IMG/VR virus record: IMGVR_UViG_3300044800_000040
Span: 4,691 to 68,690 of that record
Direction: 5' to 3' (one strand)
Source: a virus
DNA length: 64,000 nt
Part shown: positions 1-64,000 of the stretch, piece after piece
Layout: each line of letters opens with the position of its first letter
How positions within the stretch are numbered: the stretch's first letter is position 1
The notes under the pieces: model-generated
The model's database searches: none
The model's input: the letters and a program-made list of their open reading frames with translations, nothing else
Told to the model about the DNA's origin: nothing
Program-made: the position numbers and the translations under genes

Positions 1-82
1 GGCCCGGAGCAGTACCACGGGACCATCACTGGCCTGCTCGCCTCCTAGTCTGGCTGACTAGGTCAACAAGGAGGAAACAGAC

Positions 83-499
83 ATGATGACCGACAACAAG
101 ACGGGGCTGTCCCCGACCCAGCGTGACACCGAGATCATGATGGCCCTGGCCGCTGCCGGTGACCTTGTGTTCACCGTGTACCCCGCGACCTGCACCAGGG
201 TGGCCACCTCGGCGGCTTGGAGCCGCGAAGTGCGCATCCGCCTCAACAGCGCCTCCCTGGACTGCCACACGTGGTTCAGCGGGGCCATCGCCAACGGCGT
301 GTCCATCGGCGATACGGCGTCCGGCACTGCCGCCATTGCCAGCACCACCCTGACCTTCGTCCACGGTGAGGCCGTGGTGACCGTCACCGGCACTGGCGCG
401 TTCGCCGCGACCAACACCGACACCCTGACCATCGCCCAGGCGACGATCATGGGTGCGACCGTGGCCAGCAAGACCAGCGTCCAGACCTGGACCAGTTAA
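83..499 (+). CDS. Putative virion (head decoration-like) protein
   Basis: AGGAGG RBS; Thr/Ala-rich beta-type sequence; precedes the head-tail genes. Confidence 0.5.
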   Translation: MMTDNKTGLSPTQRDTEIMMALAAAGDLVFTVYPATCTRVATSAAWSREVRIRLNSASLDCHTWFSGAIANGVSIGDTASGTAAIASTTLTFVHGEAVVTVTGTGAFAATNTDTLTIAQATIMGATVASKTSVQTWTS

Positions 500-562
500 C
501 CAACCCAGGGCAGGGGCTTCGGATGAGGCCCCTGCCCTACACAACAACCGGAGGAAACCGGA

Positions 563-859
563 ATGACCACTTTCTACCAGACTGAAGGCAAGGCCACTGT
601 GGTGTGGGACGCGGAGCAGGATTGCGCGCTGTGCGAGTTCGCGAACCGTCAGCTCGAGACGGACGACCCCAGGGTGATCGCCAAGCTGGAAGAGCTGGGC
701 TACCCCAAGCAGGGCCAGCCGCTGAACTACTCCGACGCGGAGCAGATGGCGCAGATCGACCAGATCAACGACACGGGCGACAGCGGAGCCTCCCCCCAGG
801 AGATGGCCGAGAAGGCTGCCGCCCCTTTGGCCAAGCCCACGCGCCGCGCCAAGAAGTAG
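563..859 (+). CDS. Hypothetical protein
   Basis: GGAGG RBS; fits the gene tiling. Confidence 0.6.
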   Translation: MTTFYQTEGKATVVWDAEQDCALCEFANRQLETDDPRVIAKLEELGYPKQGQPLNYSDAEQMAQIDQINDTGDSGASPQEMAEKAAAPLAKPTRRAKK

Positions 860-1347
860 TGACCCTGGTTGTCGGCTCGGCTCCATGCTGGGCCGACGAC
901 TTGGCAAACTTCGCTGCGCTGGGGTGGCCTATCAAAGAGGTGATTGCGGTGAACAGAGCAGGCATCGAATACACCAGCCCCATCGCAGCTTGGGCCACCT
1001 ACCACCCCGAGGAACTCCCGGAGTGGTTGGCCGCCAGACGGGCCGCTGGTGGCAATGTGGGCATCCCTTGCTACTCTCACCGCCTTGTCCCCCACGTCAC
1101 CCAGGTGCTTGAGCATGAGGAGCCCAGTGGCTCGTCCACCCTTTTGGGTGTGCGGGTTGCCCTGCTCCGCGGAGCTCTCGGCGTAGTCGTGGTGGGTTGC
1201 CGGCTCGATGATCAGGACTACTGGGTCTATCGTCAGGGCTGGCGCGAATACACTGATCAACTCCAGGGCTGCGTGCGGGCCATGTCGGGGTGGCTGTCAC
1301 AGCACCTCGGCGTTCCGTCGCACCCCTGGTTGGAGGCACTCACATGA
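859..1347 (+). CDS. Rossmann-like enzyme (MptE/DUF115/GT29-like fold), paralog of 4938..5531
   Basis: GTG overlaps the upstream stop; motifs LVVGS, VIAVN, ATYHP, GSSTL, VVVG, VRAMSG shared with the paralog. Confidence 0.5.
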   Translation: MTLVVGSAPCWADDLANFAALGWPIKEVIAVNRAGIEYTSPIAAWATYHPEELPEWLAARRAAGGNVGIPCYSHRLVPHVTQVLEHEEPSGSSTLLGVRVALLRGALGVVVVGCRLDDQDYWVYRQGWREYTDQLQGCVRAMSGWLSQHLGVPSHPWLEALT

Positions 1348-1688
1348 ACGACCGCGCTGTCGAAATCCTGGAGATGAGCAACATCAGGCTCTTCTGCCCT
1401 GGTGCTACCCTGACCGGGGCTCCCCTTGTATGCAACACGGGTAGCAACGCCACCACGGGCACGGCCACGACTGGCCTGCTCTACGTGTACTCGACCGTGG
1501 ACTTCCACATCAAGATCAGCACCGCCAGCCCGGCGACTGCGGCGTCCACCAATGACGCTCCGTTCCCCGGCCTGACCCCGTTGCTGTTCTCGGTGCCGTT
1601 GGGCTCCAGGGTGGCTGTCGTGAAGCGCGATGGCGTGGCCGACGGCACGACCTGGGTCCACAACGTCATTGACACCACGAGGGTGTAG
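1344..1688 (+). CDS. Hypothetical virion protein
   Basis: ATGA overlap, GGAGG RBS. Confidence 0.55.
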   Translation: MNDRAVEILEMSNIRLFCPGATLTGAPLVCNTGSNATTGTATTGLLYVYSTVDFHIKISTASPATAASTNDAPFPGLTPLLFSVPLGSRVAVVKRDGVADGTTWVHNVIDTTRV

Positions 1689-1690
1689 TC

Positions 1691-2089
1691 ATGGGCCTGG
1701 GCGTTGTTCTCCAGCAGGCGATCGTGGACTGGCTCAAGGGCACGTCCTTCATCGCTGCACCCGTGTCCATGACCCTGGCGCTGTCCACTGCCGACCCCCT
1801 GGACGATGGCAGCGGCCTGGCCGAGCCCACCGGCAACGGCTATGCCCGGCAGACCTTCACGCCAGGGGCCCGCACCAGCACGAACGGCGTTGGCACAACC
1901 GTGGCAAACGCGACCGACATCATCCACGGCCCGGCGTCGGGATCGGGGTGGGGAACCATCACCCACTTCTGCGTCATCGACAGCTCCAGCCGGAAGGTGC
2001 TGTCCGGTTCCTACGCTGTGCCCAAGAACGTAGCCGTCGGCGACTCCTTCGTGACCAACGCCGGCAGCATCATCCTGACTGTGAGGTAG
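1691..2089 (+). CDS. Structural protein (LALSTADP...EPTGNGYARQ type)
   Basis: Motif common in phage virion proteins. Confidence 0.6.
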   Translation: MGLGVVLQQAIVDWLKGTSFIAAPVSMTLALSTADPLDDGSGLAEPTGNGYARQTFTPGARTSTNGVGTTVANATDIIHGPASGSGWGTITHFCVIDSSSRKVLSGSYAVPKNVAVGDSFVTNAGSIILTVR

Positions 2090-2092
2090 CAG

Positions 2093-2560
2093 ATGCGTGG
2101 ACCTTCCCAGGCCAACCGGCAGCAGTCCGGAGCAGTCCTTGTCGGTGGATACCTGGCAGGGACTTCCGGCGTTCGGAGGTCTGGTACGGGCACGTGCCTG
2201 GCTCTCGCAGAAACGGGTGCTGTGGGCGTGCGGGGAGCCGGGGGGCAGTCTGACCTTGCCCTGGGCGTCTCCGTTGCCACAGCGCACGCAAACCGCTTCC
2301 TTGCCCGGTCTGTGCAGTCGCTCGGAGCCGAGTGCGTCTGCATCACCGCCAAGGAAATCGTGGCCATCTCTCGCGGCGTGTGGGAGGCCCTGCTCGGTGG
2401 CACGATCACCGCAGAGGACGCCATGCTGGCCGCGGGTTCCGCCGGAGACCCCTGGATCACCCCGCTGCCTGGCACGTACCCCGCTGGCAGTGCAGGCGCT
2501 CTCGTGTCCGGGCTGGACACCAAGGTTGACGACACCCAGGCGCTGGTCCTGGCAAAGTAG
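2093..2560 (+). CDS. Hypothetical virion protein
   Basis: Fills the gap between flanking genes; GAGG RBS. Confidence 0.5.
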   Translation: MRGPSQANRQQSGAVLVGGYLAGTSGVRRSGTGTCLALAETGAVGVRGAGGQSDLALGVSVATAHANRFLARSVQSLGAECVCITAKEIVAISRGVWEALLGGTITAEDAMLAAGSAGDPWITPLPGTYPAGSAGALVSGLDTKVDDTQALVLAK

Positions 2561-2569
2561 GAGAGGAAC

Positions 2570-3127
2570 ATGCCCACCACGCTCATCGTCGAGGACGGCA
2601 CCGTCGTTGCCAACGCGAACGCCTTCGTTGCCCTGGCAACCTGCGACACGTATCACAGCCTGCGCGGCAACTCGGCCTGGACCGGGACCGACGCTGCCAA
2701 GGAAGCTGCCATCGTCAAGGCCACCTTCTATCTCGACCGGCTCAACTGGAAGGGGCTCAAGACCGGGGTCAACAACCCGCTCGCCTGGCCGCGCTACGGC
2801 GACAGTCTCCAGGGCTGGAACCGGATGGTCATGCCGGCCTCGCCGTTCATCGGCATTGTGGACGAGGACGGGTATGATGTGGGCACGGCAACGGTCCCGG
2901 TGAAGGTTCAGTACGCCTGTTGCGAGATGGCGCTGCGCTTCTTGAACAGCGCGGTGCCCGAGCCCGACCTCGACAGGGGTGGCAAGATCAAGTCGCAGAC
3001 CATCGACGTCATCAGCATCACTTACGAGTCCGGCGCACCGACCGCCCCGGTGTACACGGTCATCCAGCGGCTCCTGCGCGGGCTGCTGCGCGCCGACACC
3101 ACCTCGACGATTCAGCTGGGGATGTAG
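2570..3127 (+). CDS. Head-tail connector (DnaT-like family)
   Basis: LIVEDGTVVANANAFV...LAWPR...VQYACCEMAL pattern; position. Confidence 0.75.
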   Translation: MPTTLIVEDGTVVANANAFVALATCDTYHSLRGNSAWTGTDAAKEAAIVKATFYLDRLNWKGLKTGVNNPLAWPRYGDSLQGWNRMVMPASPFIGIVDEDGYDVGTATVPVKVQYACCEMALRFLNSAVPEPDLDRGGKIKSQTIDVISITYESGAPTAPVYTVIQRLLRGLLRADTTSTIQLGM

Positions 3128-3129
3128 TC

Positions 3130-3507
3130 ATGGAATGGAACTCCATCGCGGGCACGGTCGCCACCCAGATTGCCAACTATGGTGCGGACGTGACAATCAG
3201 TCGGGCCATCAAGGGCACCTTCAACGATGCGGCAGGGACGTTCACCGGGGACTCGGTGGCCACCTACCCGGTCAAGGCGCTCATCAACGCCAAGGGGAAG
3301 CGGGGCTATGGTGAGGACCGCGAGCCTGGTACCCTCATCCGCTCCGCCTCCATCAGCTTTCTTGTGGCCGCCAACTCCCTGTCCATCACCCCGCTGGCGG
3401 GTGACTTGGTCACCCTGGCGAACGGCACCGTGTTCACGGTTGAGCAGAACATCCCGGTGTTCCCTGGGGGCGTCTACCTGATGCACCGTCTGCTGTGCAG
3501 GGCGTAG
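3130..3507 (+). CDS. Head closure / head-tail joining protein
   Basis: Size and position after the connector. Confidence 0.6.
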   Translation: MEWNSIAGTVATQIANYGADVTISRAIKGTFNDAAGTFTGDSVATYPVKALINAKGKRGYGEDREPGTLIRSASISFLVAANSLSITPLAGDLVTLANGTVFTVEQNIPVFPGGVYLMHRLLCRA

Positions 3508-3510
3508 GTC

Positions 3511-3996
3511 ATGGCGGGCAGCTTCCAGATTGCGGTGAAGAAATTCACCGACCAGACCGAGAAGCGGATCAACGCAACCGTGCGCTGGCTTTGCCTTGAA
3601 ATCAGTCGCCGTGTCATTCTCAAGACCCCCGTGGACACCGGACGTGCCCGCGGGTCATGGACCCCCGCCATGAACGCAATGGCGACGGGCGGTGGGCAGA
3701 TAGACAAGTCTGGGGGAGCCACCCTGGGTGCGGTGTCCGGGGTCGTCGCCGGCTACAAGCCAGGGGACACCTTCTACCTGATGAGCAACCTGCCGTACAT
3801 CGGCGTGCTGGAATATGGGCAGTACCCCGATCCCCCTGCACGTGGCAGCTGGGTCAAGAAGGCGGGCAAGAAGGGCAGCTGGGTTGTGAAGTCCTCCGGG
3901 GGCTTTTCCAAGCAAGCCCCCGCGGGCATGGTGCGCATCACCCTGGCAGAGTTCCCGGGCATTGTCGAACAAGCAGTCAGCCACGCCAAGGAGTAG
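3511..3996 (+). CDS. HK97 gp10-like tail completion protein
   Basis: TPVDTGRARGSW, NLPYIGVLEYG, SKQAPAGMVR motifs. Confidence 0.85.
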   Translation: MAGSFQIAVKKFTDQTEKRINATVRWLCLEISRRVILKTPVDTGRARGSWTPAMNAMATGGGQIDKSGGATLGAVSGVVAGYKPGDTFYLMSNLPYIGVLEYGQYPDPPARGSWVKKAGKKGSWVVKSSGGFSKQAPAGMVRITLAEFPGIVEQAVSHAKE

Positions 3997-3999
3997 CAA

Positions 4000-4731
4000 G
4001 TGGGAAAGCACACCGACATCCAGTCCCTTCTCAATGCCAGGCTCGCGACGATCTCGCCCGCACTGCCCATTTGTCACGAGAACATTGACTTCACTCCGCC
4101 CAACCCGACAGACGCCGTGCTGCCGCAGATCAGCAAGTGCTATTTCGTCGCCCGCACCCCTGCCGTCGATGACGTCTACACAATCACCATTGACGGCGTG
4201 GCGCATACGGCCTCCGGAGCAAGCCTGTCCGCGATCATGGCCGCGCTCACCGGCAGTATTGTGGGTGCAAGGCTCACCGCTAGCCCTCCCACTGTCATCA
4301 TCACAGGGGCGTCAGACGGCACGCCCTTCACCGTGGCTGTGTCCGCTGTGACAGCGGGCGGCGTGCCCATTGCCGGAGCCCTTGCGTCCCCGGCCTACGC
4401 CACCACCCAGGACGCCTTCATCGGCAATGCCTGGCTGCGCTCCTTTCTCATGGAGGGTCGCCCGATGCCCGCCACCATTGGCGTCGACGGGCTCAACAAG
4501 CAGGTCGGCGTGTTCCAGGTGGATGTGCTGTTCGCGGCGGGGGAGGGCTGGGGCGACTGCAAGGCAATGGCGGACACGGTCTGTGCGTTGTTCAAGCGAG
4601 GCACCTCCATGACCCAGGGCACCAGCCGTGTGCTTGTCGAAGGCAGCGGGCCTGGCCCGGCGACGACCGATGGCCAGTGGTACCGCATCCCCGTGTCGGT
4701 CTACTACATGGCGTTCGTGGAAAATGACTGA
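4000..4731 (+). CDS. Tail terminator (DUF4128-like) with internal insertion
   Basis: ENIDFTPP...GVFQVDV...ADTVCALFKRGT...WYRIPVSVYY. Confidence 0.7.
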   Translation: MGKHTDIQSLLNARLATISPALPICHENIDFTPPNPTDAVLPQISKCYFVARTPAVDDVYTITIDGVAHTASGASLSAIMAALTGSIVGARLTASPPTVIITGASDGTPFTVAVSAVTAGGVPIAGALASPAYATTQDAFIGNAWLRSFLMEGRPMPATIGVDGLNKQVGVFQVDVLFAAGEGWGDCKAMADTVCALFKRGTSMTQGTSRVLVEGSGPGPATTDGQWYRIPVSVYYMAFVEND

Positions 4732-4906
4732 TGCCAAGCCGCAGGCCATTCACAACTTCCGCTGCCCGGTCTGTACCCACTTGCTTTTCAGGGGTCAGGT
4801 CCTTATGGTGGAAATCAAGTGCGACAAATGCAAGTCGCTGATGGTCTTTCATGCATCGGGCAAAGCCCAGTTGATCGAGCGTCGTAGAACGCCTGCTGTG
4901 AAGTGA
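4724..4906 (+). CDS. Mu Com-like zinc-finger regulator
   Basis: RCPVCTHLLF...VEIKCDKCK. Confidence 0.7.
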   Translation: MTDAKPQAIHNFRCPVCTHLLFRGQVLMVEIKCDKCKSLMVFHASGKAQLIERRRTPAVK

Positions 4907-4937
4907 TTCCCGGTGGGCGTTTTCTTTTGGAGGCGGA

Positions 4938-5531
4938 ATGGCGAAGATGCGCGTTGAGAACAAGCCGAGGCAGGCAAAGGTGCGGGGAGCCGGCACATCG
5001 ACAGATGTGGCCGCTACTCCTGTCTCCCTTGACCCGATCCTGCTCGTGGTTGGTTCGAGCTCGCGCATCGCCCCCGACGTTTCCCTGGCGCACAGCATGT
5101 TGGGGGGGCTGCCCTTCGACGTGATGGTCGTGAACAACACGGGCGCGATCTACACCGACCCGATCAAGTACGTGGCGACCTGGCACCCGGACGACATGGA
5201 GCACTTCAGAGAGAACCGGGCCAAGGTTGGGGGCAACATGGACTTCACTGTGGTGACCCAGTTCAGCCACTACGAGCAGTTCGGTGCAATGCACGTCGGC
5301 GTGACCATCAGCGGGGGCAGCTCCGCACTGTACGCTGTCCTTGCCGGCATCCAGCTCGGGTATTCCCGGGTGTTGATCGCTGGTGTTGATTTGAGAGGTG
5401 AGTACGCCCACTTCCAGAAGGGGTGGGCGAAGTCGTATGAGGCGATCAAGGACAAGGTCCGGGCCCTGTCCGGCTACCCCAACGAACTGCTGGGCCCACC
5501 CAGCCCGGAATGGTTGGCGGGCAACAAATAA
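4938..5531 (+). CDS. Rossmann-like enzyme, paralog of 859..1347
   Basis: LVVGS, ATWHP, GSSAL, IAGVDL, VRALSG; GGAGG RBS. Confidence 0.55.
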   Translation: MAKMRVENKPRQAKVRGAGTSTDVAATPVSLDPILLVVGSSSRIAPDVSLAHSMLGGLPFDVMVVNNTGAIYTDPIKYVATWHPDDMEHFRENRAKVGGNMDFTVVTQFSHYEQFGAMHVGVTISGGSSALYAVLAGIQLGYSRVLIAGVDLRGEYAHFQKGWAKSYEAIKDKVRALSGYPNELLGPPSPEWLAGNK

Positions 5532-5549
5532 GCGCAGGAGGATTCTGCC

Positions 5550-6464
5550 ATGACCACTTTCGCCGCGGGCTCCCAGCACGCACTCCAGTACATCACCGAA
5601 GTGACGATGGGCACCACCCCGTCGACCCCGCAGATGATTGCTCTGCGCAACACCAGCTGTACGCTGGATCTGACCAAGGACAACTTCGCCTCGGGCGAGA
5701 TCCGGTCGGACCGCATGATCAGCGACATGCGCCTGGGTGTCCAGAAGGTGGCCGGCGACATTGGCTTCGAGCTCTCGTACAAGGAGTTCGACACCCTTCT
5801 CGAGTCGGCCCTGTTCGGCGCGTGGAACGTCGACGTCCTCAAGGCCGGGGTCACCCCCAAGTACATGACCTTCGAGCGCCAGTTCACCGACATCACCAAG
5901 TACCGGGTGTTCCGTGGCTGCGTTGTGGACAAGCTCTCCCTGTCCATCAAGCCCAACTCCATGATCACCGGCACGTTCAGCCTGATCGGCATCGACAACG
6001 TGAACAACAATACCCCGCTGGACGCCTCGCCCACTGCGTCGCAGACCAACAGCCCGCTCGACTCGTTCACGGGCACGCTGACGGAAGGTGGGGTGGCCAT
6101 CGCGACCGTCACCGGCATCGACCTGACCCTGAACAACGGAGTCACCCCGGCTCTGGTCGTGGGCTCCACCAAGGCCGCCGCTCTGGTTCCCCAGCGCATC
6201 GACCTGACCGGCTCCATCGACGCTTACTTCCCTGACCTGACCCTGCTCAACAAGTTCATCAACGAGACCGAGTCGAGCCTGTCCATCGTGCTCGGCAACG
6301 GCGCCACCAAGAGCTACACCCTGCTCATCCCGCGCATCAAGTTCACGGGTGGCGAGACCCCGCTCTCCGGCGAGGGCCCCATCGTCCTGAAGATGCCCTT
6401 CCAGGCGCTTCTCGACAGCTCGTCCACCAACACCAACTTCCAGATCACCCGCACGGCCACCTAA
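5550..6464 (+). CDS. Major tail (tube) protein
   Basis: SGEIRSDR, GDIGFELS, LESALFGAW; position; strong RBS. Confidence 0.85.
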   Translation: MTTFAAGSQHALQYITEVTMGTTPSTPQMIALRNTSCTLDLTKDNFASGEIRSDRMISDMRLGVQKVAGDIGFELSYKEFDTLLESALFGAWNVDVLKAGVTPKYMTFERQFTDITKYRVFRGCVVDKLSLSIKPNSMITGTFSLIGIDNVNNNTPLDASPTASQTNSPLDSFTGTLTEGGVAIATVTGIDLTLNNGVTPALVVGSTKAAALVPQRIDLTGSIDAYFPDLTLLNKFINETESSLSIVLGNGATKSYTLLIPRIKFTGGETPLSGEGPIVLKMPFQALLDSSSTNTNFQITRTAT

Positions 6465-6490
6465 CATCAACCGACCAAGGGGACACAACA

Positions 6491-6868
6491 ATGGATCTCA
6501 CGAGCATCACCGACATCAGCGGCAACGGCGCGGAACTTGTCATCACCCATCCCGTCACTGGCCAGGACACCGACATCAAGTTCACCCTGGCCGGGTCGGA
6601 CAGTGAGCAGTACCGCAAGGCGCAGCGCCTCATCCAGAACCGCCGCTTGCAGAAGCCCGGTCGCATGAAGCTGGACGCCGCGGTCATTGAGAAGGAAGCC
6701 CTGGAGCTGCTCGCCGCTTGCGTGATCAGCTGGAAGGGTGTCCAGCTGGACGGGATGGAGCTGCCTTGCACCCGGGAGAACGCCATGGGCGTCTTCGAGC
6801 GGTTCCCCTGGCTCCGCGACCAGTGCGACAACTTCATCGGCGACCGGCAGAACTTCTTGCAGGACTGA
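6491..6868 (+). CDS. Tail assembly chaperone
   Basis: Between tube and tape measure genes; HPVTG, GSDS, WKGV, PWLRDQ. Confidence 0.8.
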   Translation: MDLTSITDISGNGAELVITHPVTGQDTDIKFTLAGSDSEQYRKAQRLIQNRRLQKPGRMKLDAAVIEKEALELLAACVISWKGVQLDGMELPCTRENAMGVFERFPWLRDQCDNFIGDRQNFLQD

Positions 6869-7218
6869 TTGACGCCCTGACTGGCGCAGTCAGGGCAACT
6901 GTGCAGCTCGAGTACCCGAGGAAAGATGGCACGAAGCTCGCTGACCACCTCGACCAGATCCTCCGCACACATGGGGAGCTGCCTCCGGGCTCCCCTGTGG
7001 TGGAGGAGATCCCTTTCCCAGCAGCCGCTCTCTGGAGCATCTTCTGGCAGCTGTCTGGGGCACGGGGATCAAATGGCTTCGGGCCGACTGGGCTCTCCTT
7101 CACGGAGATCCAAGCCTGGTCAGACCTGTACGCAGTAGAGCTGACACCCTGGGAGGTTGAGGCACTGAAGGCCATGGATGCCGAGTACCTCAAGACCACC
7201 GCCCAACTGGAGAAGTAG
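6850..7218 (+). CDS. Tail assembly chaperone, gpT-like part (-1 frame; start uncertain)
   Basis: LSFTEIQAWSDLYAVELTPWEVEALKAMD motif; in the -1 frame of the preceding gene. Confidence 0.65.
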   Translation, partial: ELLAGLIDALTGAVRATVQLEYPRKDGTKLADHLDQILRTHGELPPGSPVVEEIPFPAAALWSIFWQLSGARGSNGFGPTGLSFTEIQAWSDLYAVELTPWEVEALKAMDAEYLKTTAQLEK

Positions 7219-9942
7219 ATGGCTGACCTCGCTGAACTTGGAATTGCGATCCGCTCCGACGGGGTGGTCGTTGCTGTTGACCGGCTCAAGCAGCTGGAGC
7301 AGGAAGCGGGCAAAGCGGAGTCTGCCACGGACAAGCTCGGCAAGTCCTTCGACAGCCTCCAGTCCATTGCTTTGAAGTTGGCCGGGTACTTTGCCACGTT
7401 CGAGCTGGGCAAGCTGGCCAAGGATGCCACTATGGCGGCCGCGCATCACGAGACGCTGGCCCTGTCCATGCGCAAGGTCGGGGAGAACGCCGGGTACACC
7501 ATCGACCAGCTCGAGCACCTCACCGAGACCCTCACCAAGTATGGCATGACCGAGGAAGGGGCGATGGAGGTCATCAACAAGATGGCCGGCCAGTACCTCA
7601 ACCTCGCTGATGCCCAGGAGCTTGCCGAGCGCGCCCGTGACATCGGCATCGCCAAGGGTGAGCAGACCACGGAAGTGATGAGTGCGATGATCCGCGCCAT
7701 CGAGACGGGCAACACCAGGATGCTCCGCCAGTTCGACATCATGGTGAACCAGGAGACCGCGGTGCTCAAGTACGCGGACAGCCTGCACCTCTCCACCAAG
7801 GAGCTCAACGAGAACCAGCGCATGGAGGCCATCCGGTTGGAGGTCATGCGCAAGTCCGCAGGCTACGCTGGAGTCGCGGCGTCCACGCAGGACATGCTCA
7901 CCCGCAAGCTTGGTGCCCTGCGCCGCGCCTGGGACGAGTTCCATGATGATCTGGGCAAGGCGTTCCAGGGTCCGGGTGCCGCAGTGTTGTCTGCGCTGAC
8001 CGACCAGTTGGAACACCTGCGCAAGATCGTGCAGACCGACGAGTTCCAGGACAAGCTCAAGAGGGTGGCCGAGGCCGCTGCCAAGCTCGCCAAAGTTTTG
8101 GTGGAGATGGGGGCACAGGTAGGCACGCTGGCTTACAATCTCCTCGACGTGCTGGCCAACCTGCCCGAATGGGTGTTGGAGGCGGGCATCATTGGGGTGT
8201 TCCTGTTCGGCAAGAAAGCCAAGTTTGTGATCGCGGGCATCGCCGTAGCCGCCAGCGTCATCAAGGGTGTGGAGGCTCGTGGCCGCAAAGCTGCGGATGA
8301 GGAGACGGAGGCAATGGGGTATGGGGCTGCCCCCGGAGCCGCGTCCACTGCCACCGATCTTGACAAGGCCAAGGCCGCCGCAGCCAACGCTGCCAGGCAG
8401 GCCGAGTCCGTCAAGGCTGCCGCAGAGGGAGCCGCCAACCGCAAGAAGGAACTCTCCGAGGAGGAGGCCCTGCGTCAGCGGAAGCTGGCCGCAGAGTTGC
8501 TGGCGTCCGAGAAGGCTGCCGGCGAGGCCCAGTGGGCTGCCCGCATTTCGCTGTACACCGACCAGGGCAAGAAGGTGGAAGCCGCCGAAGCCGAACTGCA
8601 GGCCAAGCTCTACTCCATCGAGATGGACCGCCGGGTGAAGCAAGCCAACATGGATGCCGCCAGTGGCACCAGGGGCAACATCAACGACGCCGCCACGGCA
8701 GCAGCAGAGCAGGCGACCATCGAGGGCATGCGCAAGATTGCCCAGGCCAAGGCCGAGGTGGTCGCCATTCAGCACGAGCTCCAGTCGAAACTCGGCACGG
8801 CGATGGGCTCCGCGGGCACGCTTGGGTCCAGTATTTCCGCGGCGTTCGATGAGTACCAGAAGGGTGCCAACTCCACCACCACGGACGCGAACAAGGAGAT
8901 GTTCCAGAAGATTTTCGTTGAGCAGCGTGCCAGGCTGAGCGAGGACGCTGCCCAGGCTGCCGCTACTGCACAGAATGCCGCACAGCAGACCACTGCGAGT
9001 CTGCGTGGCGAAGGAGCCTCCTCTCTGTTCGGCTTCGACGTGGAGGCACGCCAGGCAGCCAAGGTTGCCCAGGTGCAGGCCGAGGAGGCCGGTAAGATGC
9101 TGGCCGTGCAGAAGCAGATCACGGACGCCGTACGCGAGGAAGCTGCCGCTCGTGAACAGCTCAAGTCTGCCAAGGAGGAAGGTGACTGGTCGGAGGCCAG
9201 CCTCGCTGCACTCCAGGAAGAGATTGACCGCCGCAAGGAACTGGTCCGGCTTCTTGAACTCCAGAAGGGAGTGCAGGCCGACACCAGTCGCCGCAAGGTC
9301 GAGAATGTCAAGAACGAGCGCACGCTGCTGGGTGGTCTGACACAGGCGTGGAATGACTACTCCGATCAAGTCAGCAACACCGGCAAGAATGTGGGCACCG
9401 CGTTCACGAACATCATGGGTGGGCTGGAAAACACGATGGTGGAGTTCTTCGACAAGGGCACCATCGGGTGGAAGCAGTTCGGCGCAATGGTCCGCACAGA
9501 GCTCACCAAGATGTACGTCAAGGAACAGGTCATGGCTCCGCTCATGGCTGGTGCCAAGGGGCTCTGGGCCTCTCTGTTCAGCGCCAACGGCAACGCCTTC
9601 GGGCCCAGTGGCCTGCTCGCCTTCGCGAACGGTGGGGTGGTCAACTCGCCCACCATGTTCGGCTACGGTGCTGGCAACATCGGCATCATGGGTGAAGCGG
9701 GGCCGGAGGCCATTGTTCCCCTGTCCCGGGGCACTGACGGCAAGCTCGGCGTCAAATCGCAGGGAGGCGCGGCTCCTATCAACGTGCAGGTCAACGTGGT
9801 GAACCAGTCGGGCACGGCCGTTCAGCAGAAGGGCCCGGCCAAAGTGCAGTGGTCGAACGAAATGCGCGACGGCATCATCACGGTGGTCGTGGAAGCCATC
9901 GATAACAACACAGGCGGCCTGCGCACCAAGTTGGGGGGCTAG
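7219..9942 (+). CDS. Tape measure protein
   Basis: 907 aa, Ala-rich helical; C-terminal FANGG...MGEAGPEAIVPL. Confidence 0.92.
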   Translation: MADLAELGIAIRSDGVVVAVDRLKQLEQEAGKAESATDKLGKSFDSLQSIALKLAGYFATFELGKLAKDATMAAAHHETLALSMRKVGENAGYTIDQLEHLTETLTKYGMTEEGAMEVINKMAGQYLNLADAQELAERARDIGIAKGEQTTEVMSAMIRAIETGNTRMLRQFDIMVNQETAVLKYADSLHLSTKELNENQRMEAIRLEVMRKSAGYAGVAASTQDMLTRKLGALRRAWDEFHDDLGKAFQGPGAAVLSALTDQLEHLRKIVQTDEFQDKLKRVAEAAAKLAKVLVEMGAQVGTLAYNLLDVLANLPEWVLEAGIIGVFLFGKKAKFVIAGIAVAASVIKGVEARGRKAADEETEAMGYGAAPGAASTATDLDKAKAAAANAARQAESVKAAAEGAANRKKELSEEEALRQRKLAAELLASEKAAGEAQWAARISLYTDQGKKVEAAEAELQAKLYSIEMDRRVKQANMDAASGTRGNINDAATAAAEQATIEGMRKIAQAKAEVVAIQHELQSKLGTAMGSAGTLGSSISAAFDEYQKGANSTTTDANKEMFQKIFVEQRARLSEDAAQAAATAQNAAQQTTASLRGEGASSLFGFDVEARQAAKVAQVQAEEAGKMLAVQKQITDAVREEAAAREQLKSAKEEGDWSEASLAALQEEIDRRKELVRLLELQKGVQADTSRRKVENVKNERTLLGGLTQAWNDYSDQVSNTGKNVGTAFTNIMGGLENTMVEFFDKGTIGWKQFGAMVRTELTKMYVKEQVMAPLMAGAKGLWASLFSANGNAFGPSGLLAFANGGVVNSPTMFGYGAGNIGIMGEAGPEAIVPLSRGTDGKLGVKSQGGAAPINVQVNVVNQSGTAVQQKGPAKVQWSNEMRDGIITVVVEAIDNNTGGLRTKLGG

Positions 9943-9945
9943 CAG

Positions 9946-10290
9946 ATGAGCTACAACACGTTCCCGACCAGCATCACCGCCCCCTCGTACGGACTGGACG
10001 AGGAGGTTGTGTTTCCCCAGATCGCCACCACGTTTGATGATGGCACGGTGCAGGCACAGAACAAGTACACCCGGGCCAGGCTCTCGTGGACGCTGCAGTG
10101 GGACAACATGCCCGAGGCCGACTACCAGATCCTCAAGGCGTTCTTCCTGGCCAACCGCTCGCTGCGGTTCTACTACACACACCCGATTGACTTGGTCACC
10201 CGGTTGTGCATGTTCGGGCCCAACAACCTGAAGAACGTGGCGGACCAGCCGGGCCATCGCCGGACGTCCATCAGCATCCTGGAGATGTAG
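9946..10290 (+). CDS. Distal/minor tail protein (lambda gpM-like)
   Basis: Position and size after the tape measure gene. Confidence 0.65.
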   Translation: MSYNTFPTSITAPSYGLDEEVVFPQIATTFDDGTVQAQNKYTRARLSWTLQWDNMPEADYQILKAFFLANRSLRFYYTHPIDLVTRLCMFGPNNLKNVADQPGHRRTSISILEM

Positions 10291-10291
10291 C

Positions 10292-10933
10292 ATGACCTTG
10301 CCGATCAGCAGCACAGCGATTGTGGAGAAAAACTCCCTGTCCACGGACGGGGTGTTTCTCCTTGCGCTGAAGATCCTGATCCCGGGTACGCCCCCGGTGT
10401 ACGTTGTGCGCAACACCGACGACATCACCTGGGCCGGGCAGCTGTACCAGGCCTTCCCCTTTGAGGTCGACGAGATCGGCCAGGGCAAGGATGGGGCAGT
10501 GCCCCAGGTCAACCTCCGCGTCTCCAATGTTGGCCGTGCGCTTGAGTCGTACGTTCAAGCATATGACGCGTACTGCAAGGCCAACGGCTACAGCCGCATC
10601 TTCGTCACGATCTATGTGGTGAACAGCAAGAACCTGTCCGACCCCACGCCGGAGTGCGAGCACGAGTTCATCCTCAAGAACCCGCAGAGCGGTGAGCAGT
10701 GGATGACCTTCGTCCTGGGCGCGTCCAACCCGTTCCGGATGCGCAGTCCGATGAACCGCATCCTCAAGAACCGCTGCACGAGCACCTTCAAGGATGCCCG
10801 CTGCCAGTATGCCGGGGCAGTGACCTCGTGCGACCACACGCTGCCCACTTGTCGCAACCTTGGCAACCAGGCTCATTTCGGTGGATTCCCCAGTGCCGGC
10901 CCCGGAGGACTCAATGTTTCGACCCCTACCTGA
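10292..10933 (+). CDS. Minor tail protein (gpL-like)
   Basis: YQAFPFE, RVSNV, C-terminal Cys cluster and FGGFP. Confidence 0.8.
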   Translation: MTLPISSTAIVEKNSLSTDGVFLLALKILIPGTPPVYVVRNTDDITWAGQLYQAFPFEVDEIGQGKDGAVPQVNLRVSNVGRALESYVQAYDAYCKANGYSRIFVTIYVVNSKNLSDPTPECEHEFILKNPQSGEQWMTFVLGASNPFRMRSPMNRILKNRCTSTFKDARCQYAGAVTSCDHTLPTCRNLGNQAHFGGFPSAGPGGLNVSTPT

Positions 10934-11333
10934 TCTGCGTGACCTCATCGGGGTGCCCTTCGTTGATCGTGGGCGTGACCCGCTCACCGGACTCGACTGC
11001 TGGGGTCTGGTCATGGAAGTGCATCGGCGCATGGGCAACGAGATCCAGGACCTGGGGTCCGCCGCCTCCGCGCACGATGCCGAGGCGTCGTATGCGTGCA
11101 TGCAGCGGGCAGTAGCCTTCCGCATGTGGTACAGGGTCGACGTGCCCGAGCTGGGGGACGTGGTTGCAATGGCACTGGAGCCCGAAGCTCCCGAGGCCGT
11201 CGGCCACGCTGGGGTGTACTTGGAGGAGGGTCGCTTCCTCCACACTCTGGTTGGGCACGAGTGCTGCATCGCACGCATCGATGATCACTTCTACAAGAAC
11301 AAGATCCGGGGGTACTACAGATGGGACAGGTAG
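10914..11333 (+). CDS. NlpC/P60 tail peptidase (gpK-like)
   Basis: GLDCWGLV...HAGVY...FLH; GGAGG RBS. Confidence 0.88.
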   Translation: MFRPLPDLRDLIGVPFVDRGRDPLTGLDCWGLVMEVHRRMGNEIQDLGSAASAHDAEASYACMQRAVAFRMWYRVDVPELGDVVAMALEPEAPEAVGHAGVYLEEGRFLHTLVGHECCIARIDDHFYKNKIRGYYRWDR

Positions 11334-14300
11334 AGTACCTTCCTCCTGACCGGGCGTACTCCTCGGCACACAAGGGCCGGGAGGATGTGGTTGTCACGTC
11401 CATCCCCAACCCGTTCGAGCCGCTCGTCCACCGGGTGACCCGTGCGTTCGCTCCTGGCAAGACCGGGCGCGACTACGTGATGGAGTTCTGGCCGCTGCTG
11501 CCCCCCGACCGCGAAGTGATGATGATCATCAACGGGGTGTCCTACCACAATTCCGAGTGCTACGACATCGTCATGCAGCCGGGTGACTCCCTGGCGTTCT
11601 ACCTCGTGCCCGGCAAGGGTGGTGGTGGCAAGCAGATCATCACGATGGTCGCCATGATCGCCCTCACCATCGTCACGGGCGGCGCGGGCATGGGCGTGCT
11701 GCTGTCCGACATGGCAAGCGAGGGGCTGTATTCTGCCGCGACGATCGTCGCCAGTACATTCGGCACCAGCACCGCGGTTGTGTTCGGCGTTGGCGCTACC
11801 ATTGTCGGCGGTGCCGTCATGGCGGCGGTTGGGGCCATGTTGCCCAGCGGGGACAGCTCGTCCAACCAGGCATCGCAGAGCCTGGACGCCAGTGCCACGT
11901 ACTCCTGGGGCTTGTCGAACAACCCGGTCGTCGAGGGCGGCCCGTGCCCCTTCCTCTACGGCACCGTGCGCATCACCCCGCCCTGCATCGGGCGCTACGT
12001 CATTGATGCCGCCAGCACGGACACGGACAACAAGAACCAGTACCTCGCCATGTTGTTCCTGGTGGCTGACCATGCGGTCGACTCCATCAGTGACATCTGG
12101 ATCAACGGCAACCCGCTGTCCTACTACACGGACGTGACCACCGAGACGCGCCTGGGCACCAACGACCAGACGGCCATCAGCTTCTACACCGACACCATCA
12201 GCCAGAAGGGCTCCGGTGCGGTGCTCACGGCCACCGGATGGGTCTCGGTGCGCACCGATGGCAATGCGTTGCAGGGCCTGGGTCTGTGCCTGGCGAATGA
12301 TCAGGGCTTGTTCCACGGCACGGGCAGCACGACCGAGAGCACCAGCGTCACGGTGCAGGCGCAGTACCGCAAGGTGGGCAGCGTCACCTGGCTCCCCTTC
12401 TTCGACAGCGGGGCAACCGACACCAAGACCATCAGCGGCAACTCCACCTCTCCCCTGTTCCACTACTACCGCCTGGACAACCTGCCGGACGGTCCCGGGC
12501 AGTACGAGATCCAGTGCCGGTACTTGACCGCACCGTCCGCGGACATTGCATACCGCAACCGCACCATCATCTCGTACATTCACGAGATCATCTACGACGC
12601 CTTCACCTACCCGGGCCGCTCCCTGCTGGCGCTTAAGATCAAGGCCACCGACCAGCTCTCCGGCAGTGCCCCGTCCATCTCGTGCCTGGTGACTCGCAGC
12701 ACGGTGAGCGTGAGCGACGGAGTGACCACGTACAGCAAGCCGGCGAACAGCCCGGCCTGGGCCAGTCTGGAGCTCTTGCAGTCCACCATCTACGGCGGGC
12801 AGGTGAGCCCCTCCCGCTGCGTCTGGGCGGACTTCAACAATTGGGCCACGTGGTGCACCTCCAAGGGCTACACCACGAACTACTACGCGGACACGGCGCA
12901 GGGCCTGCCCAAGCAGCTCGCCGCAGTTGGCATCCAGGGCCGGGGCACGGTCGTGCAGTTCGGCTCCAAGTTCCAGTGCATCGTGGACCGCCCGGTGGCG
13001 CTGCCCGTCCAGAAGTTCCTTTTCAACGTGAGCAACATGCGCGACTTTCAAGAGTCCTGGGCTCCGATGGAAGGGCGCGCCAACATCATCGAGATCACCT
13101 ACTTCGACTCCACCGCGGACTACTCGCGCCAGGTGGTGCCGGTGCAGGCCATGGACTTCGACACCACCGACATCGAGGTCATCACCCAGGGCGTCGCCCT
13201 GCCGGGTTGCACTGACCGGGCCCAGGCGCTGGTCTATGGACAGTTCCTCATCAACTGCAACCGCTACCTGACCAATACCATCACGTTCACTGCGGCCATC
13301 GACTCTCTGGCCTGTACCATCGGTGATGTGGTTGACGTGCAGCACGCCGTGCCGCAATGGGGCTTTGGCGGTCGGGTTGTCTCGGCCACGGCGACCCAGG
13401 TCGTTCTCGACCAGGAGATGACGATGGTGGCGGGCACGGCCTATGCCATCCAGATCATCCTCGGTGCTGACGACACCCGGGCGGATGTGAACGTGGTCTG
13501 CGTGCCGGGCTCCACCAACACCCTGACCATCGTCGGAGCCTGGCCTGGGGCAACTCCTGCCGCGGACGACCGCTTCGCCTTTGGCCCGGTCGGCTACGTG
13601 AGCAAGTCCTTCCGCATCGTGAGCATGACACGCAACGGCGACTTCCAGCGCAAGCTCACGGCGCTTGAATACTACGAGCCGGTGTATGAGGACGCCGTGT
13701 CCATCCCGGCAATGGTCAACCAGTCGCTGCTGCCCTCGGTGTACGCTCTCATCGCCTCCGAGCTGTACGATGTCGTCAGTGGTTGGCCTGTGCCCCGCGT
13801 GTCCCTGGCCTGGAAGGGTGCTGCGCTGAATTGGGATGTGGCCTACCGCGTTGCCGGCACCACTGCCTGGACTTCCCTGGGCACCGTGACCTACCCCAGC
13901 AAGGAAGTGCCCGGCACGATGCTGGTGCCCGGGACGGAGTACGATTTCCAGGTGTCCTCCAACGGTCTGTCCGTCATCTCTCAGGTGCAGTATGCCGGCG
14001 GACCGACTCCCCCTGATGTGGTCGGCCTGTACAGCAGCCTCACTGGCGGTGCGCTGTACCTCAACTGGGACCCCGCGCTGTGCCCGTACAGTGTCAACTA
14101 CGAGGTGCGCGAGGGCACCATGTGGGCGACTGCACAGATCATCTACTACGGCCCTGCCACCTCGGTGCCGTTGAGCGGGCCGGGCTCGTTCCTGGTGTCC
14201 GCGAACTCGGGCATGATCTACTCGGCAACCCCCGCAGCCATCACGGTCACGGACACCCCGCTCATCCAGAACGTGATCGCGACCTTTGACGAGTTTGCAA

Positions 14301-15007
14301 CCGGCTGGACCGGGACCAAGACGGACGACCTGGCAATCGTGGGCGCGGAGTTGTGGCTGGTTGGCGGCGGTGACTTCTACGCTGCCCCCGACGTCTACGC
14401 CATATCCGATGTGTACACCTACGGCGGCATCGGGCCGGTTGGCACCTACACCATCCCCACCGGGCATCAGGTGGACATCGGCACGGCCTCCCCCTGCAAC
14501 GTGGTTGTCCGGTACAGCCTGCGCGCCGACGGGGTCTATGATGATTTCTATGCCGTGGCAGATGTGTACGCAGAGAGCGACGTCTATGGGGGTTGGGGTT
14601 CGTTCGTCTTGGCGCAGCCACAGATTCGCATGTACAACGGCGGTGCGTGGGGCAGCTGGATCAACTACTCGCCGGGCACCTACACCGGGCAGAAGTTTGA
14701 CATGCGCATCGTGCTGTCGACCACCAGCGACACCGCCCTGGCGATTCTGACCGGGCTGTCCTTCTCGGTGGATGTGCCGGATCGGGTTGACTGGCACAAG
14801 GGTGTGAGCGTGCCTATCACCGGGCTGAACTTCACGCACACGCCGAGTTTCCGTGCGGTGCCCTCGACCGTTGTGCAGATTCTGTCCGCAACCCAGGGCG
14901 ACGACGACGTGCTGACCGCAGAAACGGTAGCGGGCGGAACCTTGTTCATCTACAATGGGGGCGTCGCGGTGGCCCGCTCCGTGAACCTAATCCACCAGGG
15001 GTACTGA
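11321..15007 (+). CDS. Central tail tip / host specificity protein (gpI-gpJ-like)
   Basis: 1228 aa; PFLYG, RLGTNDQ, YPGRSLL, NSPAW, GDVVDVQH. Confidence 0.88.
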   Translation: MGQVEYLPPDRAYSSAHKGREDVVVTSIPNPFEPLVHRVTRAFAPGKTGRDYVMEFWPLLPPDREVMMIINGVSYHNSECYDIVMQPGDSLAFYLVPGKGGGGKQIITMVAMIALTIVTGGAGMGVLLSDMASEGLYSAATIVASTFGTSTAVVFGVGATIVGGAVMAAVGAMLPSGDSSSNQASQSLDASATYSWGLSNNPVVEGGPCPFLYGTVRITPPCIGRYVIDAASTDTDNKNQYLAMLFLVADHAVDSISDIWINGNPLSYYTDVTTETRLGTNDQTAISFYTDTISQKGSGAVLTATGWVSVRTDGNALQGLGLCLANDQGLFHGTGSTTESTSVTVQAQYRKVGSVTWLPFFDSGATDTKTISGNSTSPLFHYYRLDNLPDGPGQYEIQCRYLTAPSADIAYRNRTIISYIHEIIYDAFTYPGRSLLALKIKATDQLSGSAPSISCLVTRSTVSVSDGVTTYSKPANSPAWASLELLQSTIYGGQVSPSRCVWADFNNWATWCTSKGYTTNYYADTAQGLPKQLAAVGIQGRGTVVQFGSKFQCIVDRPVALPVQKFLFNVSNMRDFQESWAPMEGRANIIEITYFDSTADYSRQVVPVQAMDFDTTDIEVITQGVALPGCTDRAQALVYGQFLINCNRYLTNTITFTAAIDSLACTIGDVVDVQHAVPQWGFGGRVVSATATQVVLDQEMTMVAGTAYAIQIILGADDTRADVNVVCVPGSTNTLTIVGAWPGATPAADDRFAFGPVGYVSKSFRIVSMTRNGDFQRKLTALEYYEPVYEDAVSIPAMVNQSLLPSVYALIASELYDVVSGWPVPRVSLAWKGAALNWDVAYRVAGTTAWTSLGTVTYPSKEVPGTMLVPGTEYDFQVSSNGLSVISQVQYAGGPTPPDVVGLYSSLTGGALYLNWDPALCPYSVNYEVREGTMWATAQIIYYGPATSVPLSGPGSFLVSANSGMIYSATPAAITVTDTPLIQNVIATFDEFATGWTGTKTDDLAIVGAELWLVGGGDFYAAPDVYAISDVYTYGGIGPVGTYTIPTGHQVDIGTASPCNVVVRYSLRADGVYDDFYAVADVYAESDVYGGWGSFVLAQPQIRMYNGGAWGSWINYSPGTYTGQKFDMRIVLSTTSDTALAILTGLSFSVDVPDRVDWHKGVSVPITGLNFTHTPSFRAVPSTVVQILSATQGDDDVLTAETVAGGTLFIYNGGVAVARSVNLIHQGY

Positions 15008-15008
15008 A

Positions 15009-16190
15009 ATGAGTTACGCTGCACTGACCTTCGCGGGAGCACCACTGACGGGCACAGCTATGCTGGCAGCCCTCACTGCCAAGCTCCAGTCCCTCGCAAG
15101 CCTGCGCTCGGGCACAAGCCGTCCGGCGGACGCGCAGACTCCCGAGATGTGGATGGACACGACCACGTCCACGGCCTGGGCGCTCAACATCTGGGACGGC
15201 ACGCACGATATCTGCATCGGGCACGTCAACTCGTCCACGGGCATCTTCACCCCGACGAGTGGCTCCGTGTCCATCGCGGCCGCCACGGGAACGGTGGATG
15301 CAATCACCGCCACGTTCAGCCCGGCGATGCCCTTGACGGACATGACGGTGTGCTTCGTGATTGCTGCTGGAGCGAACACGACCGCCACCCCGACCTTCGC
15401 CCCCAACGGCCTGACCGCACACACCATCACCCGCAGGGGTGGTCAGGCTTTGGCTCCTGGTGACGTGGCCGGGCCCGGTGCCCTGCTCGTGCTGGAGTAC
15501 AACCTGGCAAACACCCGCTGGGAGCTGGGCAACCCAGCCACCATTCAAGAGCCCTGGGCAGTTGCTGCGGGCACTGCGGACGTGATCACACTGACGCTGG
15601 CTCCTGCCGCTCCGGCGCTGGTAGACGGTCTGTGCGTGAGCTTCCGTGCGTCGGGAGCCAACACGGTGACCACCCCCTCGCTCAATGTCAACGGCCTGGG
15701 GGCCAAGACCATCGTGAAGCAGGGCGGTCAGGCTCTCGGCATCGGGGACATCCCCCGCGCCCTGTACGAATGCATCTGCGTCTACAACCTGGCAAACACC
15801 CGCTGGGAATTATTGAACCCGGACAATCCCAACACGGCCCTACGCGATATATCCCAGTCCTACACCGCCACGCACTACCCCGCGCCTGTGGCTCTGACCA
15901 CTACTGGCGGGCATATCTCCTTTGACAACTCCATCCACGCCTACGCTACCCACACCATGACGGAGACTACCAATCTGGACGCCATGAGCAATCGCGCTGA
16001 CGGGCAGGCTGGCGAACTCGTTGTCACTGGCGCGGGCAGCTACACCTTGTCGGCCACGGCCACGAATGGCTGGAAGATGGTGGACGGGACGAGCTTCTCT
16101 GTTTCGCTCGTCGCGGGCAAAAAGACCTGGATTTACTGGGAGTGCAACGGCACCCAGAACCTCATCGTCGGCACGAAGCAGGAGTCCTAA
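15009..16190 (+). CDS. Tail fiber protein with duplicated domain
   Basis: Two copies of GANT..P...NGL...GGQAL..GD...YNLANTRWEL. Confidence 0.75.
   Translation: MSYAALTFAGAPLTGTAMLAALTAKLQSLASLRSGTSRPADAQTPEMWMDTTTSTAWALNIWDGTHDICIGHVNSSTGIFTPTSGSVSIAAATGTVDAITATFSPAMPLTDMTVCFVIAAGANTTATPTFAPNGLTAHTITRRGGQALAPGDVAGPGALLVLEYNLANTRWELGNPATIQEPWAVAAGTADVITLTLAPAAPALVDGLCVSFRASGANTVTTPSLNVNGLGAKTIVKQGGQALGIGDIPRALYECICVYNLANTRWELLNPDNPNTALRDISQSYTATHYPAPVALTTTGGHISFDNSIHAYATHTMTETTNLDAMSNRADGQAGELVVTGAGSYTLSATATNGWKMVDGTSFSVSLVAGKKTWIYWECNGTQNLIVGTKQES
15498..15808 (+). repeat. 26-bp exact direct repeat (15498-15523; 15783-15808)
   Basis: tacaacctggcaaacacccgctggga occurs twice. Confidence 0.9.
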
Positions 16191-17222
16191 ATGCTCACGC
16201 ATCGTAGACATCGTGGGCTTGGTGGAGGGGCCAACTATTTTGGTTCTGGTGCTGACGGCAACGTGACCATCAGCGCAGACACAAATCTGACCTCATCCAC
16301 AGATGGCGATATGGTGGTGGCGAATTACAACACGTTGACCATTGACTCTGGGAAAACGCTATCCGTATCCAATCGTTGCAAGGGTCTGTTTATTTACGTC
16401 AAGGGCAACTGCACCATCAATGGCACCTTGAGTATGACGGCCAAGGGCGCGAGTGCAGACCCATCCGTGGCCGGAGTTTCCGCAACGGGTCTACGCATTA
16501 TTCGCAATAAATCAGGTGGTACGGATTCTCTGTCCGCGTCCGACCTTGCGGGCTGCGGCAGCCCGGCGACTACGGCGGAAGCGAACCAGAAAGCTGTGTC
16601 CAGTGGACTTGTGGTCACGACTGACCGTACGGGCGGCAGTGGTGGCGCGTCATTCACCGGACCAACATACCCCAGTGGTACTGTCGGAAATACCGGAGGC
16701 ACAGGCGCAACAAAGATGGGTGGTGGCGGTTCCGGTGCGGCGGGCGCGGCGGGTATCTGTGGGCGCGGCGGCAATGCAACGTGCTTTTCCGGTGGCCCTG
16801 GCGGCGGTAGCGCTGTGGCGAACACCGGTACGGCTGGTTCCGACACGGGCGGCGCGGGTGGAAATGGCCTTGACAATGGGACGCCGAGTGCTGGTGCTGG
16901 TGCAGGCAATCCCCCAGGTACGGGGACAGGCAGCGCCGCCGAAGCTGGGACAGGTGGTCTGCTTATTGTCATTGTCGGCGGTAACTTCGTTCAGGGTTCT
17001 GGCTCGTCCATTATCTCTGCGGGCAAGAAGGGCGGCGCGAGTGCCAACTACTGCGGTGGCGGTGGTTCCGGTGGCGGACGAGTTATTGTTCTGTACGCTG
17101 GAACGCGCACTGACAATGGCGGGACAATTTCTGCCCCCGGTGGGCTGGGCGGTGTTGGGTATACTGCAAATGGTGGCCCTGGCGGCGCGGGTGCTGTAAC
17201 TATTTCCCAAATAGATAAGTAG
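16191..17222 (+). CDS. Glycine-rich tail fiber / receptor-binding protein
   Basis: FGSGADG start, Gly-rich repeats, codon usage differs from neighbours. Confidence 0.7.
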   Translation: MLTHRRHRGLGGGANYFGSGADGNVTISADTNLTSSTDGDMVVANYNTLTIDSGKTLSVSNRCKGLFIYVKGNCTINGTLSMTAKGASADPSVAGVSATGLRIIRNKSGGTDSLSASDLAGCGSPATTAEANQKAVSSGLVVTTDRTGGSGGASFTGPTYPSGTVGNTGGTGATKMGGGGSGAAGAAGICGRGGNATCFSGGPGGGSAVANTGTAGSDTGGAGGNGLDNGTPSAGAGAGNPPGTGTGSAAEAGTGGLLIVIVGGNFVQGSGSSIISAGKKGGASANYCGGGGSGGGRVIVLYAGTRTDNGGTISAPGGLGGVGYTANGGPGGAGAVTISQIDK

Positions 17223-17232
17223 GAGACACGCT

Positions 17233-17721
17233 ATGAATCAGTGGAGCTACCCCATCGGGGCAATAGTCAATAACGATACTCTGACTGAGCGGCGGATTTT
17301 TGGCGCGTTGCCTGTCACCATCAACGACATCAGTTACGGGTCTGATATTTTCAGCAAGTGGCCGATGGCTGACTTGGCTGCTTTGGGCTTGAACTTGTTC
17401 GTCGAGAACCCCATCCCCCAGGACTACATCGGAGGCGTCCCGGTGGACATCGAGACTGACGAGCAGATCACGCGCACGTACCCAGACATGTATCTGGATA
17501 CCGGGGCCGTGACCACTCGCCAGAAGCAGGCCATCTACGCCGAGTTGTCCGAGCTCGACGGTGAGCGTGTCAGGCCCGCTGCAGCGATCACCAGGGCCCA
17601 GGCCAACAGCGAAACGCCCGACCCGGATGATGTGGCAAAACTCAACCAGTTGGAAGATCGCGCCGAAGTTCTGCGTCAGGAACTCCGCGCCCTCGATGTC
17701 GCCAACACTCCGCTGCCCTAG
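17233..17721 (+). CDS. Putative tail fiber chaperone
   Basis: Position; C-terminal coiled coil. Confidence 0.5.
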   Translation: MNQWSYPIGAIVNNDTLTERRIFGALPVTINDISYGSDIFSKWPMADLAALGLNLFVENPIPQDYIGGVPVDIETDEQITRTYPDMYLDTGAVTTRQKQAIYAELSELDGERVRPAAAITRAQANSETPDPDDVAKLNQLEDRAEVLRQELRALDVANTPLP

Positions 17722-17754
17722 CACCCGAACCCCAACCTCACCGGGAGTACCCAC

Positions 17755-18282
17755 ATGACCACGACAGCACCCAATTCCGTCGCCTACTCGTTCGATGTGC
17801 TCTGCCGTGATTTCCCGCTCAAGGCGACGGTCACTTGTGGTATCTCTGTCGTGTCGTACTTCGCGGGGGGAATCGACCAACTAGTGTCCTCACTGTTCCT
17901 GCTCATGGTCCTGGACTTCGGGCTGGGCTTCTCCCGGGGCTGGCATGAGGGCAACATCTCCGGCGACAAGATGAAGCACGGGGCAATCAAGTTCATCATC
18001 TATGGCATCTCCGTCTATGTTGCGGTGCTGATGCAGACCACCATGCAGGCCCTGGACCCGTCGTTGCTGGGCATACGGTTCAGCTTCGCGGTCCGGGACT
18101 GGCTGCTGGCGTACCTTGTGCTCAACGAGTCCATCAGCTGCATGGAGCACCTTGTGTACTTCAAGGCCCCGCTGCCCATCAGCTGGATCAAGAGGCTCAA
18201 GAACTACCGGGGCTGCATATTTGCTGGAAAGAGCCACGAGGGTCCACCCGCCCAGGAGAACAAGCCCAAGGAGGACGAATAG
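17755..18282 (+). CDS. Holin (phage holin family 4-like)
   Basis: Several TM segments; LMVLDFGLG, NESISCMEHL. Confidence 0.75.
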   Translation: MTTTAPNSVAYSFDVLCRDFPLKATVTCGISVVSYFAGGIDQLVSSLFLLMVLDFGLGFSRGWHEGNISGDKMKHGAIKFIIYGISVYVAVLMQTTMQALDPSLLGIRFSFAVRDWLLAYLVLNESISCMEHLVYFKAPLPISWIKRLKNYRGCIFAGKSHEGPPAQENKPKEDE

Positions 18283-18284
18283 AC

Positions 18285-18476
18285 ATGGGACCGAAGGAAA
18301 TGTTTTGCGCCCTCTTGGCGGGGCTGGTTTTGGCGGGCTTCGGAGCCGGGTGGTTGGTGGGCGACTACCTGGATGCAGGACTGGTGTGGGGCATAGCTGC
18401 TGGGGTGTGCTTCACTGTGGTTCTGTTCGTGGCCATACACAGCTATGCCTTCTCCAAGCTGCGTATCACGGGGTGA
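18285..18476 (+). CDS. Small membrane protein
   Basis: Two hydrophobic segments; GGAGG RBS. Confidence 0.55.
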   Translation: MGPKEMFCALLAGLVLAGFGAGWLVGDYLDAGLVWGIAAGVCFTVVLFVAIHSYAFSKLRITG

Positions 18477-18480
18477 CGCC

Positions 18481-18819
18481 ATGGGACTGATTGAGACCGT
18501 CAAGAGCATCTACAGCGGCGACAACTCCGGCATCGACTACACCCACGTCAGTCACTCGATCATCGCCGCCATCATCGTCGGCATGTGGGTCTGGAAGTCC
18601 TGGGAACTGGTCGGGGCCTTGTGCGACTTTCCTCCGGGCGTCCAGCTGGTGCTTTTCGCCGTGGTCGGGGCCGTACCGCTGTCCGGCGCGGTGAACGCCT
18701 ACCGGGCCATCGGGACGCAGACCACTGCCACCTCCATCGTGCGGACAGAACAGGCCACCGTGGCCACCACCGAGACCAAGAACGCTGACGATGACGACAG
18801 CGGAACCGCCAGACCGTAG
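18481..18819 (+). CDS. Membrane protein (holin-like)
   Basis: Two TM segments within the lysis region. Confidence 0.5.
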   Translation: MGLIETVKSIYSGDNSGIDYTHVSHSIIAAIIVGMWVWKSWELVGALCDFPPGVQLVLFAVVGAVPLSGAVNAYRAIGTQTTATSIVRTEQATVATTETKNADDDDSGTARP

Positions 18820-18828
18820 GAGGGGACG

Positions 18829-19218
18829 ATGCCATTCTTGCTCACCAACTGGAAGTTGATCCTGATGGCCCTGCTGCTCGCTGCACTGGGGCTCCAGACC
18901 CTGCGCCTGTCGTGGAGCCAGACCGAGGTCGTGACCTTGCAGGGCGAGGTGGTCACCGAGAAGGAGAAGGTGGAGAAGCTCACCGAGGATCAGGCTACCA
19001 AGAAGGAGCTCATCGCCACGCTCCAGAATCAGATGAAAGAGAACAACGACGCCCTTGACCTCTGGAAGCGGACCAACGGCAAGATCACCACCATCGTCTC
19101 CGGCTTCCATTCCCAGCCCGCTGCCCAACCAATCGCCCGCAAGGAGGTACTCGATGCGCAGTCTTCTGCTGCCGCTGTTCGTAGCATCAACGATGCTGCT
19201 GACCGGATGTCCTGGTAA
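18829..19218 (+). CDS. i-spanin (Rz-like)
   Basis: N-terminal TM anchor plus coiled coil; overlaps a lipoprotein gene. Confidence 0.75.
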   Translation: MPFLLTNWKLILMALLLAALGLQTLRLSWSQTEVVTLQGEVVTEKEKVEKLTEDQATKKELIATLQNQMKENNDALDLWKRTNGKITTIVSGFHSQPAAQPIARKEVLDAQSSAAAVRSINDAADRMSW

Positions 19219-19432
19219 GTCTGGCCGGCAGATCGTCGAGTGCCAGGCGGTCTACGAGCCCTGCCAGCGCCCGAACCCGATGCGCCTTGCCCGGCTCGAC
19301 AACGCCACGCACATCGGCGGTGCCACCAACGTCGAGATTCTGATGCGCGACTTCAATGACCTCGAACTGTTCATCAACCAGATGAACGCAACCATCGGCT
19401 GCTACGAACGGCAGGCCAAGAAGGGGAACTGA
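19154..19432 (+). CDS. o-spanin lipoprotein (Rz1-like)
   Basis: AAGGAGG RBS; signal peptide with lipobox LLTG-C; implies a diderm host. Confidence 0.78.
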   Translation: MRSLLLPLFVASTMLLTGCPGKSGRQIVECQAVYEPCQRPNPMRLARLDNATHIGGATNVEILMRDFNDLELFINQMNATIGCYERQAKKGN

Positions 19433-19625
19433 TCATGGGGGGGACAAAACGAACGGCACGCGGGCACCATCATTGACGTGTGCCCGGACACAATCCAGGC
19501 GCTTTTGGAACTCGGGTACTTGCAGAGCGTTCCTGGAGCGGGCTGCGTGTACATGCCCACAGACAAGGGTCGCGAGGAGCTCGGACGGCACTTCCAATGG
19601 GAGGCCAAAAAGAAGGACGGATTCC

Positions 19626-20216
19626 ATGAGTGACCTGTTCGACACCGTTGGCTACCCGCGCACATGCAACTTCGAGGGCACCTATTCCAACGACCCCACC
19701 GACACTGGCGGCGAGACGTGGAAGGGCGTCGCCAGGAACAAGCACCCGCACTGGAAGGGATGGGACCTTGTGGACAGTCTCAAGTCCGACCCGTCCTTCC
19801 CCGCGTGCTTGTCGCAGTCCGTCGGGCTGGAACAGGCCGTGCAGGATTTCTACCGCGAGGAGTTCTGGGAGAAGATGGGATGCCCGAACATGCCGCCCGC
19901 CCTGGCCCTGGACATTTTTGACTGCGGCATCAACTGTGGCACCGGGACGGCCATCAAGATGCTCCAGCGCGTCCTCAACGTGATGAACAAGTGCCAGGCC
20001 CTCTATGCGGACACAGCTGCGGACGGCCAGTGGGGTGCAGGCACCCAGGCCGCCATGCTGGGATACTTCGCCACCCGCAAGGACCTGGACGAGCTGCTGG
20101 TCGCCTTCAACTGTCTGCGTGGGTCCTACTACGTGGAATGCGCCGAAAAGCGCGAGGCAAACGAGAAGTACGAGTTCGGCTGGTTCAAGCAGCGCATCGC
20201 CCTGCACCCGATCTAG
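19626..20216 (+). CDS. Endolysin, glycoside hydrolase family 108
   Basis: EGTYSNDPTDTGGETWKGV, FDCGINCG, LQRVLN, DGQWG, GWF. Confidence 0.9.
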   Translation: MSDLFDTVGYPRTCNFEGTYSNDPTDTGGETWKGVARNKHPHWKGWDLVDSLKSDPSFPACLSQSVGLEQAVQDFYREEFWEKMGCPNMPPALALDIFDCGINCGTGTAIKMLQRVLNVMNKCQALYADTAADGQWGAGTQAAMLGYFATRKDLDELLVAFNCLRGSYYVECAEKREANEKYEFGWFKQRIALHPI

Positions 20217-20254
20217 CATCCCCGGACGGGGTTTTCTCCCCCTCGTCCGTATGC

Positions 20255-20290
20255 ACGCCCCTGGTACGTCCCTGCCAGGGGCGTTTTTCT
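20255..20290 (+). terminator. Intrinsic terminator of the late operon
   Basis: acgcccctgg/ccaggggcgt stem followed by a T tract, in the convergent gap. Confidence 0.65.
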
Positions 20291-20631
20291 GTGCCTGGGC
20301 AGGGCAAGGGTGCCCCCGGTGCGAGAAACGCAGCGACAGGGCGGTTTTTGCGAGATGTGGGGGGCTCTGGTGAGTTGGGCCGGGGTAGTGTTTAGGTGAA
20401 GTTGGGTCGTGCGAACTCCCCGGCCCGGTGAGACTAGATGGGAATGTGCCACGTATTGCGCGGCAGGCTGGTGTTCGGGACTTGGCCGATGCCCTTGCAC
20501 CCAGTACAGGGCGGAGCGCCCATCGGGCGGTCGTACAGAGCAATCTGCCTGGCAGGGAGCATGGGTTCCTTGCGGCCACCCATGCACCGGGCGCACTCAC
20601 GCCAGTATGTGATCGTGATCAGCATAGTGCC

Positions 20632-21153
20632 TCAAATTGGGATGAGGGTTGCGGGCAGGGTACCGAACCTGGCAGCGTCACGCTCGCCCACCATGTAGAT
20701 GTCCACGCTGCGGTACTTGCCGTGCGCCATGCGATCCTCCACCCGGAAGACGCCAAGGTCACGCTCGCCAGCAACAACCCGGACGCGTCGGCCCTTCAGA
20801 TGCCAGAGGTCCTTGCTCACTGCGATGGTGTGGTCCTGGCGCACCCTGGTGCCGCTGGCGGTGATGCCGTCGGTCTTGCCGCACTGGGCGACGGAGACGC
20901 TGTACGCTGTGGCGCGCACTTCGGCGATATGCGCTTGTTGCAGACTCAAGTATGCGTCGGTGAAGTATGTGGCGTTGTCAGAGCAGAGGGCTGCTTGCAC
21001 AACGAGCTGCCGGTAGCGTTCCTTGGACAGGACGACCCGACCATCCTCCAGGCGCTCCTCATCAGGAATGATGCGGGGAGGTGAGGAGAACAAGAGCAGT
21101 CCCATCAGGAACAATGCAAAGAGGGCTACGGGCCACACGATTGTCGTCTTCAT
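20632..21153 (-). CDS. 3D-domain (MltA-like) cell wall protein with N-terminal TM
   Basis: ATAYS, ITASG, IAVS, VEDR, VDIY. Confidence 0.8.
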   Translation of the reverse strand: MKTTIVWPVALFALFLMGLLLFSSPPRIIPDEERLEDGRVVLSKERYRQLVVQAALCSDNATYFTDAYLSLQQAHIAEVRATAYSVSVAQCGKTDGITASGTRVRQDHTIAVSKDLWHLKGRRVRVVAGERDLGVFRVEDRMAHGKYRSVDIYMVGERDAARFGTLPATLIPI

Positions 21154-21154
21154 G

Positions 21155-22465
21155 CTACTGCTCCTCAACGGCCATGATGTAGTCGAGGATGGCCTCGCTG
21201 AACCCGTCCACGTGGTGCCAGGGACCGTAGCCGACGCCGTGGGTGTTGGTCGCCACGTTGACCATGTAGTTGCGGCCGCACTTGGGCGAGCCCACCACGC
21301 CATGACTCTGCTCGTCGGTGAACACGATCAGGCGGTCCCAGGTGGTGTGCTGCTCGAGCCCGCCCAGCGCGGTACCGAGGTACGTGCCCTCGTGCGACTG
21401 GCTCTGCACGATGCTGTCACGCAGCGCGAAGCCCCGGCGCGGGGGCACCTGGCAGAGCTGCATCGAGAACGTGTAGACCTCGATGTCGTCGGACAGCTCG
21501 CGGGCCAGCACAGCCAGGCCGCAGGCGGCATCCATGCGGGTCATGTCGCTCTTGTTGCTGATGGGGTGGTCCATGGAGCCGGACACGTCGATCAGCAGCA
21601 CAGTCTTGCCCGGCAGGTTGACCTTGTCGCCCAGGCAGCGGTACATAGCCTGCTCCAACTCGGGCTCCAGGGCCGGGGCGTAGCGGGCAGCGGCGATGAA
21701 GCGGAAGGGCAGCACACGCTCGGTCTTCATGTTGAGCAAGCCCTGGCGGATGGCGTCGCGGTCGACCCCGGCCTGTTCCATGTTGCGGAGGTTGCGCAGC
21801 AGGGCGAGCGCCCCCAGCTTGCCCTCGGACAGCAGGCGCGTCCAGATGGCCTTCTTGTCGGTACCGCCAGCGGACAGGGCCACTTCCCAGGTGTCGGGGA
21901 TGGCGAGCTGCCCGTCGACGAGGCGCTTCCAGACTTCCGCCTGCACAGCGTCCTTGGGTTTGGCATGGACGAGGAACAGCACGTCACGCAGCTTGACCGC
22001 GTTGTCTCGGTTGTACTTGGCCAGGGCGTACTCGTCGAACTTGGTGAACGCACGCGCAAGGCCCTTCTTGACCTGGGCGGACAGCTTGCACCGTCCAGCC
22101 GACCAGTACAGCGACAGGAACTCGGTGAGCTCGTCAGGGCGCTGGATGATCTGTGCCAGGGTGTCCGCCACCAGGCCCTTGTGATTGGGCAGGTAGGCCA
22201 TGATGCGCGCAATCATCAACGGAGCGTGACGCAGCTTCATCTTGGTACGGGCTTCCACCGCCATGCTCTGCACAGTCACCGGGTCGACCAGGGGCACGAG
22301 CTTGGCAAGGCGTTCGGTGATGGACAGACCGTCCTCGTAGAAGGTGTTCTCCCACAACATGCAGGCCATCAGCGTCCGGCGCAGTTGCAGCTCGGCATTG
22401 ATGCGCTTGGCGGGGGCTCCTTCGTGGGTGCGGATGGGCTGGACGGGGAGGTTGGTGCGGGCCAT
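21155..22465 (-). CDS. rsr: TROVE-domain Ro60/Rsr RNA-binding protein with vWA domain
   Basis: THEG, FYEDG, IQRPDEL, FDEYALAKY, HAKP, TWE, ALLRNLRN, LPFRF, DVSGSM, TDEQ; AAGGAG RBS before ATG 22465. Confidence 0.93.
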   Translation of the reverse strand: MARTNLPVQPIRTHEGAPAKRINAELQLRRTLMACMLWENTFYEDGLSITERLAKLVPLVDPVTVQSMAVEARTKMKLRHAPLMIARIMAYLPNHKGLVADTLAQIIQRPDELTEFLSLYWSAGRCKLSAQVKKGLARAFTKFDEYALAKYNRDNAVKLRDVLFLVHAKPKDAVQAEVWKRLVDGQLAIPDTWEVALSAGGTDKKAIWTRLLSEGKLGALALLRNLRNMEQAGVDRDAIRQGLLNMKTERVLPFRFIAAARYAPALEPELEQAMYRCLGDKVNLPGKTVLLIDVSGSMDHPISNKSDMTRMDAACGLAVLARELSDDIEVYTFSMQLCQVPPRRGFALRDSIVQSQSHEGTYLGTALGGLEQHTTWDRLIVFTDEQSHGVVGSPKCGRNYMVNVATNTHGVGYGPWHHVDGFSEAILDYIMAVEEQ

Positions 22466-22486
22466 AGCAGGCTCCTTGGGTAAGAG

Positions 22487-22549
22487 GTCCGGGAACAGGC
22501 GGCGGCAGTGATGTTCTAGCACGAAGTAACTGCAACCTTCACCACGGAA
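22487..22549 (-). ncRNA. Y-RNA-like unit D (minimal)
   Basis: uccg-UGGUGAAG-stem-UUACUUC-loop-stem-CGCCUGUUCC-cgga. Confidence 0.75.
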
Positions 22550-22559
22550 CACAAAGGCA

Positions 22560-22674
22560 AGATCTGGGAACGAGCGGGGTGTGAGTACCGGCTTTCGCCG
22601 GGTGCGGTCGTCTCCGAGCCGCGACGCTCCCGAAGGAGCGGGCAGATGTATCACAACCCTATCACCACAGATCT
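22560..22674 (-). ncRNA. Y-RNA-like unit C (three-hairpin domain)
   Basis: agaucug-UGGUGAUA...AUACAUC...UUCG and GAAA hairpins...CGCUCGUUCC-cagaucu. Confidence 0.8.
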
Positions 22675-22684
22675 GAAAGAGCGA

Positions 22685-22817
22685 AGTCGGGGAACAAGCG
22701 ATCAAGGCATTTTTCCAGCTGCTCTACCAGTTGAGCTACGGGTGCCGAAGCTCCCGACGGGATTTGAACCCGTGACCAACTGTTCCGATGAAGTAGCCCT
22801 GGTCTTCACCACCGACT
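22685..22817 (-). ncRNA. YrlA-like Y RNA with permuted tRNA-like domain (unit B)
   Basis: T arm ACGGG-UUCAAAU-CCCGU, then closed acceptor-like hairpin, then D arm UAGCUCAACUGGUAGAGCA, inside a UGGUGAAG/CGCUUGUUCC stem. Confidence 0.88.
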
Positions 22818-22825
22818 GAAAACTG

Positions 22826-22894
22826 TTGACGGAGGAACGAGCGGTTCGCGGTGTATTTCCCCAAGAAGTAGCCGCGGCCTTCACCATCCGTCGA
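22826..22894 (-). ncRNA. Y-RNA-like unit A (minimal)
   Basis: ucgacgga-UGGUGAAG-GCCGCGG-CUACUUC...CCGCG..CGCUCGUUCC-uccgucaa. Confidence 0.78.
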
Positions 22895-22900
22895 GGACCT

Positions 22901-22909
22901 ATTATACGC
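22901..22909 (-). promoter_or_regulatory. GCGTATAAT promoter for the Y RNA array and rsr
   Basis: TATAAT ends 6 nt before unit A; the motif recurs elsewhere. Confidence 0.75.
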
Positions 22910-23114
22910 CAAGACCCCCGTGAACAAGATGCTTGAGACGCTGATCGACGAGCCAGATGAAGTGATCAACGTGGACGGGGTTGTACTGCTTCTGCTTGGA
23001 CAGACGATAGATCCACTCGCGCGTGTTGTCGAGGTGCTCTGCAGTCTTGCAGGAGCAGATCACTCGACCGAGCCGGCCCTGGATGGGCTGCGGGATGTCT
23101 TGGTGCATGGGCAT
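22902..23114 (-). CDS. Hypothetical protein
   Basis: AAGGAGG RBS. Confidence 0.55.
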   Translation of the reverse strand: MPMHQDIPQPIQGRLGRVICSCKTAEHLDNTREWIYRLSKQKQYNPVHVDHFIWLVDQRLKHLVHGGLGV

Positions 23115-23126
23115 GGTGGACCTCCT

Positions 23127-23585
23127 TCAAAAGTTGAGAGGGTCATACGCATCCGCTACGTGCTCCTCCCCCGTCTCGGCAATGTACTTGTCGAGGAACT
23201 TGCTCTTGCACTTCTTGCAGCGGTACTCCCCATCGGTGACCTTCTTGCAGTCAACGCAACGGCAGCTGATCACCTTGGCGTACACGCTCTTCTTCTCACC
23301 CCTGCACTCCAGGCACGTGTCGTGCGGTTGGAGCTGGGCATTGAGGAACTCACTGACCGGGCGGTATGACCGGCACCCAGGACAGCGGCGCACATGGCGC
23401 TCCCGGTTCTTGTCCGGGTTGGACAGGGTGGCCTGCCAGTTGAGGTACTTGCCGAAGTGTTTGTGGTTGCAGAACTTGGCGCGGCGTGCCCTCGTGCCCC
23501 GGACGTACCAGACACGCCCACACCAGAGGCACTCACATAGAAATCGCGTGCGCCGAGGGCGCTTGGCATCGCTCACATCAGTCAC
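23127..23585 (-). CDS. Cys-rich zinc-finger protein
   Basis: Five CxxC pairs. Confidence 0.6.
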   Translation of the reverse strand: MTDVSDAKRPRRTRFLCECLWCGRVWYVRGTRARRAKFCNHKHFGKYLNWQATLSNPDKNRERHVRRCPGCRSYRPVSEFLNAQLQPHDTCLECRGEKKSVYAKVISCRCVDCKKVTDGEYRCKKCKSKFLDKYIAETGEEHVADAYDPLNF

Positions 23586-23596
23586 GCTGCACTCCG

Positions 23597-24211
23597 CTAG
23601 GCTACATCGACGTCAGCTGTCACCACCCCAGACCTCACCTTGAACACCCGGTCAGCCGCTTCGACGATGCCGGGCAGGTGTGAGATCATGATTATCTGAA
23701 GATGTAGTTGCTTGGCAAGCCCCCGCAACATCTCGGCGCATGCCTGGTGCAGATCGGTGCTCACGAACTTGAAGGGCTCATCGAGGATGATCACCGGGCG
23801 CGAACGGCTCAACGCCCAGAAGGCCATGCGCAGAGCCAGGCTGGCCACGTCCAGGGGTCCACCTCCGGAGCTGGTCATGGGGTCGAGGTGTGTCATGTTG
23901 CCCCGCGCGAAGTACAGGTCGCACTCCACCCGACCACGCCTGTCCACGAACTCCACCTTGAACTCGTAGGGGTCCGGGAACACGGCCGCCAGGGCGGAGC
24001 TGACCAGGGAGGACAGATGCACTTCGAGCTGTTGCTGGGTCATGCGCGCCGCTTCCTGCACGACGGTCTTGGCCTGGGCGAGCGTCTGGACCTCCGCCTC
24101 GGCCGAGTCCGCCAGAGCCTGGGCCTTGGCCCTCTGCTCCTGCCAGGACTGCAAGTCCGCACGCATGCGGGAGACCCTGCGCCGCAGGACGGCTATGCGT
24201 TCGATTGGCAT
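23597..24211 (-). CDS. SbcC/Rad50-like ATPase, C-terminal half
   Basis: SSGGG signature, IILDEPF Walker B, ISH. Confidence 0.85.
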   Translation of the reverse strand: MPIERIAVLRRRVSRMRADLQSWQEQRAKAQALADSAEAEVQTLAQAKTVVQEAARMTQQQLEVHLSSLVSSALAAVFPDPYEFKVEFVDRRGRVECDLYFARGNMTHLDPMTSSGGGPLDVASLALRMAFWALSRSRPVIILDEPFKFVSTDLHQACAEMLRGLAKQLHLQIIMISHLPGIVEAADRVFKVRSGVVTADVDVA

Positions 24212-24444
24212 GCCGCCTCCAGCTGCTCCACCTCGTTGATGAGCTCCTCCTCGAGGGTGTGCTGGCGGGTCTCCAGCTTGTCCAGTTCCTTGTTCGCAGC
24301 AGTGATGGTCTTGAAGCCGAGCTCCTCCAGCGTCTTCATGCCGGCATCGAGTTCACCCTGGGCCCGGTCCATGTCTCGCTGGGCGGTGCGTTCCAGTTCT
24401 TCAAGTTGCTTGAGACGCCGCAGGGCGTCGTTCACGTCAGACAT
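24193..24444 (-). CDS. Coiled-coil protein
   Basis: Heptad-rich; GGAGG RBS. Confidence 0.65.
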   Translation of the reverse strand: MSDVNDALRRLKQLEELERTAQRDMDRAQGELDAGMKTLEELGFKTITAANKELDKLETRQHTLEEELINEVEQLEAACQSNA

Positions 24445-25408
24445 GACTCATCGCCTCCTCAATGAAAGGTTCGACGCGCTTGCGTTCCTCTGTGGGCAGG
24501 CTGTGCAGTACGCGGTGCAGGTTGTCCTTGAAGTTGGTGCCGGCTTCCTGGCCGGAGGTGAGGTTTTCGATGAACAGCTCCAGGCGTTCGTTGCGCTCTG
24601 CCAGCAGCTCGGCCCGGTCAACGTCGAAGACCCTGGCAGCGGGTTCGCAGGGGATCCAATGCCGGGTGAGTTCCCGGTGGTAGGAGTCCCAGACGTAGGC
24701 GCGGGGGCGGTGGTCGATTTGGTCGATGCTGGAGCGCATGAGGGAGCCGCAATTCACCACGTGCCTGTTCTTCACGGAGACAGTGAATGCCTTGTGGTTG
24801 TCGCCACACACCCAGAGGTCCACCGTTGGGTAGTCCTCGAGCAGCGTGCGCGCATCGAGGTTGCCCTCCTGGCCCTCCCAGAGCTTGCCGGAGTTGGTGG
24901 TCATGGCGTGCATGATCACAACGTGCGGACGGTTGGGGTACTGGGTGAACGTCAGGTGCTCCATCTCGTCCGGGGTGGGTAGGGTGCATCCCCAGGCACG
25001 GAACAGGATCGCGATGTCGTGGGTCGGCACGAACTCCAGACCAGACTCGGCACTGATGGTGACCTGCCCGGACATGGTCTCGTTGAGGAGCCCTGCCGGG
25101 GTGTTCACCAGGGACAGGTTGTGAAAGTGGGTGTCGTGCTGGCCCAGGGTCGTGTAGATGTGGACGTTTGTGGGGGTCAGCAACTTCACGAGACGGGTCA
25201 CAACCTCGTACGATGCCCTGGGGGAGTCAACGAGGTCTCCTGGCTGCATAAGACCGGGGCATGATTCGCCGTCCTCCTTGGCAACCCTGGTTGCCAGGTC
25301 GAGCAGGAACTTGAGCTTGCCCAGGGCAGTGCCAAGATAGTCCGCATCTGTGCGGAAACGGGGACGCCTGTCAGTGAGGTGCAGGTCACCAGCAAGTACG
25401 AACCTCAT
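24437..25408 (-). CDS. SbcD/Mre11-like metallophosphoesterase nuclease
   Basis: GDLH, GDLVD, GQHD, GDNH, NCGSL. Confidence 0.88.
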   Translation of the reverse strand: MRFVLAGDLHLTDRRPRFRTDADYLGTALGKLKFLLDLATRVAKEDGESCPGLMQPGDLVDSPRASYEVVTRLVKLLTPTNVHIYTTLGQHDTHFHNLSLVNTPAGLLNETMSGQVTISAESGLEFVPTHDIAILFRAWGCTLPTPDEMEHLTFTQYPNRPHVVIMHAMTTNSGKLWEGQEGNLDARTLLEDYPTVDLWVCGDNHKAFTVSVKNRHVVNCGSLMRSSIDQIDHRPRAYVWDSYHRELTRHWIPCEPAARVFDVDRAELLAERNERLELFIENLTSGQEAGTNFKDNLHRVLHSLPTEERKRVEPFIEEAMSHV

Positions 25409-25626
25409 GACTTCTCCGAGTGCCCGTTCGGGTTGTTGATGGTGGTGCCGTTCATCTTGCCGAGCGTGGCCGCTTTGATAAACTCACCGCACCAATCGAA
25501 TGGGGAGACGCATGGGAAGTGGTAATCCTTATGCGGCGGGTATCTGCGACAGATACCCCGGTCGTTTATCATGGTCCGTCCATCGTAGTATTGGCAGTCT
25601 TTGCACTGCTGCTCACACGGTCCCAT
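25405..25626 (-). CDS. Small Cys-rich protein
   Basis: CKDC...GICRRYPP...DWCGEF; GGAGG RBS. Confidence 0.65.
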   Translation of the reverse strand: MGPCEQQCKDCQYYDGRTMINDRGICRRYPPHKDYHFPCVSPFDWCGEFIKAATLGKMNGTTINNPNGHSEKS

Positions 25627-25647
25627 TTCTTTCCTCCTCCCTACTGA

Positions 25648-25926
25648 CTACAGATCAGCCGCAGCGAGGGCGGCTTTGTACGTGGCGCGAAGTTCCATGT
25701 ACGCAGGATTCCACGGTACGGTGACACACGCATCTATCATGTCAAACGCCAATTCCTGCACCTCCACCAGCCACTCCAACGCCTCGCACCGCTCCCGGCA
25801 TGAGGCGAGGGAGGAGCGGAGGGCGGCGTTTTCCCTTGATTCGGACTGCAAAAGTGCGCACGTCCCCGTCAGCCCCGAGTGTTCGTGCCACGCGACTCCG
25901 CAAGCTCCGCAAAATTCAGTTGCCAT
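25648..25926 (-). CDS. Hypothetical protein
   Basis: GGGGGAG RBS before MATEFCGACG. Confidence 0.55.
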   Translation of the reverse strand: MATEFCGACGVAWHEHSGLTGTCALLQSESRENAALRSSLASCRERCEALEWLVEVQELAFDMIDACVTVPWNPAYMELRATYKAALAAADL

Positions 25927-25927
25927 G

Positions 25928-26104
25928 CTACTCCCCCTCGGACTTGTTACATTCCCGGCATAGTGATTCATCGGTTTCCCTCGTCTGGTCAGAATCGGGC
26001 CAAATCTGCCGATGAATTGCGGCCCCTGATTCAAGGTCAGCGAAGGGTATGTATCTCCCGCACTCGTCGCAGCGGGGACATGTTTCTTTCTGCTTCCAAG
26101 ACAT
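25928..26104 (-). CDS. Small CxxC protein (58 aa, absent from ORF track)
   Basis: MSWKQKETCPRCDECGRYIPF...LCRECNKSEGE, translated by hand. Confidence 0.55.
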   Translation of the reverse strand: MSWKQKETCPRCDECGRYIPFADLESGAAIHRQIWPDSDQTRETDESLCRECNKSEGE

Positions 26105-26105
26105 A

Positions 26106-26264
26106 CTACTCCCCCTCCGGCCACAGGTTTTTCATGTCTCGGATACAGGCATCCGCAGCGTCTCCCGAAAACTTCTGCAACGCAGCAATTGGGAGAAGCA
26201 GCCACCAGATAGCGGCACATATAGCCCATCCGCATGCCACCAAAATAAGTGCAATGCTACGCAT
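26106..26264 (-). CDS. Small membrane protein
   Basis: Hydrophobic N-terminus; GGGGGAG RBS. Confidence 0.5.
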   Translation of the reverse strand: MRSIALILVACGWAICAAIWWLLLPIAALQKFSGDAADACIRDMKNLWPEGE

Positions 26265-26321
26265 GGTGTTACTCCCCCTTCGTCCGTCTGGACAGCTCAA
26301 CATCAAATTCTTTAGCAGTTC

Positions 26322-26765
26322 TCACGAATGTGGCGCGCAATGCGGCAGTATTCTCACGCAGAACATCACGTTCAAGGCAGGAATTGCATGCGCGGAGAAT
26401 CCGCTTACGGAGTCGATAACGGAGATTGCTGCGTCAATGTCTATCGCAGGCAGCGGGGCGGGCTTGGCCTCCAACTGCGTGATGTAGGCCAGGAGGGTGT
26501 CGAGATCGTCAGACAGGCAGGTACTCCAACGCTTGGGCGCAAGCACAGGAAAGAATCCGTCACCGGTATCAATTTCACCTGTGCGGGCGTCTCCCGCAAG
26601 TCGCTCTATCGCCTCCCGCACTTCGGCGGGGGAGGGAACTGCACGGGGTCCTGCGTGCTTCGCGCAATACACGATTTCCTCAAGGTCGATGTCACAGTAC
26701 CCGTCGCCGTCATTGTCCACGGACATGTGTACCATGCATCCACAGTCCATTTCATGCGTGCTCAT
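26322..26765 (-). CDS. Hypothetical protein (possible frameshift near 3' end)
   Basis: ATGA overlap with the upstream gene; GGAGG RBS. Confidence 0.45.
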   Translation of the reverse strand: MSTHEMDCGCMVHMSVDNDGDGYCDIDLEEIVYCAKHAGPRAVPSPAEVREAIERLAGDARTGEIDTGDGFFPVLAPKRWSTCLSDDLDTLLAYITQLEAKPAPLPAIDIDAAISVIDSVSGFSAHAIPALNVMFCVRILPHCAPHS

Positions 26766-27682
26766 ACGACCTCCAGGGGGCGCTTGCAGGTTGGGCAATA
26801 TTTGATGCTCTTGCGCGCTGCCTCGATGGACTGCCGGATGTTGCGCAGCTCATCGCTGGCCTTGTCACGGCGTGCAGTTGCTTTGCTGATGTTGGACACG
26901 GACAGGGCCAGAGTTGACCTCGTGCTGATCACAGCAAGGAGATCCTCTCGCACGGCGACAGCGGTGCGCACGTCACCCAGACTGTCCATGGTACGCCTGG
27001 CACTGGTGAGCTTGTCCCTGGATTGCATCACCCGGCGCACAGCTCCGGACAGGTTGAAAATTGTGGTCGCCTGGGCGGTGATACGTTCCTGAAGACGTTC
27101 ACACACCGCCAGCATCTTCTCGGCCTTGTCCACGTCCGGACTGGCGGCAATGCTGGCGTCCACATCCTGCACGATTTCGAGCTGTGCCGTGGCAAGAGTG
27201 CGTGCGCGAACCTGGCGCGAGTTGAGCGCAGTGAAGACTCCATCGATCTCAAACCCGGCCAGGGCGTTGATGGCCTTGGCGACCTCGCCCGGAGGGCTAT
27301 CCAGCATGAACGGCCCTTCCCCTTGTTTCTGCATGCAGTAGGGGGACACGTGCAGCATGTCCTCGACCTGCTCGGGTACGTTGGTACCCACGGCGGCGAA
27401 GGGGGTGCCGTTCACGTCGTATGTGTTGGTGTTCCCCTTGCGCGAGCGTGTGATGTCCCCCTCGGGGGTGGTGACCTTCACCCAGACCGGCTCTCCCTTG
27501 GGTGCTCCCTCGCGGCGGTAGCCATCACCCCGCAGGTTGTTGAACAGCACCCAGCCCAGGGCACGCAGCACACTGGACTTGCCCTGGTCGGACGGCCCGG
27601 TGATCACGTTCACTCCTGGGTGTAGGTCGAGCGTGCTGTCCTTGTGCGCCTGGAAGTTCTGGAGGCGGATGCGGGTGAACAT
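26762..27682 (-). CDS. SbcC/Rad50-like ATPase, N-terminal half ending in zinc hook
   Basis: LQNFQAH, GPSDQGKS Walker A, terminal CPTC. Confidence 0.88.
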   Translation of the reverse strand: MFTRIRLQNFQAHKDSTLDLHPGVNVITGPSDQGKSSVLRALGWVLFNNLRGDGYRREGAPKGEPVWVKVTTPEGDITRSRKGNTNTYDVNGTPFAAVGTNVPEQVEDMLHVSPYCMQKQGEGPFMLDSPPGEVAKAINALAGFEIDGVFTALNSRQVRARTLATAQLEIVQDVDASIAASPDVDKAEKMLAVCERLQERITAQATTIFNLSGAVRRVMQSRDKLTSARRTMDSLGDVRTAVAVREDLLAVISTRSTLALSVSNISKATARRDKASDELRNIRQSIEAARKSIKYCPTCKRPLEVV

Positions 27683-27690
27683 GGGGGCTC

Positions 27691-27927
27691 CTAGTCCGTT
27701 GCCTGGACGCGGTCGAGGTCGAGGCTTTTCTGGTCAGCCATCCACTCGCTGATGAACACGTCGCAGGAGTCGCCTTCCTTGAGCTCGTCCAGCGGGGTCG
27801 TCCAGTCACCGAGCTGCGACTTGGGGAACCACAGGCACTCCCCGTCAAGCAGCTTGACCTTCACAGCCTTGTCCGTCTGGGTGAGGTACACAGCACGGAG
27901 CTGCACCTCGTTGTTATTCACTGCCAT
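27691..27927 (-). CDS. Hypothetical protein
   Basis: TDKAV...WFPKSQ motif; AAGGAG RBS. Confidence 0.65.
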   Translation of the reverse strand: MAVNNNEVQLRAVYLTQTDKAVKVKLLDGECLWFPKSQLGDWTTPLDELKEGDSCDVFISEWMADQKSLDLDRVQATD

Positions 27928-27951
27928 GATGTCTCTCCTTGTCCTTGGATA

Positions 27952-28575
27952 CTACGCACTGGCCTTCTTGCGGCGGCTCTTCTTGACAGGCACGGAGCCG
28001 CCGAGCCAGAGCACACAGCCGGACTTGAACTTGTCGAGGCACTCCTGTTCGAGTGCGGACAGGCCCTTGCCACAGTGGTGCGGGTAGGCCGGGCCAAGCC
28101 CCCCGCCAAGTGCCAGGTGCCCAAGCATGGCCAGGCCAAAGGCGTCCGCCAAGTTGTCGTTGGTCATGATCGTGTTCCAACGCTGGAGCACCTTCATCAG
28201 CACCAGCTGCTTCTCGGCGTTGCCCTTGCCGGTGAGGAACTTCTTGAGGGTGCCGTTGTGGCAGAGGCAGATGCGTTCCTGGGGGATGTCGTACTCCTCA
28301 AGCAGCATGTACTTCACCGTGCCGGCGAACTCGGCCAGGCGCGTGATCTGTCCGGGAGCGGCATAAGCATAGTCCTCGATGACGATGAGGTCGGTGGGCT
28401 TGGGACGGCACTCGTGCATGATCTGCCTGGCCTGCCGGCTGAAGCGCAGGGTGTCCAGCACACAGGGCTCGGGCTTGGAGCCGACAATGCAGGACAGCTC
28501 GACGTGACCACCGGCACCCATAACGCAGATGCCGGTGGCGGTCAGTGACAGGTCGAGGCCGATGGTCCGGCTCAC
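27952..28575 (-). CDS. RuvC-like Holliday junction resolvase
   Basis: IGLDLSLTATG, VIEDY, LKKFLTGKGNAEK, DNLADA. Confidence 0.85.
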   Translation of the reverse strand: MSRTIGLDLSLTATGICVMGAGGHVELSCIVGSKPEPCVLDTLRFSRQARQIMHECRPKPTDLIVIEDYAYAAPGQITRLAEFAGTVKYMLLEEYDIPQERICLCHNGTLKKFLTGKGNAEKQLVLMKVLQRWNTIMTNDNLADAFGLAMLGHLALGGGLGPAYPHHCGKGLSALEQECLDKFKSGCVLWLGGSVPVKKSRRKKASA

Positions 28576-28742
28576 ATCTTCCTCCGCATCTTGCGCAGGT
28601 GCTTCTTGTTCAGCGCGTTGCGGCCGTACAGGTGCTTCGGGTCGTTGACCCAGCCCTGCACGAACGACTCCTTGCGCGCTCCGGTGTAGCCCAGGGCATC
28701 CGCCACAACACCAGCCGCCAGTTCCTTCTTCTTGATGCTCAT
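28572..28742 (-). CDS. Hypothetical basic protein
   Basis: Overlapping start/stop tiling; RBS. Confidence 0.5.
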   Translation of the reverse strand: MSIKKKELAAGVVADALGYTGARKESFVQGWVNDPKHLYGRNALNKKHLRKMRRKM

Positions 28743-29008
28743 GATGCCTCCATGTACTTTTTGATGATGCGTCGAGGTGGCACCGGGATTGGCATCCACC
28801 ACTCGTTCCATAGGTCCGCTTTCTTGGCACCACGTTCCAGCTGTGCCCGCAGGCGGTAGTTGAAGTCAGAAGCCGGGCCGACGTACACGTTGCCGTAGCG
28901 CAGGTCGAGCATCAGGATTTCCTTGCTCGTGTTGGGGGGAGCCTGGTCGCGCCAGTGAATCCACCCCATGTCCTCGAGCAGCTCTGTGAGCGCGGTAGGC
29001 ACTCTCAT
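28739..29008 (-). CDS. Hypothetical protein (DUF551-like)
   Basis: WIHWRDQAP...WWMPIP. Confidence 0.5.
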   Translation of the reverse strand: MRVPTALTELLEDMGWIHWRDQAPPNTSKEILMLDLRYGNVYVGPASDFNYRLRAQLERGAKKADLWNEWWMPIPVPPRRIIKKYMEAS

Positions 29009-29379
29009 TATTTCCTCGGCCGCCACATGTCGAGTGGGCTGTTGGTGAACTTCTCCCACTTACCACCCTGGGTGCAAAGGGACATGAACTGGCAGTAGCC
29101 CCCCGGAGTGACGTCGAGTTGCTTGGCGCAGTTGTCACAGCACCGCGCGTCCGCGGGGATCTTGCTGGCCTTGACACGCAGGCCGTTCCAGAACGAGACG
29201 AGGATGGCCTGGCACCATCCACGGGAGTGCTTGAAGCCGTCGAGGAACCCGCCGACTGCCAGGCCAACCACCCAGCCGAGCCCCTGCACGATTGCACACA
29301 GGATCACCAGGATCATCCAGGGCACGAAGCCGATGAGCTTGCCCAGGAGCTTGAAAAACGAGAGCAGCAGTTTGATCAT
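29008..29379 (-). CDS. Hypothetical membrane protein with Cys-rich tail
   Basis: Hydrophobic N-half, CCDNC. Confidence 0.5.
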   Translation of the reverse strand: MIKLLLSFFKLLGKLIGFVPWMILVILCAIVQGLGWVVGLAVGGFLDGFKHSRGWCQAILVSFWNGLRVKASKIPADARCCDNCAKQLDVTPGGYCQFMSLCTQGGKWEKFTNSPLDMWRPRK

Positions 29380-30230
29380 CACCGGAAGTTTACCTCCCAC
29401 GGTCGCAGGTTGCGGAGCATGGAGGCGAAGCCATACTCCTGACAGACATCCTTGAAGCCTTCCAGATCGAAGCGGCACTTGGCTGGAATGGGGCAGCGGG
29501 TGCCGGGCAGCGGCAGCTTGATGAGCCAGCGGTTGCGGATGAGGTCGGCCGTGCCCATGAACGCCTCGATCTTCTGGTAGGTCTTGGAACTGGGCTTGAG
29601 CTGCCCACGGACCCACTTCAGCGCAGTAGGGATGCCAACGCCAACCACCCCAGGCACCTCGTCCGTGTCGCACCCGGCAATGATCTTGGCCTCGAGGTAC
29701 TGGTCGGGGAAGCATCCCAGATCATCCCGCAGGTTGCTGGTGGTGTAGAGTAGCCCGTTGGTCTTACTCATGGGTGCCAGGTGCAGGCACTGGTACAGGT
29801 CCTGGTCGGAGGTCACCAGGATGCAGCCGGGGTAGCGCGCCGCCATCGCCGCAAGGAGGTCGTCCGACTCGTACCCGGTCTGCCGGAACTGGTTCAGGAA
29901 ACCCATGCGGGGCAGCAGCTCTTGGCGCAGGCGCTGGAACTGGTCGAAGCACAGCTCGTCGGCGCGCATCTCCAGGGCAGTGCGCTCCTTGAGCTTGGCA
30001 CGCCGCTTCTCCTTGTACGCAGGGAACCGGACACGGCGCTGTGACTTCTGGCTGTCCCAGCAGAACACGTACTCCGTGCCAGGCCCGAACGCCTTGCCCA
30101 GGGAGAGAAGCTGCTCCAGGAAGCCGAACACGACGCCGGACGCCAGGTCCTCATGGGACAGGTCGCCTGTGGTGAACTTGGCCCTGTAGCAAAGCTGGTT
30201 GGCGTCGAGACAGAGAGTTGTCACGCCCAT
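29379..30230 (-). CDS. 5'-3' exonuclease / flap endonuclease (T4 RNase H-like)
   Basis: LDAN, WDS, YESDD, SDQDLYQ, GCDTDEVPGVVGVG. Confidence 0.9.
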   Translation of the reverse strand: MGVTTLCLDANQLCYRAKFTTGDLSHEDLASGVVFGFLEQLLSLGKAFGPGTEYVFCWDSQKSQRRVRFPAYKEKRRAKLKERTALEMRADELCFDQFQRLRQELLPRMGFLNQFRQTGYESDDLLAAMAARYPGCILVTSDQDLYQCLHLAPMSKTNGLLYTTSNLRDDLGCFPDQYLEAKIIAGCDTDEVPGVVGVGIPTALKWVRGQLKPSSKTYQKIEAFMGTADLIRNRWLIKLPLPGTRCPIPAKCRFDLEGFKDVCQEYGFASMLRNLRPWEVNFR

Positions 30231-30448
30231 TGCCCATTCAGCCTTTTGCGGATTGCGGACACAATGTTCTCCCTTCGCCTGGGTTGGTCGGTTGCTGTGC
30301 CGGGCACTCGGGTCATCACCTCCCGCCCGTCCTCCATGCTCACCGTGAGCAGGCCATGTCCTCGTCCGGGCTCCCACTTGAGGAAGCTGATGCCCGGGAT
30401 CTTGCGGCGCAGGAACTTCTCGAACTCCAGTTGCCGGAATGGGGCCAT
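30221..30448 (-). CDS. Hypothetical protein
   Basis: AGGAGG RBS. Confidence 0.55.
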   Translation of the reverse strand: MAPFRQLEFEKFLRRKIPGISFLKWEPGRGHGLLTVSMEDGREVMTRVPGTATDQPRRRENIVSAIRKRLNGQWA

Positions 30449-30456
30449 GTGGCCTC

Positions 30457-31581
30457 CTACGCGAACCGCCGTTTGCGGCCCGACTTCAGTGCGTCCTCTT
30501 GTTCCTGCCAGGCACGCGCCACAACTCTGCGGAGTGCCCCCTCCTTGCCAGTTTCTTCGATGGCCTTAACCAACTGCTTGACCGTGCCCGACAGCTCCAC
30601 ATCTGTCGCATCTACGACACCGCCCTTGGTCTTGTCCCAGACCCCCTGATCGACGAGGTACTCGATGCAGCTGGTGAGGTCGTCGACGCCGTAGTCGTAC
30701 AGGATGGGGAAGGTTGCCGAGCGCACCTTGCCGGTGAGCTTGTTCTTCTCGCACTTGGCAATGACGTTGACGCCGATGGGGAGGTTCTTCTCCTTGACCT
30801 TGATGGACACGTTGGACTCGACCGCCAACCAGACCTCGTGCGTGGCGTAGAACTTCAGCGCACGCCCACCGGAGCGGGTCTTCTTCTTGCCGAAGGTGAC
30901 GCCGATCTTGTCACGGGTCTGGCTGATGATGATCAGCACGGAGTTGGTGCGCTTAAGCCCGGCACAGATGGCACGGAACAGCTTGCTCGCGCTCTTCTGC
31001 TTGTTCATGCCGTAGGTGCCCTTGGACTCCTGCCCGTCGCACTTCTCCAGCGCCTCAACCTCCGCGTCCTCCTCCACCGAGCCGATGGCATCGAAGGAGT
31101 CCAGCACGTAGATGAAGGGCACGTTCTTCTTGATGGCCCGGAGCACCCTGGCGAAGAACTCCTCCACCGTGGTGCTGTACAGGGGCTCCCCGTCGTCGTC
31201 CTTGGCAGGGGGCTCCATGCGCTCGGCCAGGGCGTCGCCGAACAGGTAGGAGATGTCCATCTCCAGGGCGTGCTCGGCATCGTCGAAGATGATGCGGTAG
31301 TCGTCGAACCGGGTGTCGTTGGCCATAGCCGCCAGGCCCGTCAAGGCAAGGAACGTCTTGCCGGCACTCGAGTCGCCGACAAGGTTCGTCATCTTGCCAG
31401 CGCCGTAGCCACCACGGTGACTGTCGGACAGGGCCAGGTTCAGCAGCGTCGACCCGGTTGGGATCAGATCAGCCTTTGCGCTTGCGGGGGCTTTTTCCGA
31501 CTTTCCTTCCACCGGCTTCATGCGTCGGCTTGTGGAAATACTTTGCGCTGGCTTGGTAGACGGGGTCTTGGTTCGCGTCAT
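30457..31581 (-). CDS. RecA/UvsX-like recombinase
   Basis: IPTGS, GDSSAGKT, DAEHAL, SQTRDKIG, GGRALKFYA, KNK. Confidence 0.92.
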   Translation of the reverse strand: MTRTKTPSTKPAQSISTSRRMKPVEGKSEKAPASAKADLIPTGSTLLNLALSDSHRGGYGAGKMTNLVGDSSAGKTFLALTGLAAMANDTRFDDYRIIFDDAEHALEMDISYLFGDALAERMEPPAKDDDGEPLYSTTVEEFFARVLRAIKKNVPFIYVLDSFDAIGSVEEDAEVEALEKCDGQESKGTYGMNKQKSASKLFRAICAGLKRTNSVLIIISQTRDKIGVTFGKKKTRSGGRALKFYATHEVWLAVESNVSIKVKEKNLPIGVNVIAKCEKNKLTGKVRSATFPILYDYGVDDLTSCIEYLVDQGVWDKTKGGVVDATDVELSGTVKQLVKAIEETGKEGALRRVVARAWQEQEDALKSGRKRRFA

Positions 31582-31756
31582 TGAGAATCGCCTCCAGGCG
31601 CATGAGTGAGTAGTACCACCGCATGCCGATTTTGATGGCCAGGGAATGCTCCCTCGCCCAGTTGTACAACGTGTCCTTGGACACCTCGATGCCCCGTGCG
31701 CCGAGCCACTCGATGGTCTCCTTGATGTTCAGGTACTGCTTTTTCGCGACTGTCAT
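31469..31756 (-). CDS. Excisionase-like HTH protein
   Basis: YLNIKE...VSKDTLYNWAR...IKIGMRW. Confidence 0.65.
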   Translation of the reverse strand: MTVAKKQYLNIKETIEWLGARGIEVSKDTLYNWAREHSLAIKIGMRWYYSLMRLEAILNDANQDPVYQASAKYFHKPTHEAGGRKVGKSPRKRKG

Positions 31757-32313
31757 TTCAACCTCGCTACCGCTCTCTTGTAGCGGTCGATGAACTTGGA
31801 ATAGGCCACCTCGTGTGTCCAGAACTTGAGCTTGCCCAGGTCGGGGATGTCCGCCAGCGCGGGCACCTGGAACTGGAACGACTCCACGTAGCGGCTCCGG
31901 TTCATGCGTACCTCGTAGAGGAACGCCTGATGATCCATCTCCTGCACGAACTCGACCCGCTCGCCAGGCAAACCATGCTTGCGCATCGCCGTGGCGTAGA
32001 TGCTGTCTTCAAACAAGCGATACTCACCGAAGCACTCCTTCAGCGGCTTGGGGATGTCCGACAGGTACACCTCGCCGATGTCGTGCAGCAGTGCCGCCAC
32101 CAGGATGGACGGGTAGGCTCCCGCTTCATGCACAAGGTCATGCACGATGCAGCAGTGCTCCGCAACGCTGACAAAGCGGTCGCAGTGCCCATTGAAGCGG
32201 CACTGCTTGCTCAACGCCAGGGCAGCATCCCTGACGGAAATCTCGTCGGCTGTGATGGACAACGGGTGGACCCATTTGCCAGTCGCCGTTATGATCGCCG
32301 GTCCGCGCTCCAT
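31753..32313 (-). CDS. HD-domain 5'-deoxynucleotidase (YfdR-like)
   Basis: CRFNGH, SVAEH, ALLHDIGEVYLSDIPKPLK. Confidence 0.85.
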   Translation of the reverse strand: MERGPAIITATGKWVHPLSITADEISVRDAALALSKQCRFNGHCDRFVSVAEHCCIVHDLVHEAGAYPSILVAALLHDIGEVYLSDIPKPLKECFGEYRLFEDSIYATAMRKHGLPGERVEFVQEMDHQAFLYEVRMNRSRYVESFQFQVPALADIPDLGKLKFWTHEVAYSKFIDRYKRAVARLK

Positions 32314-32360
32314 GTTGCTCCTCAAAGGGGGCAGAGCTTGTGCCCTGCCCCCTGGTTGGT

Positions 32361-33500
32361 CTACTTGCCGGCCTTGGCAGCCTTGCGCAGCTCGCGCTTC
32401 TTCTCCTGGCACTCCTCCCAGACGTTGCACTTCTCGCACTCGTCGAGGGAGTTGCAGTCGGTGCCGTAGGTGCCGCCATGCGGGCACTCGTCACCATCCT
32501 CGTCCTTGGCCTTGCCCTTCTTCTTGGCGGGCGGGTCCTCGTCCTCGTCGTCAGCGGGCTTGGAGCCGCGCTTGGGCTTGGCCGGAGGGGCATCCTCGTC
32601 GTCCTCGTCCTTGGCCGGCTTCTTCTTGGACTTGGCCGGGGGTTCCTCGTCCTCCTCCGGTTCGGGCTTGGCCTTCTTCTTGGGCTTGGGATCGTCCTCC
32701 TCGTCGTCCTCCTTGGGGGCCGGCTTCTTCTTGCGCGGGGCTTCGTCCTCGTCCTCGACCGGGGCACGCTTCTTGGCACGGGGTTCGTCGTCCTCGTCGA
32801 CCGGATCGTCGACGCCCAGGAACTGCCGCTCCAGGGCCGCGTACTCCATGATCACCATGCACTGGTCGAGGTTCTGCACCTGCTCCAGGATCTTCTTGCT
32901 GATGGGGGCGTCGCGCTCCTCGAAGTCGATGCGCTTGGCCTCGAGGAACTTCTGCTTGCCCATTTGCTTCTCGTTGAAGCGGACCTTGAGGGTGAGACCT
33001 TCCTTGGGGTCGTAGAAGCCGGCCACGTTCTCGTCAGCCTCGACCTCCTCCTCGAGCATCTTGCCGAACAGGTGGTAGCTGATCTCCCAGACGTGCAGCT
33101 TGCCGGCGCCGTCGCCGTCGTAGGGCACCACGAACATGACTTCGCGATCCTTGGGGAGCAGGGCTTTCTTGCCGTCCTCGTCAAGGTTGGCGGTCTTGCG
33201 ATGGGCGCAGATGGGGCAGGGCTTGCCGATGGTCAGGGGGCACAGCACGGACTTCTCGTCCACGCCGATCTTGAAGTGAGTCTTGATCGGGCGGCGCGGC
33301 CACAGCTCGCCCACCTCGGCCTTGTCCAGGTGCTTCTTGTCGCTGACCTCGTACGGGATGATGTCGATGAGGTTGACGCCAGCCTTGGGCTTGTAGAAGG
33401 GGAGATCCGGGTCGAGCCGGATGTAGCCGCCCCCGCCGCCACCCTGGGCCTTGTGCTCCGTGGCGCGCTTGCGGAAACGGTCAGCATTCACCTTCGCCAT
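32361..33500 (-). CDS. Single-stranded DNA-binding protein (gp32-like)
   Basis: H...CP...CPIC Zn site, FYDPKEG, long acidic/Lys-Pro tail. Confidence 0.75.
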   Translation of the reverse strand: MAKVNADRFRKRATEHKAQGGGGGGYIRLDPDLPFYKPKAGVNLIDIIPYEVSDKKHLDKAEVGELWPRRPIKTHFKIGVDEKSVLCPLTIGKPCPICAHRKTANLDEDGKKALLPKDREVMFVVPYDGDGAGKLHVWEISYHLFGKMLEEEVEADENVAGFYDPKEGLTLKVRFNEKQMGKQKFLEAKRIDFEERDAPISKKILEQVQNLDQCMVIMEYAALERQFLGVDDPVDEDDEPRAKKRAPVEDEDEAPRKKKPAPKEDDEEDDPKPKKKAKPEPEEDEEPPAKSKKKPAKDEDDEDAPPAKPKRGSKPADDEDEDPPAKKKGKAKDEDGDECPHGGTYGTDCNSLDECEKCNVWEECQEKKRELRKAAKAGK

Positions 33501-33504
33501 GTGT

Positions 33505-33696
33505 CTAGTCCTCCTTGCTGTTGCGACCGGAGAGTCCGGTCAGCTGTTTGAATGATTCCAACTTGGCACTCAACTTGGCCTTGTGCACGGTCTTAGTCAC
33601 ACTCCAGGCGAGCAGGTTGATGAGAAAGAACACGGCTACGATGCCGCCAAGTACAGCCACAAGCCGTACGAACATCTCGCCCAGGTCGTAGATCAT
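33505..33696 (-). CDS. Small membrane protein
   Basis: Single TM segment; coupled start/stop. Confidence 0.5.
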   Translation of the reverse strand: MIYDLGEMFVRLVAVLGGIVAVFFLINLLAWSVTKTVHKAKLSAKLESFKQLTGLSGRNSKED

Positions 33697-34229
33697 CAGT
33701 TGCCTCGCTTGGGTGCAGCCTTACGCATGGCGGCCGTGGCATGCTCCTTGGTCTTGGCCCGGTCCTGGGCACTGCGGCGCTTGAACTCACGCTCGACGGA
33801 GTCCGCGAGGTTGTGCGGCGCGTCGACCGGGGCAGAGAAGTAGTCGGCCATGAGCAAGCGCACGAGGTTGGCCAGGGCATCGCGTTTGTGGTCGAGCGCC
33901 TTCATGGCCGCGCTGTACAGACCCATGTCCGCGGCAGCGTCCTGCAACTGGTCTTGCGCAACGATGCGGTCGCGGTGGGTGGTCACCCAGGCTTGGGCGG
34001 CCGCCTCGGTCGGCTTCTGCCCCGCAGCTTCCAGCGTCTCCTTCGCCATCGGGTACAGTCTGGCTTCGACCAGTACGAGGCGGTCCTTTGCCATGTTGTA
34101 GCGGGTACGTGCGTCGGCCTCCATGCGCGCATACTTGCCCACGAGCCCGGCCTGGCGCGTCCACTCCACGTCCAGGGCATCGGGGTTGATGTCCACGTCG
34201 CTGTCGAAATTGAATTCAGGCTCGATCAT
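33696..34229 (-). CDS. UvsY-like recombination mediator
   Basis: Helical; KPTEAA...W, ALDHKRDAL; next to SSB; AAGGAGG RBS. Confidence 0.6.
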   Translation of the reverse strand: MIEPEFNFDSDVDINPDALDVEWTRQAGLVGKYARMEADARTRYNMAKDRLVLVEARLYPMAKETLEAAGQKPTEAAAQAWVTTHRDRIVAQDQLQDAAADMGLYSAAMKALDHKRDALANLVRLLMADYFSAPVDAPHNLADSVEREFKRRSAQDRAKTKEHATAAMRKAAPKRGN

Positions 34230-34429
34230 GTTGCCTCCTTGCGATGTTGTTCTGGGGCTGGCTTTGCGCCTTCAGCGGCGAACTTGTCAGGCTAGGCGTT
34301 TATGCCTGGGGCCGAAGCCCATGTTGACCTTTTCCACCAGCGAGTGACCGACTCCTAATCCAGGGATGGACACCTGATACGCCCGTATGTCGGCTGCTTG
34401 TCAAACTCCATTGAAGCCCAGGACTTGAG

Positions 34430-34438
34430 ATTATACGC
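34430..34438 (-). promoter_or_regulatory. GCGTATAAT promoter motif
   Basis: Exact motif at the head of a 200-nt intergenic leader. Confidence 0.7.
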
Positions 34439-36405
34439 TAGCCGCAGACCACCGCATAACAGGACAGGACGAGGCCGGCCCGGCCGCTGGCGTAGTAGGG
34501 CTCCTTGAAGCACTCCAGCACCAGGGCGGCGTGGGGGTTGTCCCCCTTGATCAGCACGCTGGTGAAGTAGCCGAGCACCGAGCGGCGGATGGACTCCTCG
34601 TCCTGGTCTGCCAGGCCACGTAGGATGGTGGCGATGGGTGCCCAGGTCAGCTTGCCCTTGCCCATGAGCGCACGACACAGCTCGATGGTGGCAGACAGGT
34701 CAGCCGCCGCCTTGTCCACCATCTTGACCTGATCCGCAGGGGAGAGGTCGATGAGCGCCTCGAGGATGGACAGGGCGAGCCTGGCACTGCCCACGGCATT
34801 GCGTGCGATGAGCTCAACCACTTCTTCCGACACCTTGGCCTTCTCGGCACGGCATACCCGGTTGACCAGGGCAATGAGCTTGGCTTCGGTAAGGCTGCTC
34901 ACCTCGTAGGTTGTGAGCCGGGTCTTGACCGTCGGCAGCAGCTTCTGCGGCTCGGTCGTCGCCATGAGCACGAACACATGACCCGGAGGATGCTCCAGCC
35001 CTTTCAGCAAGGCATTCTGGGCGTCATTGGTGAGCTTGTGGCAGTTGTGTACCAACACCCCACCTGCGAAGTAGCTGGGGTGCCCATCGATCTCGAGGTC
35101 ATGGTATTCTACGAAGCCGCGACGAATTTCATCACTTGTGAAATCACTCGGGCCAAGTCCTGCATCACCTCCTGATTCGTAAAGCGCAACACCACCCACC
35201 CGAACGAGTGCAGGAGCTCCGTCTTTTTCGTATCCAGCAGTGAATTCCGCCTCGACCTGTGCCCACGTCCGTCCACTTCTACGGCAATTTTCAACACAGA
35301 ATTTGCGATGTCCACCTTGTAGCTGTTCGGGCACCCCGGTGCTTTCCCCGTCGGGATCACCACTTCCATCGGCCAACCAAGTGCCGTCGCCAGCAGGCGT
35401 TGAGGTTCTGTTGTCTTCCCGTTCCCTCCCCGCGCCCCCTTCCATATGCGAAGGGAGCCCTTGGCTGTCTTGGTCGCACGGGCCTTCTCCAATGTGATGG
35501 GGTTGGCCGACGGGTTGTCTCGCTGCATGCGCTGACTGTGCGCCTGTCTCTCCGCAGCCCCCTCTGGGGTCTCCATCAGAAACCGCTTCCGACTGATGGA
35601 AATCTTTGCCGCAACTTGCGCGTTGTGCACCTTGGCACGGACTTCCGGAAGTGCCATCCGTCTCACCGCTGCACATGACCTGGAGCATGTCTGCTGATTG
35701 TACTTCTCCTGTCGGTTCGGAAAGAACGGCATCGGTGTACTGCATACTGGGCACGGTCTCGTCGTTGTCATTAGGAACCTCCGCAAGCATCGCTGGTGAG
35801 CTTGTGCGGTCCACATTATGACAATTCATGGGGTATAACAAGTCCCCCTCACGAAGATCACCAGCGGGCACCCACCCTCGCGTGGTGCGGAACAGGTGCT
35901 CCCGAGAGCAGCGGATGTCCCCTTGGTCAGTATGCACCCGCGCTGTGCGCTCCAAGGGCACCTTGTTGACAAAGTGGTTGAGCACTGTGCGGAATCCCTG
36001 CATGGATTGCACAAGTTCGCCGGGCTGGATGTCTTGAATGGGTCGCACCCCGCCCAGGCACACGACAGGTGTGTCGGCCGCGAAGCACTCGTCCAGGAAG
36101 AAGACCCGGCACGGCCCGGCCATCGGCTTGAGCCGCATCTGCTGGCGCAGGTCACGGATGGAGTCGATGCCGCGGAAGTCCGCGCTGTCCACTTCCTTGA
36201 AGTCCAGCTCCATGTTGCAGCCCAGTTCGGCGGCGACGATGCGGGCAAGGGTTGTCTTGCCACAGCCCGACGGGCCGAGGAACAACATGGAGTGCGGGAT
36301 GTTCTCCCGGTCACGGGCCAGGACGTTGCGCAGGGACTCGATCACCTGGGGGTTACCAAGCATCTCGTCCAGGCTTTGCGGGCGGTGTTTATTGTACAGC
36401 GACAT
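34438..36405 (-). CDS. dnaX: Clamp loader ATPase (DnaX gamma/tau-like) with intein
   Basis: LYNKHRP, GPSGCGKTTLAR, LDE|CH, AQNALLKGLEHPP, ATTEPQKL. Confidence 0.9.
   Translation of the reverse strand: MSLYNKHRPQSLDEMLGNPQVIESLRNVLARDRENIPHSMLFLGPSGCGKTTLARIVAAELGCNMELDFKEVDSADFRGIDSIRDLRQQMRLKPMAGPCRVFFLDECFAADTPVVCLGGVRPIQDIQPGELVQSMQGFRTVLNHFVNKVPLERTARVHTDQGDIRCSREHLFRTTRGWVPAGDLREGDLLYPMNCHNVDRTSSPAMLAEVPNDNDETVPSMQYTDAVLSEPTGEVQSADMLQVMCSGETDGTSGSPCQGAQRASCGKDFHQSEAVSDGDPRGGCGETGAQSAHAARQPVGQPHHIGEGPCDQDSQGLPSHMEGGAGREREDNRTSTPAGDGTWLADGSGDPDGESTGVPEQLQGGHRKFCVENCRRSGRTWAQVEAEFTAGYEKDGAPALVRVGGVALYESGGDAGLGPSDFTSDEIRRGFVEYHDLEIDGHPSYFAGGVLVHNCHKLTNDAQNALLKGLEHPPGHVFVLMATTEPQKLLPTVKTRLTTYEVSSLTEAKLIALVNRVCRAEKAKVSEEVVELIARNAVGSARLALSILEALIDLSPADQVKMVDKAAADLSATIELCRALMGKGKLTWAPIATILRGLADQDEESIRRSVLGYFTSVLIKGDNPHAALVLECFKEPYYASGRAGLVLSCYAVVCG
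35044..36087 (-). mobile_element. Intein (348 aa) in clamp loader Walker B
   Basis: CFAADT...CSREHLF...YHDLEIDGHPSYFAGGVLVHN followed by Cys. Confidence 0.92.
35109..35771 (-). CDS. DUF559/Vsr-like endonuclease in the +1 frame of the intein
   Basis: GGAGG RBS; CPVC..CSRSC; YKVDIA..KIAVEVDGRGH..DTKK..GWVVLRFTN. Confidence 0.85.
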   Translation of the reverse strand: MTTTRPCPVCSTPMPFFPNRQEKYNQQTCSRSCAAVRRMALPEVRAKVHNAQVAAKISISRKRFLMETPEGAAERQAHSQRMQRDNPSANPITLEKARATKTAKGSLRIWKGARGGNGKTTEPQRLLATALGWPMEVVIPTGKAPGCPNSYKVDIANSVLKIAVEVDGRGHRSRRNSLLDTKKTELLHSFGWVVLRFTNQEVMQDLARVISQVMKFVAAS

Positions 36406-36408
36406 GAA

Positions 36409-39096
36409 TCACTCCATGATGTTGTGGCCGCACTTGGGGCAGCCGAAGACCTTTTTCTTGGTGACCTTGTCGAAGCCCTTGCGCATGAATGCACTGCCGC
36501 AGGGGCACTGCTTGGCTACCAGCTCCTTGAGGTTGTACCAGGGCTCGTCGACCAGGGTGCATTCAACCTCGATCTCCAGGGGCACGATGATCCACTTCCA
36601 CTCGGCGACAAGCTCCTTGGTCATTATACGCCGGCAGGCGTTGACGACCATGTCCAGCTCATCGGGGTCGATGCTCATGACAATGGAGTCGTGGATCTGG
36701 CCGATGGGAAACGACTTCCACTTCTCCTTGCGGGCAAGCTCGGTGATTCTGGCGAACGACCAGAGCAGGCAGTGGAACGCGCTCCCTTGCACGGGGTAAT
36801 TGATGGCGTCGTTCTTCATCATGAGCCCGCCACACTGGAAGCCGGTCAAGGTCTTGAAGTAGCCGCGCTTGCTGTATGCCTTGAGATGGTCCTCCTTCCA
36901 CTGCTGGTAGACCGGGAAGCGTTCGTACCAGAAGTGCCGCTCCACCTTCTCGATGTGCTTGGCGAAGGTGTCCTGATTGCGGATGCCAACCGAGGCCAGG
37001 TGCTCGCGCAGAGGGATGCCGTCCGCGGTCTCCTCGTGGATGCCGTCGGCCCAGAGCCCCTTGGCACAAGCCTTCCACCAGTCGCCGTAGAACTGGGGGA
37101 ACACGAACTTGTTCTTTGCTGCCTGGCGCAGCGGCTTGCTGACTTGCTTCTCCTTGAGCTTGTAACACTCGGCCGCCATGTCCCGGTGCATGTCCGTCGA
37201 GTCGTCGAAGATGTAGGTGAGCATGGTCGGGTCTTCGTGGTAGCACGCGGCAACACGCACCTCGACGCCGGAGTAGTCCAGCTCCATCATGATGTGCCCA
37301 GGGTGCGGCAGGATGGCCCGGCGAGTGATCTTCTGGCTTTCCGGGTCACGCTTGGGCACGTTCTGGAAGTTGGGGTTGGAGGAGCTGCTGCGGTAGGTCA
37401 CCACCGTGTGCAGGTTGAAGAACGGGTGCATGTAGCCGTCGACCGTCTCCCGCACCCAACCACCCAGGTACGTGCCCCGGATCTTGTCCAGCTTGCGGTA
37501 CTCGAGCAGGTCGTCCACGATGGGGATGTTCATGCTGCGCAGGGAGTCCGCATCAACCGAGGGCTTGCCGCTGGCTGTCTTCTTTGCGATCTCCACCCCC
37601 AGGTCTTCCACAATGACCTTGGCGAGCTGGTCGTCCGAGTCGAGGTTGTAGTTCGCCCCGTACCTGGCACGTAGCCCCTTGCCGAGCTTGGAGTCCATCA
37701 CGGTGGCCTTGAGGTTCTTGCAGCGCCTGTCCAGATGGGAGAGCTGGCGGTGGCAGTAGTCCATGTCCATGCGCAGCCCTTTGACCTCGGCGTCGACCAG
37801 GGCAATCGCCCCGTCGTGCAGCAGGGTGTACGCTGGCATCAGCTTGCGCCGGGCCATCTCCTCCTTCTGCTTGAGCATGAGCCGGTGCTGCACCAGGGCA
37901 TCCGTGCCGCCATACTTGAGCAGGGCGTCGATGGGTGCCTGGTGGATGCGGTTCATGGAGTTGGCGTTCTTGCGGTCCTTGCTCTCCAGGTACTTGCTGA
38001 TCTGGGTCGAGTAGTCTGCCTGGCCGAAGTTGACATACGACTGGAACTTGAGGCCGTGTACTCCCTGGCGGTTGTCCAGGACGTGCGCTGCCAGCATGGA
38101 GCACCAATCCCAGGACTGCACTCTCTGGCGCAAGGCAACGATCGACCACAGCTGCTCGAACTTGAGGCCATGCGCCGACTTGCGCAGACCCTCGTCCGCC
38201 AGCATGACCCGCATGGCCGTCTGCACTTCCTTGTCGTGCATGGTGAAGGCTACGGCATGACCTGGGTCCTGGCATACCGATGCAGTGAAGATGCGGTGCC
38301 CCTCCGCTTGAGGTTTGCGTCCAGTTGTCTCCCAGTCAAAGGAGACGACGTTGTCGCGCCTCTTGGGCAGACTTCGCAGGTAGTTGATGACTTGCTTGGG
38401 CTCCCACAAGATCTCAACCCCATCGGTGGGGTCTTCCCATGCGGGCAGGGGCTGGTCGACCAGGGTCAGCGCCGCCTTGAGGTCTTGCTTCCAGATCGTC
38501 CAGATGGCCTCGAGGTTCTCCATGCGCATGATGTAGCTGGGGTGGTAGGTCGGGCACACCCAAGCGCCGTATGTGTGCTCCGGGATGTGCCAGCCGCGCC
38601 ACTTGCCAATACCCCCGGCACTGCGCTCGCTGTCGTCCTCCTCGTCCTCGAGGTAGCGGGGCTCGAGGATGGACTGCACCGCCACGTTGCCCAGGGGAAT
38701 GATCAGCGAGGGCTTGTAGCGTTCGATGGCTTCCAGTACCCGGGGGCGGCAGCACTCGATCTCGATGTCCTCGGGGGTTCTGTTCTCTGGCGGCCGGCAG
38801 TTCACTGCGTTGGTCTTCCAGCAGTCCCGGTCGAGATCGATGTCCAGCTCGGCCAGGGTGTCGCGCAGGGTCTGGCCTGCCTTGCCCACCAGTTGGGTGT
38901 TGCGCACGTCCTCGGTGCGCCCTGGTGCCTCGGCTATGATCAGGATGCCCTTGCGCCCTTTGCCAGTTGGCTCCATGCGTGGAGAGCGGCAGGTCTTCCA
39001 AAGCCCGCACCCGTCACAACCCAGGGCACGGGGGCTGCCCTTGGCACGGGCCTTGGAGATGACCGTGGTGACTTCGGATGCCTTAAAGAAGGCCAT
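36409..39096 (-). CDS. Family A DNA polymerase with N-terminal UDG-like domain (SPO1 type)
   Basis: AEAPG..ED, NAVNCRPPENRTP, TYHPS; DWETTG exonuclease; SSSNPNFQN, DYSGVEVR, INYPVQGSA, QIHDS. Confidence 0.95.
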   Translation of the reverse strand: MAFFKASEVTTVISKARAKGSPRALGCDGCGLWKTCRSPRMEPTGKGRKGILIIAEAPGRTEDVRNTQLVGKAGQTLRDTLAELDIDLDRDCWKTNAVNCRPPENRTPEDIEIECCRPRVLEAIERYKPSLIIPLGNVAVQSILEPRYLEDEEDDSERSAGGIGKWRGWHIPEHTYGAWVCPTYHPSYIMRMENLEAIWTIWKQDLKAALTLVDQPLPAWEDPTDGVEILWEPKQVINYLRSLPKRRDNVVSFDWETTGRKPQAEGHRIFTASVCQDPGHAVAFTMHDKEVQTAMRVMLADEGLRKSAHGLKFEQLWSIVALRQRVQSWDWCSMLAAHVLDNRQGVHGLKFQSYVNFGQADYSTQISKYLESKDRKNANSMNRIHQAPIDALLKYGGTDALVQHRLMLKQKEEMARRKLMPAYTLLHDGAIALVDAEVKGLRMDMDYCHRQLSHLDRRCKNLKATVMDSKLGKGLRARYGANYNLDSDDQLAKVIVEDLGVEIAKKTASGKPSVDADSLRSMNIPIVDDLLEYRKLDKIRGTYLGGWVRETVDGYMHPFFNLHTVVTYRSSSSNPNFQNVPKRDPESQKITRRAILPHPGHIMMELDYSGVEVRVAACYHEDPTMLTYIFDDSTDMHRDMAAECYKLKEKQVSKPLRQAAKNKFVFPQFYGDWWKACAKGLWADGIHEETADGIPLREHLASVGIRNQDTFAKHIEKVERHFWYERFPVYQQWKEDHLKAYSKRGYFKTLTGFQCGGLMMKNDAINYPVQGSAFHCLLWSFARITELARKEKWKSFPIGQIHDSIVMSIDPDELDMVVNACRRIMTKELVAEWKWIIVPLEIEVECTLVDEPWYNLKELVAKQCPCGSAFMRKGFDKVTKKKVFGCPKCGHNIME

Positions 39097-39286
39097 GCAC
39101 TACACCGGCAGCTTGTGCTGTTCCAGGGGGGAACAGGTGATCATCACAAGTATGCGTGATGGAATGCACCTCCTCGGTCATTGCACATTTGCGGAAGCGC
39201 CGGGCCTTCCCTTTCTTGGGAGCTTCGTTGCGAGTGACCCTGGCAGCCTGGACGCAGGTATAGCACGCCTTCGTTTTGTCGCGCAT
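39083..39286 (-). CDS. Small Cys-containing hypothetical protein
   Basis: AGGAGG RBS. Confidence 0.5.
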   Translation of the reverse strand: MRDKTKACYTCVQAARVTRNEAPKKGKARRFRKCAMTEEVHSITHTCDDHLFPPGTAQAAGVVHGLL

Positions 39287-39295
39287 GTCAGCCTC

Positions 39296-40321
39296 CTACA
39301 CCAGCGAGATGGCGTGCATGAAGTTGTCCCCGGTGAACAACATGGCGTTCTCCGAGACCGTGGTCTCCTCAAGGTGCGCCAGGATCTCGATGAGGAACTG
39401 CGGGTTGATGACGACCTCGCGCTGCTCGCCGTCGTACTTGATGCGCCCGGTCTCCTCGAGCCAGCCGATCTTGCCCTGGGCCTTGACGGTGACCTTGCCC
39501 GGCTCCAGCACCAGGGTGACCTCCTCATCGGAGTCGAAGTCCTTCTGGCTGAAGACTCCGGCACGCGACAGCATGTCGGTCACCATCTCCTGGGGCAGCA
39601 TGAGGTCTTCGCCCTCAACGGAGAGGAAGTCGTCAAGGTCGGGGAACTTGTACTCCTCGTGGTCGATGGTGCGTGCGGACAGGATGGTGCCGGCTTCGGT
39701 GCGGAAGTGGACCCAGCCGTCAACGACGCACTGGTCGACCACCTTGAACGCAAGCAGGGCACGGCATGTCGCCGCAGGGATGAGCACCTCGGCCTTGATG
39801 GCTCCGTCCTTCATCTTCCAGCGGGTGATGCGGAACTGGTCACAGGTCTCCAGCAACGCACCGTCCACATGCACGCAGGTCAGCGCCGGCTTGGTCATGT
39901 CCCGGCTGGCGCTGAACAGGACGAAGCGGAGCCCCTCCAGGAAGTTCTCGGGCAGCTTGTTCCACTTCTTGGCAGCGTTGATGCTGTCCAGGGGCAGGCG
40001 CACTTCGCTGTCCAGGCGGATGCCCGCGTTCAGCTTCTTGCCCTTGATGAGCAACTGGCTGCCCTCGTCGCCCTGGGTGACCTCGAGGATCAGGGTCTCG
40101 TCCTTGATGCGGGTCAGCAGCTTGTGCAGCTCCTCGGCCTGGACAGCACCCTCGAAGCCGACCTTGATCGGATGGGAGACGGCCAGCTCGTCGTTGAAGG
40201 TGACAACCCGGTCACCCATGAACGCGAACGAAGTGGAGTGCTCGACGATTTCCTTATTTGCCAGACCGGGACGCACCTTGGTGAGTGCGTCCAGCAGTTC
40301 GCTTGTTTTGACCTTGGCCAT
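39296..40321 (-). CDS. dnaN: Sliding clamp (DNA pol III beta-like)
   Basis: ASRDMTKPALTCVH, TCDQFRI, KFPD, INPQFLIEIL; AAGGAGG RBS. Confidence 0.85.
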   Translation of the reverse strand: MAKVKTSELLDALTKVRPGLANKEIVEHSTSFAFMGDRVVTFNDELAVSHPIKVGFEGAVQAEELHKLLTRIKDETLILEVTQGDEGSQLLIKGKKLNAGIRLDSEVRLPLDSINAAKKWNKLPENFLEGLRFVLFSASRDMTKPALTCVHVDGALLETCDQFRITRWKMKDGAIKAEVLIPAATCRALLAFKVVDQCVVDGWVHFRTEAGTILSARTIDHEEYKFPDLDDFLSVEGEDLMLPQEMVTDMLSRAGVFSQKDFDSDEEVTLVLEPGKVTVKAQGKIGWLEETGRIKYDGEQREVVINPQFLIEILAHLEETTVSENAMLFTGDNFMHAISLV

Positions 40322-40475
40322 CGAGAACCTCCTTGATGAGTTGCAGCGCGGGCTTGCGCGTTGAGTGTCGAGTAGGAAGCAGATCCCAGTAGGAGTGCAG
40401 GACTGCGTATGCCCCGGAGCTTCGCACCATCTCCAACACATGGGGCACCTCCGCTCCGGCCAAGTAGATGATCAC
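40254..40475 (-). CDS. Micro-ORF resembling the DpdA N-terminal module
   Basis: (M)IIYLAGAE...VLHSYW; GTGA coupling. Confidence 0.65.
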   Translation of the reverse strand: MIIYLAGAEVPHVLEMVRSSGAYAVLHSYWDLLPTRHSTRKPALQLIKEVLDGQGQNKRTAGRTHQGASRSGK

Positions 40476-40630
40476 TTCTGTTCCTTCTTGAGCTCCGCCA
40501 TGCACGCAGTCGTGTCACGTGCCTGGTTCGGGCTGGTTCTGAAGTAGCTGATCAGCACAGTCGCCACGGCACCGATGTCGGCGAACATGGCGAGATGTAC
40601 TTTCTCCGCGTTGGCGATGTAGACAATCAT
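40472..40630 (-). CDS. Micro-ORF resembling the DpdA N-terminal module
   Basis: MIVYIANAE...VLISYF; ATGA coupling. Confidence 0.65.
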   Translation of the reverse strand: MIVYIANAEKVHLAMFADIGAVATVLISYFRTSPNQARDTTACMAELKKEQK

Positions 40631-40854
40631 GCCACGCTCTCCGGGTAGTTGAGCAGGAGTTCGTGCATGGCGTCCTTGAGTGCCTCCTTGGTCATCTTGT
40701 ACTCGTCCGGCCTGGAGAGGAAGTTGGGCTCCACCCGCAGGAATGCTTTGCTGGCCTGTGCCACTTTGTGCAGGCGGCGAGCGTAGGAGCGCAGCATGTT
40801 GCACTCCTCACAGCCGCTCACAATCCCTTCAATCCTCGGTGTGCGGGTCATCAC
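40627..40854 (-). CDS. Hypothetical protein
   Basis: Coupled to both neighbours. Confidence 0.55.
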   Translation of the reverse strand: MMTRTPRIEGIVSGCEECNMLRSYARRLHKVAQASKAFLRVEPNFLSRPDEYKMTKEALKDAMHELLLNYPESVA

Positions 40855-41903
40855 AGGAACCCCTTCCGGGTTGTCGGCTTCTTGAACGCCCAGGGATACT
40901 CCGGCAGAGCGTTCTGGAGGTCGAGGAAGTAGATCAAGTTGGCCTTGTCGCGCAGCAGGTAGTCGTTCGCCAGGCCCGGTTCGATGATGCGCTCGAGGCC
41001 GCGTGCGTTGCCGTCTGCCTTTGCCATGAAACGCTCGCTCTCGCCAAGCTCGTAGTCCGCGGGCACGGTGGTGAACTCGGACTTGCCCATCGGCAGCTCC
41101 TTGCTGTCGAGGTAGTCCATGACCACTCGCTGGACAGCCTGGGGCATGGTGGAGAAGTGCGCGCCGGCTTCCGTGGTGTTCGGCGACCTGGCACTCACGA
41201 AGATCTTCCAGGCTTCCTCAAGGTAGTCGTACTTGCCGCCCTTCCACCTGGGCACGTAGATGCTGCCCATGCGCGAGGACATCAGCCAGGAGGTGGAGTC
41301 GACGCTGAACCAGGGGTAGCGGATCATGAGCCGCAGGCTGGTCATGCCGAAGCCGTGGACGCGCACCTTGGGCATGCCGTCCGGCCCGCAGATGTGCTCA
41401 CCGAAGATAGAGTCGAGCCAGGGCTGCAGGTCCCGGGTAGCGATGGGCACCATGCCGCCGAGGGCAATGTAGTCGTACTGCTCCATGTACTCGTGCAGGT
41501 ACTTCACGTCCTCGCCGTAGTGGAAGCACGGCATCGGGCGCAGCCCCTGGCGCTCCATCGCTTTCTGGTTGTCGCGGGTGCCCTCGGGGTCACCGATCTC
41601 GTCGAGGTTGGCGTACACCTCGAGGTACTTCTTGTTCGCTTTGATGAAGTCGCAGTATTCCTTGATGTCGATGGTGACGCCCTTGGTGAATGCGGAGTAC
41701 GCACCCGAGTCCAAGAACAGCTTGATGTCGCGGCTCATGACTTGCTCCTTGTGAGTGGTGCGCGCCGCACGCATGGTGGCGTGCCTGTCCTGTCCAGCCT
41801 CGCAGACGTAGAAGTACGAGATGAGGCGGTACGGCGGGCCGTCCTCCAGCACCATCGCTTCACGTCCGGCCGAGCCGGTCTCACCTGCGAGGTAGATTTC
41901 CAT
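40851..41903 (-). CDS. dpdA: DpdA-like 7-deazaguanine DNA transglycosylase (TGT fold)
   Basis: LFLDSGAYS, NLDEIG, PCFH, IALGG, VHGFG, SVDSTSW; clustered with folE/queCDE. Confidence 0.82.
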   Translation of the reverse strand: MEIYLAGETGSAGREAMVLEDGPPYRLISYFYVCEAGQDRHATMRAARTTHKEQVMSRDIKLFLDSGAYSAFTKGVTIDIKEYCDFIKANKKYLEVYANLDEIGDPEGTRDNQKAMERQGLRPMPCFHYGEDVKYLHEYMEQYDYIALGGMVPIATRDLQPWLDSIFGEHICGPDGMPKVRVHGFGMTSLRLMIRYPWFSVDSTSWLMSSRMGSIYVPRWKGGKYDYLEEAWKIFVSARSPNTTEAGAHFSTMPQAVQRVVMDYLDSKELPMGKSEFTTVPADYELGESERFMAKADGNARGLERIIEPGLANDYLLRDKANLIYFLDLQNALPEYPWAFKKPTTRKGFL

Positions 41904-42060
41904 GTTGCTCCTTCTGTGCTTTGACCCAGACGGCGATGGACGGATGCTCCGCGCCGCGCCTGCTCCTGATGGCGAAGAACGAGGTGAGCCGGTAGGGGTA
42001 GAACTGGATCATGTGTTCGTCCATCTCCATCTCCCCCTTGCCGGCCGCGTAGATGATCAT
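41881..42060 (-). CDS. Micro-ORF resembling the DpdA N-terminal module (59 aa, absent from ORF track)
   Basis: MIIYAAGKGE...YPYRLTSFF; starts right after the folE stop. Confidence 0.65.
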   Translation of the reverse strand: MIIYAAGKGEMEMDEHMIQFYPYRLTSFFAIRSRRGAEHPSIAVWVKAQKEQHGNLPRR

Positions 42061-43833
42061 CTACTTGCCGCAGAGCGCCATGAGTTCGGCGCGGGCGCTG
42101 GAGCCCTTGAAGGTGTCCTCAAGGAACACGCCCTTCAGCGAGCTGTAGCCCATCACCGAGTGCTGCTTCTCAACGCCCCGGGCGGTCATGCACAAGTGCT
42201 TGGCCTCGATGATGCAGGCGGCACCCTTGGGCTGGAGGTGCGTCATGAGCGCCTCGGTGACCTGCTCGGCAATGCGCTCCTGCACCTGGAGCCGGCGAGC
42301 GTAGACCTCGAGGATGCGGGCCAGCTTGCTGACTCCGATCACCTTGCCGTCGGGGATGTAGGCGATGGTGGCGTGCCCGAAGAACGGGATCATGTGGTGC
42401 TCGCAGTTGTGGACGACAATGCCGTTCGCCACGAAGTTCTGGTGCCCTGGCACTTCCATGCACCACACGTCTTCGGTGTAGTTGAGCTCCTCAACTCCGA
42501 GTACCTTGTGATTCGGTACGCGCTGCTCCTTCCAACTGCGCTTGACGGACTCGGACCGCTTCTTGCACATTGCTTCCCGCTTGTCCGGGTCAGCCATCAT
42601 CTTTGCCAGGCCGGCCCACTGCGCGGCATCGAACGCTTCCCGCTCCTGCGTCGTCATCCTCGCCCAACGCTCGGCCTCGCGTGCCCCACGCCCGTCCTCT
42701 TGCGCGTGCAAGCGGGAGTGAGCACTCGGGGACAGGATGGACAGATTGCTCGGGTCATTGTTCGCCGGGTTGCCGTCGAGATGGTGGACGTGCTCATGCT
42801 GGCGCAGCTCTCTGCCGAGCATGGCCGCCATGATCTTCCGGTGCTCCGCAACCAGCTTGCCGTCCTTGTACTGAATGTGGCTCCTGGGCTTGTCCGCGTG
42901 CATGATGATCCCACGGAGCAGGGCAACCACCGATTCGCCGGGAAGCAGGTCCGCCGCCGCCACCCACCCGCGCTTGTATGTCAAGAAGCGGTGGTTGGGG
43001 GTGCAGATGACAGTATCCTTATCGGTGTACACCCGCACCAGCTTGGCGTCGCGCTGGGTGATCCTCGGGTTCTGGCAGCGCACGAGGTCGAACCGCTGGG
43101 TGTCCTCGTTCCAACTGTACACCCAGTCTCCGTCTGCAAGGCGACTGATGGGCACACGGCCCTTTGGGGTTTCGATGAAGGTGGAGCCTACAAGGCACGT
43201 GGAGTAGAACTCCACGTCCTTGAGGTAGACCATGCCGCCGCTGGCCTTCTCGTTGAAGACCTTGAACAGCTCCTCCACGTCGGAGTGGTAGCCTTCGAAG
43301 AGCTTGCCGTACGACTTGACCACCCTGGCCGGGGTCTCCAGCAAGCCCTCGCGGTTGGGGTCCTCGCCGATGTACTCGAGGATGCGGACGATGTTGTCCT
43401 CCGGCCCGGTCTCGCCCTTCATGGTCTCCCACCAGAACTCGACCCAGGTGTCCAGGGTGAACAGGCCGGCTTCGATCATGTAGTTGCGCTGCACCGGGGT
43501 GAAGTCAGAGTTGTTCGGCTGGGCGGAGCTGTGCTTCTTGTACGTCAGCGCCGCGAAGGGGAAGCCGAAGAACCGCTCCCTGGTCGCCCCGGTGTCACAG
43601 ATGTCGTCGACCACCAGGACCTCGGGGTCCGGCCCGGCGGGCAGGTCGGTGCGGATGGGCAGGTTCAGCAGGTTGGAGAGGATGATGGCCGGGTACAGGC
43701 CACCACGGGGCACGGGGTAGATGCTGCGCAGCATGCTGCCAGGGGGGAGGAACTGGCACTGCACGCGGATGTGCTTGGCAAGCTCACGGCAGAGCTGTTC
43801 CACAGTAGAGTGGTCGAGGACAACGCGGGGCAT
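42061..43833 (-). CDS. folE: Phosphoribosyltransferase-GTP cyclohydrolase I fusion with intein
   Basis: VPRGG and VLVVDDICDTGAT (PRTase); REGLLETPARV, CEHH, SKLAR, RLQVQE, HLCMTARGV (FolE). Confidence 0.92.
   Translation of the reverse strand: MPRVVLDHSTVEQLCRELAKHIRVQCQFLPPGSMLRSIYPVPRGGLYPAIILSNLLNLPIRTDLPAGPDPEVLVVDDICDTGATRERFFGFPFAALTYKKHSSAQPNNSDFTPVQRNYMIEAGLFTLDTWVEFWWETMKGETGPEDNIVRILEYIGEDPNREGLLETPARVVKSYGKLFEGYHSDVEELFKVFNEKASGGMVYLKDVEFYSTCLVGSTFIETPKGRVPISRLADGDWVYSWNEDTQRFDLVRCQNPRITQRDAKLVRVYTDKDTVICTPNHRFLTYKRGWVAAADLLPGESVVALLRGIIMHADKPRSHIQYKDGKLVAEHRKIMAAMLGRELRQHEHVHHLDGNPANNDPSNLSILSPSAHSRLHAQEDGRGAREAERWARMTTQEREAFDAAQWAGLAKMMADPDKREAMCKKRSESVKRSWKEQRVPNHKVLGVEELNYTEDVWCMEVPGHQNFVANGIVVHNCEHHMIPFFGHATIAYIPDGKVIGVSKLARILEVYARRLQVQERIAEQVTEALMTHLQPKGAACIIEAKHLCMTARGVEKQHSVMGYSSLKGVFLEDTFKGSSARAELMALCGK
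42406..43197 (-). mobile_element. Intein (264 aa) with in-frame HNH endonuclease
   Basis: CLVGST...CTPNHRF...VHHLDGNPANNDPSNL...NFVANGIVVHN followed by Cys. Confidence 0.92.
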
Positions 43834-43835
43834 GT

Positions 43836-44621
43836 TTACTCCTTGGTGTGGTCGCCACAAACGACACGGCGTCCGCCCGGCAGGTTGGGGTCGTCAGGGC
43901 CACCGACGAGGATGGTGTGCTCCGCGGTTAGCGTATTGTGCGAGATGTGGGGCAGCGGGTCGCGTCTCCCAGCCTTGGCGAAGGCCTCGATGCGTTCGAC
44001 GCAGGAGCCGCACTTTCCGCAAGAGGTGGGCTGGTCTTTGTAGCAGGTGCGGGTCAGCTCGTAGGGCACATTCAGCAGGGTGCCCATGATGGCGATGTCA
44101 CCCTTGTCCATGCCCAGGAAGGGAGCCAGGATCTCCACCCGGGAGCCGGTGCCCAGGAACAGGGCGGTGTCCATCGCCTTGATGAACTCGGGCCGGCAGT
44201 CCTCGTAGATGGCGTGATCACCCGCATGGACACCCAGGGCGATGTACGGGGCGCCCTTGCTCCAGGCCAGGCCCGCCATGAACGAGCTGAAGATGATGTT
44301 GCGTGCGGGCACGACGGTCGCGCTCATGCTGGCGTCGGTGTAGTGCCCCTCGGGGATGGCCGGGCCGTCGCCCATGAGCGCCGACTTGAAGCCGATGAAG
44401 GCATCGGTCAGGTCGATCAGAGTGCGCTGCAGGCCGTAGTGGACGCAGAGCTTGTCGGCGGCGGCGCTCTCGTACTGGTTGTGCTTGCTGCCGTAGATGA
44501 AAGAGATGGGGATGGGCTCGCAACCCTTGTCAATCAGATGGGCGAGCAGGGTGGCACTGTCCATGCCACCGCTGACGGCCACAACGACCTTGGTGCCTGG
44601 GACGAACTGCGGTGTGATCAT
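43836..44621 (-). CDS. queC: 7-cyano-7-deazaguanine synthase
   Basis: SGGMDS, VPARN, YEDCRPEF, TCY...CGKCGSC. Confidence 0.95.
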   Translation of the reverse strand: MITPQFVPGTKVVVAVSGGMDSATLLAHLIDKGCEPIPISFIYGSKHNQYESAAADKLCVHYGLQRTLIDLTDAFIGFKSALMGDGPAIPEGHYTDASMSATVVPARNIIFSSFMAGLAWSKGAPYIALGVHAGDHAIYEDCRPEFIKAMDTALFLGTGSRVEILAPFLGMDKGDIAIMGTLLNVPYELTRTCYKDQPTSCGKCGSCVERIEAFAKAGRRDPLPHISHNTLTAEHTILVGGPDDPNLPGGRRVVCGDHTKE

Positions 44622-44938
44622 CTGTCCTCCATTGGTGTGTAGTGTCTGACAACTGGGCGGGTGTCCTTGATGTCCATGATATGCACGGTGCGACTGATCT
44701 CGACTGGGATGCCGACGATGCGTGTAAGGGGTGGTGCCTCGGGTCCCCGGTTGACTTCGCAGTAGTTGAAAAGCTCCTGCATGTTCAGCTCGGTGAGGAT
44801 GACGTGCTGCGCCTCGGGGGACAGCCAGACCTTGAGAGACTCGCCGGGGTCGTCGTCGATGTTGGTGCTGCGGAACTTGTCCCTGTGCCGGAGCACCATG
44901 TGTACCAGCTCCATCCCCAGGTTGAACTTGAGCGCCAT
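44618..44938 (-). CDS. Hypothetical protein
   Basis: AGGAGG RBS. Confidence 0.55.
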   Translation of the reverse strand: MALKFNLGMELVHMVLRHRDKFRSTNIDDDPGESLKVWLSPEAQHVILTELNMQELFNYCEVNRGPEAPPLTRIVGIPVEISRTVHIMDIKDTRPVVRHYTPMEDR

Positions 44939-44954
44939 GCTTCCTCCTGCGGGT

Positions 44955-44985
44955 AAAAGGAAAGGGCCGAGTTGCCCCGGCCCTA
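44955..44985 (-). terminator. Intrinsic terminator
   Basis: agggccg-gggcaact-cggccct followed by ttcctttt. Confidence 0.7.
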
Positions 44986-45009
44986 TTTTACGCATTGGCG
45001 TCTTGAAGC

Positions 45010-45660
45010 CTAGAACTTGAACATGCCCTTGTCGTTCTTGGTGAGGGTGAGCCCGCACTCCTTGTTGACCCGGTTGGGGATCTGGACGGCCACGGTCTTC
45101 TTCATGGCGTCGGCGTCGCGCTCCGGGAACTTCTTGGACAGGTGCTCCAGCACCATCTCGCGGTTGAAGCCCTTCTTGCCGTTGGCCTTGGCGAACTCGC
45201 GGATGGCGGCGATGATGCCGGGGCCCTTGGCGATCTTCTCACCCTTGGTCTTGGGGGCCTTGGGCAGCTTGCCGTCCTTGGGGGTGCGCGGCACCGGGAG
45301 CTGCTCCTCCTTGGCGGCGACCTTTTCCTGGGCCTTCTGGACGGCCTTCTGGTTGGGGCCGACGCCGAGGCGCTTCAGCACGTCCCAGGTGCTGATGGCG
45401 AGCTGGTCCTTGGGCATGATCTCGTCGGCGATGCCCTTCACGGCCTCGATCAGCTCGTCGCGGGTCAGCTCGAGGTCGATGGCCGGGTTCAGCTCGAGGA
45501 TGGTGTTGATGTCGGTGGCGGCATCGACCATCTCGTCCTTGGACGGCAGCTTGGACGCGGCTTCCTTGGGGGCGGTGGCCTTGGTGGGAGCCTTGGCAGC
45601 GGGCTTGGAGGTGGACTTGGCAGGGGCCTTGGACGCGGGGGTCGACTTCTTGGTGCTCAT
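45010..45660 (-). CDS. Lys/Ala/Pro-rich putative DNA-binding protein
   Basis: Histone H1-like N-tail; strongly biased codon usage; own promoter and terminator. Confidence 0.65.
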   Translation of the reverse strand: MSTKKSTPASKAPAKSTSKPAAKAPTKATAPKEAASKLPSKDEMVDAATDINTILELNPAIDLELTRDELIEAVKGIADEIMPKDQLAISTWDVLKRLGVGPNQKAVQKAQEKVAAKEEQLPVPRTPKDGKLPKAPKTKGEKIAKGPGIIAAIREFAKANGKKGFNREMVLEHLSKKFPERDADAMKKTVAVQIPNRVNKECGLTLTKNDKGMFKF

Positions 45661-45729
45661 GTGATTCTCCCTTGATAGTTGTTTCGGCGGCTGCCGTGGA
45701 TTGCCTGTGCGCCAACGCGCTCATGACAG

Positions 45730-45738
45730 ATTATACGC
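45730..45738 (-). promoter_or_regulatory. GCGTATAAT promoter motif
   Basis: Exact motif, intergenic. Confidence 0.72.
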
Positions 45739-45778
45739 ACGGTGGCCTTCCTAACAAGCGTTTTTGCGCAAACTTTTT

Positions 45779-46549
45779 TCACAAAGTTTCGCCGGGATTA
45801 TCCTCCACCAATTCCAGCATCTTATGGATCTGGAAGTTGACGATCACGTCGAACAGCTCCGCCTCACGCAGCCAGTTCATGAAGGTGGGCATGCCGATCC
45901 CCACCGTGCCGGTGCCATGCATGACAGGGGAAAGGGCCACCCAGGGGGCATCGGCACCAGCGGCCGCAGCATTGTGGCGCACCTCGGTCAGATGGGCCAG
46001 GGCGAACTCGAAGTCGTTGAAGTCGCTGATCACGTATTTCAGGAAGGCGGGGCTCTGGCGTCCCCAGGTCAGCCAGATGGGGTCACTGGCCTCCGGCATG
46101 CGCGACCACATGCCGGAGCTCGGCAGCTTGACGTCCACCACGTAGGACAGTTTCGGGTGCAGGATGGGCGGGGGCAGACTGCCGTTGGTCTCGCAGCTGA
46201 TGGTGTGCCCACGGGAGGTCAGGGCGAGCACCAACTGGATGAACGCCTGGGTCTGCATGAGGGGCTCACCCCCGGTGATGGTCACCTTGGGGCAGCCGAT
46301 CTTGAGTACCTCATTCACGATGTAGCCGACGTTGACCTGCTGGCTGGCCTGCACCTCCCAGGTGGCTCCGCTGTCGCAATACCCGCAGCGCAGGTTGCAA
46401 CCAGAGAAGCGCACGAAGGTACTGGGGCAGCCCTGGCCGACGGCGTTCACCTCGCCGTCGATGGAGTGGAAGACGGAGAACAGGTTCACCGGGGTGCGCA
46501 GCGGGTAGGGGGTCGCCAGCATGGCGCTCTGTTCGGGGGTGAGGATCAT
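45779..46549 (-). CDS. queE: 7-carboxy-7-deazaguanine synthase (radical SAM)
   Basis: FHSIDGE, FVRFSGCNLRCGYCD, TGGEPL, ETNG, DVKLPSSG, QIHK. Confidence 0.93.
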   Translation of the reverse strand: MILTPEQSAMLATPYPLRTPVNLFSVFHSIDGEVNAVGQGCPSTFVRFSGCNLRCGYCDSGATWEVQASQQVNVGYIVNEVLKIGCPKVTITGGEPLMQTQAFIQLVLALTSRGHTISCETNGSLPPPILHPKLSYVVDVKLPSSGMWSRMPEASDPIWLTWGRQSPAFLKYVISDFNDFEFALAHLTEVRHNAAAAGADAPWVALSPVMHGTGTVGIGMPTFMNWLREAELFDVIVNFQIHKMLELVEDNPGETL

Positions 46550-47037
46550 GCTTCCTCCCTGACCCACTCGGCGTAGCTGGTGGGGGTCTCGTAGACCCGC
46601 ACACGCTGCACGAACACGGGGGTGTCTGCCAGATCGTCCTCGAGGATGTCCTTGATCTGCATGGCCATGTTTTCCGCCGTGGGCATCATGTGCGAGGGGA
46701 AGAACTCGTGGCCGTTGAGTTCCTGGTGGTCGAGCTGCTCAAGGATGGGGGCGACCATGGACTTCATGTCGTTAAAGTCCATGACCATGCCGATGTACAG
46801 CTGGGCGTGGAAGTCTCCTGGCTTGCAGTGCATGTCGGCCATGTACTCACTGGGCAGCCGGGAGATGTACGGCTCATTCGGGGTGTGCTGCATCTGCACC
46901 TCGCGGAAGTCCCGGTCGCTCATGCCGAACGTGACCTCTAACTTGCCGTTGTGGCCGTGCAACTGGCAGCACTTGCCGATGTAGCCGGGCAGGTGGTGGG
47001 CGTAGCAGAAGTCAAAGCTCTTGGTGACGGTGATCAT
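46546..47037 (-). CDS. queD: 6-carboxytetrahydropterin synthase
   Basis: AHHL, CQLHGHN, GMVMDF, LDHQELN, PTAEN, VYETP. Confidence 0.92.
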   Translation of the reverse strand: MITVTKSFDFCYAHHLPGYIGKCCQLHGHNGKLEVTFGMSDRDFREVQMQHTPNEPYISRLPSEYMADMHCKPGDFHAQLYIGMVMDFNDMKSMVAPILEQLDHQELNGHEFFPSHMMPTAENMAMQIKDILEDDLADTPVFVQRVRVYETPTSYAEWVREEA

Positions 47038-47090
47038 AGGCGCTCCTTCAAAAGGGAAGGGGGTGGCCGAAGCCACCCCCTGTTGATGGG

Positions 47091-47489
47091 CTACTGGTTG
47101 GAGTCGGCAGGTTCGGTGGTGGTGGGCGGCGTCCAGAGCTTCATGCGGCGGCTGTCGAAGTAGAACTCCTCGTAGTCGCCGTCCGGGTCCTGGGTCAGGC
47201 AGACGAGGTCACGGAACTGCCGGTTGCCCCCGTCCTCCGTCTGCGTGTCCACCTCGGGGATGAGACGCATCACGATGCAGGGCTGGCCAGCGGCGGGCCA
47301 CCGCTTGTTGACGAGGTCGTCGGCCGCCCAGGTGATCAGGTCGCCGGGATTGAACTGGGGGCGCTGCTCGAGCATGATGGCAGCGGCGGTCTGGAGGCCA
47401 CGCACGTTCACGGGCTCCATCTCGATCTGATCTCCACCACCGAGAGCCTGTCTCATCATGAGCTCCATTTCACGCGGCATCTTCTTCAT
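47091..47489 (-). CDS. Hypothetical protein
   Basis: GGGAG RBS downstream of a promoter motif. Confidence 0.6.
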   Translation of the reverse strand: MKKMPREMELMMRQALGGGDQIEMEPVNVRGLQTAAAIMLEQRPQFNPGDLITWAADDLVNKRWPAAGQPCIVMRLIPEVDTQTEDGGNRQFRDLVCLTQDPDGDYEEFYFDSRRMKLWTPPTTTEPADSNQ

Positions 47490-47538
47490 ACGCTTCTCCC
47501 TTGCTCGCCCTTCCGGGCGGTTGTGGTTGTGATGGGAG

Positions 47539-47547
47539 ATTATACGC
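47539..47547 (-). promoter_or_regulatory. GCGTATAAT promoter motif
   Basis: Exact motif, intergenic. Confidence 0.72.
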
Positions 47548-47555
47548 ACTGCGTG

Positions 47556-47906
47556 CTAGAATGCTTTCCCGTGCCGGTAGGGCCGCTCGCTGTTGTATGC
47601 CAGCTTCGCGATGAGCGCAGGCGCGACTCGCCAACCGCGACCGGACGCCATGTCCATGATGCGGATGATGCAGTCGGCCAGTTCCTCCTCCACCTGGGTG
47701 AAGTCGGGGATCTTGTCCGAGGACGGGTTGCCGGCACGCAGACCTTCCAGAGCTTCGGACAGCTCACTGTGCATGAGGGCAATGGCCTCGCCGTCGTTGC
47801 GCTCGTCACGCCACCAGCCCTTGTCCCTGGCGTTCACGAATACCTGTGTCTGGACGACCTCGAAGCCAGTGACGAATTTCTGCTCGATCGCTTCCTGTAC
47901 GCTCAT
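47556..47906 (-). CDS. MazG-like nucleotide pyrophosphohydrolase
   Basis: ALMHSELSEALE...EEELADCIIRIMD...KLAYN. Confidence 0.85.
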   Translation of the reverse strand: MSVQEAIEQKFVTGFEVVQTQVFVNARDKGWWRDERNDGEAIALMHSELSEALEGLRAGNPSSDKIPDFTQVEEELADCIIRIMDMASGRGWRVAPALIAKLAYNSERPYRHGKAF

Positions 47907-47908
47907 CT

Positions 47909-49474
47909 CTACTCCTTGTTGTGTGCCCGAAAGCTGGTCAGGTAGGGTCTGCCAATCGCAAGGCATTGCAGCACGGACACCATGTCACGCACGTCAAAGT
48001 CGTCCTCGCGCTTGAGTAGCTCACTGATGTTCATGATGCCCTGGCTCTTCTGCTCGGGCGTCTGGTTCAAGGCAATCACATGGGTGGCGTGTGCCAGCTT
48101 GCGCTTGTCCTCCGACCCGGCATCCTCCACGTCGAGCCTGGCCTTGGAGTGCCCCCCGAGCTTGGCCTGGGTGGCAGTGACCACAAGGCAGTTGCGCTGC
48201 TGTGCCAGGGCACGCAGGGCCATCCACGTCTCGTTGACTTGGTGCCTAGCTTCCTTGCGCCCGTCGATGGGCATGAGGATGTCGGCGTAGTCGATCACAA
48301 CCACGTCGGGGATGAAGCACTCCTTCTCCCAGATGTCGAGGTAGCTCTGGATCATCTTGACGCTGACCGTGTTGGCGGGCTTGCACTCCAGGCGCAGGGT
48401 GCGTGACCCGACGCGCTTGTTGAACCCTTTGAGGGCGTGCTCCACCAGATCGGGGCTCATGGCGGGCACCTTGAACTCCTGCGCCCAGGCACGGCCCTGG
48501 AAGTCCTTGGGTGCGCTCTTGGCACATGCTGTGCAGGGGATGTGATCGGGAAAGTCCTTGGGGTCGAGGGTGAACCACTTCTTCGCTTTGGTACGGTACT
48601 CGGCGACCTCGTCCTTGTTCGCCGGGCACTCGTCCTTGCTGCACTCGCGGCTCTGGTTGTGCAGGCAGTCCAGCACAGGGCGCATGACTGTGCGGCCGCC
48701 GTGCTTGGCGCTGGACTCGGACAGGTAGGAGTACACACGCCCGAGCATCTGTTTCGTGCTCATGTCACCAACGGAGAAGAAGCCGACGTTGCAGCGGCTG
48801 ACTGCCGCACGCATGGCGAACTCCATCAACCACCAAGTCTTGCCCCGCTTCTCCGGACCGCAGATGGCCAGGAAGTTGTCACGCTCCATCGGGCCAAGCA
48901 TCTGCCCCAGGGCACCGGGCATCTTGAAAAGGACCTGGCTCTCCTCCTCGGCGAACACCCGGGAGATGGCGGTGGGGTCGCGCAGGGGGTCGACCCAGGA
49001 AGCCGACGGGCGCATGACTGGCTTGTACGTGGCGAGCAGGGCCTCGGCCTCCAGGGAGTCACCCTGGGTGAGCAGCCCCTTCACGTCCTCGGCTAGCATC
49101 AGCAGGGAGCGCGACTTGAAGAACTCCTCGGCGCGCTTGGCGGCATAGGGTGCGTTGAAGCCGCCGCTCTGCTCGTACTGGTCAGATGCTGACTCGAGGA
49201 GTGCCCCCACCAGCTCCTCATGCTCACCCAGGGAGCCGGCACGCTTGGCGGCCTCGTAGATGTCCTGCACATGGCGTCCAGGGGGCTTGCCGAACTCGCG
49301 CCAGAAGTCCAGGCACCAACCCGCCACGGTGCGGCAGTGCTCGGACTGGAGGTAGTCGTTGTCGAAGATGGGCTCGATGTCCCGGAGGAACTCGCCGCTG
49401 GTGATCATGCCGATGAGGATCAGCCGCTCAATGGAGCTCTCCTCGTCCAGCTTCTTGCGCGTGATCTTGGGCAC
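47909..49474 (-). CDS. DnaB-like replicative helicase
   Basis: GPEKRGKT, VIDYADIL, VTATQA; Cys-rich insertion. Confidence 0.88.
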   Translation of the reverse strand: MPKITRKKLDEESSIERLILIGMITSGEFLRDIEPIFDNDYLQSEHCRTVAGWCLDFWREFGKPPGRHVQDIYEAAKRAGSLGEHEELVGALLESASDQYEQSGGFNAPYAAKRAEEFFKSRSLLMLAEDVKGLLTQGDSLEAEALLATYKPVMRPSASWVDPLRDPTAISRVFAEEESQVLFKMPGALGQMLGPMERDNFLAICGPEKRGKTWWLMEFAMRAAVSRCNVGFFSVGDMSTKQMLGRVYSYLSESSAKHGGRTVMRPVLDCLHNQSRECSKDECPANKDEVAEYRTKAKKWFTLDPKDFPDHIPCTACAKSAPKDFQGRAWAQEFKVPAMSPDLVEHALKGFNKRVGSRTLRLECKPANTVSVKMIQSYLDIWEKECFIPDVVVIDYADILMPIDGRKEARHQVNETWMALRALAQQRNCLVVTATQAKLGGHSKARLDVEDAGSEDKRKLAHATHVIALNQTPEQKSQGIMNISELLKREDDFDVRDMVSVLQCLAIGRPYLTSFRAHNKE

Positions 49475-49478
49475 TCGG

Positions 49479-50972
49479 TTACTCCTGTGCCCTGGGGTCT
49501 TCGAACGACCTGGGCTGCGGGATGTCGTAGGGGGCGAAGTATTCGTTCATGTACTCGACGAACGCAGCAAACATTTTACGCCCAGGGGCAAGGTGTCCTA
49601 CCCGAATCTTTTTGAAGCCGCTGTACTCGCGCACAACCCATTCGCGGTAGTGTTCGCCAAGCACCGCCGGACTGTCCCAGGCCACGTCCATGTCCTTCTC
49701 GAAGGAGCACCACCATGCATCGATTGCCTTGGCGACCTGTATGGAGTCCTGTTCCTCGCCTGGCAACAGGTCACCGCGGATGTCCTCGACGATGCCCTGC
49801 ACCTCCATCATGAGGGCGTGGGTGTCGTCGTCCATCTTGCTCATGGTGGCATCTGTGCGCTTCTGCTTGATGGGCTCCGCTTCGCCTTTGACCTTGGCGA
49901 TGGTGAGCAGCGACTTGCCCACGTCACCGTCATAGATCACCTTGGCAAGCCCCATGCCTTTCATGGCCGGGCCGGGCCACATGCCGTCGCCGAGCATGTC
50001 GTTGACCACCGCCAGGGCGCGACGGATCTGCTCGTCAGACCAGGGCTGGGTGAGGTGCTTCATGGTGACGCCGTGCGACTTCATCCAGTTGGGGTCCCAG
50101 TTGTTGCGCTTGGACAGGCCGCACCGTTCCAGCTCCCGAAGGAGCTTGCACGCCTCGGCCCTGGCCTTGGTTCCGGGCTTGTCATGGTGCCTGGTATTGG
50201 GCAGGGTGTTCCAGAACTGGAGGAGAGGGTGGTCAGCGTCCTTGGCTGGTGGCTTGGCTGTGCTATGCTTCTCCCTGGCCCTCGCTGCAAAGCGATCCCC
50301 ATCCACGGGCTTGGGTGCCATTCTACGAGGACGATCAGCCTGGGTGTCTCCGGCAGGAGACGCAGCTACTGGTCCTCCAGTAGCGTATAGTTCCCTGTCC
50401 ATAGTTATCTCGTGGATTTCTTCCATGTCCAGACGTGTAGAAATTCCACATCCCACAGTGAAAAGCTCCGCCCTGTTTACTGGCAACAGATCCACCATGC
50501 GGGCAACCCAACGCTTCTCCTCCACCAGGAACTCTGCCAAGGCCCTTGCCAGTAGGGGGTCCGGGTCGTTCTCCATGTGGACGGCATACAGCAATTCGCT
50601 GCATTCAATGAGAAGCTCAAGGTATCCCTCGCGCACTTGGAAGTGCCGCTTGAATGGCAGTCCGAACTTGGTTGTCTTCAGCACTCCCGTCTGTTCCAAC
50701 ATACCCAGGATGCCACCCAGTGTGCGGGTGTCCCCGACGCCAATCATGGGCATGAGCCGGGTCTCTTGCTGGTAGAACCAGAGCTGCCCTTCGTGGGGGA
50801 TCAGTGTTCCCTTGCGAGTGAAGTGGCGCTGGAGGCCGCGGAGCTGAAACAGGAGGACGCTTTCGCGCAGGCCAATGAGCCAGGACATGGGGGCATGGAA
50901 TGTGCGGTAGTAGCTGCCGTCTCTGCTGTCGTTGTGCCGGGTGGTTGCGTACTGTTCGCGTGCGGAGCTCAT
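49479..50972 (-). CDS. Putative replication initiator / origin-binding protein (wHTH)
   Basis: WFYQ...LKTTKFGLPFKRHF; lies between primase and DnaB. Confidence 0.55.
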   Translation of the reverse strand: MSSAREQYATTRHNDSRDGSYYRTFHAPMSWLIGLRESVLLFQLRGLQRHFTRKGTLIPHEGQLWFYQQETRLMPMIGVGDTRTLGGILGMLEQTGVLKTTKFGLPFKRHFQVREGYLELLIECSELLYAVHMENDPDPLLARALAEFLVEEKRWVARMVDLLPVNRAELFTVGCGISTRLDMEEIHEITMDRELYATGGPVAASPAGDTQADRPRRMAPKPVDGDRFAARAREKHSTAKPPAKDADHPLLQFWNTLPNTRHHDKPGTKARAEACKLLRELERCGLSKRNNWDPNWMKSHGVTMKHLTQPWSDEQIRRALAVVNDMLGDGMWPGPAMKGMGLAKVIYDGDVGKSLLTIAKVKGEAEPIKQKRTDATMSKMDDDTHALMMEVQGIVEDIRGDLLPGEEQDSIQVAKAIDAWWCSFEKDMDVAWDSPAVLGEHYREWVVREYSGFKKIRVGHLAPGRKMFAAFVEYMNEYFAPYDIPQPRSFEDPRAQE

Positions 50973-51334
50973 GACAACCACTCCGGAGATGACAGACGCA
51001 CGTGCCGCTTGCATGGCAGGCCGAACTTCTCGATGTGTAGCTCTCCGCTTTCTTGCAAGGTGGTCAACGCTATTTGCAGATCACGTCTCCGGCATCCCAA
51101 TACGTGCATGATGTCCTTGTCTGTGGCCGGCAGCCATTCGTGTTCGCCGTGGGTGACGAAGGGGGCGGGGAAGTTCGGGCGGGAACCATCCATCTCATCG
51201 TCATATTCAGTCTGCAGGAGTATGGACACGATTGCGGCCGGGAGTAGGCCATACCTGTCGAGGAGTTTTCGATGGATGAACAACTGGTCACGGAGCGTCC
51301 AGCAGTTGGATGGCTGACGATGTTTTTCAGACAT
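50969..51334 (-). CDS. wHTH protein paralogous to the N-terminus of the next gene
   Basis: HEGQLW/HGEHEW and KFGLPxKRH shared; AGGAGG RBS. Confidence 0.6.
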   Translation of the reverse strand: MSEKHRQPSNCWTLRDQLFIHRKLLDRYGLLPAAIVSILLQTEYDDEMDGSRPNFPAPFVTHGEHEWLPATDKDIMHVLGCRRRDLQIALTTLQESGELHIEKFGLPCKRHVRLSSPEWLS

Positions 51335-51522
51335 GGGAGGACCTCCTGGGTCTCGTTGGTGTGCCACGGGCCGGGCAGCTACCCCAACCAACCAACGAGT
51401 CAGTCTGCGGAGAGCAGGAACTGAAATCGAAGTTGAGGTACCCACCCGGCCCATCACCCAGGCCTTGGGCTAGTGGCGGCAAGCCAGATACTACGCCCTG
51501 GCCCGGTTGAAAACAAGTGACC

Positions 51523-52446
51523 TCACTTCAACAGGCCGAGCTCTCGCATGAGGGTGTTGGCCTCCCCTTGGCTCATCTCGGCCGGGTCACCATCGCTCAA
51601 GGTCAGCAGCTCCACGTCCACACCGAGGGCTGCCAGGTTCGCACCAAGCTGTCGGGCCTGGGCCTGTGCCTGGACCTCGGAGTCGTACAGCACGAAGACC
51701 CGCTTCATGCGTGTCAGCAGGGCAACCTGGGGCGGACGGAACTTGATCCCGAACGTGGCGCAGGCACCAGGGCCAAGTCGCCAGGCATCGGTGATGCCCT
51801 CAACCACAAGGCAAACGTCCCGGCGGATGAGGTGCAGGCCATAGAGCGTGTCGTGGTGATCCATGACCTCGCGTTCCTTGGGGCACGCCTTGTAGCGGAG
51901 GTCACTCTTGCCGGTGACATCCCGGCCCTGGTAGCTCACCAGCTCGTCACCGTGGTAGATGGGTGCGATGAGCCGGAACTTGTAATCACCGATGGGCCCG
52001 GTCGCACAGACCTTCCAGACCTCGGCCAGATAGTCCGGGTCGAACCCCCTGGCTTCGCAGTAGCGGCGGTGAAGTGTCGCATTTGGGTCGCCCAGGGGCA
52101 TGGTACCAGGGGGAAGGGCCAGTTCCGCAGCGGAGGCACCCCTCCTGGCTGCGCGTATTTCACGCCTAGCAGGGCGTACAACGCATTTGCGCACCAGACC
52201 CCGTGCCTGACCCTCGGGAATGCGCAAAAGCGCAGCGACAACGCGCCAGGCAGGCTTCCAGCCACAGCGCCAGCACGAGAAGAAGTGGTCGTCAAAACAC
52301 CATCCCAGATGATAGTCTTTTGACCCCGAACAGAACGGGCAATGAATCTGTACCCAACCAGGCACACAGTGTTTATTTCCACTTGTGATATATTGGATGC
52401 CGTGCTCCCTGTAAAATCGAAGAGCGTCGAACGCTATCTTCTTCAC
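51523..52446 (-). CDS. DNA primase
   Basis: CPFC...CWRC zinc finger; YQGR, VEGITDA, YDSE, DP Toprim motifs. Confidence 0.9.
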   Translation of the reverse strand: MKKIAFDALRFYREHGIQYITSGNKHCVPGWVQIHCPFCSGSKDYHLGWCFDDHFFSCWRCGWKPAWRVVAALLRIPEGQARGLVRKCVVRPARREIRAARRGASAAELALPPGTMPLGDPNATLHRRYCEARGFDPDYLAEVWKVCATGPIGDYKFRLIAPIYHGDELVSYQGRDVTGKSDLRYKACPKEREVMDHHDTLYGLHLIRRDVCLVVEGITDAWRLGPGACATFGIKFRPPQVALLTRMKRVFVLYDSEVQAQAQARQLGANLAALGVDVELLTLSDGDPAEMSQGEANTLMRELGLLK

Positions 52447-52781
52447 AGCACAAGCCCCGCGCGAATGGCCCCCCGGACTTGTGCCCGGTGTCGGAGCAGA
52501 TTGACCAGTTTCGGGTGCATCAAGCTGTACAGCATCAGTTGAGCCACTTCTTGCTTGGCCGCAAAGTTGTTCTCACTGTCTTCGTATGGGAACGGGTCCT
52601 CCCCCGTGTCCCAGATGAAGTGGAGGGTGCTCGGCGCGGGTAAGAAGATAAGCTCGGCAATGGTGGCACGCGCCTCTCCAGAGAGGAAGATCAGACGACG
52701 CAGTTCTTTGACGCACTCACGCAGCCGCTGTCTTTTTTGGTGACGTATTTCGACGGGGATTGATGTCTGGAGTGGGTTCAT
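52443..52781 (-). CDS. Hypothetical protein
   Basis: AGGAG RBS; coupled to primase. Confidence 0.55.
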   Translation of the reverse strand: MNPLQTSIPVEIRHQKRQRLRECVKELRRLIFLSGEARATIAELIFLPAPSTLHFIWDTGEDPFPYEDSENNFAAKQEVAQLMLYSLMHPKLVNLLRHRAQVRGAIRAGLVL

Positions 52782-52804
52782 GCTGGATCTCCTGTTGACT
52801 GGGC

Positions 52805-52838
52805 AAAAGAAAAGGGCAGCCCCGCAAGGACTGCCCTT
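52805..52838 (-). terminator. Intrinsic terminator
   Basis: aagggcagtcc-ttgc-ggggctgccctt followed by ttctttt. Confidence 0.75.
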
Positions 52839-52840
52839 GG

Positions 52841-52849
52841 ATTATACGC
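52841..52849 (-). promoter_or_regulatory. GCGTATAAT promoter motif abutting the terminator
   Basis: Exact motif. Confidence 0.68.
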
Positions 52850-53544
52850 TACGCCGTGAGAAAAGAGCGAAGGAGGTTTTGCGCGATGGTGCCCGTGTTT
52901 GCTTTGCCGTGGCAACTGGCGCACAGGCAGATGAGGTTGGTGGGGGTGTTGTTGTCCTTGTCGAAGTCGATGTGGTGTACATCCATCTTGCCATGAGTTC
53001 GGGAGCAGAATCGACAGGCGTTCCCATCGCGCTGCCGGATCGCTTGGCGTAGCCAACGTGTCCATTCTTTCCCGTATGGCAGGGAGCTCACTCCACCCTG
53101 CCAGTTGGGACCATCCTCCCCGCGGAACTTGCCGGTGTTTGCTTCGCGCAAACGCTCCTTCGTTGCTTGTGTGTGCTGCTTGCCGAGGAATGCGTTTGGG
53201 TTGTTCTGGTGCCATTCTTTCAGGGTGCGTGAGATTGCTTCGCGCTGATCTTGTGGTATTTGTTTGCCCTTGCTGGAGGCGGATATCTTGTCCCCCCAAG
53301 TGATCATGCGCCCCATCATTCCCCGCGAAATCTTCTGACGGGTTTCCGCGGATACGCAGTACCCCTGTTCCTTGTGCAGACGCTCTCGTTCGGCAGCCGC
53401 CACCGACATTTTTTTCTTGGCCTGTTCGGTATGTCGATGACCAGTGGAGGCCACTCGGCGGGCCTCCACTTCTTCCGGATGCTCCGCTAGTCTCTTCTTC
53501 ATGCTGGCGGAGATCTTGGCGCGGCGTTGTTCTTCGTTGGTCAC
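52849..53544 (-). CDS. Free-standing HNH homing endonuclease with NUMOD3-like repeats
   Basis: HTEQAKKKMS, RDGNACRFC, VHHIDFDKDNN..NLICLCASCH. Confidence 0.88.
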   Translation of the reverse strand: MTNEEQRRAKISASMKKRLAEHPEEVEARRVASTGHRHTEQAKKKMSVAAAERERLHKEQGYCVSAETRQKISRGMMGRMITWGDKISASSKGKQIPQDQREAISRTLKEWHQNNPNAFLGKQHTQATKERLREANTGKFRGEDGPNWQGGVSSLPYGKEWTRWLRQAIRQRDGNACRFCSRTHGKMDVHHIDFDKDNNTPTNLICLCASCHGKANTGTIAQNLLRSFLTA

Positions 53545-53577
53545 TGGTGGGTTCCTCCTGAAGTATCTTCCGCCTGA

Positions 53578-56500
53578 TCATACTCCCCTCTTTCGGCCGA
53601 TACAAGAGACGAGCTCTGCGAGGACCCCTCCTGTGGTATTCCCAACCCCATCCATATTGGACACACCGTCCAGCGCCATGCCAATCACTTGCGCCTTGTT
53701 GTGGAGAAGGGTTGTGATGTCGTCGTCGAGGGTGTCTTGGGCCACAAGGCAGTACGAGCTGACGCTCTGCGACTCCTGTCCAATTCGGAGAACGCGGTCT
53801 TCCGCTTGGAGGAGTTCCGATGGGGTCCAAGGAAACTCCACGAAGCAGGTCGAGTCCGCCGCGGTCAGGGTGATTGCCACACCAGCCGCCTTGAGCCCGC
53901 CGATGAAGATCCGGCAGGTCGGGTCCTCCTGGAAGCGGTCGATGAACGCCTGCTTCATCATCGGCGGGGTGCGACCGTCCAGGCGCACAGGGTTGAACTC
54001 TCCCAGAGCTTCGAAGAGCCCGTCCAGGATCTCATGGTGGTGTGCGAACACAACCAGCTTCTTGCCGCTGTCCATGTAGTCCTTGATCCACTCGATGGCT
54101 GCCTCGAGCTTGGCCTTGGCAGACCAGAGCTTCAACTGGGTGATCTGCGCCAGCACCTGCCCAGGCTCCTTCTTGCCCGGTCTGGCGTTCTCCACCGCGA
54201 ACTCCGCCTCGAGCTTGGCATACGCCTTCAGTGCGGCCCGGGACAGTTCCAGGGGCACTACGCTGCGCTGCTTGATGGGCAGGTCCGGCATCACGTCCAC
54301 CTTGAGGCGGCGGATCATGACGGTCTTGGTCAGCAGGGCATGCAGCTCGTCCATGTTGGAAGCGCCGTTGAAGTTCCAGCCGTAGTCGGTGCGCTTGGCG
54401 TCGCAGAACCGCTGGGTGTAATCCCAGAAGCTCGGGAACACGTCGGGGCGCAGCATGTGCAGCACAGTCCAGAACTCGATGGGGCGGTTGATGATGGGGG
54501 TGCCGGAGGTGGCCACGATGTGCCGGCAACCTGTCGCCAGGCCGGGGTGCTTGATCTTCACCTTCTGCCAGGTGGCCTTGTCCATGATCTCTTCTTCGTA
54601 CCCGACGATGGCCCGGGTGCGAGCAGCCTTGGGGTTCTTGATCGCATGGCAGTTGTGAACCAGAACTTCGTTCGCGTAGTAACTTGGGTGTCCGCTGACC
54701 TGGAGATTATACACTGTCGCACCGTCTCCAGGACCTTCTCCGGGGTCTGTACAACCTCCCAATTCCAGAATCTCAACACGCACCACCCGAGGCTGGTCAG
54801 TACCTCTGTTTTCTTGGTGTCCAGCTTCTGTGCGCGCTTGGTCTGATGTCCCCGACCATCTATCTCGATTGCAATTTTCAGTCGGGGATGGGCAAGATCC
54901 ACTTTGTAGCAATGTGGGCACTCCGGACGATTGTTTGTGGGAATAGCCACCTCCGCTGACCAATGAAGTAGGCATGCCAGAAGTTTCTGTGGTTCTGTGA
55001 GTATCCCATTCCCTCCCCGCAGGCCCTTCCACGCCCGCAGGGTCCCGTTCCGTTCCTTGGTATCTCGCATCTTCTGAATGGTGGCAGGGGAGTGCATGGG
55101 GTTCTTCTTGGTCATGCGTATTGCCGCGTCTGGTCGGGGAGCACCTTTGAGTGCTTGTGACAACTTCCTGTTGCGTTCTGGTGAGAACACCCTTTTGCGA
55201 ATTTCCGGCTGGGACATCCTCCACTTCGCGGAGCAAGATGTTCCGCAAAAGCGTCTCGGCCGATTCTTTTTCTGTGCCGCAAGGAATGTCGCCCCGCACC
55301 ACTCGCATGTCATTTCCGTCATTTTCATTTATTGTTCCCTCCTTGCGGGACACTATACCAAGAATCTTCTCAGCAGGAAACAATAATCTTCCGGTGAGGT
55401 TTTCTGCGGCCACCCATCCAGATTCCGTAAAGATGGGGTGGTTGGGAGTGCATTCAAAGCTGGTACCATCGTCGAGTACAACACGGACAAGCGTGCTCAC
55501 TTTTTTCGAGAACACCTTCTGTACCTGTCCCATTCCGAACGCATTGTACACCCAGTCCCCCACCTCTATTTCCTCGATGGGGCGTGTGCCGTGTTCTGTG
55601 CGAATGGGGGTGCCAGCGGGGAAGCACTCGTCCAAGGCAATGACCTCGGGTGTGCCAACCTGGGCGACGATCTCGCACCACCAGTCGGAGAGGATGTCGT
55701 AGTTGACGATGATGATCACGCCCTTGCTCTCTCCCTTGGCCTTGCGCACGGTGTGGTCGAAGATGTTGTCGTTCTTGCCGGGCTTGCCACGCAGGGTGAT
55801 GACGTGCGGGTCGGACATCCACTGCAGGACATGGCGCTCCCAGGACGGCTTCGCCGTGGCAGGGCACACGATCACCGCGGGGCGAAGCTCCGGGTGCAGT
55901 TGCAGGTAGCCGATGATCTGGACGGTCTTGCCGAGACCCATGTCGTCGGCGAGCAGGGCGTTGCCGCCCATCTGGTCGAGGAAGGACACGCCCACGGTCT
56001 GGAAGGGGCGCAGCGTCTTCTGGAGGCCGGGGATCGCCAGGTCGGCGTTCTCACCCTTGGTGAAGGAGGCGAACCAGTCCTGCAGCGCCTTGCCCCGGAG
56101 TTCGAAGCCCAGGTTGCGCAGACCCTCGACGGCCTGGAACGACTGGGGCAGCGTCCAGAGCTTGCGGTCGGGGCACCAGCGGCGGCCCGGCAGATTCTTC
56201 ACGTCGGCGACGGTCTGGGGGTTGTAGGGGAAGCTCACCAGAAGCGTATTGCCCTCGAGGGTGACGAACTTGGTCGGGCTCTGGCTGCTGGCTGCACTCG
56301 CCTGGGGCACGGCCACAGGGGGCACGGGGCGCTTGCCGTTGGGTCGGGGAGCCACCTCGGCGTGCATCAGCTGCTTGGCATACTTGTGCAGCTTGGGCTT
56401 GATGAAGGACATCTGCCGCTCGGTGAGGAAGCCCTTGTCCTTGTACCACTCGGCAATGCTGGTCAGGATGTCAGCGTCGATCATGTTGAAGCCAGCGCCG

Positions 56501-56643
56501 TTCTGGTGGGAGGTCGTCTGCATGTACTTCTCGTCCTCCTCCTGGCGATGGTAGAGGGTCATGAGCGCGCCGATGGCGAACTCGTCGTTGTTCTTGATCT
56601 GCTCGATGATGCGCGCGACTTGTTCTTGCTGTTCGGCCTTCAT
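53578..56643 (-). CDS. SNF2-family (HARP/SMARCAL1-like) helicase with intein
   Basis: LADDMGLGKT, DE|CHAIKN, SGTPIINRP, QAEDRVLRIGQ; AAGGAG RBS before MKAEQQ. Confidence 0.92.
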   Translation of the reverse strand: MKAEQQEQVARIIEQIKNNDEFAIGALMTLYHRQEEDEKYMQTTSHQNGAGFNMIDADILTSIAEWYKDKGFLTERQMSFIKPKLHKYAKQLMHAEVAPRPNGKRPVPPVAVPQASAASSQSPTKFVTLEGNTLLVSFPYNPQTVADVKNLPGRRWCPDRKLWTLPQSFQAVEGLRNLGFELRGKALQDWFASFTKGENADLAIPGLQKTLRPFQTVGVSFLDQMGGNALLADDMGLGKTVQIIGYLQLHPELRPAVIVCPATAKPSWERHVLQWMSDPHVITLRGKPGKNDNIFDHTVRKAKGESKGVIIIVNYDILSDWWCEIVAQVGTPEVIALDECFPAGTPIRTEHGTRPIEEIEVGDWVYNAFGMGQVQKVFSKKVSTLVRVVLDDGTSFECTPNHPIFTESGWVAAENLTGRLLFPAEKILGIVSRKEGTINENDGNDMRVVRGDIPCGTEKESAETLLRNILLREVEDVPAGNSQKGVLTRTQQEVVTSTQRCSPTRRGNTHDQEEPHALPCHHSEDARYQGTERDPAGVEGPAGREWDTHRTTETSGMPTSLVSGGGYSHKQSSGVPTLLQSGSCPSPTENCNRDRWSGTSDQARTEAGHQENRGTDQPRVVRVEILELGGCTDPGEGPGDGATVYNLQVSGHPSYYANEVLVHNCHAIKNPKAARTRAIVGYEEEIMDKATWQKVKIKHPGLATGCRHIVATSGTPIINRPIEFWTVLHMLRPDVFPSFWDYTQRFCDAKRTDYGWNFNGASNMDELHALLTKTVMIRRLKVDVMPDLPIKQRSVVPLELSRAALKAYAKLEAEFAVENARPGKKEPGQVLAQITQLKLWSAKAKLEAAIEWIKDYMDSGKKLVVFAHHHEILDGLFEALGEFNPVRLDGRTPPMMKQAFIDRFQEDPTCRIFIGGLKAAGVAITLTAADSTCFVEFPWTPSELLQAEDRVLRIGQESQSVSSYCLVAQDTLDDDITTLLHNKAQVIGMALDGVSNMDGVGNTTGGVLAELVSCIGRKRGV
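54558..55328 (-). CDS. DUF559/Vsr-like endonuclease in the +1 frame of the intein
   Basis: AAGGAGG RBS; CEWC..FCGTSC; YKVDLA..KIAIEIDGRGH..DTKK..GWCVLRFWN. Confidence 0.85.
   Translation of the reverse strand: MKMTEMTCEWCGATFLAAQKKNRPRRFCGTSCSAKWRMSQPEIRKRVFSPERNRKLSQALKGAPRPDAAIRMTKKNPMHSPATIQKMRDTKERNGTLRAWKGLRGGNGILTEPQKLLACLLHWSAEVAIPTNNRPECPHCYKVDLAHPRLKIAIEIDGRGHQTKRAQKLDTKKTEVLTSLGWCVLRFWNWEVVQTPEKVLETVRQCIISRSADTQVTTRTKFWFTTAMRSRTPRLLAPGPSSGTKKRSWTRPPGRR
54652..55626 (-). mobile_element. Intein (325 aa) in helicase Walker B
   Basis: CFPAGT...CTPNHPIF...VYNLQVSGHPSYYANEVLVHN followed by Cys. Confidence 0.92.
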
Positions 56644-56663
56644 GTCTTGCTCCTTGGTTGATG

Positions 56664-56729
56664 TTGGGTGCCTCATCAGGCCAGGAGACCCAAGCTCCTA
56701 GCGACAGGGGGCGCACCCCCTGTTTCGGC
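56664..56729 (-). ncRNA. Type II hammerhead ribozyme
   Basis: gcc-GAAA-caggggg/ccccctg-UC-gctaggag/ctcctggc-CUGAUGA-ggc; loop uugggu can pair with tail acccaa. Confidence 0.92.
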
Positions 56730-57227
56730 TTACCTTGCCAGCGTCCGTGCAATGCTCCAGAGCCCCACGTGCCCGCGCTTGAGCACTTCAAGCAGTGCCC
56801 GCTTCTCCTCCAAGTAGGTCTGGGCGAAGGCCGGATCGAAGGCGATGATGGTCTTTGTGTTGTCGATCAGGTCGGCCAGTTTGATCGTCTGCGCCTGGGG
56901 CGAGGCCAGAGCCAAGTGCTCCAAGTCCAGGCGCTTGCGGACGGCTCGGTTGCCGTCGGTTGGCTTGGACACGTCGGTGACGGCCATGACGAGGTCAGTC
57001 ACTCGCGAGCCAAAGGTTGCTGCGAGGTAGCAGGGATCGACCCCGCAGTCCTCCACCACGTCGTGCAGGAGCGCGGCTGCGATGCTGTAGTCGTCCGCCC
57101 CGGTGGAGGCCACCAGGCCAGCTACGGCGAAGGGATGCACGATGTAGGGCTCCTGCGTGTACTTGCGCTTCTGTCCGTCATGGGCGCGCAGGGCGATGTC
57201 CATGGCCTGTATGATGATCATGCTCAT
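56730..57227 (-). CDS. RelA/SpoT-type HD hydrolase (small alarmone hydrolase-like)
   Basis: AHDGQKRK..EPYIVHP, ALLHDVVED, IKLADLIDN. Confidence 0.85.
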   Translation of the reverse strand: MSMIIIQAMDIALRAHDGQKRKYTQEPYIVHPFAVAGLVASTGADDYSIAAALLHDVVEDCGVDPCYLAATFGSRVTDLVMAVTDVSKPTDGNRAVRKRLDLEHLALASPQAQTIKLADLIDNTKTIIAFDPAFAQTYLEEKRALLEVLKRGHVGLWSIARTLAR

Positions 57228-57231
57228 GTTG

Positions 57232-57549
57232 TTACCTCACCAGCCCGATGAGCTGGTCGTTCTTGTCGATGTACATGGCGCTGTAATAGCCGCTGACGGT
57301 ACGCAACCAGTGCAGGGAGTTGTCGAGGTTGCTGCGGTACTGCCGCTCCACCCTGGCCATGATCTTGGACAGCTTGATGCGGTAGTGCCCAGGGCGCACG
57401 CCGCTGTCCGCGGTGAGGTCTTTGTGCAGGTGTCCCCAGGCGTCCTGTGTCCAGCCGTTGCGCAGTGCCCAGGCGCGGACTTCATCGGGGGTCACCCGCT
57501 TCTTGTGCGGCCTGGGCTTGGGGTTGAGTCGCATTCGTTCGATGGTCAT
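57232..57549 (-). CDS. Hypothetical protein
   Basis: GGAGGA RBS. Confidence 0.6.
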   Translation of the reverse strand: MTIERMRLNPKPRPHKKRVTPDEVRAWALRNGWTQDAWGHLHKDLTADSGVRPGHYRIKLSKIMARVERQYRSNLDNSLHWLRTVSGYYSAMYIDKNDQLIGLVR

Positions 57550-57568
57550 GTTGTCCTCCTCCTTGATG

Positions 57569-58090
57569 TTACGCTGACGCCTGCAAGGCAGTGCGAACTT
57601 CCTCGAACACGGCCGTGCTCTTTTTGCGCGACCAGCCCAGGGTGCGCTTGAGGTGCTTGGCGATGGGGTGCAGGATGGTGCGGCCCTTCCTGGCATCGGC
57701 CATCGACGCGAAGACCTCGGCGGGGGTGTTGAAGACGATGCGCACAACGATCTGTGCCTCGTGGCTCATTCGCTGCAGGGTCAGGTTGAACATGGCCTGA
57801 TGCGCCGTCGAGTCGCCGCCGCTGGTCTGGTGGTAGTCCATCAGCTCCTCGGACATGGTGAGCGGCTTGCGGCGGTTGCCCTCGTTGTAGCAGTAGTCCG
57901 TGAGGTGGTTGCGCAGGGTGGTTACGAAGAGCGTGCTGAACTTGGCTTCGCGGTTGCGCTCCCACTGGGTGTACGTTTTCATGTAGGCGACCTGCGCCTC
58001 GCTCAACAGCTCGTCCATGTCGAAGCCGGTGGTCTTGGCAAACGAGAGGCAGCCGTGGACTGCCAGGCCCTTGATGTCTTCCCACTTCAT
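57569..58090 (-). CDS. Sigma70 region 2-like phage transcription factor
   Basis: DELLSEAQVAYMKTYTQWERNREAKFSTLFVTTLRNHLTDY. Confidence 0.7.
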   Translation of the reverse strand: MKWEDIKGLAVHGCLSFAKTTGFDMDELLSEAQVAYMKTYTQWERNREAKFSTLFVTTLRNHLTDYCYNEGNRRKPLTMSEELMDYHQTSGGDSTAHQAMFNLTLQRMSHEAQIVVRIVFNTPAEVFASMADARKGRTILHPIAKHLKRTLGWSRKKSTAVFEEVRTALQASA

Positions 58091-58207
58091 ACTGTCCCCC
58101 TCCTGAACTTCTGGTTGAAGATGAACGCCCAGTGGTGGGCGCACTGGCGCAGGTGAATGCGCAGACAGAACCAACGGGCCGCCAGCTCTCTACGAACGCG
58201 CCACATC

Positions 58208-58363
58208 TTACGCCTCCAGCTTGTTGATGGTCATGCTGTCGTTGCCGTGCTTGAGGCAGTGCGCGATGTAGCGCAGGGCTTCCCAAAGGCTGGAGAACTT
58301 CGGGCCGCCGCTGGTGCCTCGGTGCTGCACTTGGTACTTGCTCGGGCGCGGTTGTCTGCTCAT
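58208..58363 (-). CDS. Small early protein
   Basis: AAGGAG RBS downstream of a hammerhead. Confidence 0.6.
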   Translation of the reverse strand: MSRQPRPSKYQVQHRGTSGGPKFSSLWEALRYIAHCLKHGNDSMTINKLEA

Positions 58364-58382
58364 GATCTGCTCCTTGTTGATG

Positions 58383-58446
58383 TTGGTTGCCTCATCAGTG
58401 ACCGGGACCCGCCCGGCCAGACAGGGGCACATGCCCCTGTTTCGGC
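58383..58446 (-). ncRNA. Type II hammerhead ribozyme
   Basis: gcc-GAAA-caggggc/gcccctg-UC-tggccggg/cccggtca-CUGAUGA-ggc. Confidence 0.92.
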
Positions 58447-58821
58447 TTACTTGATCTGCGTGACCTCGACGATTTCCAGCATGGCGCCCTGCTCGCGGGC
58501 GATGATGAGCTGTTCCCAGGCAGCCTTACCACCCAGGTCACGGATGGTCTTGTTCGCCCAGTTGCGCCAGGTCGATGGACGGGAGCCACGGGGGTTGCAG
58601 ACCTCGTTGAAGTCGCGGCGTCCGGTGAGCTGGTTCAGGGACATGCGGGCGGCCTTCTCGGCGTTTGACCGTGAGCTGCTGAAGCCCGAGATGCTGTAGC
58701 GCATCGGGGAGTCAGCCCGGTCGCACTCGACGTAGTAGGCATGCGTGTACGGGTTGTGCGAGCTGCGGGTGATGATCTCCCCAGTCGAGAAGGTGGCGGT
58801 GAACTTGTGCTTGGCGGTCAT
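58447..58821 (-). CDS. Hypothetical early protein
   Basis: GGAGG RBS. Confidence 0.65.
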   Translation of the reverse strand: MTAKHKFTATFSTGEIITRSSHNPYTHAYYVECDRADSPMRYSISGFSSSRSNAEKAARMSLNQLTGRRDFNEVCNPRGSRPSTWRNWANKTIRDLGGKAAWEQLIIAREQGAMLEIVEVTQIK

Positions 58822-58831
58822 GTTGTGCCTC

Positions 58832-59074
58832 CTAGCTCTGCAGCTTGCCGTTGGGGTTGGTCAGGCTAAACGTGATCCACTTGGCGGTGGTGACGGACAG
58901 AAGCATGTCGGCCACCCAGTGCATAGGGATGACGTAGACGATAGTGTAGCGGCGGGCGGCGATGGCCAACTTGGCAGACTCCATCGCGGCCTTCTTGTTG
59001 TGGTAGGTAGTTTCGATCCGAGTCTCGGTGCCGTCGGGCAGTTCGTTGATGTACACGCAGTTGTGAATGGCCAT
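58832..59074 (-). CDS. Hypothetical early protein
   Basis: AAGGAG RBS downstream of a hammerhead. Confidence 0.6.
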   Translation of the reverse strand: MAIHNCVYINELPDGTETRIETTYHNKKAAMESAKLAIAARRYTIVYVIPMHWVADMLLSVTTAKWITFSLTNPNGKLQS

Positions 59075-59097
59075 CGTAAGCTCCTTTGTGGTGAATG

Positions 59098-59166
59098 TTG
59101 GTTGCCATCGTCAGGCCCATGCAACCTTGCATGAGCGACACCCACCAGTGAGGCGGGTGTTTCGGC
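59098..59166 (-). ncRNA. Type II hammerhead ribozyme (extra U after A9)
   Basis: gcc-GAAA-cacccgcc/ggtgggtg-UC-gctcatgc/gcatgggc-CUGACGA-u-ggc. Confidence 0.87.
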
Positions 59167-59680
59167 TTTGTTGTACGAGGCAGGAAGGCTACCCAGCCTG
59201 TGCTCTCGGTTGTTGGGGGTAGGCCGCTGGGCCTTGTGGTGCCGCTTCCTTCCTACCCCGGTGCCCCTTGAGGGCCTCTCTTGTCAGTTCCCGGCGGCCT
59301 CGTTCGGCCGCACCCCATATATAAAGCCGTGCAAGACGCATTACAAGGGGTCTGGAGGCATTTGTAGAAAATTCTTTTCCTAACAGAACAGGCACTTACG
59401 AAAAAATCTTGCGGCAACGTGCGGCAACTGCCGAGGAAGAACCCCAGATCCGCACGAAAACCCGGGATCACCAGTGGGCAAGCATGGGAAAGGAAATCCG
59501 CAGTGAGGAGGGGCACACCAGGGTGAAGCCTGGGCCTCGATCAGCACAGGACAGCCAGCCAGAGCAGGGCAGTGTCACACCAGTCGACACCAGCTGACAG
59601 CAAGGACACCAGACAAGGTCGGAAGCCACAGTGCGCAACGCTCTTGTCTCACCGAGGATGATCCGGTAGTTGTCTCTGTC

Positions 59681-60442
59681 ATGAGCTACTACCGACAGAA
59701 GACACCATCGACTGTGGCCACACCCCCACCCAGGAAGCGTATGAGCGCACCGGGGGCAGTACCTGCGTCACCAACGGCGGAGGCACGTGATCAGTTGCAG
59801 GAGGTACGGACAGCGGCCAGGGTGGACAGGCCAGCCTCCCCAGAGGACAAAGCCCTGCGCAAGCAGTTCGAGGCCAAGGTGAAGCTGAAGGGGAAGGGCG
59901 TCCAGCTCGAAGAGGATGAGGGCTACGCGCCGGAGCCGGGGACCAGACCCAGAAGCGGCAAGCCGAGCGACATGGAAAAGAAGTTCGGCTTCCGGACAGC
60001 CCTCGCACCCATCACCAAGATGCCCAGGGGCAGCAAGCACAGGGCGACCATCATGGCAGAGGAGCTCCTCGCTGGACAGGGCAAGCTCCTGATCCGGGTC
60101 ATGATCGAGCGCGCCCTGCTAGGCTGCCCCACCTGCCTCAAGCTCTGTGCCGAGCGTCTCATGCCCGCCAAGCGGGAATCAACCATCCAGATCAAGGTGC
60201 CCAAGATCGAAACCCTGGGTGACGTGCCAGCGGCAATGCAGGCAGTCGCCGATCAGGTGTTCAAGGGGGACATCACCCTGGGCGAAGGGCGCAATGCTGT
60301 CGCACTGTTGAGCGCCTGGGCCGACAGCATGGCTCTGGCCAACACTGGGGGTGCCAAGAGCAGCACGCCCGAGGAACTGGTCAAGCGGCTGCGCGAGGCG
60401 TCCAAAGCGATGGACGCCATGTCGTCACCAGACGAGGAGTAG
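59681..60442 (+). CDS. Putative terminase small subunit
   Basis: PRGSKHRAT...IERALLG...LKLCAERLMP; first gene of the block ending in TerL. Confidence 0.6.
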   Translation: MSYYRQKTPSTVATPPPRKRMSAPGAVPASPTAEARDQLQEVRTAARVDRPASPEDKALRKQFEAKVKLKGKGVQLEEDEGYAPEPGTRPRSGKPSDMEKKFGFRTALAPITKMPRGSKHRATIMAEELLAGQGKLLIRVMIERALLGCPTCLKLCAERLMPAKRESTIQIKVPKIETLGDVPAAMQAVADQVFKGDITLGEGRNAVALLSAWADSMALANTGGAKSSTPEELVKRLREASKAMDAMSSPDEE

Positions 60443-60444
60443 AC

Positions 60445-60669
60445 ATGCTCGCGATGCTTGTCACATGGGCTACAGGGGACAACCCAATCTTGCAGTGGCT
60501 CTTGGTGGCCACCTGGCCTCTGCCGGCCATCATCGGGTATTGGCGTCATCACCATCGCCGGCACCTCATTCTGTTCATGACCTTTCTGCTTGGCTGGCTG
60601 AACCTCATCTGGGCCGCAGTGCTGGTCTGGTCCATCACAGGCAAGACCGAACCAAGGGAGCCCCAATGA
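60445..60669 (+). CDS. Superinfection immunity protein (T4 Imm-like)
   Basis: LPAIIG..RHH...LLGW.....AVLVWS. Confidence 0.7.
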   Translation: MLAMLVTWATGDNPILQWLLVATWPLPAIIGYWRHHHRRHLILFMTFLLGWLNLIWAAVLVWSITGKTEPREPQ

Positions 60670-60902
60670 ACCAGGCAATCATCTTCATCACGGGCATGCT
60701 CATCATCTGGCTGCTGACCCGGCGAGACTTGGCCTGGTGGCTCATGGACAGGCGCGTCACAGCGAGACAGGTGGCGTGCTTTGTGGGGCTCCTCGCTGCG
60801 CCAAGCTGGCTCTACGAGACCTGTGTGACCGGGCAATGGGGAATGGGCCTCCTGGCCGCGTGGTACACTGGCTGCTACTTCGACGGACTCTGGAGGAGCT
60901 GA
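60666..60902 (+). CDS. Small membrane protein
   Basis: Hydrophobic segments; ATGA coupling. Confidence 0.55.
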   Translation: MNQAIIFITGMLIIWLLTRRDLAWWLMDRRVTARQVACFVGLLAAPSWLYETCVTGQWGMGLLAAWYTGCYFDGLWRS

Positions 60903-61071
60903 TGAGCAGTCACCCCGAAGCGGACCCCACGCCAGTTCTGGTGCGTCTTGGGCGCGGTGACTTCGACAAGGAAGGGCCGTTCGACTGCGTGCGGCTGCCG
61001 GGCCTGTATCCCCGCAAGGAAACAACCATCGAGGGCTTCACCAGTGCCCCCGACGACGAGGAGGATCTGTC

Positions 61072-62157
61072 ATGACGTTCAAGTTCTGGGTCTGGATCAT
61101 CGTTCAGCTGCTGCTCACCATCCTGAAGCTGCCCCTCATCGGGCTCTTCCGCATCTGGCGTCCGAGCTGGGTGTTCGACCCGTCCCTGTTCTCGGAGTCC
61201 ACCGTGCCGCCAGGCCCGGTGAACGTGCAGGCCTACGCCATGAGCGGTGACGGACCCAAGTTCATCGGCTTGCTGTACGCTGCCACCATGTCGGACGACC
61301 ACTGGGCCGAGCTCAAGAAGTTCTGGAGGGTGGGCACGTTCGCCAGGTACCAGGACCCAGCTATGGACGCAGGCAGCGACAACTTGAGCGGCGACCAGCT
61401 GGCGGGGATGCTGTACGGCATCTGGCAGCGGCACCTGCACACCGGGCTGACTGCCCAGGAGTACAGCCAGTTGCGCGACATCTGGATCAACACGCTGCTC
61501 GGCACACCTATCCTGACCTTCAAGCACCCGACCAAGACAACGCGCCCGGACAGGGGCTACCTGCTGGGGTGGATGAGCTTCGGCTGTGACCTGATCCAGA
61601 CGCTGGCGTTCCTGGAGTTCGGTGCAGATGTGCTGAAGCTGACGCAGTGCGGGCTGATTGCCAAGCAGCTGCGCTTCTGGCTGCGCCCGATGCTCATGTG
61701 CGTGGACACCGCGTTCGCCCTGGGCAGGGTGTACGCCGCTGCCTGGTACGACGAGCACAGCACCATGCTGCTCTGCTGCCTCACCACGATGGGGCAGGCA
61801 CCCATGAAGTTCCTGCGCGACCGCTACCCAGCCAACCCTGACATCCAGGGCCTGTTCTACCGGCACGAGCTGGCGCACCCGCTGGAGGCTACCGAGTCCT
61901 TGGAACGCGCCCGGATGTTCCTCGATGACTACACCCTGGACGGGCGCGCTGTGCCCTCGGATTGGATGCAGAGCTACTTCAGTCTGCGCCAGCTCATCGA
62001 GTTCAAGTGGCCCATGAAGACCATGTCCAAGTTCATCCTGCCGAGCCAGTACCGCAGTGGCCGCTACCTCTGGGAACAGAATGACGTGCAGCCCGACCAG
62101 TCAGTGAAGACAGGGCAGACGCTGGACTACCACTTTCTCAAGAGTCTGGTGGAGTAG
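61072..62157 (+). CDS. Hypothetical protein (361 aa)
   Basis: Long ORF with phage-typical codon usage; GGAGG RBS. Confidence 0.75.
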   Translation: MTFKFWVWIIVQLLLTILKLPLIGLFRIWRPSWVFDPSLFSESTVPPGPVNVQAYAMSGDGPKFIGLLYAATMSDDHWAELKKFWRVGTFARYQDPAMDAGSDNLSGDQLAGMLYGIWQRHLHTGLTAQEYSQLRDIWINTLLGTPILTFKHPTKTTRPDRGYLLGWMSFGCDLIQTLAFLEFGADVLKLTQCGLIAKQLRFWLRPMLMCVDTAFALGRVYAAAWYDEHSTMLLCCLTTMGQAPMKFLRDRYPANPDIQGLFYRHELAHPLEATESLERARMFLDDYTLDGRAVPSDWMQSYFSLRQLIEFKWPMKTMSKFILPSQYRSGRYLWEQNDVQPDQSVKTGQTLDYHFLKSLVE

Positions 62158-62160
62158 CGT

Positions 62161-62349
62161 ATGTCGTGGGGCGTGTTCGAGATAAAGGATCCCGTGGGAC
62201 GCTTGATGGAGGTCCACGTGGCACCTTCTACCCGGGATGGTCTTTTGGTGGGCCATCACACCCTCACTCCGGGTTGCTACTGCCAGCCCGAATACCAGGA
62301 CGAAGGCCCGCGCTGCGCTCCTGTCTACATTCACAACTTGGAGAACTGA
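62161..62349 (+). CDS. Small His/Cys protein
   Basis: HVAP...H...CYCQP...YIHN. Confidence 0.55.
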   Translation: MSWGVFEIKDPVGRLMEVHVAPSTRDGLLVGHHTLTPGCYCQPEYQDEGPRCAPVYIHNLEN

Positions 62350-62350
62350 T

Positions 62351-62602
62351 ATGGCACTCATCTTGCACATGCCCAAGAACGAGCCCAGCGCAGACCTCAT
62401 CATGGTGCTGGAGGATCTGCTGGAGCGGGCCAAGGCGGGCGACATCACCAGCATGGGCTTCATCGTGCGGGGCAAGGACGACAGCAACGCGGGCAACGGC
62501 TGGACGGACGGCTTCATTGACAACCCGGCCGAGGCTCTGGGCTGGCTCGGGTACATGCAGCAGCGCATCTACCACAACATGAGCTTCGTGGAGACCGAGT
62601 GA
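62351..62602 (+). CDS. Hypothetical protein
   Basis: GGAG RBS; coupled to TerL. Confidence 0.6.
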   Translation: MALILHMPKNEPSADLIMVLEDLLERAKAGDITSMGFIVRGKDDSNAGNGWTDGFIDNPAEALGWLGYMQQRIYHNMSFVETE

Positions 62603-63957
62603 ACCTGGCACTGAACCCAGCCCTACCCAACCGCTGGACGGCGCTCCGCCCGCATGACGAGCAGCGCCGTCTGTGGCGTTCGAAGGCCCGGTTCAGGGTC
62701 GTGCCGGCTGGGCGTCGTAGTGGCAAGACAGAGCTCGCGAAGCGGTATCTGGTGCGCCGGGCCGTAGTCGCCCACGAGGAGCGCCCCCAGTACGATAGCT
62801 GGTTCTTCTTCGCAGCAGCCCCTACGCGGGATCAAGCCAAGCGCATTTACTGGGATGACCTGAAGCGTCTGGTGCCCGACGACCTGATCCTGTCCATCAG
62901 CGAGAGCCAGCTCATCATCAAGCTGATCACCGGAGCCGAGATCCATGTCATTGGCATGGACAAGCCCGAGCGCATCGAGGGCACGCCCTGGGATGGCGGC
63001 ATCCTCGACGAGTATGGCAACATGAAGGCCCGCACCTGGACGTTGCACGTGCGTCCTGCCCTGTCCGACCGCGGTGGCTGGTGCTGGCTCATCGGCGTGC
63101 CGGAAGGGCGCAACCACTACTACGACATTTTCAAGAATGCCCAGGCCGACGACACAGGGGAGTGGGATGCGTTCCATTGGAAGAGTGCTGACATCCTGCC
63201 CGCAGCGGAAGTGGAAGCTGCCAGGCGCGATCTGGACGAGCTGTCCTTCCAGCAGGAGTACGAGGGCAGCTTCATCCACTTCCAGGGCCGGGCCTACTAC
63301 ACGTTCGACGAGAAGATCCATTGCCGTGCGCTCACGTATGACCCCGTGCAGCCGCTCATCATTTGCTTCGACTTCAACGTGAGTCCAGGCGTCGCCGTTG
63401 TCTGCCAGGAGCAGGTGCTCCCGGGCGTATTCCTGGCCGATGGTGAGCCGGTCATTGGGACTGGCGTCATTGGCGAGGTTCACATCCCCAGGAACAGCAA
63501 CACCCCGGCCGTGTGCCGCAAGTTGGTGCAGGACTGGGGTGGCCACCTGGGCAAGGTGTTCGCGTATGGTGACGCGACGGGTGGTGCGAAGGGCACTGCC
63601 AAGCTCCAGGGCAGTGACTGGGACATCATCGCACAGGAGCTGCGGCCGACCTTCGGGCAGCGCCTGTTCTTCCGAGTGCCCAAGTCCAACCCTGCCGAGC
63701 GTGTGCGCGTCAACAGCATGAACACTCGGTTCCAATCGGCGACGGGCCTGGTGCGCATGATGGTCGACGCCAGGCGAGCCCCCCATGTCGTGCGTGACTT
63801 GGAAGGTGTGCGAGTGCTCGAGGGCGGCAGTGGTGAAATCGACAAGCAGAGCGACCCCCACCTCACCCACTTGTCTGATGCTGTGGGCTACTATATCGTG
63901 CGTGAGTACCCGATCATCAAGCTGATCGGCGAACAACAAGAACTGCGAATCGTCTAG
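62599..63957 (+). CDS. terL: Terminase large subunit
   Basis: AGRRSGKT, AAPTRDQAK, ILDE, GVPEGRNH, FQQEY, DFN, HLSDAVGY. Confidence 0.95.
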   Translation: MNLALNPALPNRWTALRPHDEQRRLWRSKARFRVVPAGRRSGKTELAKRYLVRRAVVAHEERPQYDSWFFFAAAPTRDQAKRIYWDDLKRLVPDDLILSISESQLIIKLITGAEIHVIGMDKPERIEGTPWDGGILDEYGNMKARTWTLHVRPALSDRGGWCWLIGVPEGRNHYYDIFKNAQADDTGEWDAFHWKSADILPAAEVEAARRDLDELSFQQEYEGSFIHFQGRAYYTFDEKIHCRALTYDPVQPLIICFDFNVSPGVAVVCQEQVLPGVFLADGEPVIGTGVIGEVHIPRNSNTPAVCRKLVQDWGGHLGKVFAYGDATGGAKGTAKLQGSDWDIIAQELRPTFGQRLFFRVPKSNPAERVRVNSMNTRFQSATGLVRMMVDARRAPHVVRDLEGVRVLEGGSGEIDKQSDPHLTHLSDAVGYYIVREYPIIKLIGEQQELRIV

Positions 63958-64000
63958 GAGGCCACATATGCCCGGAGTCGTCGATCCCAACCTGCCCGCA

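Follow-up and report, generated by a model that had tools for sequence, protein, structure and literature searches.

How can a single stretch of DNA encode both an intein that interrupts a helicase and, in another reading frame, a nuclease? Inteins are classically viewed as single polypeptides that carry their endonuclease in frame. The window analysed here is a 64,000-nt stretch of DNA (positions 4,691 to 68,690 of IMG/VR record IMGVR_UViG_3300044800_000040) from a virus genome estimated to be 100% complete. Within it, an SNF2-family helicase gene is interrupted in its Walker B motif by an intein whose DNA also contains an out-of-frame nuclease ORF. We consider it probable, at roughly 0.85, that the element is a class-1 intein, contiguous and splicing in cis, whose homing endonuclease is a separate gene overprinted at +1.

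The helicase precursor is encoded by an ORF of 1032 aa (53578..56676; coordinates are window positions throughout, and every feature given lies on the minus strand) that is continuous across the intein and has no internal stop. It contains an SNF2-related ATPase domain (Pfam SNF2-rel_dom, 97.6 bits; cut-off 24.9) as well as a helicase C-terminal domain (Helicase_C, 43.8 bits; cut-off 23.5), the combination that identifies an SNF2 helicase. The 350-aa N-extein (55627..56676) ends in ALDE of Walker B (motif II), and the 357-aa C-extein plus stop (53578..54651) resumes with CHAIKN. Between them, the 325-aa intein (54652..55626) extends from Cys1, whose codon begins at 55626, to a terminal Asn, whose codon finishes at 54652, with junctions reading ALDE/CFPAGT on the N side and VLVHN/CHAIKN on the C side. 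It carries the full class-1 residue set, namely Cys1, a block-B TPNH with His63, HN at residues 324-325 and a +1 Cys; H63 is nearly invariant across 66 aligned inteins, in which C1 and N325 never vary. The Pfam Intein_splicing model gives 27.3 bits on this precursor, under its cut-off of 35.8, and relatives score above it (44.9-51 bits). The GC content of the intein is 0.49-0.58 versus 0.62-0.68 in the exteins. Judging by the intact catalytic residues and the placement of such inteins in replication genes, the helicase intein would be expected to splice.

The nuclease ORF (256 aa plus stop, 54558..55328) begins with an ATG at intein residue 99.3, reads at +1 relative to the host ORF and reaches its stop 94 nt beyond the splice junction. 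A Shine-Dalgarno-like AAGGAGG, read from the sequence, lies 9 nt upstream of the ATG (55338..55344). The elements that a preliminary description of this helicase had pointed out, an open intein frame, AAGGAGG and an ATG at 55328, are all present. An out-of-frame endonuclease intein is distinguished by a nuclease ORF that occupies a frame of its own between the splicing blocks while the host frame stays open, as is seen here. The predicted protein matches DUF559 at 51.9 bits (Pfam cut-off 20.6) and, in profile searches, the DUF559 structure 3HRL (4e-14) and the homing endonuclease I-Bth0305I (3R3P, 6e-4). A PHROGs search returned weak matches alone, to families of unknown function. An N-terminal Cys4 zinc-finger-like motif (C8, C11, C28 and C32; 55233..55307) has weak FCS/MYM matches and cysteines that are invariant across 72 aligned nucleases. 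Residues 140-206 (54711..54911) form a Vsr-like/EDxHD catalytic domain, as indicated by invariant residues and by profile and Foldseek matches. In the same alignment, D144, E155, D157, H161, D170 and K173 are invariant, with E155, D157, H161 and D170 supplying the conserved E, D, H and D of a Vsr-like core, and the start Met is nearly invariant.

The same arrangement occurs a second time in the window. A clamp-loader (DnaX/RFC-like AAA+) precursor ORF of 655 aa (34438..36405; Pfam DNA_pol3_delta2, 71.2 bits, and AAA, 48.7 bits) carries a 348-aa intein (35044..36087) at FLDE/C...VLVHN/CH. Within it lies a +1-frame nuclease ORF of 220 aa from its ATG (35109..35771), in an open frame that starts at 35816; the ATG at 35771, which follows GGAGG at 35782-35778, is likely the true start. 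The two nucleases had been proposed to be homologous, and both inteins to sit at LDE/CH in Walker B and to end in VLVHN. Each proposal holds: the nucleases share 45% identity over 204 aa (E 2e-58), and the junctions can be read in both genes. The two empty insertion sites of the window have a 13-nt core in common, TGGACGAG followed across the insertion point by TGCCA. In the nuclease tree the window's two copies fall into separate host-specific groups, which indicates no recent intragenomic jump or duplication. RNA folding around the two nuclease starts (z -1.19 and -0.69) was not stabler than in shuffles, and these unremarkable folds lend no support to a regulatory hairpin.

Across either nuclease ORF of the window, the intein frame contains no stop and the third frame 9-11. 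Under null models of synonymous resampling or permutation (3000 replicates each), 4.0-6.5 stops were expected in the intein frame, and a stop-free outcome arose in 0-1.5% of trials. Codons ending in T never precede a codon beginning with AA, AG or GA (0/63 and 0/52 in the two ORFs) but do precede other codons (34/193 and 28/183). Stop depletion of the intein frame across homologs, a check suggested by the preliminary description, was confirmed: the nuclease ORFs of 80 IMG/VR loci, spanning 29-62% GC, contain 2 host-frame stops versus 1029.7 expected under synonymous permutation, with 7-46 stops per locus in the third frame. The openness of the host frame is kept by strong selection and reflects neither chance nor sequencing error. 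Nothing beyond the a priori indel-error rate of metagenome assemblies speaks for a frameshift artefact of sequencing or assembly, which would require two compensating errors per copy. The offset is common to two diverged copies in one genome and identical in 5 isolate phage genomes, 80 IMG/VR loci and 61 genome-contig loci. These comparative data refute an artefact, leaving it a vanishingly small chance, in line with the earlier judgement that sequencing error was improbable.

The constant +1 offset of a same-strand nuclease located between the splicing lobes would also suit programmed +1 ribosomal frameshifting, by which ribosomes would shift into the nuclease frame and return, yielding a canonical bifunctional intein. 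However, the host frame is stop-free over the whole nuclease gene (2 stops against about 1030 expected), and this openness counts against frameshifting because it is needed solely if ribosomes read straight through. The nearly invariant nuclease Met, the Shine-Dalgarno motifs preceding it in the window and the sharing of this start Met by free-standing homologues also weigh against frameshifting, which we regard as very unlikely.

In the overlap, mismatch rates at the three nuclease codon positions were 0.386, 0.351 and 0.537. Amino-acid identity there reached 0.489 when read in the nuclease frame, compared with 0.318 in each of the host and third frames (459 pairs). The Hint N-lobe and the C-extein carry a coding signature in the host frame. 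By these comparative measures, the nuclease frame appears to be under purifying selection and the host-frame linker sequence under none. The host-frame product is predicted by AlphaFold to comprise two confident Hint lobes and a disordered linker of ~185 aa. The N-lobe (intein residues 1-94; 55345..55626) is modelled with a pLDDT of 96-98 over residues 1-80, which falls to 83 over residues 81-90 and to 58 over residues 91-100. The linker (residues 95-279; 54790..55344), which corresponds to the nuclease gene read in its -1 register, is modelled at 44-67 per 10-residue block, with no regular secondary structure beyond a few short helices (residues 122-131, 263-266 and the end of helix 85-94). 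The C-lobe (residues 280-325; 54652..54789), whose DNA is also read at +1 by the 3' part of the nuclease ORF, reaches 91-97 except in one loop. Foldseek matched the host-frame intein best to the gp41-1 intein (6qaz, E 1.4e-7), among 36 PDB chains at E<=1e-3 that include inteins, bacterial intein-like domains and hedgehog Hint domains. The nuclease model has a mean pLDDT of 86.8, with high confidence for residues 1-210, and Foldseek placed it closest to 3hrl and 3r3p (TM 0.67-0.69; 3R3P 0.69), with Vsr also near.

The helicase copy is atypical at the 3' end of its nuclease ORF. The run of 94 nt into extein DNA remarked on earlier is genuine but peculiar to this copy, as the ORF ends 8-89 nt short of the intein end in 76/76 relatives with mapped junctions. 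The resulting C-terminal tail (nuclease residues 211-256; 54561..54698) runs across the DNA of the Hint C-lobe into the extein, where its 94 nt count the stop codon, and is modelled with low confidence (pLDDT ~55-63). Having lost the usual stop and gained this 46-residue tail, the helicase-copy nuclease could be impaired in activity. The ORF could even be a decaying relic, left in a mini-intein with a long junk linker whose homing has been lost, and the fact that no close intein-free allele reveals recent movement fits such a history. We nevertheless consider decay unlikely, since the ORF is intact behind a strong AAGGAGG and ATG, retains the full set of invariant catalytic and zinc-finger residues within its confidently modelled residues 1-210, and belongs to a family in which the nuclease frame appears to be under purifying selection.

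Relatives of the nuclease occur in phages and bacteria. We obtained at least 429 tblastn-confirmed relatives from IMG/VR and examined the best 80. Both Hint halves lie at +1 relative to the nuclease in 77 of these loci and one half in 3, with no other offset at any locus, and no host-frame stop falls between the halves in 75 of the 77; the other two carry one linker stop each (TGA in L062, TAG in L083). Bacterial genome contigs contained at least 230 tblastn relatives, and one of the genome loci, L088, is the same contig as L025. In counts from the best 80 of these, a full-length nuclease is intein-embedded at +1 in 61 of 64 loci, 59 of them with both Hint halves and 0 host-frame stops and 2 with the C half. 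The other three nuclease genes stand alone, the corresponding frame being broken by 2, 18 and 16 stops, and serve as a natural control for stop avoidance. Free-standing homologues begin at the same Met as embedded ones and are located directly upstream of intein-less DExH helicases. In all five GenBank phages opened (Vibrio CP-T1, Pseudomonas MR14, two Vibrio groups and Corynebacterium phi673), the helicase CDS is annotated as continuous, the nuclease match lies at +1 and the nuclease gene is left unannotated. A Shine-Dalgarno-like motif was located 4-12 nt upstream of the start in 44/80 IMG/VR relatives, a count that is unreliable because starts were assigned by a crude rule, which took the first ATG of the open frame. 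In relatives, the median overlap between the nuclease ORF and the HintC match is 29 codons.

Two outcomes had been named in advance as contrary to an overprinted nuclease, an in-frame nuclease or stops in the intein frame of homologs. Both were sought in these homologues and neither emerged, the two isolated linker stops aside. We rejected a canonical bifunctional intein with an in-frame endonuclease, as the nuclease lies at +1 in the window, in 80/80 IMG/VR loci and in 61/61 intein-embedded genome-contig loci, and none of these loci has an in-frame nuclease. We also considered a fractured gene with a natural split intein, of the type described by Dassa in 2009, in which the helicase would be made as two polypeptides, encoded on either side of a free-standing nuclease gene and joined by trans-ligation. 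The nuclease belongs to the same Vsr-like family as in those genes, the closest solved Hint structure, gp41-1, is a split intein, and the two relatives with a linker stop could represent such a break. The host gene is, however, unbroken in the window, with 0 stops between the Hint lobes, and in 75/77 IMG/VR relatives, and the openness of the frame is strongly selected; we rejected a fractured gene as extremely unlikely.

The preliminary description had also suggested a mobile family that moves between the Walker B motifs of different ATPases. The occupancy of different ATPases is evident, as the labelled hosts comprise 39 clamp loaders, 37 SNF2-type helicases, 1 terminase (by a weak Pfam hit) and 1 unknown, but moves between them are rare. 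The 80 IMG/VR loci include near-duplicates, with 74 distinct nucleases among the 82 rows of the nuclease tree. In this tree, the host label changes 3 times, the minimum possible, versus a mean of 26.8 after shuffling. Pairwise identity of the nucleases falls to about 30% among relatives. Megablast comparison of the region carrying the helicase with 50,697 phage records gave no match, tblastn with the whole precursor recovered distant helicases alone (up to about 41% identity, restricted to the C-extein), and a viral-contig scan with the C-extein as query returned no relative. No close intein-free allele of the helicase was thus found in these phage-record and viral-contig searches to attest recent mobility in this lineage, and homing of the helicase intein is inferred.

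We propose that ribosomes starting at the helicase ATG would stay in frame 0 and produce the 1032-aa precursor, in which a Hint N-lobe of ~94 aa and a C-lobe of ~46 aa are joined by the ~185-aa disordered linker. The linker sequence would be a by-product of reading the nuclease gene in the wrong frame, its sole constraint being the absence of stop codons. Pairing of the Hint lobes would excise the intein and restore the DECH Walker B. Other ribosomes would initiate at the internal AAGGAGG and ATG to give the 256-aa nuclease as a free protein. It would combine a zinc finger at the N-terminus with a helical region for DNA binding and, at the C-terminus, the catalytic domain of Vsr-like EDxHD type. 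In co-infected cells, the enzyme may cut intein-less alleles at or near the DNA encoding Walker B, whereupon repair would copy the whole element.

Out-of-frame intein endonucleases have already been reported in preprints of 2025-2026, which cite a 1998 paper by Gorbalenya, "Non-canonical inteins". Gosselin, Arsenault and Gogarten (bioRxiv 10.1101/2025.01.02.630785) describe contiguous inteins in which an endonuclease ORF lies out of the extein frame between the splicing blocks, as here; they propose that an intein captured a phage endonuclease that had been free-standing, and their cases include a Vsr-like/EDxHD-type nuclease. Their hosts are actinophage DNA polymerase, minor capsid, terminase and thymidylate synthase genes, their Vsr-like nucleases are described as antisense, and what they have out of frame on the sense strand is an ORF resembling endonuclease VII, in frame 3. 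In contrast, the family described here has a sense-strand, +1 Vsr-like gene within the Walker B motif of SNF2-helicase and clamp-loader genes, at more than 140 loci from many taxa. Moreover, whereas those authors suggest that such states may drift into frame, the offset is fixed here down to about 30% nuclease identity. We found no literature report of a sense-strand, +1 Vsr-like intein family, though Supplemental Table 1 of that preprint could list one. The arrangement thus seems undescribed, out-of-frame endonuclease inteins as such being known.

The cyanobacterial dnaX intein (Phillips, DeSimone and Gogarten, bioRxiv 10.64898/2026.09.14.751524) is also a clamp-loader intein with an in-frame middle modelled as disordered and an overlapping ORF that has its own Shine-Dalgarno sequence, a confident nuclease fold and purifying selection in the nuclease frame. 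That ORF, however, encodes a LAGLIDADG enzyme at +2 in one cellular host gene, whereas ours is Vsr-like/EDxHD at +1. The cyanobacterial PolIII-gamma intein directly follows Walker B (Novikova 2016, PMC4760082) and so occupies a site of the type used by the clamp-loader copy of the window. In the fractured genes of Dassa et al. 2009 (PMC2677866), the source of gp41-1, Vsr-like or GIY-YIG endonuclease genes separate the two halves of split inteins in replication genes of phages, one of them a helicase gene. The nuclease family is shared with our element, but the host genes there are split into ORFs with coding overlaps of 6-69 bp; here no stop interrupts the host frame over the entire nuclease gene, and one stretch of DNA, about 29 codons long in relatives, encodes both the Hint C-lobe and the C-terminus of the nuclease. 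The enzyme I-Bth0305I of a Bacillus phage recA group I intron (Taylor et al. 2011, PMC3239194; 3R3P) is an EDxHD homing endonuclease with a Vsr-like core of conserved E, D, H and D and an N-terminal DNA-binding extension. It is intron-encoded with no overprinting, and its target and cleavage chemistry were established by experiment, whereas both are inferred here. The ShiLan insertion in phage methylases (Arsenault et al. 2025, PMC11855218) likewise combines a stop-free host frame with an endonuclease in another frame; its nuclease is HNH, and it has no detectable splicing domain and stays as a loop, whereas intact Hint lobes flank our overlap.

We tentatively entertain, at somewhat short of even odds, that this family is the largest and steadiest lineage of overprinted inteins to date, derived from a single ancestral nuclease capture and not a transitional accident. 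A free-standing EDxHD nuclease would have been captured by a Walker-B mini-intein, with dual coding fixed at +1. The arrangement would then have held through deep divergence, down to about 30% identity between nucleases, and across genomes of 29-62% GC, while reaching clamp loaders, SNF2 helicases and a terminase in both phages and bacteria. Earlier accounts of out-of-frame intein endonucleases present them, to our knowledge, solely as rarities. The overprinted design seen here is common: nuclease relatives number at least 429 in IMG/VR and at least 230 in genome contigs, and all 141 embedded loci examined have the +1 offset. Measurable selection upholds this design, which is stable in evolution. 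It also marks an annotation blind spot, as the nuclease was missed in five GenBank phages and PHROGs offers no good family for it. The element provides a natural dual-coding system in which one frame has only to avoid stops, except that both frames bear constraint over about 29 codons. The occurrence of free-standing and embedded states in one nuclease family directly supports invasion of a mini-intein by a free-standing endonuclease as a route to mobility. Once the nuclease is embedded, read-through in the host frame over its start may throttle its translation, tying the dosage of the enzyme to expression of the invaded gene.

We identified, on the minus strand, a continuous SNF2-family helicase ORF of 1032 aa (53578..56676) interrupted by a 325-aa intein that is bounded by its Cys1 codon (first base 55626) and its Asn codon (last base 54652; ALDE|C ... 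VLVHN|CH, bars marking the junctions). Overprinted on this intein is a nuclease ORF of 256 aa, running from an ATG at 55328, with AAGGAGG 9 nt upstream, to a stop ending at 54558, and assigned to DUF559 by Pfam (51.9 bits; cut-off 20.6). From intein residue 99.3 the ORF extends to 94 nt past the splice junction; since its start falls one base past a host codon boundary, it occupies the +1 frame. A clamp-loader-like AAA+ gene (34438..36405, minus strand) holds a twin intein (36087..35044; FLDE|C...VLVHN|CH), also with a +1 nuclease ORF, for which the best start is an ATG at 35771 with GGAGG ahead. The two nucleases share 45% identity (E 2e-58), and the genome contains these two copies of the element and no more. 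GC content is lower in the intein than in its exteins, and the two empty sites have the common core TGGACGAG|TGCCA. Because the architecture, ribosome-binding site, ATG and frame offset were recovered in both ORFs, the preliminary description of two copies proved accurate in coordinates, frames and nuclease identity.

The window has a GC content of 62%, and as such DNA commonly holds long spurious ORFs, the open host frame (that of helicase and intein, the -1 register of the nuclease) had to be tested against chance. Neither nuclease ORF is crossed by a host-frame stop, and the third frame has 9-11, while synonymous resampling and permutation (3000 trials each) led to an expectation of 4.0-6.5 host-frame stops, and 0-1.5% of trials were free of them. 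For a stop to arise in the host frame, a T-ending nuclease codon must be followed by one beginning with AA, AG or GA; in the two ORFs, T-ending codons precede such codons in 0/63 and 0/52 cases, as against 34/193 and 28/183 before all other codons.

A tblastn search of 50,697 phage records with the nuclease gave matches in 42, and each of the 40 matches listed falls inside one annotated feature, which is usually a helicase. We inspected five of these records (Vibrio phage CP-T1, Pseudomonas phage MR14, Vibrio phages 159E43-1b and 1.194.O, and Corynebacterium phage phi673; L001-L005, GenBank JQ177061, MT104474, OZ196825, MG592563 and MG324353). In all five, the annotated helicase CDS runs straight through the intein without an internal stop, contains ...DE|CF...VHN|CH, and has the nuclease match at +1; none of the five records annotates a separate nuclease CDS. 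A profile scan of IMG/VR returned at least 598 pattern matches and at least 429 tblastn-confirmed relatives, the best 80 of which formed a comparison set that includes near-duplicates (74 distinct nucleases in 82 tree rows). HMMs made from seven known N and C parts of the Hint splicing fold located both halves in 77/80 loci, the N half alone in two and the C half alone in one. The nuclease lies at +1 in all 80, and the host frame is stop-free from Hint-N to Hint-C in 75 of the 77. The other two, otherwise typical members, each carry one stop in the linker between the Hint lobes (TGA at L062:3009 and TAG at L083:3108) and may be pseudogenes, intermediates on the way to split inteins, or products of sequencing error. 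Across the 80 nuclease ORFs there are 2 host-frame stops versus 1029.7 expected under synonymous permutation, a depletion that persists in genomes with as little as 29% GC, whose third frame contains as many as 46 stops. The equal offset of two diverged copies, from which the preliminary description had argued, thus recurs throughout, and its interpretation holds: among these 80 loci and five phages we sought an in-frame nuclease and found none, nor did we find a stop-filled intein frame.

Bacterial and archaeal contigs, at one genome per species, yielded 230 nuclease relatives, of which 80 were kept (one, L088, shares its contig with IMG/VR locus L025) and 64 loci have a full-length nuclease. 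Both Hint halves at +1 and no host-frame stops were found in 59/64, and the C half only, also at +1, in two. The remaining three (L096, L138 and L149) are without a Hint neighbor and have 2, 18 and 16 would-be host-frame stops, respectively. Two of these, L138:1564-2205 and L149:2857-3498, are free-standing homologues of 213 aa lying directly upstream of intein-less DE(C/S)HH helicase genes; the L138 helicase ORF is apparently missing its N-terminal motifs. They provide a natural control: avoidance of stops in the -1 register is not inherent to the nuclease sequence and is peculiar to intein-embedded copies.

Pairs at 45-97% protein identity were compared for the frame under selection. Mismatch rates in the overlap are 0.386, 0.351 and 0.537 at nuclease codon positions 1, 2 and 3, and the nuclease frame has an amino-acid identity of 0.489 (459 pairs), the host and third frames 0.318 each. 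Since host-frame identity equals that of the third frame, the linker is not conserved as protein, and its openness alone is conserved. In the Hint N-lobe and the C-extein, it is the host frame that carries the typical signature of coding sequence.

An alignment of 72 nucleases shows no variation at C8, C11, C28, C32, D144, E155, D157, H161, D170 or K173 and almost none at Met1. The nuclease profile matches the DUF559 structure 3HRL (4e-14) and the I-Bth0305I catalytic domain 3R3P (6e-4), and Foldseek ranks 3HRL and 3R3P (TM 0.67-0.69), then Vsr, for the AlphaFold model (mean pLDDT 86.8; high over most of residues 1-210, about 55-63 in the tail). The intein model, built from the host-frame sequence and 66 relatives, has the gp41-1 intein as its top Foldseek match (E 1.4e-7), with pLDDT of 96-98 at residues 1-80, 83 at 81-90, and above 90 in the C-lobe strands between about residues 280 and 325, where a single loop block drops to 53. 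Its middle has pLDDT of 44-67 and two short helices, otherwise without regular secondary structure. In relatives, the nuclease ORF spans a median of 29 codons of Hint-C, and this stretch is therefore dual-coded. The nuclease stops 8-89 nt short of the intein end in all 76 relatives with mapped junctions, and still inside the intein in eight loci whose C-terminal junctions were corrected by 6-9 residues. In the helicase copy of the window this usual stop is lost, and we take the continuation into extein DNA to be incidental.

All insertion sites lie within or just after Walker B, mostly at hhhhDE|C and some two to five residues later (DEAH|C, DEIHK|C, DEATR|C; registers approximate). Hosts labeled by C-extein clustering, with Pfam on ten representatives, comprise 39 clamp loaders, 37 SNF2-type helicases, one terminase and one unknown. 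The terminase label is weak (L079:2214-4520, MDEATR|C; Terminase_6N 23.6 bits overall against a cut-off of 22, with no single passing stretch) and, if true, would add a third ATPase class. A 1202-aa clamp-loader precursor (L058:882-4487) seemingly holds two inteins, the upstream one with a LAGLIDADG_3 match and the other with the Vsr-like +1 nuclease. On a quick maximum-likelihood nuclease tree with weakly supported deep branches, the host label changes 3 times, the minimum possible (shuffled mean 26.8; 0/200 shuffles as low), and the window's helicase and clamp-loader copies fall among SNF2-borne and clamp-loader-borne nucleases, respectively. The family, proposed in the preliminary description to be mobile, does occupy Walker B motifs of different ATPases, with few changes of host label. 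Within the SNF2 group, some pairs share ~50% nuclease identity versus only ~18% C-extein identity, which suggests transfer between distant helicases. A C-extein scan of viral contigs found no near intein-free allele of the window helicase; homing of the element is what we infer.

The window covers bases 4691-68690 of an IMG/VR virus record (68,690 bp), which has direct terminal repeats and is estimated to be 100% complete. Cultured phages are not closely related: megablast with the helicase locus against the phage records gave no match, and tblastn of the precursor found distant helicases only. A block of replication and nucleotide-metabolism genes on the minus strand includes both hosts of overprinted inteins, a family-A DNA polymerase fused to a UDG-like domain, an HD-domain protein, and QueC (43836-44621, 177 bits) adjoining a GTP cyclohydrolase I (FolE) ORF (42061-43860; Pfam GTP_cyclohydroI, 205 bits), a pairing that may reflect 7-deazaguanine DNA modification made by the phage. 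Inside FolE lies a third intein (42406-43197, minus strand, 264 aa; ...YST|C...VVHN|CEHH) with an ordinary in-frame HNH endonuclease (Pfam Intein_splicing 64 bits, HNH_3 31 bits), so canonical and overprinted inteins coexist in one phage. Directly 3' of the helicase gene, a 231-aa ORF (52849-53544, minus strand) has a NUMOD3 motif and, read by eye in translation, a C-terminal HNH-like CxxC...HH...CxxCH pattern; it probably encodes a free-standing endonuclease of the homing type.

Beyond the anatomy, selection and predicted folds observed here, we infer splicing, internal initiation and a cleavage target, whereby one DNA segment would yield two translation products. Frame-0 ribosomes would read through to a precursor in which a disordered, stop-free by-product peptide tethers the Hint lobes, and the intein would splice out to restore DECH. 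Initiation at the internal Shine-Dalgarno sequence and ATG would release a free zinc-finger and EDxHD nuclease, which may cut intein-less Walker-B DNA during co-infection. No regulatory hairpin was indicated by RNA folding around the nuclease start of either window copy.

According to later papers, Gorbalenya reportedly proposed out-of-frame or antisense intein endonucleases in 1998. More recent reports describe antisense LAGLIDADG, antisense Vsr-like and frame-3 endonuclease VII-like genes in actinophage inteins (bioRxiv 10.1101/2025.01.02.630785), a +2-frame LAGLIDADG in a cyanobacterial dnaX intein (bioRxiv 10.64898/2026.09.14.751524), Vsr-like nucleases between split intein halves in "fractured genes" (Dassa 2009, PMC2677866), a cyanobacterial PolIII-gamma intein directly after Walker B (Novikova 2016, PMC4760082), and the ShiLan element, an insertion that has no stops, conceals an out-of-frame HNH and lacks a splicing domain (Arsenault et al. 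2025, PMC11855218). The window nuclease belongs to the EDxHD family, as does I-Bth0305I (Taylor et al. 2011, PMC3239194). Searches of the main texts of the full-text literature turned up no earlier account of a Vsr-like endonuclease encoded on the sense strand at +1 within a contiguous Walker-B intein of a helicase or clamp loader. The finding is real, and the principle of an out-of-frame endonuclease is already in print; what is notable is the size of the family, a +1 offset fixed across deep divergence, and the existence of free-standing relatives of the same nuclease.

Follow-up and report, generated by a model that had tools for sequence, protein, structure and literature searches.

We find three type II hammerhead ribozymes that probably self-cleave in a leftward phage transcript and process it into blocks with hairpin-protected 5' UTRs, a reading to which we assign a probability of roughly 80% on the features of the sequence. 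The genome is a complete DTR phage genome of 68,690 bp (68.7 kb) from a metagenome, and the window is the whole stretch of 64,000 nucleotides that was analysed. The ribozymes, called HH1, HH2 and HH3 here, lie within 2.5 kb at the head of the early/replication gene block, all on the minus strand, which is the coding strand; the ORFs between which they lie have GC3 values of 0.84-0.90. Leftward, the gene order is small ORFs, a sigma-like factor, an HD phosphohydrolase, an intein-bearing SNF2 helicase and replication genes. The features of the region, from right to left, are these.

59168..59680, no strand assigned: divergent region without coding sequence that lies upstream of HH1 and is A+T-rich at about 59430-59310; the leftward block's promoter is presumed to be here
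59096..59167, minus strand: HH1, part of the 5' leader that precedes the block's first gene (RF02276, 51.5 bits, E 1.1e-7; also fold and helices)
59072..59095, minus strand: spacer, Shine-Dalgarno (SD) sequence AAGGAG (59086-59081) and ATG (59074-59072) that starts an 80-aa ORF (59074-58832, GC3 0.88)
58381..58447, minus strand: HH2 (RF02276, 45.3 bits, E 4.7e-6; also fold and helices)
58361..58380, minus strand: spacer, SD AAGGAG (58375-58370) and ATG (58363-58361) that starts a 51-aa ORF (58363-58208, GC3 0.87)
57556..57569, minus strand: fourth leader motif, ACATCAAGGAGGAG, without a ribozyme, immediately behind the sigma-like gene's stop codon and ahead of a 105-aa ORF
56662..56730, minus strand: HH3 (RF02276, 40.0 bits; E 3.0e-8 in the whole-genome search; also fold and helices)
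56641..56661, minus strand: spacer, SD AAGGAG (56655-56650) and ATG (56643-56641) that starts the 1021-aa SNF2-family helicase gene (56643-53578)

A preliminary description of this DNA had placed three type II hammerheads at these positions of the minus strand and called for a covariance-model search with a hammerhead type II model; in that search all three elements exceed the 37-bit gathering score of the Rfam model RF02276 (Hammerhead_II). HH3 was missed by the speed filters in both whole-window scans and was recovered in a 201-base scan as well as in the whole-genome search. These three are the only Hammerhead_II matches in the complete 68,690-bp genome, and searches of the same complete genome with Hammerhead_1, Hammerhead_3, pistol and twister-P1 gave no matches. 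The cores are intact, as described: each element has GAAA and GUC motifs, the latter a cleavage triplet of the NUH type, together with CUGACGA (HH1) or CUGAUGA (HH2 and HH3), and HH1 carries one additional U between A9 and the first stem II G (G10.1). Cleavage is predicted at 59137/59136 in HH1 (after C59137), at 58420/58419 in HH2 and at 56703/56702 in HH3, in exact agreement with the earlier positions. By every sequence-level criterion, these are genuine type II hammerheads. The predicted minimum-energy structure of each isolated element is a three-way junction; in folds computed with 30-35 nt of flank, stems I and III are kept and the 3-bp stem II is swapped for other weak pairings. The in-context folds of HH2 and HH3 also contain a UGAUG/CAUCA pairing between core and leader (5 pairs with a 12- or 13-nt loop), which we judged insignificant.

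Stems I and III are loop-closed and each measure 9, 8 and 8 bp in HH1, HH2 and HH3, and stem II is an open GCC/GGC helix in all three, the type II permutation and the stem II originally reported. The claim that stems I and III covary fully held for stem I, in which all eight shared positions show compensatory changes, and only in part for stem III, where four of eight positions are compensatory, one is changed on one side and the three core-proximal pairs are invariant; these counts compare three copies, a small sample. They were made on helices anchored at the core by script, MAFFT alignments of the three elements having misaligned the stems. The proposed loop I GGU/ACC pairing is likewise present in every copy, as a pseudoknot between loop I and the 3' tail with four pairs in HH1 (GGUU/AACC), three in HH2 (GGU/ACC) and six in HH3 (UUGGGU/ACCCAA), and between HH1 and HH3 it has one compensatory change, from U-A to G-C. 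Perreault et al. 2011 (PMC3088659) report that this pseudoknot is required for fast cleavage and that cutting it from six pairs to four in their construct lowered the rate about 20-fold. Given such a loss at four pairs, the three pairs of HH2 would count against reading it as an active ribozyme. The extra U of HH1 also counts against activity, but a review describes an added U at the place of its insertion as tolerated in a viroid hammerhead (PMC3705267), a tolerance that may or may not extend to type II.

The ribozymes are tightly fitted between their neighbours. HH2 and HH3 both begin on the last A of a TAA, as the preliminary description had noticed; in HH2 this codon (58449-58447) closes a 124-aa ORF (58821-58447), and in HH3 (56732-56730) it closes the HD-domain phosphohydrolase gene (57227-56730). 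In both, the stem III hairpin starts 8 nt past the stop. Behind each of the three ribozymes follow a CA-rich spacer, AAGGAG and an ATG, so that a unit of ribozyme, spacer, SD and ATG is present three times in the genome. The similar C/A-rich leader reported earlier thus stands as far as spacer, SD and start codon go, but its first eight bases (A[A/C]CCAACA) correspond to positions 59-66 of the Rfam model and belong to the ribozyme's own pseudoknot tail. The leader motif ACATYMA..AGGAG has four matches in the window against 0.10 expected. Because one of them (57556-57569) occurs without a ribozyme, part of the similarity among the proposed cassettes may reflect the phage's preferred ribosome-binding context; the idea of a reusable ribozyme-RBS cassette is borne out by the three copies here and by its recurrence in other phage contigs (below), and is weakened by this ribozyme-free copy of the motif.

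Sequence, fold, family and geometry are seen directly; cleavage, co-transcription and effects on stability and translation we infer, and they may proceed as follows. The leftward transcript would start within the non-coding divergent stretch around 59.2-59.7 kb and run into the replication genes. A sigma-70 consensus promoter scan of 56000-60200 gave no sites, and neither a promoter nor a terminator could be placed confidently, so it is gene order that argues for co-transcription and for "early" timing; a TTGTAA-17 nt-TATATA sequence at 59346-59318 agrees with the consensus at 8 of 12 positions counted by eye, and we do not claim it as a promoter. No sequencing run recorded as RNA was found to contain the locus; the single run that does is of DNA and may derive from the source sample. 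No candidate ORF in 59168..59680 has the GC3 bias of real genes, and HH1 is without a credible upstream ORF. The nascent RNA would fold into the stem I and stem III hairpins, the 3-bp open stem II and the loop I/3'-tail pseudoknot, and would then be cut after GUC. Cleavage at HH1 would remove the 5' leader, and cleavage at HH2 and HH3 would yield one block with the 80-aa and 124-aa ORFs, a second from the 51-aa ORF through the HD hydrolase, and a third with the helicase and later genes. It follows from the type II topology that the upstream product should end in stem III and the downstream product begin with stem I. The former would end in a G+C-rich hairpin with a 2',3'-cyclic phosphate, at HH2 and HH3 27 nt beyond the stop codon; the latter would carry its 5'-OH at the hairpin of stem I with the pseudoknot, and then have a brief CA-rich spacer without structure, AAGGAG and ATG. 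The gene downstream would probably gain in this way a uniform 5' UTR that is independent of context and protected by a hairpin, and the stability of neighbouring blocks may be uncoupled. Stabilisation by 5'-OH ends, as the preliminary description envisaged, is a reasonable idea. It is not a new one, since it has been proposed in general terms that polycistronic transcripts are processed into RNAs that differ in how stable they are or how efficiently they are translated (PMC6765202; PMC3088659).

Much of this arrangement has precedent. Perreault et al. 2011 (PMC3088659) describe clusters of type II hammerheads that lie between prophage genes and form a loop I/3'-tail pseudoknot, and the members of RF02276 resemble HH1-HH3 in core, topology, short open stem II, pseudoknot and phage context; in what the Rfam family and that paper present, the majority have a pseudoknot of at least four pairs, whereas HH2 has three, and HH1 has its extra U by stem II, with no difference otherwise. 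The triple arrays in prophages of Agrobacterium tumefaciens, Azorhizobium caulinodans and Clostridium scindens (PMC3088659) are likewise clustered on one strand around single genes or short blocks, at intervals that range, as here, from a few hundred to roughly 1700 nt. The role suggested for them was to divide long phage transcripts into mRNAs the length of a gene or an operon (PMC3088659). Three tandem arrangements self-cleaved during in vitro transcription of polycistronic fragments of about 2 kb, and the Agrobacterium set cleaved in vivo (PMC3088659); three type II hammerheads near phage-like genes also cleave in Desulfovibrio cells (PMC8782182). The present array differs in its flanking genes (small ORFs, a sigma-like factor, an HD hydrolase and an SNF2 helicase) and in lying in a complete DTR phage rather than a prophage, and whereas the prophage ribozymes are reported to cleave in vitro, HH1-HH3 are known from sequence. 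HH3 lies ahead of the SNF2 helicase gene in the manner of HHphage of the haloviruses HF1 and HF2, for which a 5' end was mapped at most 3 nt from the cut site (Perreault et al. 2011, PMC3088659); HHphage, however, is described as a core-insertion variant of archaeal viruses that depends on high salt, and the HH3 core is consensus. Phage arrays are recognised by at least two hammerheads close together on the coding strand and flanking phage genes, and three lie here within 2.5 kb. The array is a clean but ordinary example of an arrangement already described for other phages.

In phage T7, a long early transcript is processed by RNase III between cistrons, and these sites are functional analogues of the hammerheads; cutting in T7 depends on a protein enzyme of the host, whereas hammerheads cut their own RNA and leave 5'-OH and 2',3'-cyclic phosphate ends. 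The synthetic insulator RiboJ is built on a non-phage hammerhead. RiboJ and related insulators place a self-cleaving hammerhead between upstream sequence and RBS, giving a standard 5' UTR headed by a hairpin (PMC6206723, PMC6993053), and RiboJ upstream of an RBS was reported to raise protein 2-10-fold and transcript about 2-fold (PMC6206723). RiboJ is engineered with an added 23-nt hairpin (PMC6993053), whereas in the phage the type II ribozymes are natural and their own stem I acts as the 5' hairpin. At the other end, a structure folded at a 3' terminus is stated in general terms to stabilise a cleavage product (PMC6993053).

The unit of ribozyme, spacer, SD and ATG is a family-wide design in phage contigs. 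Among 100 non-redundant, well-formed viral type II hammerheads, an upstream stop codon that ends an ORF of 40 codons or more overlaps with the ribozyme's first one or two bases in 56, as against 194 of 3160 control AGCC sites on the same strands (6%), and an SD, a start codon and an ORF follow within 60 nt downstream in 84 (control, 672 of 3160, 21%), with a median of 25 nt from stem II to the start codon (n=100). Before near-duplicates were removed, the overlap of 1-2 nt was found in 61 of 111 and a stop within -2..+2 in 89 of 111. Loop I and tail are complementary over at least five pairs in 66 of 111 viral hammerheads, compared with 359 of 2220 random tails, and nine of the 50 hammerhead-bearing viral records contain at least three hammerheads. 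The stop-codon overlap is not described in the literature searched, and the words "stop codon" are absent from the text of Perreault et al. 2011, whose supplements may show the geometry.

One could go further and propose that in phages the type II hammerhead does not stand alone as a ribozyme but forms a set module between cistrons, in which the upstream gene's stop codon supplies its first base or bases, the downstream SD lies about 20 nt behind the pseudoknot and termination times cleavage. We regard this as rather unlikely. Were it true, both products would be free of untranslated RNA that lacks protection, and HH2 and HH3 would be typical examples. The 8-nt gap between stop and stem III may approximate the reach of a terminating ribosome.

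A related suggestion, which we consider doubtful and quite unlikely, is that cleavage is gated by translation: a ribosome terminating at the built-in stop would mask the GAAA core together with the 5' strand of stem II, so that cleavage and the fate of the downstream block would follow ribosome traffic on the upstream cistron. The start of HH2 and HH3 on the last A of TAA and the sharp peak in stop position across the family (56 of 100 overlapping, 6% in the control) favour it, as does a ribosome footprint argument drawn from general knowledge. Tight packing is common in phage genomes, however, and the adjacency may equally reflect compaction or the unit's mode of spread; HH1 has no credible upstream ORF; and pseudoknotted hammerheads are fast, so cleavage may finish within seconds of the ribosome leaving.

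How the ribozymes are distributed bears on a third and very unlikely possibility, in which ribozyme-RBS modules spread by phage recombination and cleave as selfish or neutral passengers of no benefit to the phage. Among 16 viral records with DNA polymerase relatives (32-49% identical), three have a Hammerhead_II match and one has a match above the cut-off, and none was found in the 49 records searched (from 80 loci) that carry a homologue of the HD hydrolase; the ribozymes are not conserved in relatives and so are dispensable add-ons, which also weighs against the reading that we prefer. No relatives were found via the sigma-like protein, and a megablast of 52000-60000 against the GenBank phage collection gave no match. 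An exact pattern of the ribozyme 3' half plus leader hit four loci in viral contigs, none with a hammerhead upstream or an Rfam match, which we rejected as chance matches in unrelated A+T-rich sequence. In addition to this patchiness, the genes that flank such ribozymes vary between phages, as Perreault et al. report (PMC3088659), and phages with arrays need not be close relatives: of five multi-hammerhead records tested, three lack the polymerase and two have one that is 27-34% identical. Against a passenger role, each of the three copies has an intact core and helices preserved by compensatory changes, which argues that ribozyme activity is under selection, and the exact stop/SD geometry is retained in most of 100 independent examples.

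It is extremely unlikely that paired cleavage and ligation excise or circularise the RNA between ribozymes (58419-56703 or 59136-58420) into circular or spliced RNAs: hammerhead cleavage is reversible in principle and the possibility was raised by Perreault et al. (PMC3088659), but they report having sought such products and detected none, the cleaved products should dissociate because they are held only by the 3-bp stem II, and no RtcB ligase gene was found in the phage genome.

Processing of the leftward transcript by three functional hammerheads is thus the reading that we prefer, and with it the locus is a clean hammerhead array in a complete genome that leaves existing knowledge unchanged. 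It also offers a natural test set, with pseudoknots of three, four and six pairs, one core-adjacent insertion, downstream genes of very different size and the fourth leader copy without a ribozyme, all in a compact locus. The question that this set would serve is whether the hammerheads of phages do no more than cleave or also determine the stability and translation of mRNA, and the geometry of the family, with stop overlap in 56% versus 6% and an SD and start codon within 60 nt in 84% versus 21%, sharpens that question.

Three type II hammerhead elements, HH1, HH2 and HH3 in transcription order, lie on the minus strand between 59167 and 56662 as matches to the Rfam family model Hammerhead_II (RF02276; gathering score 37). 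The preliminary description had named an Infernal search as a check, and in that search all three scored above the gathering score (51.5, 45.3 and 40.0 bits). The source virus record is complete (68,690 bp, with direct terminal repeats; the window spans its bases 4691-68690), and three is also the number of Hammerhead_II matches in the complete genome. Both scans of the whole window lost HH3 at the speed filters; it was recovered in a 201-base scan and in the whole-genome search. Across the whole genome, at E up to 0.1, there were no matches to Hammerhead_3 or Hammerhead_1, nor to pistol or twister-P1, the latter two being weak blanks as control genomes also gave no signal. The order of elements on the minus strand begins with HH1, ahead of an 80-aa ORF.

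Features of the hammerhead locus, in transcription order
59167-59096, minus strand: HH1 (RF02276, 51.5 bits)
59074-58832, minus strand: 80-aa ORF, after HH1
58821-58447, minus strand: 124-aa ORF, before HH2
58447-58381, minus strand: HH2 (RF02276, 45.3 bits)
58363-58208, minus strand: 51-aa ORF, after HH2
58206-58087, minus strand: 39-aa ORF, between the 51-aa ORF and the sigma-like gene
58090-57569, minus strand: 173-aa sigma-like protein (phrog_351, 2.1e-6; weak Sigma70_r2 match below cut-off)
57549-57232, minus strand: 105-aa ORF, between the sigma-like and HD_4 genes
57227-56730, minus strand: 165-aa HD_4 phosphohydrolase (PF13328, 7.3e-18), before HH3
56730-56662, minus strand: HH3 (RF02276, 40.0 bits)
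56643-53578, minus strand: 1021-aa SNF2-family helicase, after HH3

Reading the sequence bears out intact GAAA, GUC and CUGANGA cores in all three elements and puts the predicted cut sites at 59137/59136, 58420/58419 and 56703/56702, as first placed. The stems had been described as fully covarying. When the helices of the three copies were compared after anchoring at the core, this held for stem I (9, 8 and 8 pairs in HH1, HH2 and HH3), where 8 of 8 shared positions are changed on both sides between copies with pairing kept, but not for stem III (9, 8 and 8 pairs), where the three pairs close to the core do not vary, four others have compensatory changes and one is changed on a single side. 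All copies share a GCC/GGC stem II, as reported. The predicted minimum-energy structure of each isolated element is a three-way junction; with 30-35 nt of flank, the thermodynamic model keeps stems I and III and the 3-bp stem II is out-competed, a loss that is expected because this helix is so short and, in the type II family, reliant on a tertiary contact. Loop I makes this contact by forming a pseudoknot with the bases immediately 3' of stem II, and the proposed pairing of a loop-I GGU with a downstream ACC has its complementarity in all three elements: GGUU/AACC in HH1 (4 pairs), GGU/ACC in HH2 (3 pairs) and UUGGGU/ACCCAA in HH3 (6 pairs), with one compensatory change, U-A to G-C, between HH1 and HH3. 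HH1 departs from the ideal form in an additional U between A9 and G10.1, and HH2 in its short pseudoknot. The available text of a review describes an added U at this place in a viroid hammerhead as tolerated, with the rate even raised (PMC3705267), and that of Perreault et al. (2011; PMC3088659) describes a construct whose rate fell about 20-fold when the pseudoknot was reduced from 6 to 4 pairs. Judged by sequence, the present locus has every hallmark of the type II hammerhead family, and almost all details of the observation of three such elements hold up.

Two of the ribozymes had been said to start directly after a stop codon, and HH2 and HH3 do each have the final A of the preceding TAA as their first base. 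Downstream of every ribozyme come a CA-rich spacer, AAGGAG and an ATG, again as described, with 29 (HH1), 25 (HH2) and 26 nt (HH3) from stem II to ATG. The first eight bases of the preliminary description's C/A-rich leader belong to the ribozyme because they are the pseudoknot tail, aligned to RF02276 model positions 59-66. In the window the leader motif ACATYMA..AGGAG occurs 4 times against 0.10 expected, and the fourth copy (ACATCAA..AGGAG, 57556-57569, minus strand) stands directly after the stop of the sigma-like gene without a ribozyme; thus the likeness of the leaders may in part reflect the phage's usual ribosome-binding context. The fourth copy itself is either such a context or a cassette whose ribozyme was lost or never present.

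With GC3 values of 0.76-0.90, the minus-strand ORFs around the ribozymes are as strongly biased as real genes. The sigma-like and HD_4 phosphohydrolase genes, the latter of a family including (p)ppGpp hydrolases, both lie between HH2 and HH3, and their products may serve host-takeover functions. Left of the SNF2 helicase are a NUMOD3/HNH protein, a primase, a DnaB-like helicase, a sliding-clamp-like protein, a DNA polymerase and a clamp loader. An intein-like insert of about 325 aa (55626-54652, minus strand) interrupts the helicase gene; it starts with C after ...ALDE and ends ...VHN before CHAIKN, so that the helicase DE-CH motif is split, and the Hint/intein Pfam matches are under their cut-offs. 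Just after this gene, a 231-aa ORF (52849-53544, minus strand) has a NUMOD3 motif and a weak HNH_3 match, which suggests a homing-endonuclease-like protein. Upstream of HH1, 59168-59680 holds no credible ORF and adjoins a divergent plus-strand gene, and is therefore probably a promoter region; a sigma-70 consensus scan of 56000-60200 gave no site. A terminator-like hairpin followed by a T run lies within this non-coding divergent region (59412-59433, minus strand). The label 'early operon' is one we infer from gene order.

Elsewhere in the window, the minus-strand stretch 21155-22811 includes the gene of a 516-aa protein that has both a TROVE domain and a vWA region of the Ro60 type (PF05731, 1.2e-18; phrog_850). 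Directly upstream is a Y RNA-like (YrlA) match (22685-22811, 42.2 bits, E 5.7e-6) that is below the gathering score of 69 and tRNA-like in appearance over its aligned portion; ARAGORN called no tRNA in the window. Together they look like a phage-borne Ro60/Y-RNA pair.

The geometry of this locus recurs in other phages. A scan of IMG/VR with an exact-core pattern gave at least 119 stretches; the pattern fixes AGCC...CTGATGAGGCA and therefore samples only part of the hammerhead family. Among the matches listed, 27 of 138 without four contiguous pairs in both stems were left out, leaving 111 well-formed matches; 107 well-formed matches had enough flank, and 100 remained after near-duplicate removal. 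For these 100, ORFs of 40 codons or more were called mechanically, and AGCC sites on the same strands served as control (n=3160). The stop of such an ORF overlaps the first 1-2 ribozyme bases in 56 (control, 194/3160), and a Shine-Dalgarno-like motif, a start codon and such an ORF follow within 60 nt in 84 (control, 672/3160), at a median distance to the start codon of 25 nt. An earlier count, also among the matches listed, had found a stop codon within -2..+2 in 89/111 hammerheads; loop I/tail complementarity of at least 5 pairs is present in 66/111, compared with 359/2220 random tails. The stop/ribozyme/Shine-Dalgarno cassette is family-wide. Post-ribozyme leaders are alike within single phages (for example L123, L175 and L205, three other viral stretches), likewise in the present phage. 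In two related phages (L224 and L225; records G063 and G057), a hammerhead-like element at about 1501-1566 reaches 29.5 bits, short of the cut-off. A stop codon precedes it and an SD/ATG follows, and a U4-to-C change gives it the core CCGAUGA in place of the expected CUGAUGA; the copy may be weakened or dead.

In 50 of the records behind the matches listed, at E up to 0.001, 31/50 have one Hammerhead_II match, 10/50 have two and 9/50 at least three, with a maximum of nine within 6 kb; the 50 records were picked for at least one match, and these figures therefore describe hammerhead-bearing phages only. In five multi-hammerhead records compared with the present phage, the polymerase is missing in three and 27-34% identical in two. 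Of 16 polymerase relatives (32-49% identical), 3 have a Hammerhead_II match, one of them above cut-off, and records sharing the HD hydrolase have none (0/49). The ribozymes are accessory and no lineage trait.

Natural type II hammerheads with a loop I/3'-tail pseudoknot are described in the available text of Perreault et al. (PMC3088659), where single prophage genes or short gene blocks are often flanked by multiple hammerheads, long phage transcripts are proposed to be processed into gene-length or operon-length mRNAs, and the expected cleavage is shown in vitro for three tandem arrangements, one of which is also cut in vivo. The same text notes that in haloviruses HF1/HF2 an early helicase gene has a hammerhead 13 nt ahead of its start codon, which closely resembles the placement of HH3 before the SNF2 helicase. 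A 2019 review still gives the purpose as unsettled (PMC6765202). In Desulfovibrio cells, cleavage has been shown for three type II hammerheads that lie near phage-like genes (PMC8782182). The present locus repeats the published arrangement. The preliminary description's reading, a ribozyme-RBS cassette cutting an early transcript into stabilised mRNAs, agrees with the standing hypothesis for hammerhead arrays, its stabilisation part being putative.

Hammerhead cleavage leaves 5'-OH and 2',3'-cyclic phosphate ends. In the most likely mode of action, each ribozyme would cut after GUC into two RNA products; as these are joined by the 3-bp stem II alone, the cut should be irreversible in practice. 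The upstream product of HH2 and HH3 would run 27 nt beyond the stop codon, its 3' end lying in the G+C-rich hairpin of stem III and carrying a 2',3'-cyclic phosphate. The downstream product would have a 5'-OH and begin at the stem I hairpin and pseudoknot, with an open spacer and the Shine-Dalgarno sequence after them. Such terminal hairpins and non-phosphorylated ends may protect the RNA, a value that the synthetic insulator RiboJ supports by analogy, with protein reported up 2-10-fold and transcript about 2-fold (PMC6206723). The boldest reading is that stop-codon overlap would couple cleavage to translation termination; we found no paper stating this, and the Perreault supplements may bear on the point. 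HH1 cleavage would strip the 5' leader, and HH2 and HH3 would split the transcript into three blocks between which decay and translation would be uncoupled.
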